Shown: positions 1 through 64,000 of the stretch, piece after piece
Layout of the letters: each line of letters begins with the position of its first letter
Position numbering within the stretch: the first letter of the stretch is position 1
Assembly: GCA_045654645.1 (NCBI GenBank)
Contig: JAZONR010000023.1
Coordinates: 730-64,729 of the forward strand
Reading direction: 5' to 3'
DNA from: Bacteroidaceae bacterium
GTDB taxonomy: Bacteria; Bacteroidota; Bacteroidia; Bacteroidales; Bacteroidaceae
Length of the DNA stretch: 64,000 nt
Translations under genes and position numbers: made by a program
The notes under the pieces: generated by a model
The model's database searches: none
Told to the model about the DNA's origin: nothing
Seen by the model: only the letters and a program-made list of their open reading frames with translations

Positions 1-843
1 GGAGAGATATGTTATTGTAGATACCCAATTCTCATCGTATTGGGAGAAGAAGCCGTAAAGCACACCCGATTTACAACAGAACTCTGTCATATTACTACAC
101 TGCTCCACCACTGAGACTGCATCACTGCCAAGATCTATACGCTGGAGGGTGCTTGGAATATTCATATAATCGCCAAACGACGCTACATAGAGAGCATCGC
201 CACAAGGCACCACAACTGCAGGATTTATTACAACTTCTACCTTTTTCACCTCTTTGAATTCAACAAGGTCTATAACCGAGACGCTATTATCATAGCCCAA
301 CGCCGTGTTATAATCCATTCCGCCCGAATTTGCCACATAGAGTTTATCACCAACCACAGCCAACTGTTCGGGATTGCGTCCCACGGCCACCTTTGCCTCA
401 ACCTTGAGTGTGGCTGTATCGAGACGTGCCACATAGCCATCGTACAGAGAGATGTAAACCTTGTTTTTGTGCGCTGCAAGATAGCGAGGCTGCGCACCGC
501 AATTCACTTGAGCAACAGATTTAGCATCAAGCCCCGCCACCTCAATAGTAGACTCACCCGCAACTGCAATATACATCTTGGAGCCATACACCAAAATATC
601 ATTAGCATTATTTCCAAGACAACGCCCATTCTGTTGCTCAAAGAATCCCTGCACCACCCTGCCGTCTGATGCATCATACATTGTAAGCGAGGAATTATTA
701 CTTTTCCAATCACCCGCATTCAGCACATAATAGACACCCTCGCCAACAACAGAAACGCCGGCACCCTCTTCCTCAGTGGAATCACAAGCAATAAAGAAAA
801 AAGAAGAAATAGCCGCAAGCAAAATAAATACATTTGTTTTCAT
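1..843 (-). CDS. Lipoprotein with YVTN/YncE-like beta-propeller repeats (start complete, C-terminus beyond window edge); possible surface accessory protein of the adjacent B12-regulated receptor
   Basis: My own translation of the minus strand from ATG at 843 gives MKTNVFILLAAISSFFFIAC/DSTEEE, with a lipobox Cys at residue 20. The frame is open to position 1. It contains a repeat of the type GDKLYVANSGG...NSVSVIDL. It lies on the same strand 47 nt downstream of the receptor stop. Confidence 0.7.
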   Translation of the reverse strand, partial: MKTNVFILLAAISSFFFIACDSTEEEGAGVSVVGEGVYYVLNAGDWKSNNSSLTMYDASDGRVVQGFFEQQNGRCLGNNANDILVYGSKMYIAVAGESTIEVAGLDAKSVAQVNCGAQPRYLAAHKNKVYISLYDGYVARLDTATLKVEAKVAVGRNPEQLAVVGDKLYVANSGGMDYNTALGYDNSVSVIDLVEFKEVKKVEVVINPAVVVPCGDALYVASFGDYMNIPSTLQRIDLGSDAVSVVEQCSNMTEFCCKSGVLYGFFSQYDENWVSTITYLS

Positions 844-890
844 TTTGGTTTACTTTTAACAGGTTAAACACTTTTATATATTATAATCAA

Positions 891-2873
891 TCAAAACGAA
901 AGACGTGCCGAAAGCCTCCAGGAAATTCCGGGCATAGGATAGTAACGAATCACCTCATAGCGGCAATCGCCCACATTCAGCACCTCACCACTCAAGAGCA
1001 GCCCACAGGAGCCAAGCATAAACTCCCTATTAGCCGAAAGCGAGTGTTCTACATACCCGTCCATTCTATTGCGTTCACTGTTTTGCGGCAACATATAGCG
1101 CTCACCCACAGCTGTAATAAGCCACGAGAGATTTACATAATCACTCAGAAACGAAACAACAAACTTCCCAGTGTGCCTTGGAGTATAGGGAAGCTGGTGG
1201 CAATAGTTCTTGGAAGAGCTATCTGTTACATCCACCGCATACTGAAAAGAATAGCCTGCATCGAACAGCAGAGAGATATCCTTGCATAGCGAAAGCTGAA
1301 GAGTGGCATCAGCATCAACGCCGACAATTTTCGCCTCACCGAAATTCATCATTCGCCACACATACATAGTTGGAAGCGCAACAATCTTATCGCACACCTT
1401 ATTATAATAACCATCAGCTGCAAGAGAGAGATATTCCACCACGCCACCCAAAGAGCCACTCCAGTTTACGCCCACATTAAACTGCGTAGCTTTCTCAGGC
1501 TTTAGCCCAATATTCCCTAAACGCAAATAGTAGAGGTCGGCAAATGTGGGCACACGATAACCATCCTTATAAGAGAGACGCAAACGCAAAGGCAAGGAGC
1601 GCAGCGGTGCAAACGAGAGCGCCACCGAGGGCGACAAACGCTTGAAAGGCTCGGGGCCGGCACCGCCAATTGTCTCGTCTGCCACATAAGTCCCAAGCAG
1701 AGAAGCAGTCGCCAAGAAACGGGGCCTTTCAAACTGCGCGGCAAGCACAGTCATTGAATTTACACGCCTTGGCGAGAGTTTTTCATTAAAATTGTTATCA
1801 AGAGCCGAATATGAGATATCCGAGGTCAGTGCAAAGGAAAGAGCACGCAACGGGGAGTACTTAAAGCCAAGCGAAGCATAAGCGACGTGCTGCACATTCT
1901 TATCAACCTGTTGCCCCGAGAAATAATTTTTATTCACCTCGAGATACTCGGAATAACTATATTCATACTTTGCACGCGCCTTTAGAGTAAAAAGCGCACC
2001 CAACGGCAAGTCATAGGAAGTTTGAAGAGAAAAATCATCATCCCAAAGACGCTCACTATTCTCCTTATTATATAGGTTCACCGCCCCGGGCAAGCCACGC
2101 TCCGAATTATAGCCACTCGCTTTAACCTGCAAAGCACCACCACACACCGTGCCAAAAAGATTACCCTCGAATGACAACGAACACACATCACTGCTACGTC
2201 GCACCTCGCGCGTAACATTGTTTCCATTCACAAGATTGAAGGGATACATTCCATCACTGCGCAAAAAATCGACATAGAACGACGACGACCACAGCGGAGA
2301 GAAACAACGGGAAAAATAAAACGCAGCATCAGCAAGCCCAAAGGAACCACCACGCAAGCGCACATAGCCGCCATTGTCATCGGGACGCAACGCTCGCAAA
2401 GCCAACAACGACGCCGACGCAAACTCGGAAGCACTTCTCGCAATATCATCATCGGCAACGGAGAGTGTGAGCAAGCCTACATTCTCAAGAGAGAGACGCC
2501 CAAGATCAACCTGACCACTCTGCGCATCGGCAAGCAGCACCCCGTCATAGCTAACCGCCGTATGCTTTGCGCCAAGCCCACGCACAGAGACCGTCTTGAG
2601 GCCGCCCACACCGCCATAATCGCGCACATCCACACCACTCATCCTCTTCACCGCCTCGTCAAGCGACAGGGCGCCCACTCGACGAAAATCGCTCTGCTCC
2701 ATAACCTTAGTGGGGGCAGAAGCCCGCAAAGCAGAAGGTATTGAGCGCGAAAGCACCTCCACCTCGAAAAGTTCCTTGCAAGATACCGTATCAATATCCT
2801 GAGCAAAGAGCGGAACGCAAAACAATGACGCCACGACTGCACACAGCAGCCTCAAAAAGGAAAAACAATGCAT
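891..2873 (-). CDS. btuB: TonB-dependent outer-membrane receptor under cobalamin-riboswitch control (BtuB-like)
   Basis: Taken from ORF 891..3017. Plug-domain sequence DEAVKRMSGVDVRDYGGVGGLKTVSVRGLG is present, followed by a long beta-barrel ending ...RLSARLSF. The signal peptide MHCFSFLRLLCAVVASLFCVPLFA/QD begins at ATG 2873. The ORF part further upstream overlaps the riboswitch. An alternative in-frame ATG lies at 2921. Confidence 0.85.
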   Translation of the reverse strand: MHCFSFLRLLCAVVASLFCVPLFAQDIDTVSCKELFEVEVLSRSIPSALRASAPTKVMEQSDFRRVGALSLDEAVKRMSGVDVRDYGGVGGLKTVSVRGLGAKHTAVSYDGVLLADAQSGQVDLGRLSLENVGLLTLSVADDDIARSASEFASASLLALRALRPDDNGGYVRLRGGSFGLADAAFYFSRCFSPLWSSSFYVDFLRSDGMYPFNLVNGNNVTREVRRSSDVCSLSFEGNLFGTVCGGALQVKASGYNSERGLPGAVNLYNKENSERLWDDDFSLQTSYDLPLGALFTLKARAKYEYSYSEYLEVNKNYFSGQQVDKNVQHVAYASLGFKYSPLRALSFALTSDISYSALDNNFNEKLSPRRVNSMTVLAAQFERPRFLATASLLGTYVADETIGGAGPEPFKRLSPSVALSFAPLRSLPLRLRLSYKDGYRVPTFADLYYLRLGNIGLKPEKATQFNVGVNWSGSLGGVVEYLSLAADGYYNKVCDKIVALPTMYVWRMMNFGEAKIVGVDADATLQLSLCKDISLLFDAGYSFQYAVDVTDSSSKNYCHQLPYTPRHTGKFVVSFLSDYVNLSWLITAVGERYMLPQNSERNRMDGYVEHSLSANREFMLGSCGLLLSGEVLNVGDCRYEVIRYYPMPGISWRLSARLSF

Positions 2874-2924
2874 AAAACCAACGTCTATAAAAGCCTTTAC
2901 CCGAGGCTTTGTATAAAACATAAC

Positions 2925-3095
2925 AGAGAAGGCAGGTTTTCTGGCTTGTTCCCCCAAGGCGCCTTCCCACTCCAATGGAGCAGTGGCAACAGATTGCCTT
3001 GGAAACACGGAACTCACAGCTACGGGTATAGCTCCGGATTTTAACCGGATTCCCTTTTACTAACCCCCACCGCAAGCGAGGGTTACACCTTATCC
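2925..3095 (-). promoter_or_regulatory. Cobalamin (B12) riboswitch
   Basis: The minus strand reads ...GUAAAAGGGAAUCCGGUUAAAAUCCGGAGCUAUACCCGUAGCUGUGAG...UUGCCACUGCUCCAUUGGAGUGGGAAGGCG...AAGCCAGAAAACCUGCC. These are the conserved core, the B12 box GCCACUG (plus-strand 2981-2987), and the GGGAAGGC and ACCUGCC elements. It sits directly upstream of the TonB receptor start. Confidence 0.85.
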
Positions 3096-3099
3096 ACTG

Positions 3100-3107
3100 C
3101 AAATATA
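3100..3107 (-). promoter_or_regulatory. Bacteroidetes -7 promoter box TATATTTG for the riboswitch-btuB transcript
   Basis: Exact TAnnTTTG on the minus strand, a few nt upstream of the riboswitch 5' end. Confidence 0.5.
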
Positions 3108-3150
3108 CATCAAACAACACACACAGCAAATAAACAAAGTAGAATTTGCA

Positions 3151-3188
3151 CAAAAAAAATGGCGACGCCGAATATTCGGTGTCGCCAT
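3151..3188 (-). terminator. Intrinsic terminator of the rpsF-rpsR-rplI operon
   Basis: 12-bp stem (AUGGCGACGCCG / CGGUGUCGCCAU, one G-U pair) with a 6-nt loop, followed on the minus strand by a run of 8 U. It lies 22 nt after the rplI stop. Confidence 0.8.
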
Positions 3189-3209
3189 TTGAACTATCTA
3201 AGGTCTAAA

Positions 3210-3656
3210 TTACTCAGCCTCAGCAACTACTGTGTAAGAAAGCTTTACAACAACTTCCTTGTGCAACTTGATGGTAGCCTCATAAGTACCAACCTCCTTA
3301 GCTGCAGAAACAGCGATAATCTTGCGGTCAATCTCAAAACCGAGCTTACCGAGCTCCTCTGCAATCTGAATTGCACCTACTGAACCATAGATAGCACCGT
3401 TGGCGCTAACCTTGGTAGCAATAGTCAAGCTCACACCAGCAAGCTTAGCTGCAAGAGCCTCTGCATCAGCCTTAATCTTGGCCAACTTGTGAGCACGCTG
3501 CTTCAAGTTCTCAGCAAGAACCTTCTTTGCAGACTCGCTGGCAATAACAGCCTTACCGGTTGGAATCAAATAATTACGGCCATAACCGTCCTTAACCTTA
3601 ACGATATCGTCTTTGTAACCCAAGTTGATTACATCTTCTTTCAATATAAGCTCCAT
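3210..3656 (-). CDS. rplI: 50S ribosomal protein L9
   Basis: The 148-aa product begins MELILKEDVINLGYKDDIVKVKDGYGRNYLIPTGKAV, a typical L9 N-terminus. It lies in the S6-S18-L9 gene order. Confidence 0.95.
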   Translation of the reverse strand: MELILKEDVINLGYKDDIVKVKDGYGRNYLIPTGKAVIASESAKKVLAENLKQRAHKLAKIKADAEALAAKLAGVSLTIATKVSANGAIYGSVGAIQIAEELGKLGFEIDRKIIAVSAAKEVGTYEATIKLHKEVVVKLSYTVVAEAE

Positions 3657-3671
3657 AATTATTCCCTCCTA

Positions 3672-3941
3672 TTATTTCATCATATCAGTAACAAAAGGCA
3701 GCAAAGCCAAGTGACGTGCGCGCTTAACAGCCTGCGCAATACGGCGCTGGAACTTCAAAGAAGTACCGGTGATGCGACGTGGGAGAAGTTTACCCTGCTC
3801 ATTCAAGAACTTCTTCAAGAATTCGGGATCCTTGTAATCGATATACTTGATACCGTTCTTCTTGAAACGGCAGTATTTCTTCTTCTGGACATCAACTGTA
3901 GGAGGTGTCAAATATCTGATTTCTGAAGGTGTCTGTGCCAT
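3672..3941 (-). CDS. rpsR: 30S ribosomal protein S18
   Basis: 89 aa containing ...[31 protein letters not shown]. It sits between S6 and L9. Confidence 0.95.
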
Positions 3942-3943
3942 AA

Positions 3944-4285
3944 TTAGTTCTCCTTATTACCTTTTAAATTTCTTCTCTTGGCAGCATACTCTGCAGCATA
4001 CTTATCCAACTTAACTACCAAAGAGCGAATAACGCGCTCATCGCGACGATACTGCAACTCCAACTTTGAAATAACCTTAGGCTCTGCATTGAACTCGAAC
4101 ATTACATAAAAGCCAGTGGTCTTCTTCTGAATGGGGTAAGCAAGCTTCTTAAGTCCCCAGTTCTCCTCATTGACAATCTCAGCACCTTCTGCAGTGAGAA
4201 TGCCCTTGAACTTCTCTACCGCTTCCTTCATCTGAGCATCAGACAAAACGGGAGTCAAAATGAAAACGGTCTCGTATTGATTCAT
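3944..4285 (-). CDS. rpsF: 30S ribosomal protein S6
   Basis: 113 aa beginning [30 protein letters not shown]. It ends 2 nt before rpsR. Confidence 0.95.
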
Positions 4286-4331
4286 TTTTAATTAATAAAT
4301 AGGTTAAACATTCGTTTATTAAACGCGGGTG

Positions 4332-4339
4332 CAAAGGTA
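4332..4339 (-). promoter_or_regulatory. -7 promoter box TACCTTTG for rpsF operon
   Basis: Exact TAnnTTTG on the minus strand, 47 nt upstream of the rpsF ATG. Confidence 0.5.
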
Positions 4340-4529
4340 TGTTTTTTTTTCTTAACAGCAAAGCCTATCAACAACTTTTTGAAAGACAGCCAACAAGATT
4401 TCAACAAAACAGCGGTTTTCTGAGCCCTATTTTAGCCATAGAAACCTTTTTTTCCAAAAAAAATTTCATTCTCTAAATAATTATATGTTACTTTGCAAAA
4501 GGAAAATAACTTAAAAAAACAATAGCGCT

Positions 4530-4721
4530 ATGGCAAAGAATATTCAACTAATCGGTCTGCTCCTTGTTTTTATTGGAGCTGTAGTAATTGCACTCAGTAT
4601 GACAATGGGCTGGAACAACAGCAACCTCATCAACTTTGGTTCTGCCGGCATCATCATCGCAGGCCTCATAACATACGTCTACGCAGGCAAGAAGATTATG
4701 GACGACCAGATGAAAGACTGA
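4530..4721 (+). CDS. Small membrane protein, two predicted TM helices, unknown function
   Basis: 63 aa. Hydrophobic segments are IQLIGLLLVFIGAVVIALSM and FGSAGIIIAGLITYVYA. It is followed by a strong terminator. No family was recognised. Confidence 0.4.
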   Translation: MAKNIQLIGLLLVFIGAVVIALSMTMGWNNSNLINFGSAGIIIAGLITYVYAGKKIMDDQMKD

Positions 4722-4750
4722 TTGGCACCATTTCTTCCAACAAGAAAGAG

Positions 4751-4793
4751 AATAAGAAAAGTGAAGCACAACCGATGCTTCACTTTTCTTATT
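4751..4793. terminator. Bidirectional hairpin terminator between convergent genes
   Basis: Perfect 18-bp stem (aataagaaaagtgaagca / tgcttcacttttcttatt) with a 7-nt loop. Confidence 0.8.
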
Positions 4794-4828
4794 TATAACA
4801 AGGAGTAAAACCCCTGCTCAGAAAGGTA

Positions 4829-5530
4829 TCATCCTTCGGGCTCAGGAGTAATGAGCTTGTAACCCTTTCCGTGAATGTTTATAATCTCAACGCTGTCATC
4901 CGCCTTAAGGAGCTTGCGCAACTTAGTGATATAAACATCCATACTTCTGGCATTGAAATAGGTATCCTCGGTCCAAACAGTCTTCAATGCATAGTCGCGC
5001 TGAAGCACCTCGTTGCGATGAGCACACAAAAGGTTGAGAAGTTCCGACTCCTTTGTTGTGAGTTTCTGCTGCTGACCATCGATAGTGAGCAGTTGCTTCT
5101 TTGCATCAAAGTCGAAACGGCCTATCTTATACTGCGAATTCTCCTTCAGTTTCTTTCCGCACACGCGACGCAATACCGTTTCAATGCGCGCCACAAGCAC
5201 CTCCATTCCAAAAGGCTTTGTTACATAATCATCGGCTCCCAACTTGAAACCTTTCAAAATATCATCATTCATATTCTTTGCTGTGAGGAAAATGATAGGC
5301 ATCTCCGAATCCACGGCACGAATATCCTGCGCAAGTGTGAAACCATCCTTTATGGGCATCATCACATCAAGCACACAAATATCAAACTTACCCTTCACAA
5401 AAGCTTTGTATCCTGCATCGCCATCGGGATAAAGTTCAACATAGAACCCTTTGGCCTGCAGATACTCGCGGGTGAGCATACTCAGATTCTCATCATCATC
5501 GCAAAGCAAAATCCTCTGTTTCTCTTCCAT
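4829..5530 (-). CDS. OmpR-family response regulator (RprY-like)
   Basis: 233 aa. The receiver domain contains ILLCDDDENL...DICVLDVMMPIKDGF...IIFLTAK. A C-terminal winged-helix domain contains ARSMDVYITKLRK...IHGKGYKL. Confidence 0.9.
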   Translation of the reverse strand: MEEKQRILLCDDDENLSMLTREYLQAKGFYVELYPDGDAGYKAFVKGKFDICVLDVMMPIKDGFTLAQDIRAVDSEMPIIFLTAKNMNDDILKGFKLGADDYVTKPFGMEVLVARIETVLRRVCGKKLKENSQYKIGRFDFDAKKQLLTIDGQQQKLTTKESELLNLLCAHRNEVLQRDYALKTVWTEDTYFNARSMDVYITKLRKLLKADDSVEIINIHGKGYKLITPEPEG

Positions 5531-5538
5531 AATTCAAT

Positions 5539-7083
5539 TTATTTTAAAGGTAATACAATTACAAATGTTGTTCCAACACCACTCTCGCTTTCGGCACGTA
5601 TAGAGCCACCGTGGGCCTGCACAATCTGCTTCACATAGGCAAGACCAAGGCCAAGGCCCTTCACATTGTGAACATTTCCACCCTGCACCCTGAAGAAGCG
5701 GTCAAAAATCCTCTTTAAATGTTCGCGTTTAACGCCTATACCATTATCCTTTATGGTGAGCACAAACTTGCCACCACTGCTACGAGTCGTTATTTCCAGA
5801 GCAAGCGGTGCATCGGCACGTCTATACTTCACCGCATTATCCATCAGATTGAACACCACGTTTGTAAAATGCATCTCATCGACACACACAAACGAATCAT
5901 CAGCCTCCAGTGAAGTTGTTATAGTGCCGCCAATGTTGTTCACCTTAACCATAAAGGTATTCACAATACCCGATATCAACTCGTTTGCATCAAGTTCCTT
6001 CATCTTCAGTGCTGCTGCATTCTTGCTGTCGAAGAGCGACATCTGCAACACCTTGTCTACCTGAAACTGCAGACGTTTGGTTTCACTGGCTATGACACCG
6101 GAAAGACGCTCCATCATTTCAGGAGTCTTCACAATGCTGCTATCCTGTATCATCTGCGATGCAAGCGATATTGTGGAGATTGGCGTCTTGAATTCGTGGG
6201 TCATATTATTTATGAAATCATTTTTCATATCCGACATACGTTTGTGCCTAACCGCCATATAGAGCGTAAACACAAAAGTTACCAGCATAACAAACACAAA
6301 TACCAACGAAGGTAGCATAAATTTAACCGAACCAAAAATAAATTTGTTCAACGCCTGTTGAGGAAAACACATCTCCAACATTGCAGAACGGCCGGGTGTC
6401 GCATTCTCGAACAGCGGCTGACTCAAAACCTTACCACAGGCAATAGCATCGGCACCGGGAGAAGCGTAAACAGTATCGCGACCATCGTAATCGAGAATTC
6501 TCAAAGTAAACGGCATATCAACGCCATTATCGGAAAGCTCCGACTGCAACAACTTCTCAACAGCAGCAAAATCCCCAATCCTGCTCTCAAGCGGCTTACC
6601 ACCGGCATTGTCAAGCATATAAAAGACCACCTCGTCGAGCACATCACGCTGATACTTGGCCCTCATCTTCAATACATCGTGCTGAAGGCGCTGCGCCTCC
6701 TCCACTGTCAGCAACCTGCTCATATCCCTGAACAAGAGCTCCTCGTCCATTGCAAGAGAGGCAGGGATAGCCGCATTAACTGTGATTGTAGAAACCACGC
6801 CTCCTTTTCTTGTAGAGGTTGTGTAGCTGCGCACCACAGCAGGATTACCGGCCACAAAACTACCTTTCTTTATATAGTTGCTATTATCCTCAGTAAGATA
6901 CCTGCGCACCTCCTCAAGCTCAAGCTTATGCGCAACCTGATTGAGGCTGCGGCGTGCGCCCTCATAGAAATACTCCTTGCGAATAGACACAAGAGTATCC
7001 ACATAAGCCACCTGCAGACAGAGCAATGCAACGCAACACACCGTCATTATTATGGCCACTATACTGATTGTCATCTTTTTCAT
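5539..7083 (-). CDS. Sensor histidine kinase (RprX-like) with N-terminal TM anchor and periplasmic domain
   Basis: 514 aa. The H-box is FINNMTHEFKTPISTI. HATPase motifs are NLMDNAVKY, IKDNGIG and GLGLGLAYVKQIV. It ends 8 nt upstream of the regulator gene. An alternative ATG lies at 7074. Confidence 0.9.
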   Translation of the reverse strand: MKKMTISIVAIIMTVCCVALLCLQVAYVDTLVSIRKEYFYEGARRSLNQVAHKLELEEVRRYLTEDNSNYIKKGSFVAGNPAVVRSYTTSTRKGGVVSTITVNAAIPASLAMDEELLFRDMSRLLTVEEAQRLQHDVLKMRAKYQRDVLDEVVFYMLDNAGGKPLESRIGDFAAVEKLLQSELSDNGVDMPFTLRILDYDGRDTVYASPGADAIACGKVLSQPLFENATPGRSAMLEMCFPQQALNKFIFGSVKFMLPSLVFVFVMLVTFVFTLYMAVRHKRMSDMKNDFINNMTHEFKTPISTISLASQMIQDSSIVKTPEMMERLSGVIASETKRLQFQVDKVLQMSLFDSKNAAALKMKELDANELISGIVNTFMVKVNNIGGTITTSLEADDSFVCVDEMHFTNVVFNLMDNAVKYRRADAPLALEITTRSSGGKFVLTIKDNGIGVKREHLKRIFDRFFRVQGGNVHNVKGLGLGLAYVKQIVQAHGGSIRAESESGVGTTFVIVLPLK

Positions 7084-7087
7084 ATCG

Positions 7088-7095
7088 CAAATATA
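7088..7095 (-). promoter_or_regulatory. -7 promoter box TATATTTG abutting the kinase start codon
   Basis: Exact TAnnTTTG. Its last base is only 4 nt from ATG 7083. Confidence 0.35.
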
Positions 7096-7240
7096 AACAG
7101 TACATTCCTATTTATAAACAAACAGAGAACAAGATTTAAATTCGTTTTTATTAATTAACATTAATCACATTTTTAATTAACAAATAAGCAAGTATGCATT
7201 GCCTATTAATTTCATTTTCGCAAAATTCACCCCATTTTTA

Positions 7241-7273
7241 ACAAAAAAGCAGAGCGGCAACAGCCGCCCTGCT
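7241..7273 (-). terminator. Intrinsic terminator downstream of the EF-G paralog
   Basis: 11-bp GC-rich stem with one mismatch (agcagagcggc / gccgccctgct) and a 4-nt loop, then a U-run on the minus strand. Confidence 0.7.
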
Positions 7274-7297
7274 TCAACTATCATCACTAAAGATTGT

Positions 7298-9451
7298 TTA
7301 CTCTTCCTCCTTTACGGCAAGTTCCTCAACAAGCTTATTCTGCACATCGCCGGGAACAAGCTCATAGGTAGAAGGCGACATAATAAACGATGCACGTCCA
7401 CCGGTGAGCGAGCTCAATGTTGTAGAGTATGAAGCCATCTCTTTCAAGGGCACCTTGGCCGAGAGTTTCTCATAGCCATTCTCGCTCTCCATACCCATAA
7501 TCATACCGCGACGTCCCTGAATGTCGCTCATCACATCACCCATCTTATCCGAGGGGACAAAAACCTCAACATCATATACAGGCTCCAAAATCTTGGGACC
7601 CGCTTCGCGGAACGCTGCACTAAAGGCATTGCGGCCTGCAAGCATAAATGAGAGCTCGTTAGAATCAACCGGGTGCATCTTGCCATCATAAACAATAACA
7701 CGCACATCACGAGCATAAGAGCCGGTGAGCGGGCCACGCTCCATACGCTCCATAACACCCTTGAGAATTGCCGGCATAAAGCGGGCATCAATGCTACCAC
7801 CGACAATACTGTTCACAAACACAAGTTTACCACCCCACTCGAGTGTAACCTCTTCGGTAGCCTTGGCATTAATCTTTAGCTCCTGACCTCCGAAACGATA
7901 AACATCCTGTAATGGTTTACCCTCCTCATAAGGCTCCACAATCAAATGCACCTCGCCAAACTGTCCGGCACCACCCGACTGTTTCTTATGACGATAGTCG
8001 GCACGCGCAGCCTTGGTAATTGTCTCGCGGTAAGGAATCTTTGGCTCTTCATATTTAACCTGAATTTTCTCCACGTGCTCAAGGCGCCACTTCAACGTGC
8101 GAAGGTGGAACTCACCCTGTCCATAAACGATTGTCTGACGCAACTCCTTGGACTGCTCGATGCGCCAAGTGGGATCCTCCTCGTGCATACGGTTAAGCAC
8201 CTGCATCATCTTCTCAATCTCACTCTCATTCACGGGTTTAATGGCACGAGAATACTTTGAAGCGGGATATTTAACCAATGCAAACTTGTGGTTGCAATCC
8301 TTGGCATTGAGAGTGTTACCAATCTTGATATCCTTGAGCTTCACTGTGCAGCCAAGGTCGCCGGCCTTCAACTCATCAACAGCCACGCGGTTAGCACCGG
8401 CACTGCAGAAAATCTGAGCAATTCGCTCCTTTGAGCCACGGTCGGCATTCACAAGGTCATCGCCGGCCTTCAATGTACCGCTCATCACCTTGAAATAATT
8501 AACCTCACCGATATGAGGCTCTACTGATGTCTTGTAGAAGAATACCGATGTGGGAGCATCGCTGTTATAGGGGACTGTTTCACCCTCTGCATCAACAGGC
8601 TGTGGCATATCATCAATTTCGGGGGCCACATTTGCAAGGAACTCCAACAAACGACTCACCGCAACATCGGTTGAAGCCGAGCAGCAGAGAACGGGATATA
8701 CGCTATCTGTCTCAAGACCCAAACGTGCACCCTTGCGGATTTCATCCGTTGTCAATTCCTCACTCTCGAAGAACTTATCCATCAAGCCCTCCTCATTCTC
8801 GGCAGCCTTCTCAACAAGTTCCATATGCAACGCCTTGGCCTTCTCTACCTCACTTGCAGGAATGTCCTCAACAATAGGAGCCTTGCCCTCGCCAACGAAT
8901 GTAAGCTTCTTCATCAACAGAACATCAATGATGGTGCTGAAACCGGGGCCCGCATTCAACGGATACTGCACGGGTACAACCTTTGAGCCATAGATTGACT
9001 GCAACTGCTCAATAACAGAGTCATAGTCGCACTTCTCGTTATCAACCTGGTTCACAACGAACATCATAGGCTTCTTCATCTTCTTCACATAGCGGTAGCA
9101 GTTCTGTGTACCCACCTCAACGCCATACTGGCCGTTGATTACCATCATCGCCAGGTCGGCAACAGTCATTGCGCTCACCATACTGCCGACAAAATCATCC
9201 GAGCCCGGACAGTCGATAAGATTCAACTTCTTGCCGGCCTGCTCAATCTGGAATACAGTTGAAAACACCGAATAGCCATACTCCTGCTCTACAGGGAAGT
9301 AGTCGCTAACAGTGCTCTTTGCCTCAATTGTACCTCTACGTTTGATAATTCCACCCTCATAGAGCATAGCCTCTGTGAGAGTGGTTTTTCCAGAGCCGGA
9401 ACATCCTACGATTGCAATGTTCTTGATTTCGTTAGTTTGATAAGTTTTCAT
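7298..9451 (-). CDS. Elongation factor G paralog (EF-G2 type) with degenerate GTPase motifs
   Basis: 717 aa with the EF-G five-domain layout. The P-loop is GCSGSGKTT, switch II is DCPGSDDF (Ser where canonical EF-G has His), and G4 is NQVD instead of NKxD. Confidence 0.85.
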   Translation of the reverse strand: MKTYQTNEIKNIAIVGCSGSGKTTLTEAMLYEGGIIKRRGTIEAKSTVSDYFPVEQEYGYSVFSTVFQIEQAGKKLNLIDCPGSDDFVGSMVSAMTVADLAMMVINGQYGVEVGTQNCYRYVKKMKKPMMFVVNQVDNEKCDYDSVIEQLQSIYGSKVVPVQYPLNAGPGFSTIIDVLLMKKLTFVGEGKAPIVEDIPASEVEKAKALHMELVEKAAENEEGLMDKFFESEELTTDEIRKGARLGLETDSVYPVLCCSASTDVAVSRLLEFLANVAPEIDDMPQPVDAEGETVPYNSDAPTSVFFYKTSVEPHIGEVNYFKVMSGTLKAGDDLVNADRGSKERIAQIFCSAGANRVAVDELKAGDLGCTVKLKDIKIGNTLNAKDCNHKFALVKYPASKYSRAIKPVNESEIEKMMQVLNRMHEEDPTWRIEQSKELRQTIVYGQGEFHLRTLKWRLEHVEKIQVKYEEPKIPYRETITKAARADYRHKKQSGGAGQFGEVHLIVEPYEEGKPLQDVYRFGGQELKINAKATEEVTLEWGGKLVFVNSIVGGSIDARFMPAILKGVMERMERGPLTGSYARDVRVIVYDGKMHPVDSNELSFMLAGRNAFSAAFREAGPKILEPVYDVEVFVPSDKMGDVMSDIQGRRGMIMGMESENGYEKLSAKVPLKEMASYSTTLSSLTGGRASFIMSPSTYELVPGDVQNKLVEELAVKEEE

Positions 9452-9656
9452 ACTATTTTTGTTTTAATTAGGAAAAAGGAGAAGCAACAAAACAAATAAT
9501 CATCATCATTAACGACAGTCTTTACCTGCATCATCCACGAACTCCCGTTTCCAAGGTTAGTTAGTTTGTTTTTAAGTTTTATGTTGGCAATGTAGGAATT
9601 TTCCCAAACAAAAGCAAATAGAATGATAATGTTTTTTCAAAAAGAGAGAAAAAAAG

Positions 9657-9664
9657 TAACTTCG
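9657..9664 (+). promoter_or_regulatory. -7 promoter box TAACTTCG for hemW
   Basis: TAnnTTCG variant 28 nt upstream of ATG 9692. It lies inside the longer ORF-track reading frame, which argues for the shorter gene. Confidence 0.4.
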
Positions 9665-9691
9665 CAGCACATTTTTAACACAAAGCGACAA

Positions 9692-10819
9692 ATGGCCGGT
9701 ATTTATATACACATTCCCTTCTGCAAACAACGATGCAACTACTGCGCATTCTACTCCTCTACCTTATATAATATAAGAGAGGAATACACCAACGCCCTGT
9801 GTCGCGAAATTTCAATGCGCAAAGATTATGTAAGGGGAGAGACAATTGAAACAATTTACCTGGGAGGAGGAACACCATCCACTTTGGAAATATCACAGTT
9901 GCAACAGATATGCGACACCATATACGCAAACCACACTGTCAGCAATAATGCCGAGGTTACAATAGAATGTAACCCCGACGACCTCACACCCCAATTCCTT
10001 GCCAAGCTTAAGGAATTACCTTTCAACCGCATAAGTATGGGCATACAGAGTTTCGACGACGCGCAACTAAAGCGCCTTGGCCGCCGTCATAATGCCCGAA
10101 AGGCACAACAAGCCATAATTAATGCCCGTACTGCCGGCTATAACAACATAAGCATAGACCTGATGTTTGCGCTCCCCGGCTCAACAAAGGAGAGCTGGAG
10201 ACACGACCTTGAGTGCGCCATTGCGCTGAAACCCAACCACCTATCGGCCTATAACCTGATGTATGAAGAGGGCACCCCGCTGCACCGTGCCCTTGAGCGT
10301 GGCGACTTCGCCGAACTGAGCGAGGAAGAAAACGTGGAACAATTCGAGATGCTAATTACAAAACTGAAAAAAGCCGGCTACCACCACTATGAGATTTCCA
10401 ACTTTGCGCAGCCGGGATGCGAGAGCCGCCACAACAGCAGCTACTGGAACGACACTCCCTACATTGGCTGTGGAGCAGCAGCCCACTCCTACAACGGAAC
10501 ATCGCGCGAGTGGAACATCGCCGATATAAAGGGATACATCAAAGGCATTGAAAGCGGAGAACGCAACTATGAGATAGAACACCTGAACGAAGAAGAGCGC
10601 TACAACGATGCCGTACTCACCCGCCTGCGCACTGCAAAAGGAATTCCACTCGAGTGGATGAAAGAAAAATTCAACGCAAAGCTAAACAACCATATGCTGC
10701 GGATTGCCAAAAAAGAGATTGCCCTCGGCAACCTTAAAGAAGAAAAAGGACACCTATCACTCACCGAGAAGGGGATATTCATAAGCGATGCGGTGATAAG
10801 GGAGTTGATTTATATATAA
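9692..10819 (+). CDS. hemW: Radical SAM HemN-like protein (heme chaperone HemW / oxygen-independent coproporphyrinogen oxidase family)
   Basis: MAGIYIHIPFCKQRCNYCAFY carries the CxxxCxxC radical-SAM cluster at the N-terminus. A HemN_C-like tail follows. The start is trimmed from ORF 9623. Confidence 0.85.
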   Translation: MAGIYIHIPFCKQRCNYCAFYSSTLYNIREEYTNALCREISMRKDYVRGETIETIYLGGGTPSTLEISQLQQICDTIYANHTVSNNAEVTIECNPDDLTPQFLAKLKELPFNRISMGIQSFDDAQLKRLGRRHNARKAQQAIINARTAGYNNISIDLMFALPGSTKESWRHDLECAIALKPNHLSAYNLMYEEGTPLHRALERGDFAELSEEENVEQFEMLITKLKKAGYHHYEISNFAQPGCESRHNSSYWNDTPYIGCGAAAHSYNGTSREWNIADIKGYIKGIESGERNYEIEHLNEEERYNDAVLTRLRTAKGIPLEWMKEKFNAKLNNHMLRIAKKEIALGNLKEEKGHLSLTEKGIFISDAVIRELIYI

Positions 10820-10827
10820 ATATCCCT

Positions 10828-10867
10828 AACATTAACCGCCGCAGGCGTGCCTGCGGCGGTTAATGTT
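10828..10867. terminator. Bidirectional hairpin terminator
   Basis: Perfect 18-bp stem (aacattaaccgccgcagg / cctgcggcggttaatgtt) with a 4-nt loop, between convergent stops at 10819 and 10869. Confidence 0.85.
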
Positions 10868-10868
10868 A

Positions 10869-11159
10869 TCAGATTCTATCTCCCAAATAGCTCTTTAAGG
10901 CCATCACATACTCCTCAAAGGCCAAGATTCCTTCGGGTGTTATTGAGCAAGTCGTACGGGGCATTTTTCCTTTAAATCCCTTTTCCACCGTTATATACCC
11001 GGCTTTTTGCAATTTATCCAGCTGTACGCTCAAGTTGCCGGCAGTTGCATTTGTCCGCTCCTTAATGTACACAAAGTCGGCACTCTCTACAGTTATCAAC
11101 AAAGAGACAACTGCAAGACGAAGTTCGGAATGCAACAACGGATTAAGTTCTTTAAACAT
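10869..11159 (-). CDS. Small winged-helix (ArsR/MarR-like) transcriptional regulator
   Basis: 96 aa from ATG 11159: MFKELNPLLHSELRLAVVSLLITVESADFVYIKERTNATAGNLSVQLDKLQKAGYI. It overlaps the upstream membrane-protein gene by 8 nt. Confidence 0.7.
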   Translation of the reverse strand: MFKELNPLLHSELRLAVVSLLITVESADFVYIKERTNATAGNLSVQLDKLQKAGYITVEKGFKGKMPRTTCSITPEGILAFEEYVMALKSYLGDRI

Positions 11160-11772
11160 TTTTCTTACGGTTAAGGATATGACCCGGAACAACAAGCAAC
11201 ATAAATATTATTACTGCAAAGATAATACATTCTATCAAATAAAGCCCACCATAACCAACATCTTGAATTGTATGGGAACGTACATAAACAAACTCGGCAA
11301 CAGTGAATGACACAGGCGAGATTATCGCAACTATCCCAATCCTTTTTACAACGTTGTCCTTAATGACAACGGCAGTCACGTATGTACCCACTCCCATAAG
11401 CACAACAACTGTGGAAAAGACACCGATACCAAAGCCATAATAAAAAGGAATAAACACCGAAGCAATGCCAATGCCTGTCCACACAGCACCCACACAGCGG
11501 TCTATATAGTTTACTGCACCACTCTCCTGCCTGTTGAGAGAAAGCATAAGCGGCCATCCTATCAAAGGTATCGCAAACCACAACCACAGGTATGGCATAA
11601 AGTCATCAACACAAGCCACAATCAAAGCCTGTATTATTGAAACGAACACAGTTGTATAGCCCCAGACAAGAAAAGGTGTTCCAAAATTCCTTCCCATTCG
11701 CGCGCGTGAATCATTTATCATTGAGGTGATAAGTTCGAGACTCTCGGCCTCATTCATTTTTCTTTCTTCCAT
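11152..11772 (-). CDS. Polytopic membrane protein of unknown function, translationally coupled to the wHTH regulator
   Basis: 206 aa with about 6 hydrophobic helices after a 30-aa soluble N-terminus. No catalytic motif was recognised. Confidence 0.6.
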   Translation of the reverse strand: MEERKMNEAESLELITSMINDSRARMGRNFGTPFLVWGYTTVFVSIIQALIVACVDDFMPYLWLWFAIPLIGWPLMLSLNRQESGAVNYIDRCVGAVWTGIGIASVFIPFYYGFGIGVFSTVVVLMGVGTYVTAVVIKDNVVKRIGIVAIISPVSFTVAEFVYVRSHTIQDVGYGGLYLIECIIFAVIIFMLLVVPGHILNRKKNV

Positions 11773-11890
11773 AATAATAATTTTATTTGTAAAACATCAA
11801 GTAGAAATGGATATCCGCCACAAAAATAAAGTAGTTTATTTTATAAACCAAATGTTTTTTATTATATTTTTGGAGAATGGAAAAACAACA

Positions 11891-11925
11891 CAAAAAAATC
11901 GGAGTGCCCAAACGGACACTCCGAT
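11891..11925 (-). terminator. Intrinsic terminator after glmM
   Basis: Stem atcggagtg / cactccgat, followed by a U-run on the minus strand. It lies 21 nt after the glmM stop. Confidence 0.65.
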
Positions 11926-11945
11926 AATATAATTTATAATTTCAA

Positions 11946-13334
11946 TTACATCAAGCTGTTTGCAAGTGCAAGAATTTCCTCACCAATTGCATCGGCTGCC
12001 TCCTGGGTGGGACCTTCGGAATAGATGCGGATGATTGGCTCGGTGTTGCTCTTGCGCAAGTGCACCCAAGTCTCGGGAAAGTCGAGTTTCACACCATCAA
12101 CAGTGTTTATCTCGGCCTTACCTGCGTATGTAGACTTAATCTTCTCAAGAATAACATCAACATCGCATCCGGGCTTCAAGTCAATGCGGTTCTTGCCCAT
12201 AAAGTAGGCAGGGTATGTTGCACGAAGCTCGCTCACTGTCTTCTTCTCGTGAGCAAGGTGGCTAAGGAACAGACAGATACCCACCAATGCGTCGCGACCT
12301 GCGTGGCAAGCGGGATAGATGACACCACCATTACCCTCGCCACCGATAACGGCATTTGTCTCGCGCATCTTGGTAACCACATTCACCTCACCAACAGCCG
12401 ATGCTGTGTAGGTACAACCGTGAGCGTTGGTTACATCGCGCAAAGCACGTGTTGAGCTGAGGTTGGAAACGGTATTTCCGGGAGTGTGCTTGAGCACATA
12501 ATCGGCAACTGTTACAAGTGTATACTCCTCGCCATACATCTCGCCATTCTCGCAGATGATTGCAAGACGGTCTACGTCGGGGTCCACAACAAAGGCAACA
12601 TCATTGCCACCCTTTGCCATAAGCCCCATAATGTCGCCAAGATTCTTTGCAAGAGGCTCGGGGTTGTGCTGGAAATCGCCGGTGGGCTCGCAGTAGAGCT
12701 TGTCTACCTTAGTAACACCCAGTTTCTCGAACAGTTTGGGAAGAATTACGCCACCCACTGAGTTCACACAATCAATTGCTACCTTAAAACCGGCAGCCTT
12801 GATAGCCTCAACATCAACAAGAGGCAAGGCAAGCACTGCTTCAATATGCTTATCATCGTATGTATCATCAAGACGATATTTGCCAAGAGTCTCAACGTCG
12901 GCATAATCAAACTCTTCGGCAGCAGCAATGCGCAGAACCTCCTGTCCCTCGGCAGCATTCAAGAACTCGCCCTTCTCGTTGAGAAGTTTCAAAGCATTCC
13001 ACTGACGGGGGTTGTGGCTTGCAGTGAGAATTATACCTCCACAGGCATCCTCCATTGTAACAGCAACCTCGGTTGTGGGGGTAGAAGCAAGACCTATGTC
13101 CACAACATCGAAGCCCATACCCATAAGAGTTCCGCAAACAATTTTATTTACCATTTCGCCCGACAGACGCGCATCACGTCCAACAACGATTTTGTTGCTT
13201 GTCTTTGTTGTTGTCTTGCGAATGAGAGCCGCATAGGCCGAAGTGAGCTTGACAACATCGAGTGGAGTGAGACCTTCATCGGCCCTACCGCCGATAGTAC
13301 CTCTAATACCTGAAATTGATTTAATGAGTGTCAT
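11946..13334 (-). CDS. glmM: Phosphoglucosamine mutase (alpha-D-phosphohexomutase family)
   Basis: 462 aa beginning MTLIKSISGIRGTIGG. The active-site loop is TASHNP and the metal loop is VVDPDVDR. Confidence 0.85.
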   Translation of the reverse strand: MTLIKSISGIRGTIGGRADEGLTPLDVVKLTSAYAALIRKTTTKTSNKIVVGRDARLSGEMVNKIVCGTLMGMGFDVVDIGLASTPTTEVAVTMEDACGGIILTASHNPRQWNALKLLNEKGEFLNAAEGQEVLRIAAAEEFDYADVETLGKYRLDDTYDDKHIEAVLALPLVDVEAIKAAGFKVAIDCVNSVGGVILPKLFEKLGVTKVDKLYCEPTGDFQHNPEPLAKNLGDIMGLMAKGGNDVAFVVDPDVDRLAIICENGEMYGEEYTLVTVADYVLKHTPGNTVSNLSSTRALRDVTNAHGCTYTASAVGEVNVVTKMRETNAVIGGEGNGGVIYPACHAGRDALVGICLFLSHLAHEKKTVSELRATYPAYFMGKNRIDLKPGCDVDVILEKIKSTYAGKAEINTVDGVKLDFPETWVHLRKSNTEPIIRIYSEGPTQEAADAIGEEILALANSLM

Positions 13335-13353
13335 ATTTATAAAAAATAAGTTG

Positions 13354-14028
13354 TTATTCCTGCTTCATTATTGCCACACTGGGCTGATATGTTATCTGAT
13401 AACGACAAGGATAGACATACATTGTGGCATTTGAAGTGCCCTTGGTGTGAGGAACAATCAAGTTCACCTTGGCCAAATTACTTTGCGAGCGTGTAAAGCT
13501 GAGGAAGCGCAATGGCACAAGCCAACCGGCAGGCACAGCTGCTCCGTACATCTCTTTCATCATTCCCGAAGTGAATGTTGCCGAATAGGAGCCACTCTTG
13601 TTTGTTACACGCATCTCATCAGGGTCGGGATAGAAAGTGTTGCCCGATATTGTATCACCATCCTGTATATTGTACTCAAAATAACGCACAAGCATATCAC
13701 AGTTACTATCTTCGGCAATGCGATGGGCGCCCGGGACATCTTTGGGGTTTCTCACAATCTGCATATACACCTCATCTACCTCAACATATTCGTTCCTGGC
13801 CACATCGGTAACCGAGTCATTGGCAATAAATTTATCATAAGAGATAATCCTTATTCCCTCGGACTTCAAATAATTCTTCACAGCCTCGCGCTCCTTCTCC
13901 TTCATCTCGGAATAGGTTACAGCATCATCACACGATGCAAGCAGCGCAAAAAGCGCAACCAGCAACACAAGCGGGGTCTGTTTCAATATGTTGATTTTCA
14001 CGTTACCTGCAATCTTTTTTCTATTCAT
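13354..14028 (-). CDS. Lipoprotein of unknown function (recalls DUF4827, commonly upstream of glmM in Bacteroidales)
   Basis: Signal/lipobox is MNRKKIAGNVKINILKQTPLVLLVALFALLASC/DD from ATG 14028. A TATCTTCG box 22 nt upstream supports this start over 14094. Confidence 0.55.
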   Translation of the reverse strand: MNRKKIAGNVKINILKQTPLVLLVALFALLASCDDAVTYSEMKEKEREAVKNYLKSEGIRIISYDKFIANDSVTDVARNEYVEVDEVYMQIVRNPKDVPGAHRIAEDSNCDMLVRYFEYNIQDGDTISGNTFYPDPDEMRVTNKSGSYSATFTSGMMKEMYGAAVPAGWLVPLRFLSFTRSQSNLAKVNLIVPHTKGTSNATMYVYPCRYQITYQPSVAIMKQE

Positions 14029-14049
14029 TTCCAAAAATACAATTTTCTG

Positions 14050-14057
14050 CGAAGATA
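14050..14057 (-). promoter_or_regulatory. -7 promoter box TATCTTCG
   Basis: Exact recurrent octamer 22 nt upstream of ATG 14028. Confidence 0.45.
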
Positions 14058-14116
14058 CCAAAACAATTGCACAAAAACAAAATGCCGATAACAAAAAACC
14101 TTAAAAACGGCACTAT

Positions 14117-15148
14117 TCACTCGGTGAGTAATGCCTTGTATTTTTGTATAGCCTGCCTGAAGCGCTCCACAGCCATATTCATTGTGCAATGAAGTTCACC
14201 TCCCGAGGCGTTCTTGTGCCCACCGCCGTTGAAAAATTCCGCCGCCATCTCATTGCAAGGAAAATCATCGACACTGCGCAAAGAAACGTTTATTTTGCCG
14301 GGCTGCTCTTCACGCAAAAAACAGGAAAGACGCACCCCCTTTATCTGCAAGGGTTGATTTACCAGGCCGTCGGTATCGCCCTTGGATGAATAGAAACGCA
14401 TCAGCTCCCCGTGAGAAAGCGTGATGAGAGCTGCATTGTATTTGTTATAATGCTTGAGTTTGTCGCACATTGCATAGCCCCACATACGCATTTTTGAGAG
14501 CGAAGCATTATAAAAGACCTTGCGATATATTGCATCCTTGTCAATGCCTTTGCCAAGAAGCTCGGCAACTATAAGATAGATATCCTTGCGAGTAGATGCA
14601 TAGGCAAATGACCCCGTATCGGTCATCATTCCGGTGTAGATACACTGCGCCATATCAAATGAGAGTTGTTCCAACCCGGAAAGCCCGGTTAGCACACGAT
14701 AGACAAGCTCAGCCGTGGAGCAAGCCTCGGGAGCCGAAACAAGGATATCAAACTCATCGGAGGGCTGCAAGTGGTGGTCTATAAGCACCTTCACGGCACC
14801 CGCACCGGCAACAGTTGTCGCCGCATCACCCAAACGTGAAAGCTGATTAAAGTCGAGACAAAAGAGTGCATCGGCCGAAGTTATAGCCCTATCGGCAGCC
14901 TCTTTGTCGGCATCATAGAACAGCACCTCGCCCGCCAGGGGCAGCCACGCCAAATTCGCAGGAAAGGCATTGGGCAGCACAACCGTAACGCCCTTGCCCA
15001 CACTGCGCAGAAAGAGAGCGAGCGCCAATGACGAGCCAACAGCATCACCATCGGGATTCTTATGAGCAAGCACAACACAACGTGCCGCTTTAGTGAGCAG
15101 TTGCCCTATTCTGTCAAGGGCATCCTGCGGAAAAATCGTTTCAAGCAT
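14117..15148 (-). CDS. nrnA: DHH/DHHA1 phosphoesterase (NrnA-like oligoribonuclease / pAp phosphatase)
   Basis: 343 aa with HKNPDGDAVGS, DHH (LIDHHL) and GGGHKNASGG motifs. Confidence 0.8.
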   Translation of the reverse strand: MLETIFPQDALDRIGQLLTKAARCVVLAHKNPDGDAVGSSLALALFLRSVGKGVTVVLPNAFPANLAWLPLAGEVLFYDADKEAADRAITSADALFCLDFNQLSRLGDAATTVAGAGAVKVLIDHHLQPSDEFDILVSAPEACSTAELVYRVLTGLSGLEQLSFDMAQCIYTGMMTDTGSFAYASTRKDIYLIVAELLGKGIDKDAIYRKVFYNASLSKMRMWGYAMCDKLKHYNKYNAALITLSHGELMRFYSSKGDTDGLVNQPLQIKGVRLSCFLREEQPGKINVSLRSVDDFPCNEMAAEFFNGGGHKNASGGELHCTMNMAVERFRQAIQKYKALLTE

Positions 15149-15172
15149 ATAATATCGCAGTTAAAAACAACA

Positions 15173-15180
15173 CGAAGATA
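15173..15180 (-). promoter_or_regulatory. -7 promoter box TATCTTCG for nrnA
   Basis: Exact octamer 25 nt upstream of ATG 15148. Confidence 0.45.
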
Positions 15181-15219
15181 CAACAGCAACGCGGAAAAAC
15201 AGCATTCCACACCCTCTTT

Positions 15220-17334
15220 TTATCTCCCTTTTAGCGGAATCGCGGCAAAATCATCGCCTTGCGGCACTATTTTCACTGCACCAATGGCAGAAATATCAAC
15301 CGGTACAATGTCAAGAAACTCACACTCGCGCAAAATTCTGCTGCGGCTGCGAGCATAAAGCGAAGCATCAAGCACAAGGCAGCTAAAGGGATAAACCTCA
15401 CACAATTCCTTTATACTGCCAAGAAAACCACGACAAAGAAGCACCACATCCGTTGGCTCGGCATAAATATTTTCACGCCACAAATCATCGGACAAGAGAC
15501 GCACCTTCACACCTTTATAATGCAACAAACCGTCATCACACACAAAAAGCCCTGTTGCATAATCTCCATCAACCCACACAGGGTTAGGCAACCCCTCGCG
15601 CTTAACAAACGGCAATGAGGAATATTCATACTCGGCATCCAGTTGCGGCACTGTTGAGAGAAGCCAATTCTCCCCGCTTGGAGAAACAATATGCAAAAGC
15701 GGATTCTTCCTATTGTTATAAATTATAACTCCATCCAGTTCTTCATCAGGCTGTGGGGCAACAACCTTCACAACACACAAAACAGCCACACAACCCGCCA
15801 CAACACCCACAAGCCACCATCGGCGCACAGCAATACCATAGACAACAAGCCACAGCAACAAAGCGACCAGCAGCGCCCCGGCAACGCCTATTTGAGGCAG
15901 AGCAACAGACGCCCCGGGCAATGAAGAAATAAATGAAACACCGTCATTCATAAAACCCACCACCCAAAACAGCACAGACGACAATGGCTGCTGCAACACC
16001 GGCAACAAAGCAAGCCCAAGCACCGGCAACGCAAGCGCTATCACCACAAAAGCAAGCGGAACAACCAAAATATTTGTCAATAGAGAATAGAGAGGTAACA
16101 CTCCAAAATGATACCACAAGATTGGCAATGTTCCAATTTGCGCCACAAAGGGAAGAATGAGAAGATTGGCTACATAGCCATATAGTCGCCCGTGCCTCTC
16201 TACCCCTAAAAGCATTTGCAATTCAGGAGCAAGCAACACAATGGAGAGCACTGCCGCAAATGAGAGTTGAAAGCTTACATCGAACAACAGATGCGGTGCA
16301 AACAACAGCATCACAATTGCAGCGAACGCCAAAGAACTTAATGAAGAACTCTCCTGCTGCAAGCAACGCCCCAAAGATATCAGCGTGAAAAGAATTGCCG
16401 CACGCACCACCGACGGCGTGGCACCAGCAACAAAAACAAAGCACCACAGCACAGAGACCACAAGCAGTTCCCTGACCACAACAACCACACGCCTGCGCCC
16501 GCGCAGTGGTAGCAAAATAGTGAGAAGCAAATATAGTATTCCCAGATGAAGCCCCGAGAGTGCAAGCACGTGGCTGGCCCCGGCAGCAGTATAACTCTCT
16601 TTCAGTTCGCGCGGGAAGTCGCGTTTCTCTCCAACAGTGAGTGCCGAAAGAAGAGCAACGCTATTAGTGTCCGGGCCAAGCTGCTCATAGAGCCGCACCA
16701 CCCTTTCGCGCAGCATAAGCGCACGCATTGCAAGCGTAAGCTCACCCTTTCCCCATTGCCGCCACTTACCGTCGGCAACAAACGCCGAGCCACTTATTCC
16801 TTTTATATAATAATGCTTTTCAACATCAAATTCAGCCGGGTTACCGGCATTATGCGGTGGCAACACACTTCCTTCGAAACGTATAATATCGCCAACAGAG
16901 AGAGCGTCGCTCTCTATTGAGCGTGTAAAATAGAGATACACATCTCCACGCTTGCGCCCCATTGGCAATGAAGCGCTGTCGAGCAACTTCACATCTGCAA
17001 GCACGCCAACACTGTTGCCCTTGCAAGAGGGAACTTCGAGTAACCGTGCTTCATAGAGCGACTTCTCATCGCTCCACCGCGGAGCCTTCTCGCCTCGGCT
17101 GCAGCACTCAACAAAAGCCCCTGCCGAAAACATAACAAACAGCGCGCCTACACCAAAAAGCCATTTAGGTGCAATGTGCAGAAGGCCAAACAGCATAACA
17201 AACAGCGCCACACACAGCAATGCCACAATCGGCAGCATAGCAATTCCGCTATGCCACGCAACAGCAATGCCCAGCATAAGCGGCACTGCCAACCTAAGCA
17301 ATGGATTTCCTTTCAGCAGATTATTTTCGGCCAC
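15220..17334 (-). CDS. comEC: ComEC/Rec2-family DNA internalisation channel protein
   Basis: 704 aa. It has many TM helices, a competence-domain region (SGLHLGILYLL...) and a C-terminal soluble domain. The apparent start is GTG, 2 nt after the rpe stop. Confidence 0.8.
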   Translation of the reverse strand: MAENNLLKGNPLLRLAVPLMLGIAVAWHSGIAMLPIVALLCVALFVMLFGLLHIAPKWLFGVGALFVMFSAGAFVECCSRGEKAPRWSDEKSLYEARLLEVPSCKGNSVGVLADVKLLDSASLPMGRKRGDVYLYFTRSIESDALSVGDIIRFEGSVLPPHNAGNPAEFDVEKHYYIKGISGSAFVADGKWRQWGKGELTLAMRALMLRERVVRLYEQLGPDTNSVALLSALTVGEKRDFPRELKESYTAAGASHVLALSGLHLGILYLLLTILLPLRGRRRVVVVVRELLVVSVLWCFVFVAGATPSVVRAAILFTLISLGRCLQQESSSLSSLAFAAIVMLLFAPHLLFDVSFQLSFAAVLSIVLLAPELQMLLGVERHGRLYGYVANLLILPFVAQIGTLPILWYHFGVLPLYSLLTNILVVPLAFVVIALALPVLGLALLPVLQQPLSSVLFWVVGFMNDGVSFISSLPGASVALPQIGVAGALLVALLLWLVVYGIAVRRWWLVGVVAGCVAVLCVVKVVAPQPDEELDGVIIYNNRKNPLLHIVSPSGENWLLSTVPQLDAEYEYSSLPFVKREGLPNPVWVDGDYATGLFVCDDGLLHYKGVKVRLLSDDLWRENIYAEPTDVVLLCRGFLGSIKELCEVYPFSCLVLDASLYARSRSRILRECEFLDIVPVDISAIGAVKIVPQGDDFAAIPLKGR

Positions 17335-17336
17335 AG

Positions 17337-17987
17337 TTACAGTGCGCGCAACGCATCAATGACACCGTGCGGGTCGGCTGCCTTGAACACGGCATTACCG
17401 GCAACAAGAGCATCGGAGCCCGCAGCAGCCAACAGTTTGCCGGTCTCGCTATTCACGCCACCATCAACCTCAATAAGCGCCTTTGAGCCTGTTGAGTCGA
17501 TGAGTTCACGCAACTCACGCACTTTGTTCACTGTGTGGGGAATAAACTTTTGGCCGCCAAAGCCGGGATTTACACTCATCAACAACACCAAGTCGAGCTC
17601 GTGAATAATATCCTTGAGCAGAGACACGGGTGTAGAGGGGTTAAGAGTAACACCGGCCATCATACCGGCATCCTTTATCTGTGTAACGGCACGGTGCAAG
17701 TGAGTACAAGCCTCATAGTGTATGTTCATTATGCGGGCATTCAAATCCTTCACAGCCGGAAGATAATTCATTGGTTCAACAACCATAAGATGAACATCGA
17801 GCGGCTTCTCGCACAGCTCGGCTACATATTTAAGCACGGGTGGCCCAAACGAAAGGTTGGGAACAAAGACACCGTCCATAATATCAATATGCAACCAATC
17901 GGCAGCACTCTCGTTAATCATTCTCAAATCCTCCTGCAAGTTGCCGAAATTCGCCGACAACAACGATGGTGAAACTATCTGCGCCAT
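17337..17987 (-). CDS. rpe: Ribulose-phosphate 3-epimerase
   Basis: 216 aa containing SPSLLSANFGNL, HIDIMDGVFVPN, HLMV, MSVNPGFGGQKF and VDGG. Confidence 0.95.
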   Translation of the reverse strand: MAQIVSPSLLSANFGNLQEDLRMINESAADWLHIDIMDGVFVPNLSFGPPVLKYVAELCEKPLDVHLMVVEPMNYLPAVKDLNARIMNIHYEACTHLHRAVTQIKDAGMMAGVTLNPSTPVSLLKDIIHELDLVLLMSVNPGFGGQKFIPHTVNKVRELRELIDSTGSKALIEVDGGVNSETGKLLAAAGSDALVAGNAVFKAADPHGVIDALRAL

Positions 17988-18007
17988 AATGATTTTCTAT
18001 TTATTAT

Positions 18008-18015
18008 GCGAAGAT
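18008..18015 (-). promoter_or_regulatory. -7 promoter box TATCTTCG for rpe-comEC
   Basis: Exact octamer 21 nt upstream of ATG 17987. Confidence 0.45.
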
Positions 18016-18085
18016 AGCACAAAGAAAAGGCTTTTGCAACAATGCAACGGGAGAAAAGGCATTTGGTCCTTAACTTTTATTTCAT

Positions 18086-18093
18086 TATCTTCG
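18086..18093 (+). promoter_or_regulatory. -7 promoter box TATCTTCG for sialidase gene
   Basis: Exact octamer 39 nt upstream of ATG 18132. It lies inside the longer ORF-track frame, which supports the shorter gene. Confidence 0.45.
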
Positions 18094-18131
18094 CAAAAGA
18101 TAAAAGAACACCCATTAAAAAGATAGGAAAA

Positions 18132-20207
18132 ATGAAAAGAGGAAAACTCCTTACGGCGCTGCTCGCCGTGTTGCTTGGCGTTACAGGCGCGTGGGCACAA
18201 CAGGGCAACATATTCTCGACATCATTCAAAAAAGGTATTCCCGTGCAAATTACCAACAACCGCGACAAGGGATTTGCCATCAGGCTGAACGAAGGCAGCA
18301 ACACCGTAAACAGTGGCAACGCCACCTACACGGCCGAGGAGATTTGGTATTTAGTGGGCAATGCCAATGGGTTCCGTCTCTATAACCACACAGCCGGCAA
18401 GCGCAAAGCGTTGAAACTTGAGAGCAACGAAAGTGGCGCAGCAGCAACAATGGCGGCAGAGAAAGAGGCCACGCTGCTTGCCCTTGCCCCACAAAGCGAC
18501 GGCAGCTACGCCATCACCCCCGCCAATGAGCAGGCAATGAGCTTCAATATGTTTGGCGGAGCCGGCCGCGACATCAAGCTCTACTCGAGTGAGGATGCCG
18601 GCGGACACTGGAATTTTAAGATACTTGACACAAAGAAACCGTTAATAATAAAGTATAACGCACAAACAGGAGGTGCCTTTGGCACCAACTACAAGATTGG
18701 CAACATAGCCTTCACCGTAGACGGCAGCACAAGCAATGTGATGCTCGACAGCCGCAACCTGCCGACAGCAACAACCTGCCACCTTCCTGTGGGAGCCAAA
18801 TTCAGCATTGCAGCCGGAAAGATGTGCCACGGCTGGGAAATGAGCATAAACGGCAGCAACGGCATCGAAGAACAGGAGTTGCCCTCAAAAGGAGCGACTG
18901 TAGAGATTAACATAACCGCCGACACCAACAACAAATACCAATATCTTTTCTATTCACCCGATGAAAAAGGTGTCCCCTATCGCATACCGGCCATTGTAAC
19001 CACCGCCAACGGCTACGTTTTTGCCATCAATGACTACCGCCCCTGCGGCAACGACATTGGTTATGGCGAGGTGGACCTTGTTATGCGCCACAGCACAAAG
19101 GCCGGCGAAGAGTGGAACGGCCACAGCTGGAGCGAAGCAATAAAGATTGCCGACGGTGTTGGCAAAGAGGCCACAGAGACCTGGCTTACCGGTTTTGGCG
19201 ACCCTGCCGTAGTGGCCGACCGAGAACACAACGAGATACTGGTGATGAGCGTATGCGGTAACCGCGTATGCTGGCACGGCAACTATGGCGCAGGAACTGC
19301 TGAAAACCCCGAAAACCCCAACCGTATGGCACGTCTTCGCATAAAGTTCAATGAAGAGAGTGGAGAGTGGGAGGTGGGCGAGCCCCAAGAGGTTACATAC
19401 AACATCTACCCTCTTTTTAAAGACAAGAATGGCAAGGCCCACGTGGGCTCAATGTTTATCGGGGCCGGGCGCATAGCGCAAAGCAGTATGATTAAGGTGG
19501 GCGACTATTACCGCATATACTGTGCTGTGTGGGCTGTGGAAACAGGCAGCTACCGCCACCACAACTATGCTCTCTATTCCGATGACTTTGGCGAAAGCTG
19601 GCAGCTGCTTGGCGAACTTGGCAACGACTTCAACGACAGCCCGGCACCCTATGGCAACGAGCCCAAATGCGAAGAGCTGCCCGACGGCAGCGTGCTTCTT
19701 AGCAGCCGCAAAGGCTATGGCCGTTACTTCAACGTGTTCCACTATACCAACTTTGAGAAGGCTGAAGGCTACTGGGACGGCGCTGTATCGACCGACCAGG
19801 TGGGCAACCTGAAGTTCGGCAGCAACGACACCAACGGCGAGCCATTGCGCGTGGGCAATGTACTTTTCCAGTCTGTGCCCACAGGCAACAACCGCAGTGG
19901 CGTGTCAATATTCTACAAAGAACTCTCTGACGACCCGGCAACATACACCCCTACCGAACTCTCAAATGGTTGGAAGAAGATTCAGATAACCGACCGCGAG
20001 TCGGCATACTCATCAATGTGTATACTGCCCGACGGCAACATAGGCCTCTACTACGAGGAGGAGCCGGGCGGTTACTCAATGGTATACGTACCGGTAGAAC
20101 TGGCAAACACACTTGATGCAATAACATATGGCGCACTGCCGTTCCGTTGCAGCACTTGCAAAAAAGGGTTGGAGATGAAGCTGAAAACCGTTGAGGACCC
20201 TGAATAA
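18132..20207 (+). CDS. Secreted exo-alpha-sialidase (GH33-like) with about 260 aa of N-terminal accessory modules
   Basis: Signal peptide is MKRGKLLTALLAVLLGVTGAWA/QQ. The YRIP motif (YRIPAIVTTANG) is at residue 283. An Asp-box is YSDDFGESW, and LPDGS/LPDGN repeats are present. Confidence 0.8.
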   Translation: MKRGKLLTALLAVLLGVTGAWAQQGNIFSTSFKKGIPVQITNNRDKGFAIRLNEGSNTVNSGNATYTAEEIWYLVGNANGFRLYNHTAGKRKALKLESNESGAAATMAAEKEATLLALAPQSDGSYAITPANEQAMSFNMFGGAGRDIKLYSSEDAGGHWNFKILDTKKPLIIKYNAQTGGAFGTNYKIGNIAFTVDGSTSNVMLDSRNLPTATTCHLPVGAKFSIAAGKMCHGWEMSINGSNGIEEQELPSKGATVEINITADTNNKYQYLFYSPDEKGVPYRIPAIVTTANGYVFAINDYRPCGNDIGYGEVDLVMRHSTKAGEEWNGHSWSEAIKIADGVGKEATETWLTGFGDPAVVADREHNEILVMSVCGNRVCWHGNYGAGTAENPENPNRMARLRIKFNEESGEWEVGEPQEVTYNIYPLFKDKNGKAHVGSMFIGAGRIAQSSMIKVGDYYRIYCAVWAVETGSYRHHNYALYSDDFGESWQLLGELGNDFNDSPAPYGNEPKCEELPDGSVLLSSRKGYGRYFNVFHYTNFEKAEGYWDGAVSTDQVGNLKFGSNDTNGEPLRVGNVLFQSVPTGNNRSGVSIFYKELSDDPATYTPTELSNGWKKIQITDRESAYSSMCILPDGNIGLYYEEEPGGYSMVYVPVELANTLDAITYGALPFRCSTCKKGLEMKLKTVEDPE

Positions 20208-20233
20208 ACAAAGGGAGTCCATATTACAACAAC

Positions 20234-20267
20234 ATACCCCGCAGACATCGCTGTGTCTGCGGGGTAT
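20234..20267. terminator. Bidirectional hairpin terminator
   Basis: Perfect 14-bp stem (ataccccgcagaca / tgtctgcggggtat) with a 6-nt loop, between convergent genes. Confidence 0.8.
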
Positions 20268-20306
20268 ATTATATAGACTCTTGACTACATTTTCTGCGTC
20301 AAGCCA

Positions 20307-21140
20307 CTATTCGAACGAACGCAAGAGAGCAATCTCCTCGGCCCAACGAGCTTCATCGGGTGTCTCAAGAATAATGGGAATATTATCGAAACGAGGGTCT
20401 TTCATAAAGCGTTTGAAGAAGTCAATGCCAAGCAGGCCCACTCCAACACTATCGTGCCTGTCCACACGCGAGCCAAGCGGCTTCTTTGTATCATTCAAGT
20501 GTATAGCCTTTAGATATTCAAGCCCCACAACACGCTCCAACTCGCCAAAAGCACCTTCATAGTCGCCAACAATATCATACCCGGCAGAATAGAAGTGGCA
20601 AGTATCGATGCACACACCCACGCGGCTCTTGTCATCTACACGATCAATTATGTAGCGTATTTCCTCGAGCCTGTTGCCAACATTGCTACCCTGCCCCGCA
20701 GTGTTCTCAATCACAGCTGTAACCCCTTTAGTCTTTGAAAGAGCAAGGTTTATGTTTGCAGCAATTTCATCGAGGCACTGCTCCACCGATATCTTTTTCA
20801 AATGGCTTCCCGGGTGGAAATTGAGCATCGTGAGCCCGAGCTGCTCACAGCGCTGCATCTCATCAAGAAAGGCGGCACGCGATTTCTGCAATGCCTCTTC
20901 ATCGGGGTTACCCAAATTAATGAGATAACTGTCGTGGGGCAAAATATATTCGGGAGCAAAACCTCCCGCCCTGCAATTCTCCTTGAAAAGTTCTATACTC
21001 TTTGCTGTGAGCGGCGCAGCCACCCACTGTCTTTGATTTTTTGTAAACAAGGCAAAGGCATTTGCGCCAACAGCTGCCGCGTTAAGCGGAGCATTCTCTA
21101 CACCGCCGCTTACCGATACGTGTGGTCCTATGAATTTCAT
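20307..21140 (-). CDS. nfo: Endonuclease IV (deoxyribonuclease IV)
   Basis: 277 aa beginning [39 protein letters not shown]. It also contains [20 protein letters not shown] and HLND. Confidence 0.95.
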
Positions 21141-21156
21141 CTTCTTTTGTTTTTTG

Positions 21157-21164
21157 CGAAAATA
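21157..21164 (-). promoter_or_regulatory. -7 promoter box TATTTTCG for nfo
   Basis: TAnnTTCG variant 16 nt upstream of ATG 21140. Confidence 0.4.
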
Positions 21165-21173
21165 GTAAAATAA

Positions 21174-21219
21174 ATGCCGGCAAGGAACTTTTTATGTTTT
21201 TTTAAATCCTTGCCGGCAT
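21174..21219 (-). terminator. Hairpin terminator after the phosphate transporter gene
   Basis: Perfect 13-bp stem (atgccggcaagga / tccttgccggcat) with a 20-nt loop. The sequence after it is U-rich on the minus strand. Confidence 0.65.
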
Positions 21220-21243
21220 AATAAAGCTATGCAGCTACCACCA

Positions 21244-23547
21244 TCAAAGGGCAGCCTCTGCAGTCTGATTCAAATGAAGGGCGAAGAACTTGTTACCACC
21301 ACGCAACAGGTTACGCACCTCACTGAGCAACTCGTGGCTCTCCTGAATGAGATTCAGATAAACGAAATCCATTCGCAAGCTGCCATTGCTCTGATGCAGA
21401 CGCATAGTCTGTTCCTTGCGAAGTGTGGCAAGCTTATGCTTGAGGTCCTTGGCTCTTGCCGAAACCTCCTCGGCATTAGAGTAGTCGCCACTTTCAATTA
21501 TCGCTGTAATATCCTTCAACACGCTATATACGCCCTGACAATAGGGAGAGAACTCCTCTACATAAACCTTGGACAATGGGCTGAAGCTGTTATCGGCGTG
21601 CTCCTTCATAGGCTCGCCAATGCGAGTGAGCGTATTGAGCATCTGCTGGCAGCTATTGGTGCACAGGTGATACCAGGTGCTGCGCTCAAAGGCAACCTGC
21701 TGGTCAATGCGCTGCAGACCACGCGTTTCGGCACGGCGCTGCTTTTTCATTGTAGCCTTCTCCTCAACAATCTTTATGAGAGTACTCTTCAAGGGGCGCA
21801 GGGCATCTTTTGAGAACGACTCAAACATCTTCCTGTATGCCTCGGCCGAGAATGAGAGAGTGTGCACAAGAGTATCGGCTGCGTGCACCTTTAGGTTTGC
21901 CCAAACAACATCCTCGTCATCGGACTTAAGAATGATATTCATCACCTCATCAACCTTCTCGGTCTCTTTCTTCTTATTATAGTTGATGTGGCTGCGAATG
22001 AGCAGATAGATTACAAGAGCAATCATCACATACATTGCAATCACGCCACCAAAGTTCATCACAGTGGCCACCAATGCCGCAATGATAAATGCCGCACCGG
22101 CGGTTATGAACCATCCACCCACAACCGACACCACGCCGGTTACACGATAGACAGCACTCTCACGGCCCCAGGCACGGTCGGCAAGTGAAGAACCCATACC
22201 CACCATAAATGTTACGTAGGTTGTTGAAAGAGGGAGCTTCAGCGAAGTACCCAAAGCGATGAGCAGACCCGCAAGCACCAGGTTCACCGATGCACGCACA
22301 AGGTCAAATGCAACATCCTCGCGCTCCTCCAGAGGCTTGAAACGCCCGTCAATCCATTTCTTCACACTTTCGGGGGTGTTGCGTGTTACAGCATCGGCAA
22401 GTTTGGCCGATGCACGCACCATATTGCGTGCAATTGAAGAGGTACCGAACATCTCGTTCTCTTCGTTCTGCTGGCTTGAAAGGTCGATAGAGGTCTGCAA
22501 CACCTTGCGTGCCTTTTTGCTGGTGAAGAGCGCATAAACCATTATGGCTCCGGCACCAACAAGGAAATATACAGGTGTTGTTGTGGGCTCCTTGAGCAGC
22601 TCCATAGACATATCCACGTTACCGCCGCCGGCAACGAAAGCCAGGAACGATTCAAGACCCGCCAATGTAACACCAATGAAGTTTACAAGGTCATTACCCG
22701 CAAATGCCATAGCAAGAGAGAAGGTACCCATAAGCACCACAATCTTCAGCACATTCACCTTGAGCAGGTGCAGCAGCTGCATAAGCAACGACAGCACAAC
22801 AAAGGCGCACAGAAGGAACAACCAGGTATCGCCATACACAAAATCGGTAACGACAGAAGGCAGGGCGGCAACCAACGAGCTACCCTTCAGGCCCTTTACA
22901 AGCATAAAATAGAGTATGGCTGTAGAAGCGAAACCACCATAAAGGCCTATTTTTCGCCACAAATTCCTGCGATAGTGGAAGGTGAATATAAGACGCGACA
23001 GCCACTGCACCACCATACCAAAGACAAAAGCAATTGCAACGGACAGGAATATCGAGATGATGATAGTGAGCGCCCTGCCGGTATTCAACATTCCCAAGCC
23101 CTCGCCACTATTGGCAAGCAATGCCGTGATGAATGATGCACCCAGCAACTCAAACACCATTGATACGGTTGTTGATGTGGGCATTCCCAATGAGTTGAAG
23201 AGGTCGAGCAGAAACACATCACTGATTACCACAGCCAGAAAAACACACATCACATTCTCAAAACTGAAGAATGCCGGGTTAAAGATACCGTTTCGCGCCA
23301 CATCCATCATTCCACTGCTGAACGAAGCACCAATGAAAATACCGAATGCTGCCACCAAAAGCACGTGTTTCACTTTGGCCGCCCTGGAGCCCACTGCCGC
23401 ACTCAAAAAATTGACAGCGTCATTGCTCACACCCACCGTAAGGTCAATAATGGCAAGTGTAAACATAAAAAGGACCACAAACAGATAGGATAACTCCACT
23501 GTTCCAAGTCCTTGAACAAAAGCAATAATGTTGTTAAAAAATTCCAT
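21244..23547 (-). CDS. PiT-family inorganic phosphate transporter fused to a C-terminal about 230-aa helical (PhoU-like) domain
   Basis: 767 aa. The PHO4/PiT signature occurs twice (GVSNDAVNFLSAAVGS and AGNDLVNFIGVTLAG), with about 10-12 TM helices. The soluble tail is helical and repeat-like. Confidence 0.8.
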   Translation of the reverse strand: MEFFNNIIAFVQGLGTVELSYLFVVLFMFTLAIIDLTVGVSNDAVNFLSAAVGSRAAKVKHVLLVAAFGIFIGASFSSGMMDVARNGIFNPAFFSFENVMCVFLAVVISDVFLLDLFNSLGMPTSTTVSMVFELLGASFITALLANSGEGLGMLNTGRALTIIISIFLSVAIAFVFGMVVQWLSRLIFTFHYRRNLWRKIGLYGGFASTAILYFMLVKGLKGSSLVAALPSVVTDFVYGDTWLFLLCAFVVLSLLMQLLHLLKVNVLKIVVLMGTFSLAMAFAGNDLVNFIGVTLAGLESFLAFVAGGGNVDMSMELLKEPTTTPVYFLVGAGAIMVYALFTSKKARKVLQTSIDLSSQQNEENEMFGTSSIARNMVRASAKLADAVTRNTPESVKKWIDGRFKPLEEREDVAFDLVRASVNLVLAGLLIALGTSLKLPLSTTYVTFMVGMGSSLADRAWGRESAVYRVTGVVSVVGGWFITAGAAFIIAALVATVMNFGGVIAMYVMIALVIYLLIRSHINYNKKKETEKVDEVMNIILKSDDEDVVWANLKVHAADTLVHTLSFSAEAYRKMFESFSKDALRPLKSTLIKIVEEKATMKKQRRAETRGLQRIDQQVAFERSTWYHLCTNSCQQMLNTLTRIGEPMKEHADNSFSPLSKVYVEEFSPYCQGVYSVLKDITAIIESGDYSNAEEVSARAKDLKHKLATLRKEQTMRLHQSNGSLRMDFVYLNLIQESHELLSEVRNLLRGGNKFFALHLNQTAEAAL

Positions 23548-23691
23548 ATTATTTTAAAACTATTATATCTTTCCCACACACAGACAAGCCCTTTTACACG
23601 ATATACACCCGGCACCGCCGAGAGACATTGCAACATTGTTACCAAGCCACAACAACCTAAACCACTCAAAGGGCTTTTCCGCAGTATACTG

Positions 23692-23699
23692 CAAATGTA
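23692..23699 (-). promoter_or_regulatory. -7 promoter box TACATTTG (second identical copy at 23723-23730) for the PiT gene
   Basis: Exact TAnnTTTG, 145 nt upstream of ATG 23547. The duplicate copy lies 31 nt further upstream. Confidence 0.4.
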
Positions 23700-23732
23700 A
23701 CAAATAGTTTAAAAAAACAAAACAAATGTAAT

Positions 23733-23776
23733 AAAAAAAAGAATGGCCCCCGCAATCATTAACAACTGCGGAGGCC
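23733..23776 (-). terminator. Intrinsic terminator after the porin gene
   Basis: 10-bp GC-rich stem with one mismatch (ggcccccgca / tgcggaggcc), followed on the minus strand by a run of 8 U. Confidence 0.7.
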
Positions 23777-23797
23777 GTAACAAAATGGCAAAAGATA

Positions 23798-25078
23798 TTA
23801 GAAGTCGTAGCGTGCCGAGAGATTTATTCTGTTGGCATTATAGGTGATGTCATTGAAATCCATTCTCCAACCGTGGAGATACTCAATGCCAAGCTGCATA
23901 TTCTCTGTTATATTATAGAAGAAATTGGCTGCCAGATACTGGCCTTTCCTGTAGGCCTCGGGATGAAGTTTATCATATCCTTTGCGAGAGCGGAGCACTG
24001 TCTGGCTGAATGTTGCAGAAGCAAAGCAACGCTTACTGAAATTATACTGCACGCCTGCATACCAAGACTCACTTGCAAGCATCATTGCCTTGCCGGGAGA
24101 TGTTGGGTCGGGGACAACATCAACACCCACATTAGAGATATTGTTCACCAAAGAGCCTATACCCTCGCCCACGGTAAACTGTCCCATAAGCTGCACAGGA
24201 CCCATTGTTGCGAGCATACTTGCCTGGGCGCCCCAGCCCACCCTGTCGCTCTCACCATTGGTGAGCTTATCAGTAAAAGAGATATCACGCATTATAGCTC
24301 CCAAACGGATGTGATTGTTTATATTATTATTAAGGTTGTACTGCACATAAATTGGCACATCAGGTACACGCTGCGCACCAACGGAAACAGTCTCATTGCC
24401 ACTACCATTCACATCGGGTGCCTCAAGGGCAACACCCATCGAAAGGCCAAAATCGAAACCATAACGCAACAACACCTGAGTGGTGCGATAGAATGTCATA
24501 CCGCAAGGACCGCCATAATCAATAGTTACAGGCACTGCAGCCAAGTCCATAAATGAGCCCACCGAATAACCAATTTTCAAATACTTGGTGCTCATATAGG
24601 CATTTTGCAACTCAAGCCCCAAGCCGCTTCCGCGCCAGTTGGCCGATGTAAACACCTCAAAATCGCCCAAAATGCGGCTTGTACCAACCAACTTAAGAAA
24701 AAGCGTAGAGTTGGTCAAGTCCATTCTATACTGACTCGACGCACCGCTGCGCTGAATTGCTGATGGCAAGAAATCGACATTATCCACAGCCTTATCGAAA
24801 TCGTACTCGATTTTTGTCTGCAGATAACCACCGATACCAAGCCCCCACTTACCCTCCTGGTCCACAAGCACAAAACGAGGTGCGCGCGGGTCATTGTGAT
24901 AGCCACTTTGAGTGTTCTGGAAAATCTCCACCACATCGGGTGCCTCATTAACCGTTTCACTAATACAGATCATTGGCGTAACATCATCGGGAATTTCCAC
25001 CCAGCGCTGCGCACTTACTGTAACGGTTGCCGGCAACAACAGTGCCGACAACAAAGAAATCTTCATAACTCTTTTCAT
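23798..25078 (-). CDS. Outer-membrane beta-barrel porin (DcaP-like / phosphate-porin-like), family not certain
   Basis: 426 aa. Signal peptide is MKRVMKISLLSALLLPATVTVSA/QR. Amphipathic strands alternate along the sequence, and the C-terminus is ...INLSARYDF. It lies directly upstream of the PiT gene. Confidence 0.6.
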   Translation of the reverse strand: MKRVMKISLLSALLLPATVTVSAQRWVEIPDDVTPMICISETVNEAPDVVEIFQNTQSGYHNDPRAPRFVLVDQEGKWGLGIGGYLQTKIEYDFDKAVDNVDFLPSAIQRSGASSQYRMDLTNSTLFLKLVGTSRILGDFEVFTSANWRGSGLGLELQNAYMSTKYLKIGYSVGSFMDLAAVPVTIDYGGPCGMTFYRTTQVLLRYGFDFGLSMGVALEAPDVNGSGNETVSVGAQRVPDVPIYVQYNLNNNINNHIRLGAIMRDISFTDKLTNGESDRVGWGAQASMLATMGPVQLMGQFTVGEGIGSLVNNISNVGVDVVPDPTSPGKAMMLASESWYAGVQYNFSKRCFASATFSQTVLRSRKGYDKLHPEAYRKGQYLAANFFYNITENMQLGIEYLHGWRMDFNDITYNANRINLSARYDF

Positions 25079-25319
25079 AACTGGTCAATTTTATATGAAT
25101 ACAGTCATTACAACACCGCATCTTCTTTTTTGTTTTGTAAAAAAGAGAGTCATAACTCCAATATTTTCGACAGACACACTCCAAACAATCTGCTTTAAGC
25201 GCAAAATGTTGTCCATTTCACAACAAATACCACATTTTACAAAAAAAATGCCACACATATAAAAAATATCACTTTCTTTGCAAAAAGGGGTTCCCCACCC
25301 CATTGCAAATGCCTATATA

Positions 25320-26240
25320 ATGCTTATGAAAGAAGAGACTGCCACTGTTAATAAGAAAGTCGAACATTTCAAATATTTGAAGGTTTCGCCACGCGATGAG
25401 CTTTGGGGCCTTGCCGTTACAACAGCCGGTTTCCAACACGTTCAACAGGGAGAGGTATATCCCCTTTCATCACACCCTGACGGCTACAACTTCCCCGAGA
25501 ACAAACGACGCATCTTGAATGAATATCAACTTGTTTACATAACACGCGGAACAGGATATTTCGAGAGCGCCTCTTGTTCAAGAACAAAGATTGAAGCCGG
25601 AATGATATTCATTCTCTTTCCAGGCGAGTGGCACACCTTTGCCCCCGACCCCTCCACCGGTTGGGACGACCATTGGCTGGGTTTCAACGGCAGTTTTATG
25701 GACAACAAGATACGCAACGGCTTCTTCACGTTCAAGAACTGCGTGTTCAAGGTGGGCATAGATGAAGCTATCATAGACACGTATCACCGCATTTTCGACA
25801 TAATAGCCAATGAGAAGAAGGGTATGCAGCAACTGGCGGCAAGCCTCACAATCTCCCTCATAGGACGCCTCTATTACGAAGGACTAAACCACACGCTTGG
25901 CGACACATATATAACACGCATCATAAACCAAGCCAAGGTGATACTGAAGGAGGACATACAAGGCAGCAAGTCGCTTGAACAGATTGCCGCCAGTCTCGAT
26001 ATAAGCTACTCGCTCTTCCGCCGCGAGTTCAAAAACAAATGCGGCATCTCCCCGGGACAATACCGCCAGGAGATAAAACTCGCAAGGGCAAAGGAGCTGC
26101 TCAACTCCACCAATATGAGCATTGCAGAGATATCGGCAACACTGAATTTCGAATGTATAGGACAATTTTCCACATTCTTTAGAAAAAAAGCGGGCATTCC
26201 ACCGCTCGAGTTTCGCAAACGCGGGACTAAAAATCTCTAA
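25320..26240 (+). CDS. AraC-family transcriptional regulator (cupin-type sensor domain plus two HTH motifs)
   Basis: The C-terminal part contains SLEQIAASLDISYSLFRREFKNKCGISPGQYRQEIKLARAKELL...IAEISATLNFECIGQFSTFFRKKAGIPPLEFR. The start is set to the first ATG; the ORF-track start at 25278 is TTG. Confidence 0.85.
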   Translation: MLMKEETATVNKKVEHFKYLKVSPRDELWGLAVTTAGFQHVQQGEVYPLSSHPDGYNFPENKRRILNEYQLVYITRGTGYFESASCSRTKIEAGMIFILFPGEWHTFAPDPSTGWDDHWLGFNGSFMDNKIRNGFFTFKNCVFKVGIDEAIIDTYHRIFDIIANEKKGMQQLAASLTISLIGRLYYEGLNHTLGDTYITRIINQAKVILKEDIQGSKSLEQIAASLDISYSLFRREFKNKCGISPGQYRQEIKLARAKELLNSTNMSIAEISATLNFECIGQFSTFFRKKAGIPPLEFRKRGTKNL

Positions 26241-26342
26241 ATCCTGTTAATAGTTGCCAAGAACAGCGTCGCATATTTGTTTAATACGTAAGTATTCACC
26301 AAATTGCGACGCATTTAAATTAATCACATAAACAACTGCTAT

Positions 26343-27056
26343 ATGAAAAGAGGTATAATAGCCGCAGCCATTGCTGCAATAATAACCATAGGCACACCAT
26401 TGGAGAGCCTTGCCCAGGAAGTAATACAACCTTTCATAAGAATAAGCACCACGGTGCAAAAAGAGGTTACCCCCAACGAAATATATCTGCGCATAACCAT
26501 CAACGAGAAGGACTACAAGGGAAAGAAGACGCTTGAGCAGATGCAGGAAGCACTCATTGGTGCACTGAAGATAAACCGCATAGACATTCCCGAATGTCTC
26601 TCACTCAATTATATGGGCAGCGAGATAGAGTACAAATCCTTCTCAAGAAGCATCAAGCCCAAAAGCGAAGCCACATACACACTGAAACTGCACGACGCCG
26701 CCACAATGCAGAGCGTCATTGCCGAGTTGGAAAAGCGACAGATATCAAACATAGAACTTGCCGGCACAAAGTTCACCAACGAGCAGGGCATAAAGGGCGA
26801 ACTGGGAACAATGGCAATGCAGCAGGCAAAAGCAGAGGCACAGCAGCTCGCCGGTGCCATAGGACAGGAGATAGGCAAGGCATTGAGCATCAGCTCATAC
26901 CTGAACAGCAACCAGATACAACCAAGATTGTACAAGGCGCGCAATGCAGTGGAGAGCGAAGATGCAGCACTTATGAGCAGCAGCGTGGCTCCAACCATAA
27001 GCATTGGCAAAATAACTTATAATTTCACAGTGGAGGTGCGCTTTGAACTGAAATAA
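26343..27056 (+). CDS. SIMPL-domain (DUF541) periplasmic protein
   Basis: 237 aa with a signal peptide. The pattern ...VTPNEIYLRITINEKD...AMQQAKAEAQQLAGAIG... is typical of SIMPL/DUF541. Confidence 0.7.
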   Translation: MKRGIIAAAIAAIITIGTPLESLAQEVIQPFIRISTTVQKEVTPNEIYLRITINEKDYKGKKTLEQMQEALIGALKINRIDIPECLSLNYMGSEIEYKSFSRSIKPKSEATYTLKLHDAATMQSVIAELEKRQISNIELAGTKFTNEQGIKGELGTMAMQQAKAEAQQLAGAIGQEIGKALSISSYLNSNQIQPRLYKARNAVESEDAALMSSSVAPTISIGKITYNFTVEVRFELK

Positions 27057-27083
27057 AAAAGGGCATTGGTTCCCGAACAAAAG

Positions 27084-27124
27084 ATAATATGCGGTGTTTC
27101 TTAAAAAAAGACACCGCATATTAT
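27084..27124 (+). promoter_or_regulatory. 14-bp hairpin between the SIMPL gene and doxX that sequesters the first two bases of the doxX start codon
   Basis: Arms ataatatgcggtgt (27084-27097) and acaccgcatattat (27111-27124) with a 13-nt loop. The doxX ATG is at 27123-27125. Confidence 0.5.
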
Positions 27125-27563
27125 GTACAAGAACAATTTCGCAAAATTTCTGTTCCACGAGCCCGACTCAACCTCGGGCAAGTCGATAGTGCTACTATTC
27201 GCACGCATCATTTTCGGCTTCCTGTTCCTCACCCACGGCATAGCCAAATGGGAAACATTCGCCGACTCCCCCGCCCTGTTCCCCAACCCCCTGGGGCTTG
27301 GCAGCATTCTTTCATTTTGGCTTGTTCTTTTCGCCGAGGTGTTCTGCTCAATAGGCTTTATGCTGGGCTCACTATTCCGTCTGTGCCTGATTCCAATGAT
27401 ATTCACCCTGTGCATAGCCTTTTTCATCATTCACAGCGGCGACCCACTCTCGGCAAAGGAGCCGGCACTGATGTATCTCACAATATTCTGCCTACTCTAC
27501 ATCACCGGCCCGGGGAAATACTCCATTGACGCCATACTCAAAGAGATGGCAATAAAAAATTAG
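27123..27563 (+). CDS. DoxX-family membrane protein
   Basis: 146 aa with LLFARIIFGFLFLTHGIAKW and four TM helices. Confidence 0.8.
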   Translation: MYKNNFAKFLFHEPDSTSGKSIVLLFARIIFGFLFLTHGIAKWETFADSPALFPNPLGLGSILSFWLVLFAEVFCSIGFMLGSLFRLCLIPMIFTLCIAFFIIHSGDPLSAKEPALMYLTIFCLLYITGPGKYSIDAILKEMAIKN

Positions 27564-27600
27564 CGACACAAAAACAGCCCGCTGTTTCGCACAGCAGGCA

Positions 27601-27637
27601 CAAAAAAACATAGCCGGTCCCATTTACAGGACCGGCT
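27601..27637. terminator. Hairpin terminator shared by convergent doxX and secG
   Basis: Stem agccggtcc / ggaccggct with a 7-nt loop, followed by a U-run on the minus strand. Confidence 0.7.
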
Positions 27638-27658
27638 GTCTATTATCTGTCTAATGAA

Positions 27659-27973
27659 TTAGTTTTCAGCGGGGAAAGAGGGCACGTCTCCATTGGCTGC
27701 GCCGGTGTTGTCTTCAAGTTCAAAGAGCTGCTCTGTTACAGTCTCCTTGTCCGATGCAATTGAATGTGCTGCAAGAATACTGAACACAACCATCATTGCC
27801 GCAATTGTCCAAGTAGCCTTCTCCAAGAAATCAGCAGTCTTTCTAACACCCATAATTTGGTTTGAAGATGCAAAACCCGACGCAAGACCGCCGCCCTTTG
27901 AGTTCTGAATCAAAACAATCAAACACATCAGCACTGAAGCCAAAACAATCAGTAGTACAAAAAACCCAAACAT
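27659..27973 (-). CDS. secG: Preprotein translocase subunit SecG
   Basis: 104 aa containing LIVLIQNSKGGGLASGFASSNQIMGVRKTADFLEKATW. Confidence 0.9.
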   Translation of the reverse strand: MFGFFVLLIVLASVLMCLIVLIQNSKGGGLASGFASSNQIMGVRKTADFLEKATWTIAAMMVVFSILAAHSIASDKETVTEQLFELEDNTGAANGDVPSFPAEN

Positions 27974-27974
27974 A

Positions 27975-28691
27975 TTATTCTTTTTTTGTATGTTTTATTA
28001 TTATTTCTAAAAATCTTATTTGGTCTGCAAAGTAACGATTTTTATTTGGAAATTCCAAATATAATCGTTTAATAATTTCGAGCGCCTTGTCATATTTGCC
28101 TTGCTTTATATAAATATTAGCAAGCGTTTCGGTGAAGAACGACGGCTCTGATGCCGCAACCGCAGTGCGCACCTCCACTGTTTCAGGCGCAGCGTGAGGC
28201 GCCTCGGTGCGCAAATCTATGGAAATCCTCTCATTGTCCCCGGAGAGAAAATCATCTATCAGATGCTGCCCGCGCATTTCGGGCACACTGTTTTTCTCAT
28301 CGGCAAGCGGTTTCAAATAGGCCGACACATAATCTATGGCAGCAGCTCCCTCGGCCTCGAGCGAGAAGCTGTCGGCCGGCAAAGTCCCCAAAAAGGCATC
28401 TATGAGCGACATTGTCCTGTCTACAGGAATATCTGACGGAGCCTCTTCTATGGCAGAGACTGTACCATATCCCGCCATAAGCTCGAACAGAGGCCAACGA
28501 CTCTTCAAATAGAGCGCAGCCTTGCGCATCTCCTTACCAAAATCCATATCGTGCAACAGATAGAGATTCTTTAGCATAAGCAGACGCGCCACGTCAAAAT
28601 AGGGGTACTTGCCCACTATCATACGCAACTCATAAAGCGTAGAACGATTCAGCATCTCGGGATGCTGTATGTAGGTTGAAAGATTTTCCAT
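27975..28691 (-). CDS. Conserved hypothetical protein with C-terminal TPR-like motif
   Basis: Begins MENLSTYIQHPEML and contains ...ANIYIKQGKYDKALEIIKRL. It ends 1 nt before secG. The start is set to ATG 28691; the ORF-track start 28694 is TTG. Confidence 0.6.
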   Translation of the reverse strand: MENLSTYIQHPEMLNRSTLYELRMIVGKYPYFDVARLLMLKNLYLLHDMDFGKEMRKAALYLKSRWPLFELMAGYGTVSAIEEAPSDIPVDRTMSLIDAFLGTLPADSFSLEAEGAAAIDYVSAYLKPLADEKNSVPEMRGQHLIDDFLSGDNERISIDLRTEAPHAAPETVEVRTAVAASEPSFFTETLANIYIKQGKYDKALEIIKRLYLEFPNKNRYFADQIRFLEIIIKHTKKE

Positions 28692-28701
28692 CAATTATAT
28701 A

Positions 28702-29229
28702 TTACCAGTTTGCCACAGCAGCGTTGAATATTGCATCAACAATCTCATCTATCATCTGTGTAACCAAATCCTCCTGCACCGAATCGAGCGACTGGGTAGC
28801 ATCAAAATCGCGTGTTGCGCTGAACTGGCGTTCAAAATCCTCATCGTGATTTGTATTATTGGCAAAACGCACATTCACAGTCATCTTCAGCTGCACCATT
28901 GACGAATAGCCGTCGGCCGAGATTGACTTGTTGAACTGGTCATAGGATGTAATTTCACCTGCAAGCTGCAAATCACCCCCGCGCGACACCTGCTGCAGCT
29001 TGGTTTGCTGCACAAACCTATCGCTGAGTGCATCGTTGAACATTGTTGCCATCGGGCCCCACTGATAGGCAGCACGGTTTTGAAAAGTCTCGAGAGAGAT
29101 GGTCTTCACCTTGGTATAGTCAATTGATGCACCTGTAAACTTGTAGCTCACAGTGCAACCAACAAGCAGCAGCGCAACAAGCAACAGCACTGTCGCCGTC
29201 ATTTTCTTTACAAAATCATTCAATGCCAT
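28702..29229 (-). CDS. lptE: LptE-like LPS-assembly lipoprotein
   Basis: 175 aa. The lipobox is LLLVGC/TVSYKFTGASI, and size and position match Bacteroidetes LptE-family genes. It overlaps the activator gene by 14 nt. Confidence 0.55.
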   Translation of the reverse strand: MALNDFVKKMTATVLLLVALLLVGCTVSYKFTGASIDYTKVKTISLETFQNRAAYQWGPMATMFNDALSDRFVQQTKLQQVSRGGDLQLAGEITSYDQFNKSISADGYSSMVQLKMTVNVRFANNTNHDEDFERQFSATRDFDATQSLDSVQEDLVTQMIDEIVDAIFNAAVANW

Positions 29230-30445
29230 ACTCCTTTATTTTCCTGTACAACGTACGTTCCGATATATTAAGCTCCTTGGCCGCATTCCTGCGCTTGCCA
29301 CGATTCCTCTCCAACGCAAGCAGGATGGTTTTTTTCTCCACATCATCGAGCGAAAGCGCCTCCTCTACATACTCATCAACCAAATGCTCCACCGGCTCAT
29401 AGTGCACCTTTGTCGATTGCAGTTGATAGGGAGCCGATATCTGTCCCTGCGCAACCGGCACCTCGGCAGCCTCGGCATAATAGGGAACATCGGACTTTAC
29501 ACTGCTCTGCGCCGCACGCAGGCCCTCGATCTGCTGTTTAAGGTCAGTGATGTCGCGACGCATATCAAACAAAACACTATAGAGAATCTCACGCTCGCTC
29601 TCAAAAGTCTTGTGCTCCGAGGAGTGCCCTGCAAACATCGGCAAATTGCTCTTCATTGGCTGCGGCAGGTAGTGAGAGAGCACATCGGCTGTAACCTCGC
29701 GGTTCAATTCAAGAATAGACATCTGCTCGGCTACATTTTTGAGCTGGCGTATATTACCCGGCCACGAATAGGCCACAAGAACCCTTTTTGCTGCATCATC
29801 AAGTTGCACCTTTGGAACATTATACTTTGCAGCAAAGTCCATTGAGAACTTCTTGAACAAAAGCACCACATCATCACCACGCTTGCGCAGCGGCGGCACC
29901 GAGATGGGTATGGTGCTGAGCCTGTAGTAAAGGTCTTCCCTGAAACGTCCCTCTGCTATAGCCTGGGGCAAATCGACATTCGTTGCGCAGACAATGCGCA
30001 CATCGGTCTTCTCCACATCGGATGAGCCCACGCGCAGATACTCGCCATTCTCCAGGACACGCAGCAAACGCGCCTGTGTTGCCAAGGGGAGCTCCGCAAC
30101 TTCATCAAGAAAAATAGTTCCGCCATCGGCCTCGCTAAAATAGCCTTTGCGCTCATTAACGGCACCGGTGAAGGCGCCTTTCACGTGGCCAAAGAGCTCT
30201 GAATCGATGGTACCCTCGGGTATTGCACCACAGTTCACTGCAATATACTTTCCGTGCTTGCGCACGCTGTTAGTGTGTATAATTTTAGGAAAGAACTCCT
30301 TGCCGGCACCGCTCTCGCCCGTAATGAGCACAGACAGGTCGGTCTTTGCCACCTGCATTGCAGTGTCAATAGCTCTCAGCAACGCCGGGTCATTACCAAT
30401 GATACCGAACTGCTGTTTCGTTCTTTGAACATCCTCCAAATTCAT
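29216..30445 (-). CDS. Sigma-54-dependent transcriptional activator (AAA+ plus Fis-type HTH) with no N-terminal sensor/receiver domain
   Basis: 409 aa. Walker A GESGAGKE is at about residue 43, with GAFTGA (VKGAFTGAV), an ELPLATQARLLRVLE region and a C-terminal HTH AAKELNISERTLYRKIKEYG. Confidence 0.9.
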   Translation of the reverse strand: MNLEDVQRTKQQFGIIGNDPALLRAIDTAMQVAKTDLSVLITGESGAGKEFFPKIIHTNSVRKHGKYIAVNCGAIPEGTIDSELFGHVKGAFTGAVNERKGYFSEADGGTIFLDEVAELPLATQARLLRVLENGEYLRVGSSDVEKTDVRIVCATNVDLPQAIAEGRFREDLYYRLSTIPISVPPLRKRGDDVVLLFKKFSMDFAAKYNVPKVQLDDAAKRVLVAYSWPGNIRQLKNVAEQMSILELNREVTADVLSHYLPQPMKSNLPMFAGHSSEHKTFESEREILYSVLFDMRRDITDLKQQIEGLRAAQSSVKSDVPYYAEAAEVPVAQGQISAPYQLQSTKVHYEPVEHLVDEYVEEALSLDDVEKKTILLALERNRGKRRNAAKELNISERTLYRKIKEYGIE

Positions 30446-30454
30446 ATAAATACA

Positions 30455-30512
30455 ATTTTGCTGCCAAAATTACTTATTTATTATCAAAAACAAGCAATTT
30501 TGGCAGCAAAAT
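30455..30512. repeat. 17-bp inverted repeat (two near-palindromic TTTTG-N4-CAAAA units) ending 9 nt upstream of the activator ATG
   Basis: attttgctgccaaaatt (30455-30471) is the exact reverse complement of aattttggcagcaaaat (30496-30512). The spacer is 24 nt. Confidence 0.8.
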
Positions 30513-30565
30513 AAACGCTAAGCCATTTTAATTGATGTAATGGTAAACGCCAACTCCACCCAAAA

Positions 30566-32413
30566 TCAGAAGGGGAAAAGCAGCGGCAGCACCAAAATCA
30601 TCACAATGCCAAGAATGAGTTGCAACGGAAGTCCCACCTTTATATAATCGGCAAAGGTATACTGTCCGGCCGGCTTCACAAGCGCATTGGGTGGTGTTGA
30701 GAAGGGTGAAGCAAAACAGAGACTCGCACCCAAAGTAACCGCAAAAAGCATTGGCACAGGGCTAACACCCATCGATTGCGCACAACTCATTGCCATAGGA
30801 GCCATAAGAATAGCAGTGGCAGTGTTGCTTATGAACATTGTCAGGAAAGAGGTGGTAAAATAGACCGCAGCCAAAAGAACTATCGGGTTAAAACCACCGA
30901 GCGATGTTACCAAAGATTGTGATATCCACTCCGACACACCTGTTTTCTGCAACGCAGTAGACATTGGCATCATAGCTGCAATGAGCACAATACTTTCCCA
31001 ATTTATAGTCTTGTAGGCAGCCTCAACATTCCTGAAACAGCCCGTGAGCACCATAAGCAAACCCGCAATCATAACCGCTGTTACCGGCTTGATGGGAATG
31101 AAGTCGAACACCATAACGGCAATCATCGCAAGCATTATCACGGCAGCCACAGGAGCCTTGTAGTCGAGCGTTACCTTTGCAGCCTCCTCAAGAGGACGGC
31201 CAAGCACAATCCACTCACCATTCTCGTTCTCGAGATTGGCAATATTACTCCAGGTACCCTGTACAAGCAGAATATCGCCACTGTGTATCGATACATCAGC
31301 AATATTTTGCAGAATATATTTATTCTTGCGACAAATACCAAGCACGCTCACATTGTATTTGGTGCGGAAGCCAACCTCCTTTATACTCTTGTTTATAAGT
31401 GAAGATGATGGGAGCAACACTATCTCGGCCACACCAATGTCATAGAAATCGAGACCTTTGCCACCGTCATTCTCGGGCATCAGTTCCAGTCTGTAGTCGG
31501 CCACAAACTTATCCACCGACTCACCTGTTCCCGAGATATAAAGAATATCATCGACACGCAGAACGGTATCGGGGTCGGCGGCCTGCTGAACCACATTTTT
31601 CTTCAGCAAATTACGCTGTCCTCTCTCTATGTGGCGCACCTCAATGATATTGAGGCCATACTCTTTTCTGATATCAAGCTCACCAATCAGCTTTCCGGCA
31701 GCTAACGAGCTTTGATTTACCTGTACTCGATAGAGATTGCTTGATATACCATACTCCTTCACAAGCTGCTTCAGTGATTTTCCACTGCTGGCACTGGCAC
31801 CGGTTAAAGCACCCGGCTTTGAAAGATACTTTTTGCTCAATGGCAAAAGCAGTATAGTACCCACCACCGCACAGATGAGACCCACCGGCAAGAATGTGAA
31901 GAAGCCCAAACCATCATAGCCATTCTTTATCAGCTCCTCGTTTATCACAAGGTTGGGAGGTGTACCAATGAGAGTCATCATACCACTCATACTGCTGGCA
32001 AAGGCCAATGGCATAAGCAAGCGGCTGGGATTCATCTTCATACTCATTGCCATACTCACCACAATGGGTATCATAATAGCCACTGTACCGGTGTTGCTCA
32101 CAAAAGCACCCATAAACGAAGTAACAGCCATCACCAGCACAAACAGGCGTGTTTCACTGTTCCCGGCAAGACGCATCAGTTTTGAGCTTATCATCTTGGC
32201 AAGGCCGGTCTGGAATATGGCACCACCAACCACAAAAAGGCCCACCATCATTATTATCACAGTGCTTGAAAAGCCCGAAAGAGCCTCCTCGGGAGTGAGG
32301 ATACCAAGCACAATGAGCGACACAAGGGCACACAGAGCAACAATGTCGGAACGTATTTTTCCTGTAATGAAAAACACCATTGTCAAAAGAAGTACAACAA
32401 GAGTTTCTATCAT
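30566..32413 (-). CDS. SLC13/DASS-family anion permease with two central TrkA-C (RCK_C) domains
   Basis: 615 aa. N- and C-terminal transporter halves flank a soluble region of about 190 aa (...LYRVQVNQSSLAAGKLIGELDIRKEYGLNIIEV...). Confidence 0.8.
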   Translation of the reverse strand: MIETLVVLLLTMVFFITGKIRSDIVALCALVSLIVLGILTPEEALSGFSSTVIIMMVGLFVVGGAIFQTGLAKMISSKLMRLAGNSETRLFVLVMAVTSFMGAFVSNTGTVAIMIPIVVSMAMSMKMNPSRLLMPLAFASSMSGMMTLIGTPPNLVINEELIKNGYDGLGFFTFLPVGLICAVVGTILLLPLSKKYLSKPGALTGASASSGKSLKQLVKEYGISSNLYRVQVNQSSLAAGKLIGELDIRKEYGLNIIEVRHIERGQRNLLKKNVVQQAADPDTVLRVDDILYISGTGESVDKFVADYRLELMPENDGGKGLDFYDIGVAEIVLLPSSSLINKSIKEVGFRTKYNVSVLGICRKNKYILQNIADVSIHSGDILLVQGTWSNIANLENENGEWIVLGRPLEEAAKVTLDYKAPVAAVIMLAMIAVMVFDFIPIKPVTAVMIAGLLMVLTGCFRNVEAAYKTINWESIVLIAAMMPMSTALQKTGVSEWISQSLVTSLGGFNPIVLLAAVYFTTSFLTMFISNTATAILMAPMAMSCAQSMGVSPVPMLFAVTLGASLCFASPFSTPPNALVKPAGQYTFADYIKVGLPLQLILGIVMILVLPLLFPF

Positions 32414-32435
32414 AAAAACATAAAATTAATGAGTA

Positions 32436-32443
32436 CAAAGATA
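32436..32443 (-). promoter_or_regulatory. -7 promoter box TATCTTTG for the SLC13 permease gene
   Basis: Exact TAnnTTTG 23 nt upstream of ATG 32413. Confidence 0.5.
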
Positions 32444-32559
32444 TTTAATTCTGCCATAAATGACAAACCGAGAGCCGCATTTTCTCGAGGCATCGATATT
32501 TATAGCGAACTTTTGCTTTTTTTATATGGAAAAACTACGTTTTTATCGCGCATTTTAAG

Positions 32560-32567
32560 TAAATTCG
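32560..32567 (+). promoter_or_regulatory. -7 promoter box TAAATTCG for tamB
   Basis: TAnnTTCG variant. It contains the in-frame stop that opens the tamB reading frame. Confidence 0.35.
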
Positions 32568-32667
32568 CATCTGTTTTAAAGGAGCAAAACCGCTAACAGT
32601 TGTAAAGCATATAAAAACGCTCAAATACATATCCGGCATCATAGCCCTGACAGCAGCCACACTGCTT

Positions 32668-35600
32668 GTGCTATTAGGAACGCTGCGCACCAACGCCGTG
32701 CAACATCACATTGCCAACTGCATAACAACGGAAATCAATGACAGATACGACATACCGGCAAGCGTTGGCAAGGTAGAAATATTCAGCATAAACGAAATTG
32801 CCCTTAAGGATGTGCTGTTGCTCGACCTGAATGGCGACACAGTGTTACACACCGATGAGGCCCGCGCCCATCTCGACACACGACAGCTCTTCAACGGCAA
32901 AATAAGGATAAACACAGCAAGCCTTGCATCACCAAGAATAAAGCTGAACAGAGAAACACCCGACTCTGCACTAAATATTCAGTATCTCCTTGACATATTC
33001 AACAATGGAGAAAAGAAAGAGTCGAAAGTGGACCTGCGCCTGAACCAGCTGACGGTATACGAAGGCAAGTTCACATACGATATTCTGAACACAGCACCCG
33101 ACAGCCCTCTTTTCAACCCCAACCACATTGCAATTGATGATTTGGGCTGCAACATCTCGCTTAAAAGGCTCGACAAAGAGGGCTTCGACCTTTTCATACG
33201 CTCAATAAGCGGTGAAGAACGCTGCGGCTTGCGCCTGCAGCAGTTGAGGGTTAGAGCAAGGATGGAGAACAACACACTGAGCCTTGCAGGCATGGATGCC
33301 GAGACATCGGTAAGCAACCTGCACGCAGAGGAGATAACCATTGACCTGAACAACGGCATTGAGAATTGGAGCGCAAAAGGCGCTGTGCTGTGCGAGCGTT
33401 TCTCGCCCGCCGACCTTGCCCCCTTCGTTGCTCTTCCCCCAATAGAAATTCCCGACATCACATTCACCATCGACGGTTTTTGCAACGCCGACAGCCTTGA
33501 TGCAACGCTTGCCACACGCACGCACAACAGCAGCCTGACCTTCAAAGGAAAAGCCACGCTCACCTCGCCGTTTACAAAGAAGAGGGAGGGCTGCATCAGA
33601 ATATACGAGTGTACCACAAGCGCACCGTTCATAGAGAAGGCGCTCGCCACAACAGGCAGCCCCAACAGCATAGCACCCCTTCTTGGCAGCACATCTGTAA
33701 CAGGTGAGCTGAATTTGAAGAAGGACACCATTGATGCTTCGGCCACCATCAGATGCCTCAGCGGCAACCTTGACGCAAGCGGCAGAATGACGCCCGACGG
33801 GCAATACAGCCTGCAGGCTGCCTGCAGCAATATCAAGCTGGGCAACATCACAGGAATAGCAGGGCTTGAAGGCTGTAACATTGTAGCCAATGCCAACGGC
33901 AACATACACAACGAGGAAAATCTCGCCAACATAAACGGTGAAATAACAGAACTCACATATAACCACTACACCTATGCCCCGATAGCCTTCAGCGGGCTCT
34001 ATGCCAACAAGGAGTTCAAGGCTTCGCTCGAAACGAATGATTCCAATGCAAATATCAAGGCAAGCGCAAGATACACCCCGGCAAACAACACCTTCAGGGT
34101 TACTGCAAAAGCCGACAGCGTAAGGCCATACAACCTGGCACTCACCACTGAGGACAAGGAGCAGAGCTACTCGTTCAGCCTCAACGGCGAGCACATAGGC
34201 TATAGCAAAGGAAAGAAGATTGTAAACCTGAAGATTGATAACTTCAAACTCACAGACAAGAGCGACTCCACATTCATACGCAACCTGTACATCAGCGACA
34301 ACAACACCGGCGATGAGAGGCTTTTTGTGTTCACTTCAGATTTTGCAAGAGCCAGCATATATGGCCAATTTGAGTTCCCCGACATTGTACAGAGCCTGAA
34401 GAATGCAGTGAGAAGACATATTCCTGCGCTTGCCGATGCCAAAAGCAGAAGGTGGAAGAAAACGTATAACAACTTCTACTACGATGCAAACATCACAAAC
34501 AGCAAAGCCCTGACACACATCCTGGGGTTGCCATTCACCATAAACGAGCCGTCATACATAAAAGGCGCTTTCAACGATGAGGGCAACAACCACACAATTG
34601 ATGCATCCATAAACAACATAAGCCTCAGCGGCAAGCCTATAAGGTCCATTGGAATAAGCGGAAAGTCAAACGAGAAATACTTCGATTTTAACGCACAAAT
34701 CCAAAGGCCAACCGGCAATAAGAGCAAAAAAATCGACGACAACAACATTGCCAACGATATTGTCATAAGACTAAATGCGAACATTGCCGACAACAAAATC
34801 AGGAGTATTGTAGACCTGAACGATTTCAAAAGAGAACAGGAGTTGAGAGGAATGGTGCGCATCGATGCCGACCTCTCCAAGAATGATGACGAACGACTTA
34901 AGCTCAATGCAAAAATCTTCAAGGACAGCATACTACACAAAAACGATGTGTGGCACATCAGCGAGGGCGAGGTATCGGGCAACCTCGACAAGCTCACTGC
35001 AAAAAACATAAGCCTCTACAGCAAGAGCCAGAGCCTGCTAATAGAGGGAGACATAGGGCGCACACAGGAGGACAGCCTGAAGGTCTACACCAAAGGCTTG
35101 AACCTTGGAACGATATTCGACCTGATAAACTTCCGCATACTGGAATTCGACGGCAAGGCCACCGGAACAGCCTATGTAACAGGGATACTTTCATCGCCCA
35201 ATGCTGCCGGACGTTTCAATGTAGAGGATTTCCGCATTGACGGCGGCTCTATGGGCCGTGCCGATGTATTTGCCGGTTGGGACAACAACAAGAAAAGTAT
35301 TCTTCTTGACATAGACCTCTACAATGAGAAGGACATCAGGTCAAACGTAAGCGGCTTTCTTTCACAGGCCAACGACACCATAACGCTGATGATTGACGCC
35401 AATGAAATAAACATTGCATTCCTCAACCACAAACTGAAGACATTTGTGGTAGACTCACGCGGCACAGGCACAGGCAAGGTGCACCTGCACGGCAGTTGGC
35501 GCGCTGTGGATTTCGACGGTGCGGTGGCAATGCACTGCTCAACAAAGGTTAAGGCAACAAACGTGCGCTACCACTTTATGGGAGACTCAATAAAGTTCTC

Positions 35601-37038
35601 GAAAGGCGCCATAACATTCGACAATGCAAGGGTGCACGACCGCAACGGCAACTATGGTATGCTATCGGGTACAATAAACCACAAGAACCTGAGCAACTGG
35701 ACCTGTCATCTCACTGCCAGGGCCGACAACCTGCTTGTTTATGACACCGAAGATTTTGGCAGCCTGCCGTTCTATGGAACAGCATACGGCATTGGCACTG
35801 CAAGCATAATCAGCGGCAACAACGGCTTTGAGCTGAAAGCAGATATGGCAACAGCCCCAAATTCGCGTTTCTACTACAACTCCAATGTAACAAGCGGAGC
35901 GCGCGACAACAGCTTTGTAACATTCACCGACAACAGCAAGGCAAGAAAAAGCCCTTCAACGCCCGTGAAGGACACCAATAAAACCTATAACACAACCGCG
36001 AGCAAGATGACGCTCGATTTTATGCTCGACATCAACGAAAACCTTGAACTGAAGATATATACCAACCTGCAGAATGATGACTACCTGATTCTCAACGGCA
36101 CAGGCCCGGTAAATGCAGTCTACAACGACCGCACCGGTTTCAATATGAAAGGCCGCCTCGACCTGACAAGAGGAGCATACAAGTTCACCATACAAGATAT
36201 CTTCCCGAAAACATTTGAAATAGCGAAGGGCGGTTCCATTGCACTCAATGGCGACCCATTCAAGGCACAACTTAATCTGCGTGCAAAATACCTTGTACCT
36301 TCGGCCTCGCTCAGCGACCTCACCACAGAAATAGCAAAACGCAAAAGCGTGAAGGTGAACTGCATTATGGATATCACCGGTAGCCTGCAATCGCCCGAGC
36401 TGAAATTCGACCTTGAGTTGCCCGAGGGAAGCGAGGAGGAGCGCGAGTTGCTCGCCAGCATAGCCAGCACTCCCGACCAGAAGAATATGCAGTTCATCTA
36501 TCTTCTTGGAGTGGGCAAATTCTACACCTTTGATGCCAGCAACGCCCAAGCAAGCGACGCCAACAGCTCTACAGCAGTGGAATCTCTCATCTCCAACACA
36601 ATATCGGGACAGATAAACAATATGCTCGGTAAAATCATAAACAATGGCAATTGGGACATATCGGGCAACATCTCCACCAGTGAACGCGGCTGGAACAGTA
36701 TGGAAATAGAGGGTATGTTGCGCGGCCGACTGCTAAACAACCGACTGCTCATCAACGGCAACCTCGGCTACCGCGAGAACCCCATTGCCAACAGAAACGT
36801 CATTGGCGATTTTGAGTTGCAATGGCTTCTTAGCCCCAAAGAGAATTGGAGCATAAAAGCCTATAGCAAGACCAATGACCGCTACTTCTCAAAAACCGAC
36901 CTCACCACGCAAGGCATAGGCACATCAATACGTTTCGACTTCAACCGTTGGAAATGGTGGGGAAACAAAAAGAAAGAGAAGAGCCTGCACAAAAAGGCAG
37001 AAAAGGCACAAGAGAAGAGTACTGAAGAGAAGAAATAA
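32668..37038 (+). CDS. tamB: Translocation and assembly module protein TamB (AsmA-like); true start probably upstream at a non-canonical codon
   Basis: 1456 aa, a very long beta-rich protein with a DUF490-like C-terminal region. The N-terminal anchor ISGIIALTAATLLVLLGTL is encoded from 32629, which is upstream of the first canonical start (GTG 32668). Confidence 0.8.
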   Translation: MLLGTLRTNAVQHHIANCITTEINDRYDIPASVGKVEIFSINEIALKDVLLLDLNGDTVLHTDEARAHLDTRQLFNGKIRINTASLASPRIKLNRETPDSALNIQYLLDIFNNGEKKESKVDLRLNQLTVYEGKFTYDILNTAPDSPLFNPNHIAIDDLGCNISLKRLDKEGFDLFIRSISGEERCGLRLQQLRVRARMENNTLSLAGMDAETSVSNLHAEEITIDLNNGIENWSAKGAVLCERFSPADLAPFVALPPIEIPDITFTIDGFCNADSLDATLATRTHNSSLTFKGKATLTSPFTKKREGCIRIYECTTSAPFIEKALATTGSPNSIAPLLGSTSVTGELNLKKDTIDASATIRCLSGNLDASGRMTPDGQYSLQAACSNIKLGNITGIAGLEGCNIVANANGNIHNEENLANINGEITELTYNHYTYAPIAFSGLYANKEFKASLETNDSNANIKASARYTPANNTFRVTAKADSVRPYNLALTTEDKEQSYSFSLNGEHIGYSKGKKIVNLKIDNFKLTDKSDSTFIRNLYISDNNTGDERLFVFTSDFARASIYGQFEFPDIVQSLKNAVRRHIPALADAKSRRWKKTYNNFYYDANITNSKALTHILGLPFTINEPSYIKGAFNDEGNNHTIDASINNISLSGKPIRSIGISGKSNEKYFDFNAQIQRPTGNKSKKIDDNNIANDIVIRLNANIADNKIRSIVDLNDFKREQELRGMVRIDADLSKNDDERLKLNAKIFKDSILHKNDVWHISEGEVSGNLDKLTAKNISLYSKSQSLLIEGDIGRTQEDSLKVYTKGLNLGTIFDLINFRILEFDGKATGTAYVTGILSSPNAAGRFNVEDFRIDGGSMGRADVFAGWDNNKKSILLDIDLYNEKDIRSNVSGFLSQANDTITLMIDANEINIAFLNHKLKTFVVDSRGTGTGKVHLHGSWRAVDFDGAVAMHCSTKVKATNVRYHFMGDSIKFSKGAITFDNARVHDRNGNYGMLSGTINHKNLSNWTCHLTARADNLLVYDTEDFGSLPFYGTAYGIGTASIISGNNGFELKADMATAPNSRFYYNSNVTSGARDNSFVTFTDNSKARKSPSTPVKDTNKTYNTTASKMTLDFMLDINENLELKIYTNLQNDDYLILNGTGPVNAVYNDRTGFNMKGRLDLTRGAYKFTIQDIFPKTFEIAKGGSIALNGDPFKAQLNLRAKYLVPSASLSDLTTEIAKRKSVKVNCIMDITGSLQSPELKFDLELPEGSEEERELLASIASTPDQKNMQFIYLLGVGKFYTFDASNAQASDANSSTAVESLISNTISGQINNMLGKIINNGNWDISGNISTSERGWNSMEIEGMLRGRLLNNRLLINGNLGYRENPIANRNVIGDFELQWLLSPKENWSIKAYSKTNDRYFSKTDLTTQGIGTSIRFDFNRWKWWGNKKKEKSLHKKAEKAQEKSTEEKK

Positions 37039-37064
37039 TATTTACCTTATTAATAATATATAGA

Positions 37065-38021
37065 ATGAGACACTTCACATCCGTAAAAGATATAACAGAC
37101 CTGAAAAGCGCGCTCAATGAAGCCTTTGAAATAAAAAACGACCGTTACAAATATTGCGAACTGGGCAAGAACAAAACCCTTATGATGGTGTTCTTCAATT
37201 CAAGTTTGCGCACAAGGCTCAGCACACAAAAAGCAGCCCTCAACCTTGGAATGAATGTTATTGTACTCGACATTAACCAAGGAGCGTGGAAACTGGAGAC
37301 CGAGCGCGGCGTAATTATGGATGGAGACAAACCCGAACACATACTCGAAGCAATACCGGTGATGGGCAGCTACTGCGATGTCATTGGCGTGCGCTCATTT
37401 GCACGTTTCGAAAGCAAGGCCGATGACTACAACGAAGTTATCCTAAACCAATTCATAGAGCACTCGGGCCGCCCGGTCTTCTCTATGGAAGCTGCCACAC
37501 GCCACCCTCTGCAAAGCTTTGCCGACCTCATAACCATTGAGGAGCATAAAACAACTGCTCGCCCCAAGGTTGTGCTCACTTGGGCACCCCACCCTAAAGC
37601 CCTGCCACAGGCTGTACCCAACTCCTTTGCAGAGTGGATGAACGCCACAGACTACGAATTTGTGATAACCCACCCCAAGGGCTATGAACTTGCACCGGAA
37701 TTTGTGGGCAACGCACGTGTAGAGTATGACCAGATGAAAGCTTTTGAAGGCGCCGATTTCATCTATGCCAAGAACTGGGCCGCATACGATGGCGAGAATT
37801 ATGGCAAGGTGTTGAGCACAGACCGCAGTTGGACAGTAAGCGAGCGTCAAATGGCTGTAACCAACAATGCGCACTTTATGCATTGCCTGCCCGTGCGCCG
37901 CAATATGATTGTTACAGACGAAGTCATTGAAAGCCCACGCTCACTTGTAATTCCTGAGGCTGCCAACCGTGAAATTTCGGCAACTGTAGTACTTAAAAGA
38001 ATACTTGAAGGGCTGAAATAA
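37065..38021 (+). CDS. argF: N-succinyl-L-ornithine carbamoyltransferase (Bacteroides ArgF' type)
   Basis: 318 aa with SLRTRLS, HPLQSFADL and HCLP motifs. The start MRHFTSVKD resembles AOTCase/SOTCase. Pro is at residue 90 (GDKPEH), the position I recall as the succinyl-specificity determinant. Confidence 0.8.
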   Translation: MRHFTSVKDITDLKSALNEAFEIKNDRYKYCELGKNKTLMMVFFNSSLRTRLSTQKAALNLGMNVIVLDINQGAWKLETERGVIMDGDKPEHILEAIPVMGSYCDVIGVRSFARFESKADDYNEVILNQFIEHSGRPVFSMEAATRHPLQSFADLITIEEHKTTARPKVVLTWAPHPKALPQAVPNSFAEWMNATDYEFVITHPKGYELAPEFVGNARVEYDQMKAFEGADFIYAKNWAAYDGENYGKVLSTDRSWTVSERQMAVTNNAHFMHCLPVRRNMIVTDEVIESPRSLVIPEAANREISATVVLKRILEGLK

Positions 38022-38036
38022 AACAAATCACAATGC

Positions 38037-38061
38037 AACGCCCCAAAAGTTTTGGGGCGTT
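38037..38061. terminator. Hairpin terminator after argF'
   Basis: aacgccccaaaa / ttttggggcgtt is a perfect palindromic hairpin 16 nt after the stop. Confidence 0.8.
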
Positions 38062-38197
38062 ACATTATTGAGAGGTTGTATAAAAAAGCTGTTTTTACAA
38101 AGCCCGAAAAATCAGTTTACTAAACGTAAACGAGCATTTTGAGGGCGAGCGTAACAATAAAATGACTTTTTAGAGTCGGCCTTCTCCTTATTATCAT

Positions 38198-39478
38198 CTA
38201 CTTGCAGAAAGGTTTGTCATCGCCCCAGCACTGTTGCATCCAGGCTTTGCTCTTTGCCTCAACAGGATTATCTTGCGGCAGCCAGAATGAGAAGTGCTCT
38301 GCCCCATCGGGCAAGAACTGCTGTTTGACAAAATGCCCGGGATAGTCGTGTGAGTATTTATATCCGTCGGCATAACCCAAATCGGCCATAAGCTTGGTTG
38401 GTGCATTGCGCAGATGAAGCGGAACCGGCAAATTCCCCGTCTCGCGCACAGTTTGCAGAGCCTTATTTATGCCCATATATGCCGAATTGCTTTTTGGCGA
38501 GGTAGCAAGATAGACCACCGCCTCGGCAAGCGGAATACGCCCTTCGGGCCATCCTATTTTTGTAACCGCATCAAACGCAGCATTGGCGAGCAGCAAGGCA
38601 TTGGGATTGGCAAGACCCACATCCTCGGCCGCAGAGATGACAATGCGGCGGGCAATGAAAGCAGGGTCCTCACCACCCTCAATCATACGTGCCATCCAAT
38701 AGAGGGCCGCATCGGGGTCGCTGCCACGTATCGACTTTATGAATGCCGAAATTATATCATAGTGCATCTCGCCATCCTTGTCATAGGCTGCCGGATTTTG
38801 TTGAAGAGCCCCCACCACCTTGTCATCGGTGATGACGACAGGCGACTGTGAGTCGCTCTCCACAACGAGCTCAAGAATGTTCAGCAACTTGCGTGCATCG
38901 CCACCGCTGTAACGCATAAGAGCCGCTGTTTCACGAAGCTCAACACCACGTTCGCGCAACACATCATCGGCAGTAACGGCATAGTTGAGAAGCTGCATAA
39001 GGTCATCCTTCTCAAGCGACTTCAACACATAGAGCTGACAGCGTGAAAGCAACGGGCGTATAACCTCGAATGAAGGATTTTCCGTTGTAGCACCAATGAG
39101 GGTTACTGTACCTGTTTCCACCGCACTGAGCAGGGAATCCTGCTGCGATTTACTGAAACGATGAATCTCATCAATGAAAAGTATTGCACCACCGCGGGAG
39201 AAAAGGGGGGAATTGCGAGCTTTGTCTATAATCTCGCGCACCTCCTTAACACCTGCCGACACTGCATTGAGAGTGTAGAATGGGCGGTTGAGCTTATGGG
39301 CTATGATGCGGGCAATGGTTGTCTTGCCCGTTCCCGGAGGCCCCCACATTATAAACGAGAGAATACGCCCCGAATCTATCATACGACGGAGCACAGCACC
39401 CTCGCCAACGAGATGCTGTTGTCCTACATAATTTTCAAAAGAGGTGGGGCGCAGACGCTCCGCCAACGGTTGTGCCAT
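38198..39478 (-). CDS. rarA: Replication-associated recombination protein A (MgsA/RarA AAA+ ATPase)
   Basis: Begins MAQPLAERLRP. Walker A is GPPGTGKTT and Walker B is FIDEIHRF, with a MgsA_C-like tail. The start is set to ATG 39478; the ORF-track start 39487 is TTG. Confidence 0.9.
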   Translation of the reverse strand: MAQPLAERLRPTSFENYVGQQHLVGEGAVLRRMIDSGRILSFIMWGPPGTGKTTIARIIAHKLNRPFYTLNAVSAGVKEVREIIDKARNSPLFSRGGAILFIDEIHRFSKSQQDSLLSAVETGTVTLIGATTENPSFEVIRPLLSRCQLYVLKSLEKDDLMQLLNYAVTADDVLRERGVELRETAALMRYSGGDARKLLNILELVVESDSQSPVVITDDKVVGALQQNPAAYDKDGEMHYDIISAFIKSIRGSDPDAALYWMARMIEGGEDPAFIARRIVISAAEDVGLANPNALLLANAAFDAVTKIGWPEGRIPLAEAVVYLATSPKSNSAYMGINKALQTVRETGNLPVPLHLRNAPTKLMADLGYADGYKYSHDYPGHFVKQQFLPDGAEHFSFWLPQDNPVEAKSKAWMQQCWGDDKPFCK

Positions 39479-39565
39479 AATATACAAAATGCTTATAGGG
39501 TGAAGCGCCCCGCACCGGCAAGGCGCGAGGCTGCTTTCACATATTCATCAAAAGGATGGTTCTTA

Positions 39566-41227
39566 TCAGCTCAAGCCCACAATCTCACCATCAACAAAGT
39601 CGATGTGATTAGCCTGGGGGTCTTTTGGCAGACCGGGCATACGGATAATGTCGCCAGCAATGGCAACAATCATCTCGGCACCGGCATTGAGCACCACGTC
39701 GCGTATCTGAAGGTTGAAGCCCTTGACAGCACCATACTGCTTAGCATCGGCACTGAACGAGAACTGTGTCTTTGCAATACATACGGGGAACTTTGCCAAG
39801 CCATACTTCTCGGCCAACTTTATGCGATCGAGAGCAGGCTTTGCGAATGTAACCGAGGCTGCGCCATAGATATTCTTGGCAACTTTCTCAATCTTGGTCT
39901 GCACGCTATCCTCATCGTTATAGGTAAACTGCAAGGGCTGTGAAGGATTCTTCTCAATTGTATCAACAACAATCTGAGCCATCTCAACAGCACCCTCACC
40001 ACCCAGAGCAAAGGCATTGTTTATTACGAAAGGCAAGCCAAGCTCCTGCTCGCAGTGTGCCTGCAACAGTGCCATCTCCTCATCGGTGTCAGTGGCAAAG
40101 CGGTTGAACACCACAATAACCGACTGGCCAAAAGAGCGCAGATTGGCAACGTGGCGGTCAAGGTTGGCAAGACCGTTGCGCAAGCCCTCCATATCAGGCT
40201 CCTTAATCTTGTCGAGCTCCACGCCGCCGTGCATCTTCAATCCCTGTGCTGTAGCAACAATCACTGTAGCATCGGGCTGCAAGCCACTCTTGCGACAAAG
40301 GATGTTGTAGAATTTCTCGGCTCCAAGGTCGGCTCCGAAGCCCGCCTCGGTGATGGTATACTCACTGTGGGCAAGAGCCATTTTGGTAGCAAGCTGAGAG
40401 TTGCAGCCGTGTGCAATATTTGCGAAGGGACCACCGTGTATAATGGCAGGAGTGTTCTCTGTTGTCTGCACCAAATTGGGCTGGATAGCATCCTTCAAAA
40501 GCACCATTATAGAACCCGCAACGCCAAGGTCCTTCACAGTGAAGGGCTCGCCTGCGTATGTGTAACCAAGCATTATATTCTCGATGCGACGACGCAAATC
40601 CTCCTCATCGCTTGCAAGACAGAGAATAGCCATAAGCTCAGATGCTGGAGTGATATCAAAGCCGGCCTGCTCTACAAGACCATTGGTGGCAGGCCCCACA
40701 CCGGTAATTATCTGACGCAACGAACGGTCGTTCACGTCAAGCACGCGACGCCACAAAATCTCCTTGAGGCCAAAGCCATCCTTGGCGTGCTGATAGAGAT
40801 AGTTATCGAGCAGAGCCGAAATCATATTGTGGGCCGATGTAATCGCGTGGAAATCGCCAGTGAAGTGCAAGTTGATTTTCTCCATAGGCAACACCTGGGC
40901 ATATCCGCCACCGGCTGCACCACCCTTCATTCCAAAGCAGGGACCAAGAGAGGGTTCGCGCAATGCCACAACGGCCTTCTTGCCAATTTTGTTAAGACCG
41001 AGCGCAAGGCCTATTGAAACGGTTGTCTTGCCAATTCCGGCTTTTGTAGCAGTGATGGCTGTAACAAGAATAAGCTTGCCTTTTTTCTCACCTATCAGGT
41101 TCAAAGGCAGCTTTGCAATATACTTGCCATAGTGTTCAAGGGCGTTGGCATCGATACCAATCTGCGCCGCTACATTCTCAATGCGCTCAAGTTTGGTTTC
41201 GTGAGCAATTTGGATGTCACTCTTCAT
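39566..41227 (-). CDS. fhs: Formate--tetrahydrofolate ligase
   Basis: 553 aa beginning MKSDIQIA. It contains TPAGIGKTT-like [36 protein letters not shown] and [11 protein letters not shown]. Confidence 0.95.
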
Positions 41228-41265
41228 AAAATATTATCTTTTAAAATGTTTTTTCTACAACAGTG

Positions 41266-41273
41266 CGAAGATA
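41266..41273 (-). promoter_or_regulatory. -7 promoter box TATCTTCG for fhs
   Basis: Exact octamer 39 nt upstream of ATG 41227. Confidence 0.45.
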
Positions 41274-41347
41274 CGAAAATAAATTGAAAAAACAGCCATT
41301 AGCACAAATTTAAGGAGCACAAAAACCAAGCATTACAAAAAAAAGGC

Positions 41348-41355
41348 TATTTTTG
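41348..41355 (+). promoter_or_regulatory. -7 promoter box TATTTTTG for the GT2 gene
   Basis: Exact TAnnTTTG 36 nt upstream of ATG 41391. Confidence 0.5.
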
Positions 41356-41390
41356 CGACGTTACTGTGTATAAAAACAAACACCGCCACT

Positions 41391-42275
41391 ATGTTATCGA
41401 TACTCATACCCACCAAAGACTACGATTGTCATCAGCTCATTGAAGAGCTGCAAAGGCAAGGCGAACTGCTTGGTGTGCCCTATGAGATTATAGTGGGGGA
41501 AGACGGCACATCGGCCCACAATCTGCAAAAAAACATTACCGCCGAGGAATTGCCTTGCTGCCGTCGCATAATAAGCCGGGAGAACATCGGGCGCGCCAAC
41601 ATACGCAACAGGCTTGCCATTGAGGCAAAGCAGCCCAATCTGCTCTTCATCGACAGCGATGCCATTGTTGAGAAGAGAGACTTCCTTGCCAGCTACATTG
41701 CCGCCCTGCACAACCATAAGGTAGTTTGTGGAGGGCTATACCACACAACCAAACTGAACGACCCGGCCTGCAGCCTGCGCTTCAAATATGAGCGGAAGGC
41801 CGACACCAAGCGCGATGCGGCAACGCGAAGTCTAAGACCATACGACAACTTCACCACCTTTAATTTTGCCATTTCCCGCGAGTTGTTTTTGTCAATATTT
41901 TTCAAGAAAGAGATAAAGCAATACGGCTACGAAGACGCACTTTTCGGCAAGGAGCTTGAGAGGCGCGGAGTTCCCGTAATTCACATCGAGAACAGATTGT
42001 TGCACAACGGATTAGAGAACAACGCCATATTCCTTGAAAAGACAATGCAGGCGCTAGGTACATTGGCGTCTATCGAGCAGTTAATTGGCACCACGCCACT
42101 GCTATCGACAGCAGCCAAGCTGCGCAAATGGCACGTTGCCTGCATTTATTTTCTGCTGTGGAGAGCACTGCGTCGCCCCATAACCCGCAATCTTTTGGGC
42201 AAGCACCCATCGCTGTTCCTCTTCAACATCTACAAATTGGGGTATTATCTTGCCATAAAGAGAGGGTTCCTATAA
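41391..42275 (+). CDS. Family-2 glycosyltransferase
   Basis: 294 aa with LSILIPTKDY...EIIVGEDGTS...FIDSD (DxD). Confidence 0.75.
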   Translation: MLSILIPTKDYDCHQLIEELQRQGELLGVPYEIIVGEDGTSAHNLQKNITAEELPCCRRIISRENIGRANIRNRLAIEAKQPNLLFIDSDAIVEKRDFLASYIAALHNHKVVCGGLYHTTKLNDPACSLRFKYERKADTKRDAATRSLRPYDNFTTFNFAISRELFLSIFFKKEIKQYGYEDALFGKELERRGVPVIHIENRLLHNGLENNAIFLEKTMQALGTLASIEQLIGTTPLLSTAAKLRKWHVACIYFLLWRALRRPITRNLLGKHPSLFLFNIYKLGYYLAIKRGFL

Positions 42276-42357
42276 CAACATAATCGCGCGCCATCCCATT
42301 GGCACCGCCACAAGCGCAATATTACGCCCAATATTTCGTAATTCCATTTTTTTGGAC

Positions 42358-42365
42358 TATTTTTG
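42358..42365 (+). promoter_or_regulatory. -7 promoter box TATTTTTG for glnS
   Basis: Exact TAnnTTTG 62 nt upstream of ATG 42427. Confidence 0.45.
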
Positions 42366-42426
42366 CATTTGCGTATTGTCAAAGACAATAATCCCAAGAT
42401 TACGAACATAAAAACACTATACAGCA

Positions 42427-44169
42427 ATGGCAGAAATCAACGAAACTGAAAAGAGCGAGAAAAAGAGCGTCAGTTTTATCGAACAGATAATAATAGGCGA
42501 CCTTGAGAAGGGCAAGAACGGAAGCAAAGTGCAGACACGTTTCCCACCCGAGCCCAATGGTTACCTTCACATAGGCCACGCCAAGGCTATATGTATGGAC
42601 TTTGGTATGGCAGAAAAGTACAACGGAATATGCAACCTGCGTTTTGACGACACAAACCCCACCAAGGAGGATGTGGAGTATGTAGACGCCATAATGGAAG
42701 ATATCAAATGGCTTGGTTTCAATTGGGCCAACGTCTACTACGCATCGGACTACTTTGACCAGTTGTGGGATTTCGCCATCAAGCTCATCAAGGAGGGCAA
42801 AGCCTACATCGACGAGCAGACAGCAGAACAGATTGCCGAGCAGAAAGGCACCCCCACACAGCCCGGCACAGACAGCCCCTATCGCAACCGCCCCGTTGAG
42901 GAGAGCCTGGAACTGTTCCAAAAGATGAACACCGGCGAAATTGAGGAGGGCCGTATGGTGCTCCGCGCCAAGATAGATATGGCAAGCCCCAATATGCATT
43001 TCCGCGACCCCATCATATACCGCGTTGTAAAGGCTGCCCACCATCGCACCGGCGAAAAGTGGAAAGCATATCCGATGTATGACTTCGCACACGGACAGAG
43101 CGACTATTTCGAGGGCGTTACACACTCGCTTTGCACACTTGAGTTCGTGCCTCACCGCCCCCTCTATGACCTGTTCGTAGACTGGGTAAAGGATGGCAAG
43201 GACCTCGATGACAACCGTCCACGCCAGTATGAATTCAACAAGCTCAATTTGAACTACACCCTTATGAGCAAGCGCAACCTCCTGATTCTTGTGAAGGAGG
43301 GCTTGGTAAACGGCTGGGATGACCCCCGTATGCCAACAATCTGTGGTTTCCGCCGTCGCGGCTACTCACCCGAATCAATAAGGAATTTTGTTGATAAGAT
43401 TGGCTACACCACCTATGATGCGCTCAACGACTTTGCACTGCTTGAGAGCGCCGTGCGCGAGGACCTGAACAGCCGCGCCACACGTGTATCGGCAGTAATC
43501 AACCCCGTGAAGCTCACCATAACAAACTACCCGGCCGACAAAACCGAGGCTTTGACAGCAATAAACAACCCCGAGCGTCCCGAGGACGGCACACACACCA
43601 TAGAATTCTGCAACGAGCTGTGGATTGAGCGCGACGACTTTATGGAGGACGCACCCAAGAACTACTACCGTCTGACACCGGGCCGCGAAGTGCGCTTGAA
43701 GAATGCCTACATTGTTTTGTGCACCGGTTGCAACAAGGACGAGAACGGAAATGTTACCGAGGTGCTTTGCGAATATATCCCCGAGACAAAGACCGGCGAG
43801 GCCGACGCTAACCGCAAGGTCAAGAGCACAATCCACTGGGTGAGCCGCCGCCACTGCGTCGATGCAGAAGTGCGTCTCTATGACCGTCTTTGGCGTGCCG
43901 AGAACCCACGAGACGAAATGGCTGCCATCCGCGAGGCAAAAGGCTGCGATGCACTTGAGGCTATGAAGGAGATGATTAACCCCGACTCACTCAACATTCT
44001 CAAGGGTTGCAAGGTTGAGAAATACCTGACAGAGCGCAAGCCGCTCGACTACCTGCAGTTCCAGCGCATCGGCTACTTCAACATCGACCCGGATTCAACA
44101 CCCGAGCAGTTGATTTTCAACCGCACAGTGTCGCTCAAAGACACTTGGAACAAGATAAAGAACAAGTAA
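42427..44169 (+). CDS. glnS: Glutamine--tRNA ligase
   Basis: 580 aa with FPPEPNGYLHIGHAKA (HIGH) and LMSKR (KMSKS). The C-terminal anticodon-binding beta-barrels are typical of GlnRS. Confidence 0.9.
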   Translation: MAEINETEKSEKKSVSFIEQIIIGDLEKGKNGSKVQTRFPPEPNGYLHIGHAKAICMDFGMAEKYNGICNLRFDDTNPTKEDVEYVDAIMEDIKWLGFNWANVYYASDYFDQLWDFAIKLIKEGKAYIDEQTAEQIAEQKGTPTQPGTDSPYRNRPVEESLELFQKMNTGEIEEGRMVLRAKIDMASPNMHFRDPIIYRVVKAAHHRTGEKWKAYPMYDFAHGQSDYFEGVTHSLCTLEFVPHRPLYDLFVDWVKDGKDLDDNRPRQYEFNKLNLNYTLMSKRNLLILVKEGLVNGWDDPRMPTICGFRRRGYSPESIRNFVDKIGYTTYDALNDFALLESAVREDLNSRATRVSAVINPVKLTITNYPADKTEALTAINNPERPEDGTHTIEFCNELWIERDDFMEDAPKNYYRLTPGREVRLKNAYIVLCTGCNKDENGNVTEVLCEYIPETKTGEADANRKVKSTIHWVSRRHCVDAEVRLYDRLWRAENPRDEMAAIREAKGCDALEAMKEMINPDSLNILKGCKVEKYLTERKPLDYLQFQRIGYFNIDPDSTPEQLIFNRTVSLKDTWNKIKNK

Positions 44170-44186
44170 CACAACAAACGAAAAGG

Positions 44187-45620
44187 ATGAACTACGACAA
44201 AGGCTTCTTCGACTCTCCCGAATTTCGCGAACTGCTTGCACGCTATGAGCAGTCGCGCAGATTGGGAATGAGCGCATACTTCGGCATCGATGAGTTTGCC
44301 GACCTTATATCGTACTTCCTTTTCATTGACAACCGCGACGAGGCAATGCAGGCGCTCGAAACATCGAAGCGTCTGCACCCCTCGGCCCCGGAGAATATAA
44401 AGCTCGAAATCAAGGTGTTGCTATGCTATGGCGAGCCCACGCAGGCCCTAAAGCTCTTCAACAGCCTGAAATATACCGAGGATATCGAGAGTAAGACAAT
44501 AAAGGCCGAAATAATGCTTGCATTAAAAGACTTTAAGCAGGCACGCGAACTTGCAATGTCGATATTGCAGGCATCACACCCCGAGGATGACTGCGTCTAT
44601 GACGCACTGGAGGTGCTGCTCGACTGCGGCTTTGCACTCGACGCACTTGCCATTTGCGAAAAGGCACTCAAGGCAGCCCCCGGACGCAGCAACCTGCTTG
44701 AAGTGAAGGGAGAATGTCTCATTGAGCTGCAACGCATAAACGAGGCTGTTGAAATATATAATCGCCTGCTCGACACCTCACCCTACTCCACCTTCTATTG
44801 GGAGCAGTTGGGACACATATATTATATGGTAAAAAGGTTTGGCAAAGCACTCGAGTGCTTTGAGTTTGAACTGACCATCAACGAGGAGATTGAGTATGCG
44901 GCAATGATGCAGGCCTACTGCTACTACCACCTACGCAACTATGAAAAGGCAAAGGAGATTTTCATAACCTTTGCCAACAAATACGAAAAATCGGTTATTC
45001 CTTTCTTTTACATAGGTCTCATAAACCATCATCAGGGAAAGACCGCCGAGGCTATTGCAGCGTTTGCCGTATGTATAAGCCGTGCCCAGGAAGGCACAAT
45101 AGAGATGATGCTCTCGAGGATAAACAGGGCAATGCTGCTCGACAGTATTGGAAATGAAGAGCGCGCCGATGAGGGAATGTCAATGGCACTGCTTATGCAC
45201 CCCGACAATATGAAACAGCTGGTGCTAACCGGCAAGCACCTCTATGAACTGCGCGACAAGGAAAATCTCACATTCGATGATATGAACACACTCGAGTCAA
45301 AAGAGTGGAACACAGAGGACACGCTCTACAAACTGGGAGCGCACCTTGTAAAGCACAACCATTTGGCAATGGCCAAGAGAGTGTTCAAATATTGCCGCGA
45401 CATCAGCTATGACCCCTCCGACATTGACGCACACATAGCCTACATACTGTGGAACAGCGACCGAAGAGAGGAAGCCGCCACTGCAATAGAAAACGCCCTT
45501 GAGGGACGCTCTTGCGTGCTGTTCGACCTGTTCAACCTCCCCTACAGCGCCAATATGGACACCGCCTCGTTCATAGAGGCAGCGCAAAAAAAGGGCGAAG
45601 CCAATGGCAACGCCCAATAA
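44187..45620 (+). CDS. Tetratricopeptide-repeat protein, unknown function
   Basis: 477 aa from ATG 44187 (MNYDKGFFDSPEFRELLARYEQ), which is 17 nt after the glnS stop. It has multiple TPR-like helical repeats. Confidence 0.65.
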   Translation: MNYDKGFFDSPEFRELLARYEQSRRLGMSAYFGIDEFADLISYFLFIDNRDEAMQALETSKRLHPSAPENIKLEIKVLLCYGEPTQALKLFNSLKYTEDIESKTIKAEIMLALKDFKQARELAMSILQASHPEDDCVYDALEVLLDCGFALDALAICEKALKAAPGRSNLLEVKGECLIELQRINEAVEIYNRLLDTSPYSTFYWEQLGHIYYMVKRFGKALECFEFELTINEEIEYAAMMQAYCYYHLRNYEKAKEIFITFANKYEKSVIPFFYIGLINHHQGKTAEAIAAFAVCISRAQEGTIEMMLSRINRAMLLDSIGNEERADEGMSMALLMHPDNMKQLVLTGKHLYELRDKENLTFDDMNTLESKEWNTEDTLYKLGAHLVKHNHLAMAKRVFKYCRDISYDPSDIDAHIAYILWNSDRREEAATAIENALEGRSCVLFDLFNLPYSANMDTASFIEAAQKKGEANGNAQ

Positions 45621-45663
45621 TCCGTATTCAAAGGCACAGCCCCCGGCTGCAGCCCCTATATAA

Positions 45664-46731
45664 TCATTTCTCCTCGGAAAAATCCTTTATACGGTTCTCC
45701 TCCGACATTCGGCACACAAGCAGATTACCATTGTTTTCGGCAACAATGCAATCATCGAGTCCAATAACCACAACTTTCTTCACACCGCGAGCATCAACTA
45801 TGCAGTTACGCGACTCGGCAAACACCACATTGCTCTCAAGCGCGGCATTACCGTTCACATCGTGCTGCACATTGCTGTGCAATGATACCCAGGTACCTAA
45901 GTCGCTCCATCCGAAATTTGCCGGAAACACAAATATCTCATCGGCACGCTCCATAATTGCATAATCGACCGAAATGCTGCGACACTCGGGGAAACGTTCA
46001 TCCACCAACTGCTGCTCCTGGGCTGTATCATAATATGGCATAAGAGATTCAAACACCGACGCAATTGGGGATTGATAAACCCTAAAGGCATTCACAATCG
46101 TAGAGACATTCCATATAAAGATGCCCGAGTTCCAATAGAAATTATTCTTGGCTATATAAGCCTTAGCCACATCAAGCGCAGGTTTCTCCTTGAAAGAATC
46201 AACACGAAAGACCTCCTTGTTGGAAAGCGAGGAAGCTCCCAGCACTGCCTCTATATAGCCATAACCTGTATCGGGGCGTGTAGGCTTTATACCAAGAGTG
46301 AGAATAGCATCGGAACCGGCCACAAAAGAGAGCGACGACCTCACCACACGGCGAAACTCATCCACGTCGGCCACAAAATGGTCGCTGGGAGTTACCACCA
46401 TATTGGCATTAGGGTCGCGTTTCTTTATTTTCCACGCAGCATACGCAATACAGGGAGCAGTGTTGCGACGGCAAGGCTCTTTCAAGATATTACCCTCTGC
46501 AATTTCGGGCAGCTGCTCCCTCACCATAGGGGCATACTTTTCCGATGTCAAAACCCAAATATTTTCGGGCGGGCACAGACCGGCAAATCGGTCTATGGTC
46601 AGTTGCAAAAGGGACTTGCCACAACCAAGCACATCAATAAACTGCTTGGGGCAATCGACCGTGCTCATTGGCCAGAAACGGCTTCCGATGCCGCCGGCCA
46701 TTACAACAACGTGGTTATGAGATGTAGCCAT
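45664..46731 (-). CDS. manC: Mannose-1-phosphate guanylyltransferase (nucleotidyltransferase family)
   Basis: Begins MATSHNHVVVMAGGIGSRFWPMS, the GxGxRxxP sugar-nucleotidyltransferase signature. The TAAATTTG box at 46771 supports ATG 46731. Confidence 0.8.
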   Translation of the reverse strand: MATSHNHVVVMAGGIGSRFWPMSTVDCPKQFIDVLGCGKSLLQLTIDRFAGLCPPENIWVLTSEKYAPMVREQLPEIAEGNILKEPCRRNTAPCIAYAAWKIKKRDPNANMVVTPSDHFVADVDEFRRVVRSSLSFVAGSDAILTLGIKPTRPDTGYGYIEAVLGASSLSNKEVFRVDSFKEKPALDVAKAYIAKNNFYWNSGIFIWNVSTIVNAFRVYQSPIASVFESLMPYYDTAQEQQLVDERFPECRSISVDYAIMERADEIFVFPANFGWSDLGTWVSLHSNVQHDVNGNAALESNVVFAESRNCIVDARGVKKVVVIGLDDCIVAENNGNLLVCRMSEENRIKDFSEEK

Positions 46732-46770
46732 TCTCTTATAGTGTTTAAAACATATCAGGGTGAATTGATG

Positions 46771-46778
46771 CAAATTTA
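46771..46778 (-). promoter_or_regulatory. -7 promoter box TAAATTTG for manC
   Basis: Exact TAnnTTTG 40 nt upstream of ATG 46731. It overlaps the longer ORF-track start, arguing against that start. Confidence 0.5.
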
Positions 46779-46976
46779 TATAAAAAGGAGAAACTATGCA
46801 AGGCTTTTCCCGTATTTACAAGAGAGAGCAGGCAACGCCGTGCGGCAAAGAGGAGAGGCACACATCCAAGAATGAGAAAAACAGGCATACAGCGCTAAAC
46901 ACCAAAGAATTGAGATAAAAAAATGAGAGCATACACATAAACTTTGTTTTTTATTTGAAAAAAATAAAACTTTAAC

Positions 46977-46984
46977 TACCTTTG
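46977..46984 (+). promoter_or_regulatory. -7 promoter box TACCTTTG for the GT4 phosphotransferase gene
   Basis: Exact TAnnTTTG 60 nt upstream of ATG 47044. Confidence 0.5.
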
Positions 46985-47043
46985 CGCTAATAGCTATAAC
47001 TAATTTAGGTATCAAACAACAAATACAAAAAACATTCACAACT

Positions 47044-48210
47044 ATGTCCGACATACTTCAAATCCTTTTAGCAGCGCTGTTTGCTTTTGCAGGAACCCTA
47101 TGGATGCACCCAAAGGTTTTAAAGATTGCTATCTTGAAAAACATTGTTGATAACCCCGACGCCAGAAAACTGCAGCGCAACCCGGTGCCGGTGATGGGTG
47201 GAGTCGCTGTTTTTTTCGGCATTGCCATTGGATTGTGCAGTTCATCGGCAATTTTCAACAGCGCCAGCACTTTTATGCTTATTTCGGCAATGCTCATAAT
47301 GCTTTATGTGGGCACAATTGATGATATCATAGACCTGTCGGCAGGTATAAGATTTCTAATAGAAATAATCATCATTGTATGGCTAATGTATGCCAGCCAG
47401 TCATCAATTAATTGCTTTTGGGGATTGTGGGGCATAAACACCATTCCAATGTGGTTTGGTTACGCCCTCACTGTCTTTGCCGCAGTGGGAATAATCAACG
47501 CCATCAACCTGATAGACGGAGTAAACGGACTTTCGTCGGGCTTCTGCTTTATGTCCTCTATTCTATTCACCATATTCTTCTACTGTACCGGAAACTACGT
47601 GATGGCAACATTGGCAATCTCTGCTGCAGGCGCCATTGTACCGTTTTTCCTTCACAATGTATTCGGCAGCAAAACAAGAATGTTCATTGGCGATGGAGGA
47701 ACACTGGTCATTGGAACTATGATGTCAATGTTTGTAATGAGCATACTCGACAGGAATTCGGGATGCGCATTGTTGGCCGCAAAAGGGTTCGGACTCATTC
47801 CTTTCACACTTGCCGTGCTCTCAATTCCCATATTTGACACACTGCGAGTGATGACAACAAGAATCCTGAACAAGAAATCGCCGTTCCACCCCGACAAGAC
47901 ACACCTGCACCATATGTTCATTGAGTTGGGCTTCTCACACACCGGCACAACAATGTCAATCCTCACAATAAACTTCCTAATTGTGATTACTTGGTTTGTC
48001 TCTTATAAGCTGGGAGCATCAGTAGACCTGCAGCTCTATATAGTAATAGCATTGAGCCTATTGGGCACTTTCGGTTTCTACAAATTTGCCGAAAAGCAGA
48101 TAAAGAACAACGGCAAGGGGCTTAAGGTTCTAAAGGGAATTGCCAAGGCCGTACACTTTGAGAAGAAAGGCATTTGGGACCACATTGAGAAGATTGTAGA
48201 CAGATTCTAA
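47044..48210 (+). CDS. Polyprenyl-phosphate N-acetylhexosamine-1-phosphate transferase (MraY/WecA family, GT4)
   Basis: 388 aa with about 10 TM helices and the motifs VGTIDDIIDL, NAINLIDGVNGL and FIGDGGTL. Confidence 0.8.
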   Translation: MSDILQILLAALFAFAGTLWMHPKVLKIAILKNIVDNPDARKLQRNPVPVMGGVAVFFGIAIGLCSSSAIFNSASTFMLISAMLIMLYVGTIDDIIDLSAGIRFLIEIIIIVWLMYASQSSINCFWGLWGINTIPMWFGYALTVFAAVGIINAINLIDGVNGLSSGFCFMSSILFTIFFYCTGNYVMATLAISAAGAIVPFFLHNVFGSKTRMFIGDGGTLVIGTMMSMFVMSILDRNSGCALLAAKGFGLIPFTLAVLSIPIFDTLRVMTTRILNKKSPFHPDKTHLHHMFIELGFSHTGTTMSILTINFLIVITWFVSYKLGASVDLQLYIVIALSLLGTFGFYKFAEKQIKNNGKGLKVLKGIAKAVHFEKKGIWDHIEKIVDRF

Positions 48211-48228
48211 AAAGAGATAGATATCTTA

Positions 48229-48268
48229 AACAATAATAGTCGCTGCTGTGGCAGCGACTATTATTGTT
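48229..48268. terminator. Bidirectional hairpin terminator
   Basis: Perfect 18-bp stem (aacaataatagtcgctgc / gcagcgactattattgtt) with a 4-nt loop. Confidence 0.85.
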
Positions 48269-48289
48269 TATGTATCAGCGACACACAGA

Positions 48290-49537
48290 TTAATTACTCT
48301 CCAAGCTGTAGTTTATGCGATGCACGCCCAACAAGCGGTCATACCTTTCGGCAAATCCTCTATAATAGATATAAATGAGATATTCATTCTCTGTCTCATA
48401 AAAATTGCCCTCGGTTGAAACCGTCTCCACCTTTGTTGCCCCGTGAGGCAACCAAGCATACATATAGTTATAAAGGCCCAATTTCAATTGCCGGGCTGTA
48501 AAATAATAATCACCCTCGGCATCATAGCTGAGCTTTGTGAGCGGGGTGAGGCCGTTACAGAAATCCCCAAGCAGATAGTAATCGCCACCGTCGCGATAAG
48601 GAACATCCAATGCAAAATGCACGTAGACATAATCGGCCTCAATCTCTGTTCCACGCCCCTCGAGCGTGTTTATATAGGACATTCCATTCTCATCGTGATA
48701 GTTGGAGCGGCTTGTGCGGGGTTTGTCCACATAGAGCAACGCATTGTAATGCGGTTTCACATAGACAACTTCTTCCACTCCTTCGCCGGGAGAGTTAGGG
48801 TCCACCAGTTCAAAGCGACGATACTCGTTCCCGGCATTAAAAATGAGTTTCTCATTATGCACATACTCTACCCTGCCCGATGTTACATAGGTGGGCACAA
48901 GCCCCTGCACTGCAGTATCGCGGCGGCGATTTTGATAGACCACCGGCTTTATTTCACTTGCAGGAGAGGATACAAACGAAGGGTAATCGACTGTAAAGGA
49001 GAGTTGCTGATGCACACTATTGAATGAGATATCGGTGTTACCACTCACTGCGGCCTCAATAGCCACACAGGGCTCCACTACCGAAAATTCGAACATCACA
49101 ACAGGCGAGTCATCATCAGACTCTGCCTCATACACCTCGACAATATAGTTACCCGAGAGTTTCAACGACACATCGGCATTGGGCAGCGTAAAACTGTAAT
49201 GAGTATAGAGTTGAGTGGTATTAACAGAGTTTTCCCACTCCTCGACAGGCACACCATTGAAGCCCTCAAGATAATCAATCTCCGGCAGCCCGGAAGGTGT
49301 CCAGTCGGCATTGCAGTGCACAATGCGATAGAGATAACGATGATATATGTGAGATAGTTCATCAAAGGAGAATTGCAGTTCATCATCGCTGCCAAGCACC
49401 ATAACAGCAGGCGCATCCCACACATCATCGAGCACCACACGGGAACTCTTAACAGTAGGCGAAAGCGAGCGTGCAGGCTGTGCACCCGCCACAGCAGCAA
49501 TTGCCAACAGCATATATGTAAAGATATATTTCAGCAT
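48290..49537 (-). CDS. DUF5103-like protein (family of the T9SS translocon plug protein)
   Basis: 415 aa. A signal peptide is followed by ...DDELQFSFDELSHIYHRYLYRIVHCNADWTPSGLPEIDYLEGFNG, the pattern I associate with DUF5103. Confidence 0.6.
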   Translation of the reverse strand: MLKYIFTYMLLAIAAVAGAQPARSLSPTVKSSRVVLDDVWDAPAVMVLGSDDELQFSFDELSHIYHRYLYRIVHCNADWTPSGLPEIDYLEGFNGVPVEEWENSVNTTQLYTHYSFTLPNADVSLKLSGNYIVEVYEAESDDDSPVVMFEFSVVEPCVAIEAAVSGNTDISFNSVHQQLSFTVDYPSFVSSPASEIKPVVYQNRRRDTAVQGLVPTYVTSGRVEYVHNEKLIFNAGNEYRRFELVDPNSPGEGVEEVVYVKPHYNALLYVDKPRTSRSNYHDENGMSYINTLEGRGTEIEADYVYVHFALDVPYRDGGDYYLLGDFCNGLTPLTKLSYDAEGDYYFTARQLKLGLYNYMYAWLPHGATKVETVSTEGNFYETENEYLIYIYYRGFAERYDRLLGVHRINYSLESN

Positions 49538-49555
49538 TTTAGCACTATTTGACGG

Positions 49556-49563
49556 CGAAGGTA
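49556..49563 (-). promoter_or_regulatory. -7 promoter box TACCTTCG for the DUF5103 gene
   Basis: TAnnTTCG variant 19 nt upstream of ATG 49537. Confidence 0.4.
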
Positions 49564-49586
49564 AGCATTAAAAAACAAAAATTCCG

Positions 49587-49594
49587 TATATTTA
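49587..49594 (+). promoter_or_regulatory. Near-consensus -7 box TATATTTA for the DUF1460 gene
   Basis: Lies 30 nt upstream of ATG 49624 and only 9 nt upstream of ATG 49603, favouring the downstream start. Confidence 0.3.
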
Positions 49595-49623
49595 CATAAT
49601 TTATGACGCAAAGCCACTCCACA

Positions 49624-50469
49624 ATGAGAGCAAAAGGGATATTCTTAACTGCACTGCTGCTGTTGCCAATTGCAACCGTTGCACAAAAACGCATATATGA
49701 ACCACAGGACAGCGCAAGGTGCGAACAGATACTGAGAGACTCACTGAGCAACAAATGCAGTATACTTTACATTGCGCACCTGTTCATAGGAGAAAAGTAT
49801 GTTGCCGGCACGCTTGAACAGGGAAGCGAGGAGCCACTCACAGTGAGCTGTACGCGCCTCGACTGCACCACATTCATAGAACTTGTACTCGCCCTGCACA
49901 TCACTGCAAATGAGGGAGATAGAAATTTCGACACACTGTGCCGCAACCTTGAAAGGGTGCGCTATCGTAACGGGAAGAACGGCGGATACGCCAGCCGCCT
50001 GCACTACATAAGCTGCTGGATTGCTGATAGTGCTAAAACGGGAATCATTGAAGAAGTAACTGCCGACATAGAGGGAGCAGAGAAGCAGTTGCTGCATCTC
50101 GATTATATGAGCAAGCACCCATCGGCCTACCCCATACTCGCTGAAAACCCATCCTTAATAAAAGAGATTGAGTTTTTAGAGGAACCGTTCCGCAACGCCG
50201 AGGCCCATTATATTCCCAAAAGAAAGCTCAAGCGCAATGGTGCAGAAGGCATTAAAGAGGGCGACATAATAGCTATTGTAACATCCATAGAGGGGCTTGA
50301 TGTTGCGCACGTTGGGTTTGCACACTATAACAACGGTGCGCTGTGCCTGTTGCACGCCTCAAGCGAAAAGGGAGAGGTTATTTTGGATACCCGCCCGCTG
50401 TGCGACTACCTGAATGAGAGAAAGAGACACATTGGGATAAGGGTTTTCAGGCCAACAACACCCCCATAA
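49624..50469 (+). CDS. DUF1460 (N-acetylmuramoyl-L-alanine amidase-like) secreted protein
   Basis: Signal peptide is MRAKGIFLTALLLLPIATVA/QK. The motif RLDCTTFIELVLAL is typical of DUF1460 as I recall it. Confidence 0.55.
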   Translation: MRAKGIFLTALLLLPIATVAQKRIYEPQDSARCEQILRDSLSNKCSILYIAHLFIGEKYVAGTLEQGSEEPLTVSCTRLDCTTFIELVLALHITANEGDRNFDTLCRNLERVRYRNGKNGGYASRLHYISCWIADSAKTGIIEEVTADIEGAEKQLLHLDYMSKHPSAYPILAENPSLIKEIEFLEEPFRNAEAHYIPKRKLKRNGAEGIKEGDIIAIVTSIEGLDVAHVGFAHYNNGALCLLHASSEKGEVILDTRPLCDYLNERKRHIGIRVFRPTTPP

Positions 50470-50512
50470 ATGATGGAAAGTGATGCCGAATCGGCATCAC
50501 TTTCCATCATTT
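50468..50512. terminator. 22-bp perfect hairpin shared by two convergent genes and overlapping both stop codons
   Basis: Arms aaatgatggaaagtgatgccga / tcggcatcactttccatcattt with a 1-nt centre. The stop of the + gene is at 50467-69 and the stop of the - gene at 50497-99, inside the right arm. Confidence 0.8.
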
Positions 50513-51441
50513 AAGAGCTTGGCGCGCTTCTCGGCAAGCCTTCTCTCACGTCTCTCAAAGGCCTCACGGGTACGTTTCCAACGGTTGTGAGTCCACAGCC
50601 ACAATTCCGGAGTCTTGCGTATCTGCTCTTCGAGTATTCTGTAATAGAGGTTAGTGGGCTCAAATTCGGGCATTTTAGAGGCATCCTCGGCAAATAGCTC
50701 GAAATGCGCAGTGTAGTAGCCACGCTTCACACGCTCCATTCTCACAAAGAAGAGCGACGCCCCTGTGCGCTGCGCTATCTTCTCTGTTCCTGTAAAAACA
50801 GGCGTGTCGCGGTGAAGGAAATCAACCCAATGCTTGATAGATTGCCAAGTGGGCACCTGGTCGGCTATGAAGCCTATCACATATTTCTTGTTCTCCTTGG
50901 TTACCTGAAGAATTCGGCGTAAGGTATTTGCCATTGTTATAGATTCTGCACCATACTGGTCGCGCATCTTCTTCATAAGACGGTCGAAATAGCTATTCTC
51001 AAGAGGATGATAGATGTCGCCCACCACCACATTCTCATCGTTGAAATAGAGCGAGAAGGATGTTACGTATTCCCAATTGAAGAAATGTCCCATATAGCAG
51101 ACACAAGAGTGTCCCTGTGCAAGCATCCTGTTGATGTCATCAATGCCGGTGATAACCATTCTGCGACGCACCTCTTTCTCACTCATACCATAGTACTTCA
51201 CAGTCTCCACAAAGTAGTCGCAAAGAGAGGAATAGAATTTTCTCTCTATTTTCTTTATCTCGTTCAAATCTTTTTCAGGAAACGAGCCAACAAGATTCTT
51301 GCGCACCACCTCTCGACGATAGCGCAACACATAGTAAACGAAATAGTATAGAATATCCGAAAAAAGATACAGCACACAAAAAGGCAATTTGTTGAGCACA
51401 AAGAGCACTGCAACAGATATATAGTAGAGAACTGCTTTCAT
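50497..51441 (-). CDS. Lipid A biosynthesis (LpxL/HtrB-like) lysophospholipid acyltransferase family protein
   Basis: 314 aa from ATG 51441 with an N-terminal TM helix and a GHFFNWEY (HX4-type) region. The TATTTTTG box 20 nt upstream supports this start. Confidence 0.7.
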   Translation of the reverse strand: MKAVLYYISVAVLFVLNKLPFCVLYLFSDILYYFVYYVLRYRREVVRKNLVGSFPEKDLNEIKKIERKFYSSLCDYFVETVKYYGMSEKEVRRRMVITGIDDINRMLAQGHSCVCYMGHFFNWEYVTSFSLYFNDENVVVGDIYHPLENSYFDRLMKKMRDQYGAESITMANTLRRILQVTKENKKYVIGFIADQVPTWQSIKHWVDFLHRDTPVFTGTEKIAQRTGASLFFVRMERVKRGYYTAHFELFAEDASKMPEFEPTNLYYRILEEQIRKTPELWLWTHNRWKRTREAFERRERRLAEKRAKLLNDGK

Positions 51442-51460
51442 AAAAAATCCTTTATTTTTA

Positions 51461-51468
51461 CAAAAATA
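51461..51468 (-). promoter_or_regulatory. -7 promoter box TATTTTTG for the acyltransferase gene
   Basis: Exact TAnnTTTG 20 nt upstream of ATG 51441. Confidence 0.5.
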
Positions 51469-51513
51469 CATATATTTTTTAATAAACAGCCACCTTAACA
51501 CCGCTTTTAACAC

Positions 51514-51547
51514 AGCACCCCGCTATGGCGCGCCATAGCGGGGTGCT
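51514..51547 (-). terminator. Perfect palindromic hairpin terminator after the OmpA-family gene
   Basis: agcaccccgctatggcg / cgccatagcggggtgct, a 17-bp stem 24 nt after the stop at 51571. Confidence 0.8.
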
Positions 51548-51570
51548 TGTAAATTGTCATGCCCAGAATA

Positions 51571-52287
51571 TTACTCCTCGAGTGTACCGTTATTGGCAGC
51601 CTCAATCATCTCTGAGCTTGCATACATATAAATCTCCACACGACGATTCTGTGCACGGCCCTCGGCTGTCTCATTGTCGGCAACAGGCGATTTTGAGCCC
51701 ATACCCTCAACACTCTTTATCTGCTTCTCGGCAACACCGTTTTCAAGCAGATACTCATACACTGCATTCGCACGGTTCACAGAAAGAGGGTCATTAATCT
51801 CATCGCTGCCTGTTGAGTCGGTGTGGCCATAGATGGCAACGTCGGCATCGTTATAATCCTTGAGCACCGCAGCAAAGTCTACAAGGTTTTTCTTGGCCTC
51901 TTTGCTTAGAGAGTACTTGTTTGTTGCAAAAAGCACACCCGAGTCAAAGGTAACCTTCACCGCTGTGAGGTTATTGGTATCGGTAACAGTCTCCACAGTA
52001 GCATTTGCAACCTGGGCTGCAGCCTCGGCAGCCTTATCCATTCTGTGGCCGATGAGCACTCCGGTACCTGCGCCAACAGCTGTACCAACAGCTGTACCAA
52101 TGATAGCACCCTTACCTGTGTTGCCTGTCAATTTTCCCACAAGAGCACCAATGGCTGCACCACCGGCAGCGCCACTGGCTGCACCGATAACACCACCCTT
52201 GGCCAAGTTATTCCAACTGGCGCAGCCGGTGAGAAGAACAGCTGCACACATTATCACACAAACAGTTTTTGTAAAACCAATTTTCAT
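51571..52287 (-). CDS. OmpA-family lipoprotein with glycine-zipper segment and C-terminal peptidoglycan-binding domain
   Basis: 238 aa. The lipobox is LLTGC/ASW and the Gly-zipper is GGVIGAASGAAGGAAIGALVG...GTAVGTAVGAGTG. The OmpA_C motifs are GHTDSTGSDEINDPLSVNRA and NRRVEI. Confidence 0.85.
   Translation of the reverse strand: MKIGFTKTVCVIMCAAVLLTGCASWNNLAKGGVIGAASGAAGGAAIGALVGKLTGNTGKGAIIGTAVGTAVGAGTGVLIGHRMDKAAEAAAQVANATVETVTDTNNLTAVKVTFDSGVLFATNKYSLSKEAKKNLVDFAAVLKDYNDADVAIYGHTDSTGSDEINDPLSVNRANAVYEYLLENGVAEKQIKSVEGMGSKSPVADNETAEGRAQNRRVEIYMYASSEMIEAANNGTLEE
52076..52099. repeat. Perfect 12-nt tandem duplication inside the glycine-zipper coding region
   Basis: acagctgtacca x2 on the plus strand, encoding GTAVGTAV on the minus strand. 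Confidence 0.9.
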
Positions 52288-52316
52288 AGAATAAGATATT
52301 AGTCAAAAAATTTCCG

Positions 52317-52324
52317 CAAATTTA
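52317..52324 (-). promoter_or_regulatory. -7 promoter box TAAATTTG for the OmpA-family gene
   Basis: Exact TAnnTTTG 30 nt upstream of ATG 52287. Confidence 0.5.
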
Positions 52325-52412
52325 ATCAAAATTCCTGTTTCACACAAGCACCACCCCCTATTTGAAGTTCAAGACAAAAATAATAAAAGCGACATCCCTT
52401 ATTATTGCGTTT

Positions 52413-52428
52413 ATTTTTGTATTTTTGC
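52413..52428 (+). promoter_or_regulatory. Tandem pair of -7 boxes TATTTTTG-TATTTTTG for proS
   Basis: Two abutting exact TAnnTTTG octamers, 38-46 nt upstream of ATG 52466. Confidence 0.45.
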
Positions 52429-52465
52429 AGTTAATAAAAGATGTACAATAAAATTCATATACAAT

Positions 52466-53944
52466 ATGGCCGAATTGAAAGAACTTACAAAGCGCAGTGA
52501 AAGCTATTCACAGTGGTACAACGACCTGGTTATCAAGGCAGACCTTGCCGAGCAGTCTCCCGTGAGAGGATGTATGGTAATCAAGCCCTATGGCTATGCC
52601 ATTTGGGAGAAAATACAGCGCACCCTCGATGATATGTTCAAGGAGACAGGGCACGTGAATGCCTATTTCCCAATGCTCATCCCAAAATCATACCTTAGCC
52701 GCGAGGCCGAGCACGTTGAGGGATTTGCCAAGGAGTGTGCAGTGGTTACACACTACCGCCTGAAGAATGCCGAAGACGGCAGCGGCGTGGTTGTGGACCC
52801 GGCTGCAAGGCTCGAGGAGGAGATGATTATACGCCCCACATCAGAGACAATCATCTGGAGCACATACAAGAATTGGATACAATCCTACCGCGACCTGCCC
52901 ATTATGGTAAACCAGTGGGCAAACGTTATGCGTTGGGAGATGCGCACACGCCTGTTCCTGCGCACAGCAGAGTTCTTGTGGCAGGAGGGCCACACAGCAC
53001 ACGCTACACGCGAGGAGGCCGAGAAGGAGGCACAGACAATGCTCCACGTATACAACGACTTTGCCAACAACTATATGGCACTGCCCGTAGTTATGGGTGT
53101 GAAGAGCGCCAACGAGCGTTTCGCCGGCGCACTCGACACATACACAATCGAAGGCCTTATGCAGGATGGAAAGGCTTTGCAGTGTGGAACATCGCACTTC
53201 CTTGGCCAGAACTTTGCCAAGGCATTCAACGTGCAGTTCGTTGATAAGAACAACAACCTTGAGTATGTGTGGGCTACCTCTTGGGGCGTATCTACCCGCC
53301 TTATGGGAGCACTCATTATGACTCATTCGGATGACAACGGCCTTGTGCTGCCCCCTGCACTTGCCCCCATTCAGGTTGTAATTGTCCCCATCTACAAGAA
53401 CGAGGAGCAGCTTGCCAAGATAAGAGAGACCATTGACCCGCTGTGCGCCCAACTGAAGAAACTGGGTATCACAGTGAAGTTTGATGATGCCGACAACAAG
53501 CGTCCCGGCTTCAAGTTTGCCGAATATGAGCTCAAGGGTGTACCCGTGCGCCTTGTGCTTGGAGCACGCGACATCGAGAATGGCACCATTGAGGTTATGC
53601 GCCGCGACACACTGCAGAAGGAGACACGCCCCATTGAGGGTATTGCAGCCTATGTTCAGGAGTTGCTCGATGAGATACAGAAGAACCTCCACGCCAAGGC
53701 TCTTGCAATGCGCGAGGAGAACACACGCACAGTTGATACATACGAGGAGTTCAAGACCGAGATTGAGAAGGGTGGTTTCATACTTGCACACTGGGACGGC
53801 ACACCCGAGACCGAGGAGCAGATAAAGAACGACACCAAGGCAACAATCCGCTGTATCCCCTTGGGTTGGGACGAGACTCCAGGCACCTGTATGGTTACAG
53901 GCAAGCCCTCGGCACGCCGCGTACTCTTTGCAAGAGCATATTGA
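52466..53944 (+). CDS. proS: Proline--tRNA ligase (archaeal/eukaryote-like type)
   Basis: 492 aa beginning [29 protein letters not shown]. It contains class II motifs ([23 protein letters not shown]) and the C-terminal ...RVLFARAY. Confidence 0.9.
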
Positions 53945-53982
53945 TACAAGGAACAAAGACGGCGCTCGCCGCGTATATCAAC

Positions 53983-54023
53983 AAATAAATCAGAGGATTG
54001 CGACGCAATCCTCTGATTTATTT
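53983..54023. terminator. Bidirectional hairpin terminator between proS and tRNA-Arg
   Basis: Arms aaataaatcagaggatt / aatcctctgatttattt around a short GC loop. Confidence 0.8.
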
Positions 54024-54029
54024 TACCGG

Positions 54030-54103
54030 TGACCCCGGTGGGATTCAAACCCACGACCTTCAGAACCGGAATCTGACGCTCTATTCAGCTAAGCTACGGA
54101 GCC
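54030..54103 (-). tRNA. tRNA-Arg (anticodon CCG)
   Basis: A 74-nt cloverleaf folded by hand. Acceptor stem is GGCUCCG/CGGGGUC, the D-loop has 9 nt, and the anticodon stem is UCAGA/UCUGA with loop UUCCGGU. The variable loop has 5 nt, the T-arm is GUGGG-UUUGAAU-CCCAC, and the discriminator is A. CCA is not encoded. Confidence 0.9.
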
Positions 54104-54127
54104 TGAGTACATTTTTAAATACAAGCG

Positions 54128-54135
54128 CGAAGATA
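54128..54135 (-). promoter_or_regulatory. -7 promoter box TATCTTCG for tRNA-Arg
   Basis: Exact octamer 25 nt upstream of the mature tRNA 5' end. Confidence 0.45.
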
Positions 54136-54250
54136 CAAATAAAATGCCAAGAAACAACTGCTCAAATGCCAAAAACAAAATAAAAAAAAGAAAAAGAGCA
54201 GACAAGCCAAAATTAACGCACCATAATTGGCAGTTTTAATATAAAAACAA

Positions 54251-54258
54251 TATCTTTG
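54251..54258 (+). promoter_or_regulatory. -7 promoter box TATCTTTG for asnA-ung
   Basis: Exact TAnnTTTG 90 nt upstream of ATG 54348. Confidence 0.5.
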
Positions 54259-54347
54259 CGCAACACAAGCAAGCAACAACCACAAAACAACAATAAAATA
54301 ACAATAAAAACAGACAAATCGGCAACAATTTGTCAAAACTGAAAGGT

Positions 54348-55385
54348 ATGAAACTCTACAAACTACCACAAGAATACACACCACTGCTCGACCTGAAGCA
54401 GACCGAACTGGCCATTAAACAGATAAAAGAGACATTCCAGCAGAATCTCTCTTCTTCATTGCGCCTGCGCCGTGTAACAGCGCCCCTTTTCGTGCTTCAA
54501 GGACGCGGACTCAACGACGACCTCAACGGCTACGAGAATGCCGTAAGCTTCCCCATTCAGGATATGGGCGGTGCTGTGGCCGAGGTGGTACACTCGCTGG
54601 CAAAATGGAAACGTGTAACACTGGCCGACTATAGCATAGCGCAAGGCTATGGAATATATACCGATATGAACGCCATACGCGCACACGAAGAGCTGGACAA
54701 CCTGCACTCGCTCTACGTGGACCAGTGGGACTGGGAACGAGTAATAAGCAAGGAAGAGCGCTCTATTACATTCCTGCGTCGTATAGTAAATGATATCTAT
54801 TCTGCCATATTGCACACAGAGTTTGCACTTAGCGAAAGCTATCCACAGCTTAGGCCATCGCTACCCGGGAGACCCACATTCATACACAGCGAGGAACTTC
54901 GCCTGAAATACCCCACCCTCACCCCAAAAGAGCGCGAGGAGGCCATCACCAAGGAGCACGGCGCAGTGTTCATCATTGGCATTGGCAACGAGCTTGGCGA
55001 CGGCGAGCCGCACGACAACCGTGCCCCGGACTACGACGACTACAGCACTCTCAACGAAGATGGTTTCTATGGCCTCAACGGCGACCTTATGATTTGGAGT
55101 GATGTTCTTGGAAAGGCTATGGAGCTCTCATCAATGGGCATACGCGTAGACAAGGAAGCACTGTTGCACCAACTGAAAAAATCGGGCAAAGAGGAGCGTA
55201 AAGAGCTCTACTTCCACAGCCGTATGCTCAATGACGAACTTCCCTTGAGCATTGGCGGCGGTATTGGACAGTCGCGTCTGTGTATGCTGCTCCTTAAAAA
55301 GGCACACATTGGCGAGATACAGTCAAGCATCTGGCCCCAGGAGATGCGCGAAGAGTGTAAGGCAATGAATATTCCTCTCATATAA
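54348..55385 (+). CDS. asnA: Aspartate--ammonia ligase (asparagine synthetase A)
   Basis: Begins MKLYKLPQEYTPLLDLKQTELAIKQIKETFQQNLSSSLRLRRVTAPLF. It also contains QWDWERV and GGGIGQSRLCMLLL. The ORF-track start 54330 is TTG. Confidence 0.9.
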   Translation: MKLYKLPQEYTPLLDLKQTELAIKQIKETFQQNLSSSLRLRRVTAPLFVLQGRGLNDDLNGYENAVSFPIQDMGGAVAEVVHSLAKWKRVTLADYSIAQGYGIYTDMNAIRAHEELDNLHSLYVDQWDWERVISKEERSITFLRRIVNDIYSAILHTEFALSESYPQLRPSLPGRPTFIHSEELRLKYPTLTPKEREEAITKEHGAVFIIGIGNELGDGEPHDNRAPDYDDYSTLNEDGFYGLNGDLMIWSDVLGKAMELSSMGIRVDKEALLHQLKKSGKEERKELYFHSRMLNDELPLSIGGGIGQSRLCMLLLKKAHIGEIQSSIWPQEMREECKAMNIPLI

Positions 55386-55396
55386 ACAATAATGAT

Positions 55397-56062
55397 ATGG
55401 AGGTAAGGATTGAGGAGAGTTGGAAGCATATTCTTGCTTCTGAATTCAACAAGGAGTATTTCAAGCGTCTCACTGCATTTGTGAGAGAAGAGTATAGCGG
55501 CCCCACTCCGATATACCCGCCCGCAGGGCTCATATTCAACGCTTTCGACCACTGCCCATTTGACAAGGTGAAAGTTGTTATCCTTGGACAGGACCCCTAT
55601 CACGGCATAGGGCAGGCAAACGGCCTCTGTTTCTCTGTGAACAAAGGAGTTCCCTTTCCGCCATCGCTGCTCAACATATTCAAAGAGATTGAAAGCGACC
55701 TGGGCACGCCAATTCCACAGGACGGAGACCTCACCCGTTGGAGCGACCAAGGAGTGTTGCTGCTCAACGCCACTCTGACCGTGCGCGCCTCACAGGCCGG
55801 TTCTCACCAGAAGAAAGGGTGGGAGGAGTTTACCGACGCTGCCATTCGCGAACTTGCATCGCGCCGCGAAGGGCTTGTATTCATCTTGTGGGGAAGCTAT
55901 GCACAGAAGAAAGGCGCCTTCATCGACCGCAGCAGACACCTTGTGCTGACATCGCCACACCCATCCCCCTTATCGGCCTATCAGGGCTTCTTTGGCAACC
56001 ACCACTTTAGCAAGGCCAACAGCTACCTCAAAGAGAAGGGATTGAAAGAGATTGTTTGGTAA
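55397..56062 (+). CDS. ung: Uracil-DNA glycosylase (family 1)
   Basis: 221 aa with VVILGQDPYHG, LLLNATLTV and SPHPSPLSA. Confidence 0.95.
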   Translation: MEVRIEESWKHILASEFNKEYFKRLTAFVREEYSGPTPIYPPAGLIFNAFDHCPFDKVKVVILGQDPYHGIGQANGLCFSVNKGVPFPPSLLNIFKEIESDLGTPIPQDGDLTRWSDQGVLLLNATLTVRASQAGSHQKKGWEEFTDAAIRELASRREGLVFILWGSYAQKKGAFIDRSRHLVLTSPHPSPLSAYQGFFGNHHFSKANSYLKEKGLKEIVW

Positions 56063-56075
56063 CCACACCTTATAA

Positions 56076-56109
56076 TATACAGCGGAACGGCTTGCCGTTC
56101 CGCTGTATA
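56076..56109. terminator. Bidirectional hairpin terminator
   Basis: Perfect 15-bp stem (tatacagcggaacgg / ccgttccgctgtata) with a 4-nt loop. Confidence 0.85.
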
Positions 56110-56128
56110 CTATTTATAAATGACTTCG

Positions 56129-58849
56129 CTAGTCATTATACCACTCAATATTCGAGCTACTGCTGCTACGCTTGTCTATTTTCAGCACATCGGCCAACAT
56201 CTGCGATGTTGCACGGAAACTGAAGTTGAATGAGGTGTAGGGCGACAGCACAATACCGCACGACATCTCAAAGCAGTGCAAGTCGCGGGAAATATTCATT
56301 GTTGTAGTTGTGAGTTTTTTATACTCGAAATTGTATCCCGAAGCAAAGTTTATGCGCCAGTTGTCGGAGATGCCTATGCTGCCCGAGAAGTTGAGGTTTT
56401 GTGTAAACTTATAGGGGTAGCGCATTTTGCTTATATCAATCTTGGCCGACCTATCCTCGGACATATTTATACCATAGGAAACAGAGAGGCTCCAAGGGAA
56501 TTTGAAGGGCATATATCCATCGGAATCCACATCTGCCTTTTTACTCTTATCCTCGGTGTTACGGCGGCTCTTTCCCTTCTTGGCTTCCGGCTTTTGACCC
56601 TGCGCCGGCTTATCTTTGATATCGCCATCCTTTTCTTTGCCAAACTTGCCGGCTATCCACTCCTTTATTTTGGTATATGTCTGGTTGTTGAATGTGTAGG
56701 AGAGATTTTGGCTCATACCCTGGAAACGGCCAAAGCGGCCATAGGACCACTCGGTCCTGTCGCCCACCACAACCTGTCCGCGGTCGTTGAATGTATAGGC
56801 ATACGTGGCCCACGTTGCATTGAAGCTGAATGTATAGCTTTTTGTAAGCTTGAGCCTCAAGCGTGTGGAGAGGTTGCTCCAAGGCCTTGTTTTTGCAGCA
56901 AGGTTATAGGATAGCGACGCTCCAAGCTCATCAATAAGACTCACCTTTTTTAACGAGTCGGTCTTTGTGCGCCACTTCATCTCCAGATTGTTACTTATAC
57001 TCAATGAGATGCTTCCCGTCTTGCCCTTGCCGGGAATTCCATAGAGCGAACCCTGATAGGGAGAATACTCTACCGTGCGCACCTCGCCATCCTCATCGGT
57101 GTAGACATAGGTATCGTAATACTCATACCTCTCATCGCCAAAATCGGGAGCGTAGCTGAACGAAAGCGAGGGCTTGAAGACGTGGCGCACCGTGTGTATA
57201 CGACTCTTCTTCATAAAGCCCGCAGGCTTATAGAAACCATAGAGTGTGGTATTGGCCGACAGCGACATATTGTAGTTATAGACCCTGTGGAAGCCATTGA
57301 TTGTGTCGCGCGCCACACTGTTTGTGGCATAGTCCCACTGCTGATTGACCTTTTTGAAATACCAGCGCTCGGTATAATTGAAGCTTGGGGTTATGTTTAT
57401 GTGGTCAAAGAGTTGGAACGTAGCACTTATGGGGATATTATGCTTTACACCGTTGTTCCAGTCGTTGAGGATATTGGACTGTAGTATGCGATCCTCCTTT
57501 GCAGTGATGCTGTTGCTCAACTGTCCGCTGTAGGAGAGTGAGATTTTCTCATACCAGCGCTCATCACCCTTGCGTTTTCTGCGCTTGAAAGGGTATTTCT
57601 TGGAGAGCGACACATTGAGACTGGGCAGATTGAGCGAGAGGATAGAATCCCTCATATTCTGCGATATGTTCATAGACGTTGAGAGTGTGAGACCTATCGA
57701 GGGGAATGTGTGCGAGTAGCTCACACTCGATGTTCTCATACTTTGCGACCTGAGAGCCGGATTATAGAGGCTGTTGAGATTGGAACGCTCATAATTAGCT
57801 GTGGAGAAATTGACGCTGGCCGAGAAGTTGCTGTTGGGGCGTGCCTTGGAATCCTGCCTATGGCTCCACATAATGCGAAAGTTCTTGCCGACAGCATAGT
57901 CGGGCAATCCCTTCTCACCTGTTTTTGTTACCAGATAGCTCATATCGAAACTGCCCGAGAACTTATACCTCTTGGCATAGGAAGATGCAGCGCCCACGCC
58001 CCACGAGCCCTTGGTGTAGATCTCTCCGGTGAGGCGAAGGTCAAACTTATCACTTATTGCGAAATAGTAGCCACCGTTGCGAAGATAGAAACCGCGCTCT
58101 GTTTCATCGCCATAGGTTGGCATTATGAAGCCCGACGAATAGCTGCTTGTAAAGGGGAAATAGCCAAACGGCAGCGCAAGCGGCAAGGGGACATCGGCCA
58201 CAACAAGATAGAGCGGACCCGACACCACATCCTTCTTGGGGCGCACCTTGGCACGCGTGAGCTTCACATAGAAGTGAGGATGAGAAGCATCGCAAGTAGT
58301 GTACATACCATCTTGGGAGTAGAAGACATTTGTAGAATCTTTTTTCGCCTTTCCACCCATTATAAAGCCGTCGCCCTGCTGAGTGAACACGTTGCTTATG
58401 AAGCCTTTACGACTCTTGAAGTTGTAGCTTATCCTGTCCGACTCATAGGGGGTGCCGCCATCGACAAAGACCGGCAGACCGCTTATCACGCCAAGAGAAT
58501 CGGCACTGCCCACTGCGTGCACCAGGCTGCTGTCCATATTCATTGATATGATATTGGCAGTGAGTTCAATCTTGTCATACTTGACCTTGCCGCTACCATA
58601 GAGATAGGCATTTCCGTTGGTAGACCACACCATAGAGTCGGTGCTTTCATAGTAGACGGGAGCATCAATGGCGTCTTTCTTGGGAGCCTTCACCGAGTCG
58701 GCCACAACCACCGAGTCGGCCGCAAGTGAATCGGCAGACAAGCTATGGACCGGCAAAAACGGCAATTGCAGTTCAGCGGCCGATGCCACGAATGGCAGGA
58801 CCAACAGCAATAACGCCATCAAGAAAGCCCTCATTATTCTATGCTCCAT
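56129..58849 (-). CDS. lptD: LptD/OstA-like LPS-assembly outer-membrane protein
   Basis: 906 aa with a signal peptide (…LLLLVLPFVASA) and an OstA-like N-terminal jellyroll (VYYESTDSMVW...YGSGKVKYDKIELTANIISM). A very large beta-barrel follows. Confidence 0.7.
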   Translation of the reverse strand: MEHRIMRAFLMALLLLVLPFVASAAELQLPFLPVHSLSADSLAADSVVVADSVKAPKKDAIDAPVYYESTDSMVWSTNGNAYLYGSGKVKYDKIELTANIISMNMDSSLVHAVGSADSLGVISGLPVFVDGGTPYESDRISYNFKSRKGFISNVFTQQGDGFIMGGKAKKDSTNVFYSQDGMYTTCDASHPHFYVKLTRAKVRPKKDVVSGPLYLVVADVPLPLALPFGYFPFTSSYSSGFIMPTYGDETERGFYLRNGGYYFAISDKFDLRLTGEIYTKGSWGVGAASSYAKRYKFSGSFDMSYLVTKTGEKGLPDYAVGKNFRIMWSHRQDSKARPNSNFSASVNFSTANYERSNLNSLYNPALRSQSMRTSSVSYSHTFPSIGLTLSTSMNISQNMRDSILSLNLPSLNVSLSKKYPFKRRKRKGDERWYEKISLSYSGQLSNSITAKEDRILQSNILNDWNNGVKHNIPISATFQLFDHINITPSFNYTERWYFKKVNQQWDYATNSVARDTINGFHRVYNYNMSLSANTTLYGFYKPAGFMKKSRIHTVRHVFKPSLSFSYAPDFGDERYEYYDTYVYTDEDGEVRTVEYSPYQGSLYGIPGKGKTGSISLSISNNLEMKWRTKTDSLKKVSLIDELGASLSYNLAAKTRPWSNLSTRLRLKLTKSYTFSFNATWATYAYTFNDRGQVVVGDRTEWSYGRFGRFQGMSQNLSYTFNNQTYTKIKEWIAGKFGKEKDGDIKDKPAQGQKPEAKKGKSRRNTEDKSKKADVDSDGYMPFKFPWSLSVSYGINMSEDRSAKIDISKMRYPYKFTQNLNFSGSIGISDNWRINFASGYNFEYKKLTTTTMNISRDLHCFEMSCGIVLSPYTSFNFSFRATSQMLADVLKIDKRSSSSSNIEWYND

Positions 58850-58874
58850 TTATGATACAATCAAATACAATGTG

Positions 58875-58882
58875 CAAAATTA
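58875..58882 (-). promoter_or_regulatory. -7 promoter box TAATTTTG for the lptD-like gene
   Basis: Exact TAnnTTTG 26 nt upstream of ATG 58849. Confidence 0.5.
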
Positions 58883-59003
58883 CTAAAAAAGGGGAACTAT
58901 TCTTTACTTTTTAAGATAAAAAATATTATTAAAATAAAATGCGCGCGATAAAGCATTGAAAAAGAGCCTCAACAGGCATCTCGCAAAAGCTGACGACACG
59001 CGG

Positions 59004-59543
59004 TCAAAGAAACATCCCGGCCCATTCAAGCACCTTGGCTGCCGACTCGTCGGAAATTTTGCGCATACTCTCCACAACCTGGTCCAGCGTACGTCGCTGC
59101 TCAAGGAATTTTGTCTTTGAATAGAACTTGTCGGCAAAGCACACCAGCTGTTCCTCAACAGTTTCCGGGACAAAATCCTTTACCGGCAAATTCCAACCGT
59201 TGGCCACAATTTGCTCCTTAGTCAGGCCGGTGCCGGTGTGGCGTTCACAAACCCTCGCGTGGCGTTCAAGCCCCAGCCCGCGCAGCAGTTCTGCTCCCAG
59301 ATAGCCGTGGCACAAGTAAGACTCTGTACCATAACAATGTATGCGCGGGGCATCGGTCAAGAAAATGCCAAGGTCGTGCAACATTGCAGCCTCATTCACA
59401 AACTGTGTGTCAATATTCAATTCGGGATGACGGGCTGCCATCTCAAGCGCCCAATCGGCCACGGCACGAGCGTGTATTTTGTAAATATTTTTCAATTCAT
59501 TTTCCTGTGGATACCACCTGTCTATTATCTCATTTACATCCAT
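59004..59543 (-). CDS. HD-domain phosphohydrolase, unknown substrate
   Basis: 179 aa from ATG 59543 (MDVNEIIDRW...) with ...AAMLHDLG (HD motif) and CERHTGTG. The TATCTTCG box 19 nt upstream supports this start over 59654. Confidence 0.7.
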   Translation of the reverse strand: MDVNEIIDRWYPQENELKNIYKIHARAVADWALEMAARHPELNIDTQFVNEAAMLHDLGIFLTDAPRIHCYGTESYLCHGYLGAELLRGLGLERHARVCERHTGTGLTKEQIVANGWNLPVKDFVPETVEEQLVCFADKFYSKTKFLEQRRTLDQVVESMRKISDESAAKVLEWAGMFL

Positions 59544-59561
59544 AAATTCACCGGTTTTGCA

Positions 59562-59569
59562 CGAAGATA
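59562..59569 (-). promoter_or_regulatory. -7 promoter box TATCTTCG for the HD-domain gene
   Basis: Exact octamer 19 nt upstream of ATG 59543. Confidence 0.45.
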
Positions 59570-59674
59570 GGAATTTTGGGCACCACCTCAAAGAATAACA
59601 GCAAAAAAGAGCACAAACCGGGAGTTGAAATATAAGATTTTTATTACTTAACATAAAATTATAGAATAAATAAC

Positions 59675-59682
59675 TATATTTG
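59675..59682 (+). promoter_or_regulatory. -7 promoter box TATATTTG for the VTC operon
   Basis: Exact TAnnTTTG 30 nt upstream of ATG 59712. Confidence 0.5.
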
Positions 59683-59711
59683 CGAAGTATAGCAATGCTA
59701 CAGCAACAGAT

Positions 59712-60473
59712 ATGGCAAACAAAATCCTGGAAAAAGCGCTAAGACTCCCCCCCATCACCCTCGAGGAGATGTCGGGGATAAAACTTATGAACAGAACCGA
59801 CACCAAGTTTGTAGCCACCACAGAACAGCTTTACGCATTTCTAACCGCCGTAGAGGGCAAGTACTACATTCAAGAGATTGACGGGAGCCGCATCGCAAGC
59901 TACCACACAACCTATTTCGACACCCCCGACTACCAAATGTACAACATACATCATTGCGGGCGCAAGGTGAGAGAGAAAATAAGAGTGCGCACCTATGTAG
60001 ACAGTGGCGACACCTTTCTTGAAGTGAAGAACAAGAACAACCACGGTCGCACAAAAAAGAAACGCATACCAATAGCCTCTCTCTTGGGAATAGCCGATGA
60101 GCGCGCAAGCATAGACCCGTTTATGGGAAAGCACGCCTGGTACACACTCGATGATATTTCGCCGGCGATTGAAAATTGGTTCAACCGCATAACACTTGTG
60201 AACTACAAGAAAACCGAGAGACTCACCATTGACTTTAATTTGAGGTTTCACCACCTTAAGAGTGATGGGCACAACCAACTGCAGAAAACAGCCATCATTG
60301 AGTTGAAGCGCGACGGCAACGTTCCCTCGCCCGCCCTTGCATTGCTGCGGGACGTGCGCATCAAGCGCTCGGGCTTCAGCAAATATTGCATCGGCAGCGC
60401 GCTCACCAACAGCAAACTCAAGCGCAACAATTTCAAGGAGAGGCTCAGAATGATTGAAAAAATGGAAAAATGA
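59712..60473 (+). CDS. Stand-alone VTC-domain protein (triphosphate tunnel metalloenzyme fold, polyphosphate-polymerase-like)
   Basis: 253 aa with no signal peptide or TM helix. Motifs are NRTDTKF, YFDT, KIRVRTY, FLEVKNK, RLTIDFNLRF, IIELK and GFSKY, in the order expected for the Vtc4-type catalytic tunnel. Confidence 0.75.
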   Translation: MANKILEKALRLPPITLEEMSGIKLMNRTDTKFVATTEQLYAFLTAVEGKYYIQEIDGSRIASYHTTYFDTPDYQMYNIHHCGRKVREKIRVRTYVDSGDTFLEVKNKNNHGRTKKKRIPIASLLGIADERASIDPFMGKHAWYTLDDISPAIENWFNRITLVNYKKTERLTIDFNLRFHHLKSDGHNQLQKTAIIELKRDGNVPSPALALLRDVRIKRSGFSKYCIGSALTNSKLKRNNFKERLRMIEKMEK

Positions 60474-60495
60474 TAACAACAAACAAAACCTTAAT

Positions 60496-61350
60496 ATGAA
60501 AAAAATCACAACACTATTGCTTCTATGCTTTGCGTTGCTTGCCCCCTTCAATGCGCAGGCAACCACAACTGCCACTGCACAGCGTTCGGTGATAGTTGCC
60601 GAGATGCTCAACGAGAATGAAGCCATCGACGATTTCAACGATGATGATGACAAAAATGCGAAAATGTCTATCTCGCTAAAGGGTAAAAAGCTGAGCAGCA
60701 ACGTATTCTTCGACACAGAGCACATCAAAGATTTGCTAATTGCCTTCTTTGTGAACCTCATTGCCATAATGATAGTTGTGCGCGGGCTCTACTACCCCAA
60801 ATGTAAGCGAGGAGAGTTCTTCTTTACATACGTGCTCATTGCCATAAGCACCTTTATGCTCATATATGTGCTTGGCGACGTAAAACTGAAGGCCGGCATA
60901 GCATTGGGATTGTTTGCAATATTCAGCATCATACGCTACCGCACCGAGCAAGTTGCTATCAGAGAGATGACCTACTTGTTCATCATCATTGCCATTAGCG
61001 CCATCAATGGCCTAACGGTTAGCGAACTGAGCCTTGGTGAGGTGCTGATTATCAACCTTCTCTTCATATCCTCGATATGGATATGCGAGAGCAAGCTGCT
61101 CATCAGCCACTACTCATACAAGGTCATAAAATATGACAATGTGAGCCTCATCACCCCCGACAAGCGTCAGGAGCTGATTGCCGACCTTGAGAGACGCACC
61201 GGCCTTAAGATTGAAAAGGTTGAGGTGGGCGCCATTGATTTCCTCAAAGACGCAGCCATCATAAAAATGTACTACAAGAGCAACGAGGCTAACAATTCAG
61301 TGGATACAACATTAAAAACACCTACCGATGAATACAAACTCAAGAACTAA
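60496..61350 (+). CDS. DUF4956-like polytopic membrane protein with N-terminal signal peptide and acidic segment
   Basis: 284 aa from ATG 60496. The start is MKKITTLLLLCFALLAPFNAQA, followed by DDFNDDDDKN. Five hydrophobic helices include ...FAIFSIIRYRTEQVAIREMTYLFIII... An 80-aa soluble tail follows. Confidence 0.65.
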   Translation: MKKITTLLLLCFALLAPFNAQATTTATAQRSVIVAEMLNENEAIDDFNDDDDKNAKMSISLKGKKLSSNVFFDTEHIKDLLIAFFVNLIAIMIVVRGLYYPKCKRGEFFFTYVLIAISTFMLIYVLGDVKLKAGIALGLFAIFSIIRYRTEQVAIREMTYLFIIIAISAINGLTVSELSLGEVLIINLLFISSIWICESKLLISHYSYKVIKYDNVSLITPDKRQELIADLERRTGLKIEKVEVGAIDFLKDAAIIKMYYKSNEANNSVDTTLKTPTDEYKLKN

Positions 61351-62209
61351 AAGAGGAGTGGCCGGCTGCCTGCTGATGGCACTGTTCGCCCTTGCCCCAC
61401 TATGCAACATCAACGCGCAGGAGAGCGATGACTTCGGCGTTTGGGCAACATTCGAGGCTTCTAAAAAGATAAACAAGAAATTCAAAGCAGGAATTGACGC
61501 CGAGGTGCGCACAATGGATGCTGTGAACAGCCTGGAACGCATTGCTGTGGGAGCTAAAATCGACTACAAGATATGCAGTTTCAAGGATTTCGGCTATAAG
61601 GATAGCGACAAATTCGAATTGAAGGCAAACGTTGGTTACATATTCTTCCACAACCAATATCCCGAGAGCAAAAGCATAAAATGGGATGAGCCCACCTATT
61701 CGGGAGAGGATATTTTGTATGGCTACAACATCGACCACGCCTATAGCGCCCTGCGCAACCGCGTCTACATCACACTGAGTGGTGAATACAAGATAGGACG
61801 TTTTGAAATTGGGTTGAGAGAGAGGCTGCAGTATACCCACACCTCTGCTGCAACTACCAATGAAACAAAATACCGTTGGGAGTGCACCGACATCCTGAAC
61901 GAAATATATGAGTTAGGCTCTGAAACAGAACCCGAGCTGAAGGAGGCTAAAGATAACCTCTCTCTGCGCTCAAGACTCAATATAAAATACGATATTCCCA
62001 ATTGCAAGGTAAACCCGTTTGCATCGGTTGAGCTATACACACGCCTCGATGAATGGAAAGGCTATGACAAAATGCGTTACCGCATTGGTGGAAGCTACAA
62101 GATAAACAAGAAGAATTCTATCTCATTGTACTATCTCTATGAGGATGTAAACGACATTGAGGAGCCCGGCACACACGCTGTAGGGCTTGAATACTCGATA
62201 GACCTTTAA
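61328..62209 (+). CDS. DUF2490-like outer-membrane beta-barrel protein
   Basis: 293 aa. The signal peptide ends ...LAPLCNINA/QE. Amphipathic strands alternate (FGVWATFEASKKI, KANVGYIFF, RVYITLSGEYKI, ISLYYLY, VGLEYSIDL). The start overlaps the preceding gene by 23 nt. Confidence 0.6.
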   Translation: MNTNSRTKRGVAGCLLMALFALAPLCNINAQESDDFGVWATFEASKKINKKFKAGIDAEVRTMDAVNSLERIAVGAKIDYKICSFKDFGYKDSDKFELKANVGYIFFHNQYPESKSIKWDEPTYSGEDILYGYNIDHAYSALRNRVYITLSGEYKIGRFEIGLRERLQYTHTSAATTNETKYRWECTDILNEIYELGSETEPELKEAKDNLSLRSRLNIKYDIPNCKVNPFASVELYTRLDEWKGYDKMRYRIGGSYKINKKNSISLYYLYEDVNDIEEPGTHAVGLEYSIDL

Positions 62210-62228
62210 GGAATAAAACTACAGCTAT

Positions 62229-62687
62229 ATGAAAAAAATATTGACTATCCTGCTTCTGCTTACGGCCACACTCACTGCAAGCGCACAGCAGATGCGCATT
62301 GACAAAGGCTACAACAACGAACAGGTTATAGCACTTGTCGATTTCAAGCAGATAACATTCGACGGTGCAACCGTAAACATTGAGCTCACTGACGGAACAA
62401 CAGAAAGCGCAACAATGGAGGAGATACACGGAATATATTTTGGCGATTTCACATCCATTGAAGAGGGCGTTCCCGCAGGCGAAGAGTTCATAAGCTATCT
62501 GTCGGCCGACTGCATTTCGGTAAACTGCAGCGCCGGAACAGTGATTACAATATATAGCCCTACCGGCTCACTGTTGCTGCACACACGCCGGCAGAGCGAT
62601 GCCGGCAGCATAAGCATTGCCAACCTGCCACGCGGCATCTACATTGTAAAGGCTAATGAAAAAAGTGCAAAAATAATAAGAAGATGA
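62229..62687 (+). CDS. Small secreted protein with T9SS (Por) C-terminal sorting domain
   Basis: 152 aa with signal peptide MKKILTILLLLTATLTASA/QQ. The C-terminal about 75 aa (...VITIYSPTGSLLLHT...ISIANLPRGIYIVKANEKSAKIIRR) match the type A T9SS CTD pattern. Confidence 0.75.
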   Translation: MKKILTILLLLTATLTASAQQMRIDKGYNNEQVIALVDFKQITFDGATVNIELTDGTTESATMEEIHGIYFGDFTSIEEGVPAGEEFISYLSADCISVNCSAGTVITIYSPTGSLLLHTRRQSDAGSISIANLPRGIYIVKANEKSAKIIRR

Positions 62688-64000
62688 AAAGAGCATTATC
62701 ATTGATTACAGTGGTGCTTGCAGCATCTTTTACGCAGGCACAGGTGTTGCACGTGAACAACACCGACGGCACATACCTTGCAACAGAGACAAAGGATGTG
62801 CAGAGCATAACTTTTGACCAGGAGCAAAAGCTTGTGAGCATTGCATCACAAAGCCGGGGTGCCAATGTAACAAGCACCTTTGCCACAGAGAAGGTTCAGA
62901 ACATAGCCCTTGAGACTGCGTGCAATGAGGCGCTGACCTATGACCTGAACCCCACAATATCTGTAGAGAGCAGTGCACCTGCCAATTTCTATGAAATAGC
63001 AGATGTCATAGAAACCGATGAGAATAAAGACGAGTATGGAGATTTTGTAGAGAATTTCAGCAGCAAACAGGTGATTACCGTAACCTTTAGCGAGGGTAGC
63101 GTAAAGACAGGCGCCCTGCCGTCAGGCATAACTGCAACAATAGACAAAGGGCACATTGTAATAAATTCATCCAACTCGGGCATAACATACACCCTGAAAG
63201 GAACTTCCAGCAACGGCTCAATAAAGATATACAGTACAAAGAAGTTCAGGATATTTACAAACAGACTAACCCTCACAAACCCCACGGGCCCCGCAATAAA
63301 CATTCAAAGCGGAAAGAGTGTCTATTTCTCAATTGCCGATGGCACAACAAACACCCTTTGCGATGGCGAGACATACGCAGCACCCACCATTGCAGCCGAC
63401 GGCACCGAAGAGGACCAGAAGGGAACACTCTTTAGCGAAGGACAGCTGATTTTTGACGGCTACAACGCCGGCACCGGAAAGCTCGAAGTTACAAGCAAGG
63501 GCGGCCACGCCATCTGCAGCGATGACTACATACGTGTGCGCGGCGGAAACATCAGCATCGTCTCAGCCGCCAAGGACGGCTTCCGCACAAAGGAGCAGTT
63601 CATCATTGGCCGCACCGAGGCATACTCCCCCACAATCACCATCAACGCCACAAACAACGGCATCGACTGCAGCGAGGGCACACTCACCATTAATGCAGGC
63701 AAGCTCAACATCACATCGGGCAGTGAAGCCATAAAAGTGGAGTATGAGGAGGAGGTACCCGACGCAGCTGTTAAACCCGATGTATATATAAAAGGAGGAT
63801 ATATAAGCACACAGACCACAGGAGAAAAGAGTTCGGCCATAAAGTGCACAGGCAACTACACACACAGTGGCGGTATTCTGCACGCGCAGGTAAATGGCAA
63901 CGGCTCAAAAATCATCAACAGCGACGGCAATGTTACCATTGACAGCGGCAAGCTCACAGGCATAGCTAAAGGCACCACCTCAAGCGACAACACATCGGCC
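62684..64000 (+). CDS. Secreted parallel beta-helix protein of the Cthe_2159 / carbohydrate-binding-domain (DUF4353) type, 3'-truncated by window end
   Basis: My own translation from ATG 62684, which overlaps the previous TGA as ATGA. Signal peptide is MKRALSLITVVLAASFTQA/QV. Repetitive coils follow: ...GSIKIYSTKKFRIFTNRLTLTNPTGPAINIQSGKSVYFSI...GKLEVTSKGGHAICSDDYIRVRGGNISIVSAAKDGFRT...GTLTINAGKLNITSGSEAIKV. The frame is open to position 64000. Confidence 0.7.
   Translation, partial: MKRALSLITVVLAASFTQAQVLHVNNTDGTYLATETKDVQSITFDQEQKLVSIASQSRGANVTSTFATEKVQNIALETACNEALTYDLNPTISVESSAPANFYEIADVIETDENKDEYGDFVENFSSKQVITVTFSEGSVKTGALPSGITATIDKGHIVINSSNSGITYTLKGTSSNGSIKIYSTKKFRIFTNRLTLTNPTGPAINIQSGKSVYFSIADGTTNTLCDGETYAAPTIAADGTEEDQKGTLFSEGQLIFDGYNAGTGKLEVTSKGGHAICSDDYIRVRGGNISIVSAAKDGFRTKEQFIIGRTEAYSPTITINATNNGIDCSEGTLTINAGKLNITSGSEAIKVEYEEEVPDAAVKPDVYIKGGYISTQTTGEKSSAIKCTGNYTHSGGILHAQVNGNGSKIINSDGNVTIDSGKLTGIAKGTTSSDNTSA

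Follow-up and report, generated by a model that had tools for sequence, protein, structure and literature searches.

The eukaryotic VTC system couples the synthesis of polyphosphate (polyP) to its translocation through the system's own membrane pore. Mutagenesis of yeast Vtc4 has defined nine residues that are needed for polyP synthesis, among which K458 is the only catalytic residue that differs between active Vtc4 and the inactive Vtc2 and Vtc3, and the substitution Y359F reduces polyP in yeast. In bacteria, a VTC-DUF4956 gene pair has been reported in Firmicutes and Bifidobacteria, and our literature search found no bacterial VTC-domain protein that has been assayed. Genetic data exist for just one such system, the trio of accessory genes in Gram-positive pel loci, represented in S. 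intermedius by SIR_1594 (CotH), SIR_1593 (polyP polymerase) and SIR_1592 (DUF4956); deletion of the VTC gene had no reported phenotype, deletion of the DUF4956-type and CotH genes did, and the trio was not found by those authors outside pel loci (Whitfield et al. 2020; mBio 2025). At the outer membrane, a functional reference is provided by the phosphate- and pyrophosphate-selective porins OprP and OprO of Pseudomonas, uptake channels that are induced under phosphate starvation.

Here we describe a five-gene locus at the 3′ end of the window, by which we mean the whole 64,000-nt stretch of DNA that was analysed (Table 1). The host is a ruminant-gut Bacteroidaceae bacterium.

Table 1. Coordinates of the five genes and of the candidate promoter box (window positions).
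Feature	Position	Strand	Length	Family or remark
TATATTTG, candidate Bacteroidetes -7 promoter box	59675..59682	+		30 nt 5′ of g1 ATG
g1, VTC-domain protein	59712..60473	+	253 aa	PF09359
g2, DUF4956 inner-membrane protein	60496..61350	+	284 aa	PF16316
g3, DUF2490 outer-membrane beta-barrel with signal peptide	61328..62209	+	293 aa	PF10677
g4, small exported protein, T9SS type A C-terminal sorting domain	62229..62687	+	152 aa	TIGR04183
g5, Cthe_2159-type beta-helix protein, Sec signal peptide	62684..64000, cut by window end	+		PF14262

The five genes form one operon and a conserved cassette. An earlier sequence-only reading had placed them on one strand behind a single promoter box, without intervening hairpins, and this arrangement was confirmed. 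The ORF coordinates give spacings of 22 nt (g1-g2), -23 nt (g2-g3), 19 nt (g3-g4) and -4 nt (g4-g5, an ATGA overlap), and a motif scan showed that TATATTTG is the sole + strand TAnnTTTG in 59600-64000. Across the whole window this motif is not enriched (58 occurrences against 47 expected), so the evidence for TATATTTG is positional only; 62 of 79 related loci have a copy of the box within 120 nt 5′ of g1. A scan of the window detected no + strand terminator-like site inside the operon, and none of the eight long hairpins in the window falls there. The same reading had expected the operon to run past the window end and had suggested looking downstream for CotH, and here it was not borne out. 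In L092, a contig with 98.99% identity to the window over a 10,328-nt alignment, g5 is the last gene of the system and is followed after 22 nt by a gene for a fabI-like reductase, with a hairpin beyond it; other related species likewise have g5 as the final gene, with a convergent gene downstream, and CotH is absent from the loci of the Bacteroidaceae clade, including L092 and the flanks in the other species. Of 84 Bacteroidaceae loci, 74 have the complete five-gene set, which persists even when the sequence 3′ of it has been rearranged.

HMM searches recovered all five family assignments of the sequence-only reading, and its layering of the products across the envelope held for g1 to g4. The product of g1 is most likely a Vtc4-type triphosphate-tunnel enzyme of the cytoplasm and a candidate polyP polymerase. 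It matches the VTC family over profile positions 1-233 of 235 (Pfam, E 3.6e-29), and a hydrophobic N-terminus was not found. A 73-sequence profile of the g1 family matches yeast Vtc4 (3G3Q, 4.2e-5) and Vtc2 (3G3O, 3e-5) in the PDB, which is reached from g1 only via this profile, and g1 shares little sequence identity with Vtc4. The alignment retains eight of the nine Vtc4 catalytic residues: K32, R91, R93 and K106 correspond to Vtc4 K200, R264, R266 and K281, and R159, E197, S223 and K224 to R361, E426, S457 and K458, where E197 and S223-K224 lie in a low-scoring HMMER segment and were accepted by motif identity and order, not by score. K224 is invariant among the 73 diverse aligned homologues. 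The position of Vtc4 Y359 is occupied by F157 in g1 and is variable across the family.

The g2 protein belongs to DUF4956 (Pfam, E 1.2e-54). Its N-terminus is signal-peptide-like and is followed by an acidic periplasmic linker and five hydrophobic transmembrane helices, on which hydropathy and AF2 secondary structure agree (74-99, 107-125, 129-149, 152-173 and 180-201). The C-terminus is predicted to be a small alpha/beta domain on the cytoplasmic side, where it could meet the VTC enzyme. Residues invariant across phyla are Y99, F120, G138-L139-F140, R149, Y160, F162, L231 and R234. The AF2 model of g2 is poor (pLDDT 51), which renders its Foldseek result meaningless, and comparison of DUF4956 with the eukaryotic VTC membrane domain, MgtC and solved structures gave no detectable similarity. 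Members of the MgtC/SapB family share with g2 an architecture of four or five helices followed by a small C-terminal alpha/beta domain, and MgtC has been linked to phosphate homeostasis; however, no sequence relationship of g2 to this family was found, with no PF02308 match and a probability of only 0.2% when the DUF4956 profile was aligned to the MgtC-family protein YhiD of E. coli (hhalign).

For g3, the DUF2490 match (Pfam, E 3.1e-25) is accompanied by an AF2 model of a barrel with about 14-15 strands (pLDDT 85, pTM 0.74), for which the Foldseek matches are all membrane barrels, among them NanC, autotransporter barrels, FadL and VDAC/Tom40. The lumen side carries conserved Arg/Lys ladders, with ~20 conserved Lys/Arg against ~8 conserved acidic residues. 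A preprint describes a buried salt-bridge network within many DUF2490 barrels, and the lumen may therefore be narrow or closed. Among 67 informative loci, DUF2490 lies 3′ of DUF4956 in 35, with a median overlap of 14 nt. In four loci its slot is instead filled by a phosphate-selective porin O/P (PF07396, E 1.7e-46 and 1.1e-40), and the two barrel types never occur in the same locus; this replacement is independent evidence that links the outer-membrane slot to phosphate anions. Membership of g3 itself in the OprO/P family was rejected: it has no PF07396 match, OprP and OprO are not among the best 50 Foldseek matches listed, and g3 is smaller, at about 14 strands.

The remaining two genes encode exported proteins. 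The T9SS sorting domain proposed for g4 is supported by TIGR04183 (28.3 bits, cut-off 23), with PF18962 just below its threshold (25.5, cut-off 27), and g4 was found in 74 of 84 related loci. For g5, the Cthe_2159 match (E 2.7e-37) strengthens to E 4.7e-49 with the full-length protein, which is 562 aa in L092, and the solved Cthe_2159 structure 4PEU is matched at E 4.9e-8. The Cthe_2159 beta-helix fold binds polyanionic polysaccharide. The earlier description of g5 as a secreted beta-helix at the surface stands as regards the fold and a predicted Sec-dependent export, but not as regards the surface: no T9SS tail was found by Pfam and the translation has no Cys in the signal peptide, so that a surface-sorting signal of known type appears to be absent.

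Within the Bacteroidaceae clade the entire surroundings, including LptD and HD, are conserved too, so synteny in this clade alone amounts to vertical inheritance. A wider neighbourhood survey bore out the suggestion that VTC and DUF4956 genes recur side by side. Of 76 informative metagenome loci anchored on DUF4956, 74 have VTC immediately 5′ of it in the same orientation, corresponding to 18 of 19 clusters at 60% identity, and the reading frames usually overlap (median -10.5 nt from VTC stop to DUF4956 start). The pair is also adjacent, in either order, in all seven loci from Deinococcus, Aminobacter, Nitratireductor, Shinella, Streptomyces and Nonomuraea, and so extends to Deinococcota, Alphaproteobacteria and Actinomycetota, and in 4 of 5 further lineages, counting a partial DUF4956 ORF beside VTC in L096. 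The cassette is widespread; its VTC-DUF4956 pair stays closely linked across phyla, and in diderms DUF2490 recurs as a third partner. As stated in the sequence-only reading, CotH and Cthe_2159 genes occur near the pair (13/80 and 8/80 loci, respectively). Sec, Tat or lipoprotein signals are carried by 8 of 11 CotH, 7 of 8 Cthe_2159 and all 13 CarboxypepD_reg-like proteins, and one CotH bears a T9SS tail; the accessory proteins (CotH kinase, Cthe_2159, lipoproteins) are by these signals almost all predicted to be extracytoplasmic. No recurrent cytoplasmic polyP-handling gene was found in the neighbourhoods examined. CotH-VTC-DUF4956 without pel was seen in Deinococcus and metagenome loci, in contrast to the earlier report, in which the trio did not turn up outside pel loci.

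We tentatively interpret the operon, at somewhat less than an even chance, as a bacterial split version of the VTC polyP system that directs its product outwards through g2 and g3. According to this model, g1 would sit docked on g2 and most likely build polyP from the gamma-phosphate of ATP or of some other NTP; the chain would be received by the C-terminal domain of g2 on the cytoplasmic side, together with its conserved basic loops there. The five-helix membrane domain, probably oligomeric, would then move the chain to the periplasm, the anion-lined barrel of g3 would allow passage of the chain or its fragments, and g4 and g5, in the periplasm or on the cell surface, would serve to bind or use the polyanion; in other lineages, secreted CotH kinases, lipoproteins or OprO/P porins would join the VTC-DUF4956 core in place of these partners. 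Several observations weigh against this model: in one Bacteroidales lineage VTC occurs without DUF4956 and adjoins a TPM phosphatase, deletion of VTC in S. intermedius had no reported phenotype, the Y359 position is not conserved, the DUF2490 lumen may be narrow or closed, and g5 seems to lack a known surface-sorting signal. The likeness to yeast Vtc4/Vtc3/Vtc1 lies in the common catalytic family and the eight conserved tunnel residues, and in an enzyme obligatorily tied to a membrane component, with a product plausibly destined for the far side of the membrane. Unlike its eukaryotic counterpart, g1 is free-standing, lacking SPX and the fused three-helix membrane domain, and has Phe in place of Y359, and the operon adds an outer-membrane barrel and exported proteins. 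The idea of a split VTC analogue, already raised from the sequence, is thereby upheld for the pairing and the catalytic set, but not for the membrane part, where no relationship of DUF4956 to the VTC membrane domain could be detected. The Gram-positive pel trio has the same core and is likewise linked to secreted proteins and surface polymers; its hosts are monoderm and so have no outer-membrane barrel, and its partner is a secreted CotH kinase beside Pel polysaccharide genes, whereas the operon described here lacks CotH and pel and has DUF2490, a T9SS cargo protein and Cthe_2159 in addition. From established knowledge and inference, a parallel may also be drawn with BcsA/B/C cellulose, Alg8/44/AlgE alginate and PgaCD/PgaA PNAG secretion, in which inner-membrane polymerisation is coupled to extrusion and followed by a dedicated barrel. 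However, there is no homology to any of their components, the polymer here would be inorganic, the operon has no periplasmic scaffold or TPR protein, and the synthase would be a soluble subunit, not an enzyme integral to the membrane.

Chance juxtaposition of genes with no shared function, with which the vertically inherited synteny of the clade would agree, is effectively refuted by the cross-phylum survey, in which the pair and triad recur in different neighbourhoods, phyla and gene orders. An inward flow of phosphate is a more serious alternative, although we consider it unlikely. Here, the barrel (DUF2490 or OprO/P) would admit phosphate, pyrophosphate or polyP, the exported proteins would bind phosphate or release it from external polymers, and VTC would use ATP to build a membrane-proximal polyP store, with DUF4956 as anchor or transporter. 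The characterised uptake role of OprO/P is consistent with this, as are a DUF4956-VTC-PiT arrangement with a phytase-like esterase in Nitratireductor (the esterase also in Aminobacter and Shinella), a HAD acid phosphatase and phnDCE near the Deinococcus QL22 cassette, and a two-component system beside the cassette in L099 and L141. PiT, phytase-like esterase, phnCDE and acid phosphatase, present in some neighbourhoods, fit phosphate acquisition as well as they fit export. However, Pi transporters appear in just one neighbourhood among those surveyed, the genes found repeatedly beside the pair encode CotH kinase, beta-helix proteins and lipoproteins, not phosphatases or binding proteins, and eukaryotic VTC always sends polyP away from the cytosol. 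Moreover, bacterial polyP storage normally proceeds via PPK1/PPK2, which makes it harder to explain why a further cytoplasmic synthase should be coupled to a membrane protein and an outer-membrane barrel.

It is similarly doubtful that the system performs membrane-anchored, regulated polyP synthesis in the cytoplasm without translocation, with DUF4956 as an MgtC-like membrane scaffold or sensor that controls VTC through an ACT-like domain at its C-terminus, and with the barrel and exported proteins functionally separate. The S. intermedius homologue has been described as combining an MgtC-like membrane domain with an ACT domain inside the cell, which would agree with the predicted C-terminal fold of g2; one DUF4956 protein gives a weak, sub-threshold MgtC match (E 0.043), and pore-like homology was not found for DUF4956. 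Against this stand the negligible hhalign result with YhiD, the overlap of DUF2490 with DUF4956 in many lineages together with the exchange of a phosphate porin into the same slot, which is not how unrelated neighbours behave, and the consistently extracytoplasmic nature of the accessory genes. Finally, it seems improbable that the VTC-domain protein is a tripolyphosphatase, an NTP triphosphatase or a synthase of some other phospho-compound, the cassette handling that product or signal. The triphosphate-tunnel/CYTH superfamily does include hydrolases and cyclases, and the unconserved Y359 position and the distance from Vtc4 would permit such an activity, but g1 matches the VTC model over its full length and not another CYTH model, and the invariance of K224 points to polymerisation.

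The five same-strand open reading frames that the sequence-only reading had drawn from 59712 to the window end, with spacings of 22, -23, 19 and -4 nt, were borne out, and all five of its family assignments held in profile searches against Pfam and NCBIfam and, in the case of g5, also against a solved structure. A copy of the promoter motif TAnnTTTG occurs at the equivalent place upstream of g1 in 62 of 79 related loci; a sigma-70 promoter scan was set aside as not informative for Bacteroidota. As had been claimed, the operon contains no terminator-like site or long hairpin, and the 'strong hairpin' terminators described elsewhere are real features of the window, being perfect or near-perfect inverted repeats of 20-23 nt. 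Eight long hairpins were found, all outside the operon. Such inverted repeats, with loops of 1-4 nt, were seen at window positions 50467-50513, 53983-54023, 48227-48270, 10827-10868 and 56072-56113.

Features of the operon (g1-g5) and its surroundings. Positions refer to the window, except for L092, a public contig of the same species; the clade comprises the related Bacteroidaceae loci.
Feature	Position	Strand	Remark
LptD_2 gene	56129-58849	-	upstream of operon, conserved with it throughout the clade
HD-domain phosphohydrolase-like gene	59004-59654	-	divergent from operon, conserved with it throughout the clade
Promoter box TATATTTG	59675	+	only TAnnTTTG on the + strand of the operon region
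g1	59712-60473	+	VTC
g2	60496-61350	+	DUF4956
g2 residues 1-78	60496-60730	+	signal-peptide-like N-terminus and acidic, Asp-rich linker
g3	61328-62209	+	DUF2490
g4	62229-62687	+	small T9SS-tailed protein
g5	62684 to past window end	+	Cthe_2159 beta-helix
fabI-like enoyl-ACP reductase gene (adh_short_C2)	L092:10720-11526	same as g5	start 22 nt past g5 stop, then hairpin

g1 is a protein of 253 aa with VTC as its sole domain (PF09359, E 3.6e-29, 102.4 bits, cut-off 23, match over positions 1-233 of the 235 in the profile). When the PDB was searched with the single g1 sequence, a narrow 28-sequence profile or a profile of the C-terminal part only, the yeast polyphosphate (polyP) polymerase Vtc4 was not reached; only diverse profiles of the family (10 and 73 sequences) reached Vtc structures. 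The larger of these, assembled from cluster representatives and distant homologues, matched yeast Vtc2 (3G3O, 3e-5), Vtc4 (3G3Q, 4.2e-5) and also chain E of 8I6V, in whose native numbering residues were mapped (R361 via the Vtc2 alignment). Eight of the nine Vtc4 tunnel residues compared are retained: K200 (K32 in g1), R264 and R266 (R91 and R93), K281 (K106), R361 (R159), E426 (E197) and S457-K458 (S223-K224), the segment over E426 and S457-K458 being matched by motif identity with a negligible alignment score; the exception, Y359, is F157 in g1. According to the cryo-EM paper, the mapped tunnel residues are needed for polyP synthesis by Vtc4, and K458 is the sole required residue that differs in the catalytically inactive paralogues Vtc2 and Vtc3. 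This position is Ile or Leu in Vtc2/Vtc3 and Lys (K224) in g1, where it is invariant across 73 diverse bacterial homologues. By these residues g1 is a candidate Vtc4-type polyP polymerase. Eukaryotic VTC joins an SPX domain and, at the C-terminus, a three-helix membrane domain to its catalytic domain, and the membrane domain builds the pore together with Vtc1; g1 carries neither of these additions. The VTC family is large in bacteria, with some 3,900 clusters at 50% identity. The top 150 representatives are 128-347 aa long, and the seven longest, when scanned, contained the VTC domain alone. No VTC relatives were found in a viral-contig scan.

g2 is a DUF4956 protein (PF16316, E 1.2e-54, 185.1 bits, cut-off 30.6). 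It opens with a signal-peptide-like stretch, continues through some 55 residues of acidic linker and five hydrophobic helices, and closes with a small alpha/beta domain at the C-terminus. The N-terminal extension is restricted to the Bacteroidaceae clade; homologues from other phyla and from other Bacteroidota lack both of its parts. An outside N-terminus followed by five helices would place the C-terminal domain in the cytoplasm, along with the basic loops that are conserved (LYYPK.KR; R147-x-R149-x-E). A profile search of the PDB with g2 gave no solved relative, the sole match (interleukin-34) being spurious, and models of the VTC membrane domain did not match g2 or four other DUF4956 proteins even at E up to 10. 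With a pLDDT of 51, the AF2 model built from 48 close homologues was poor, and the matches to it in Foldseek (E > 0.07, TM < 0.2) were set aside as without meaning. A relationship with MgtC, proposed for a DUF4956-type protein in a paper on S. intermedius, was unsupported: aligned with E. coli YhiD, the DUF4956 profile reached a probability of 0.2% in hhalign, and MgtC/SapB (PF02308) did not match g2 and reached one DUF4956 homologue at E 0.043 only.

The clade keeps the full set of five genes in 74 of its 84 loci. Because the LptD and HD neighbours are conserved there too, this synteny reflects vertical inheritance and is weak evidence. Linkage across phyla was drawn from three sources: a tblastn search of plasmids and chromids, the contexts of five distant representatives, and a metagenome scan for DUF4956 loci that took a Deinococcus protein as its reference (80 loci, grouped into 76 and 19 clusters at 90% and 60% identity, respectively). 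On plasmids and chromids, VTC adjoined DUF4956 in 7/7 loci (Deinococcus, three alphaproteobacterial genera, Streptomyces and Nonomuraea), in both gene orders and with CotH, a phytase-like esterase or PiT among the neighbours. Two distant representatives carried VTC-DUF4956-DUF2490 in new neighbourhoods and one carried VTC-DUF4956; the others had VTC followed by a partial DUF4956 reading frame at a contig end, and VTC alone beside a TPM phosphatase. This last exception to the pair, Bacteroidales locus L097 (8001-10236), encodes a VTC protein 46% identical to g1 without DUF4956 within 8 kb, convergent with a 477-aa TPM-phosphatase-domain protein. VTC lay directly upstream of DUF4956 on the same strand in 74 of the 76 informative metagenome loci, with a median overlap of about 10 nt between the reading frames, and DUF2490 followed DUF4956 in 35 of 67; CotH was present in 13 and Cthe_2159 in 8 of the 80. 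Fusions of VTC to DUF4956 were found neither among the top 150 VTC representatives (judged by length, all ≤347 aa) nor in the 80 metagenome loci. The earlier reading had called for a gene-neighbourhood survey, and its outcome is this co-occurrence of VTC and DUF4956 across phyla. At locus L099 (10069-12023), two-component genes (LytS-type histidine kinase, LytTR response regulator) overlap with the last part of a VTC-DUF4956-DUF2490 operon, which suggests dedicated regulation in that lineage.

g3 matches DUF2490 (PF10677, E 3.1e-25, 89.4 bits, cut-off 29.8), and its AF2 model (pLDDT 85) consists of a signal peptide and a barrel of about 14-15 strands, for which the listed Foldseek matches were generic membrane barrels and nothing else. 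Some 20 conserved Lys/Arg residues line the lumen side against about 8 conserved acidic ones, and the basic residues form ladders on neighbouring strands. Many models of DUF2490 proteins contain buried networks of charged residues according to a recent preprint, so the g3 pore may not be open. The phosphate-selective porin O/P family (PF07396) did not match g3. The most informative finding, in our grading, is that a porin of this family stands right after DUF4956 in place of DUF2490 in four loci from about three lineages (L112, L130, L138 and L141), in the order CotH-VTC-DUF4956-porin (e.g. L130:3367-7779; L141:3174-7695). Matches to PF07396 at E 1.7e-46 and 1.1e-40 identify genuine members in L130 and L141, and DUF2490 and the porin never occurred together in the 80 metagenome loci. 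OprP and OprO are phosphate- and pyrophosphate-specific channels of Pseudomonas, and the presence of a non-homologous PF07396 barrel in the DUF2490 slot argues that the outer-membrane component of the cassette handles a phosphate-type anion. In L141, a histidine kinase and an OmpR-type regulator are encoded just upstream of the operon.

g4 (152 aa) ends in a T9SS type A sorting domain (TIGR04183, 28.3 bits, cut-off 23; Pfam PF18962, 25.5 bits, just under the cut-off of 27). g5 has a Sec signal and matches Cthe_2159 (PF14262) at E 2.7e-37 for the part within the window and 4.7e-49 at full length, as well as the solved beta-helix structure PDB 4PEU (E 4.9e-8). Pfam detected no T9SS domain in full-length g5 and its translated signal peptide contains no Cys; of the proposal that g5 is a surface protein, export from the cytoplasm therefore stands and surface display does not. 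An N-terminal module shared by g4 and g5, suspected by eye, was unsupported by BLASTP. Accessory proteins encoded near VTC-DUF4956 almost all bear Sec, Tat or lipoprotein signals, indicating that the variable part of the system works outside the cytoplasm. The operon-linked CotH kinases of L119 (2539-4749) and L141 (3174-5174) carry a lamin-tail domain, that of L119 also a T9SS sorting domain, and the CotH of L158 has a twin-arginine-like signal; these kinases are extracytoplasmic, with no obvious ATP supply. In many Bacteroidota-type loci (e.g. L098:6949-7985), VTC is directly preceded on its own strand by genes for two recurring small exported proteins. Of the metagenome loci (L102-L181), 16 have a CarboxypepD_reg/prealbumin-like lipoprotein gene and 14 encode a Lys-rich exported protein that is roughly 150 aa long, contains YD-like repeats and is not matched by Pfam.

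The system is real and conserved, and would be a variant of VTC polyP synthesis. The sequence-only reading had proposed a bacterial analogue of the VTC synthase/translocase that is split over two proteins. This proposal is partly supported, now on stronger comparative evidence, and is the best-supported model. The operon, the families, the retained catalytic residues, the linkage and the extracytoplasmic accessory set are shown, while polymerase activity, docking of g1 on g2, translocation and its outward direction are parts that we infer. According to the model, a cytoplasmic Vtc4-type polymerase (g1) would dock on DUF4956 (g2), an anion barrel in the diderm outer membrane (DUF2490, g3) would form the next component, and lineage-specific exported proteins would bind or use the product. 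One main rival is an inward phosphate-scavenging and storage module; OprO/P channels are known for uptake, and PiT, phytase-like and phn genes are occasional neighbours. The other main rival is a membrane-anchored, non-exporting synthase regulated by DUF4956.

Bacterial polyP is attributed to PPK1 and PPK2, and surface and extracellular polyP has been reported for pathogens and gut commensals; to our knowledge, its route to the periplasm, cell surface or medium is unexplained. If VTC-DUF4956 were a coupled synthase/exporter, it would constitute an enzyme class and a route through the envelope that are both new, and the clustering of the pair with CotH kinases and Cthe_2159 proteins that bear export signals would be explained. 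Extracellular polyP in gut Bacteroidota would also become accessible to genetics, because adjacent DUF4956 and DUF2490 genes (BT3498-BT3499) are present in Bacteroides thetaiotaomicron. The hypothesis is directly testable, with an enzyme that is small and soluble and a core of two genes. A broader proposal, which we advance tentatively and consider rather unlikely, is that VTC and DUF4956 constitute a third widespread class of bacterial polyP synthase beside PPK1/PPK2, one that extrudes its product across the inner membrane during synthesis and, in diderms, relies on dedicated anion barrels of the DUF2490 or OprO/P type to convey it to the periplasm or surface. At its destination the polymer would form part of a polyanionic matrix, or secreted CotH kinases, which lack an extracellular source of ATP, would draw their phosphoryl groups from it; the whole would be the first dedicated polyP secretion pathway.

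The literature searched contained no published biochemical study or assay of a bacterial VTC protein, no function assigned to the bacterial VTC-domain family and no account of the five-gene arrangement in Bacteroidota. The CotH/polyP-polymerase/DUF4956 set is known as accessory genes of Gram-positive pel loci and also occurs in the Clostridium perfringens NELoc-2 locus. In S. intermedius, loss of the DUF4956-type and CotH genes changed Pel level and aggregation; deletion of the VTC gene had no reported phenotype, and a role in phosphate metabolism was offered by the authors as a suggestion only. The B. thetaiotaomicron expression data showed a change under iron limitation that was not significant.

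The downstream end of the operon was read from L092, which is 98.99% identical to the window and was reached via an identical g2 entry in public records; an exact look-up of the window's g1, g3 and g4 proteins in public assemblies gave no match. Full-length g5 has 562 aa in L092. The fabI-like gene that comes next does not occupy this place in other species, those of the clade having a convergent gene after g5, and no CotH was found in the clade's operon neighbourhoods, downstream of g5 included. The fabI-like gene with its hairpin in L092 and the convergent gene elsewhere indicate that the system consists of five genes, which corrects the earlier view of an operon running on into more genes: g5 is the last. 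In the source species the fabI-like gene may be co-transcribed with the operon. The 160 nt ahead of it showed no TAnnTTTG box on visual inspection. At the upstream end, the first 37 codons of the listed HD reading frame do not look like coding sequence, and relatives have been called as proteins of 179-195 aa; the promoter region shared by the HD gene and the operon therefore probably spans about 170 nt rather than 57 nt.
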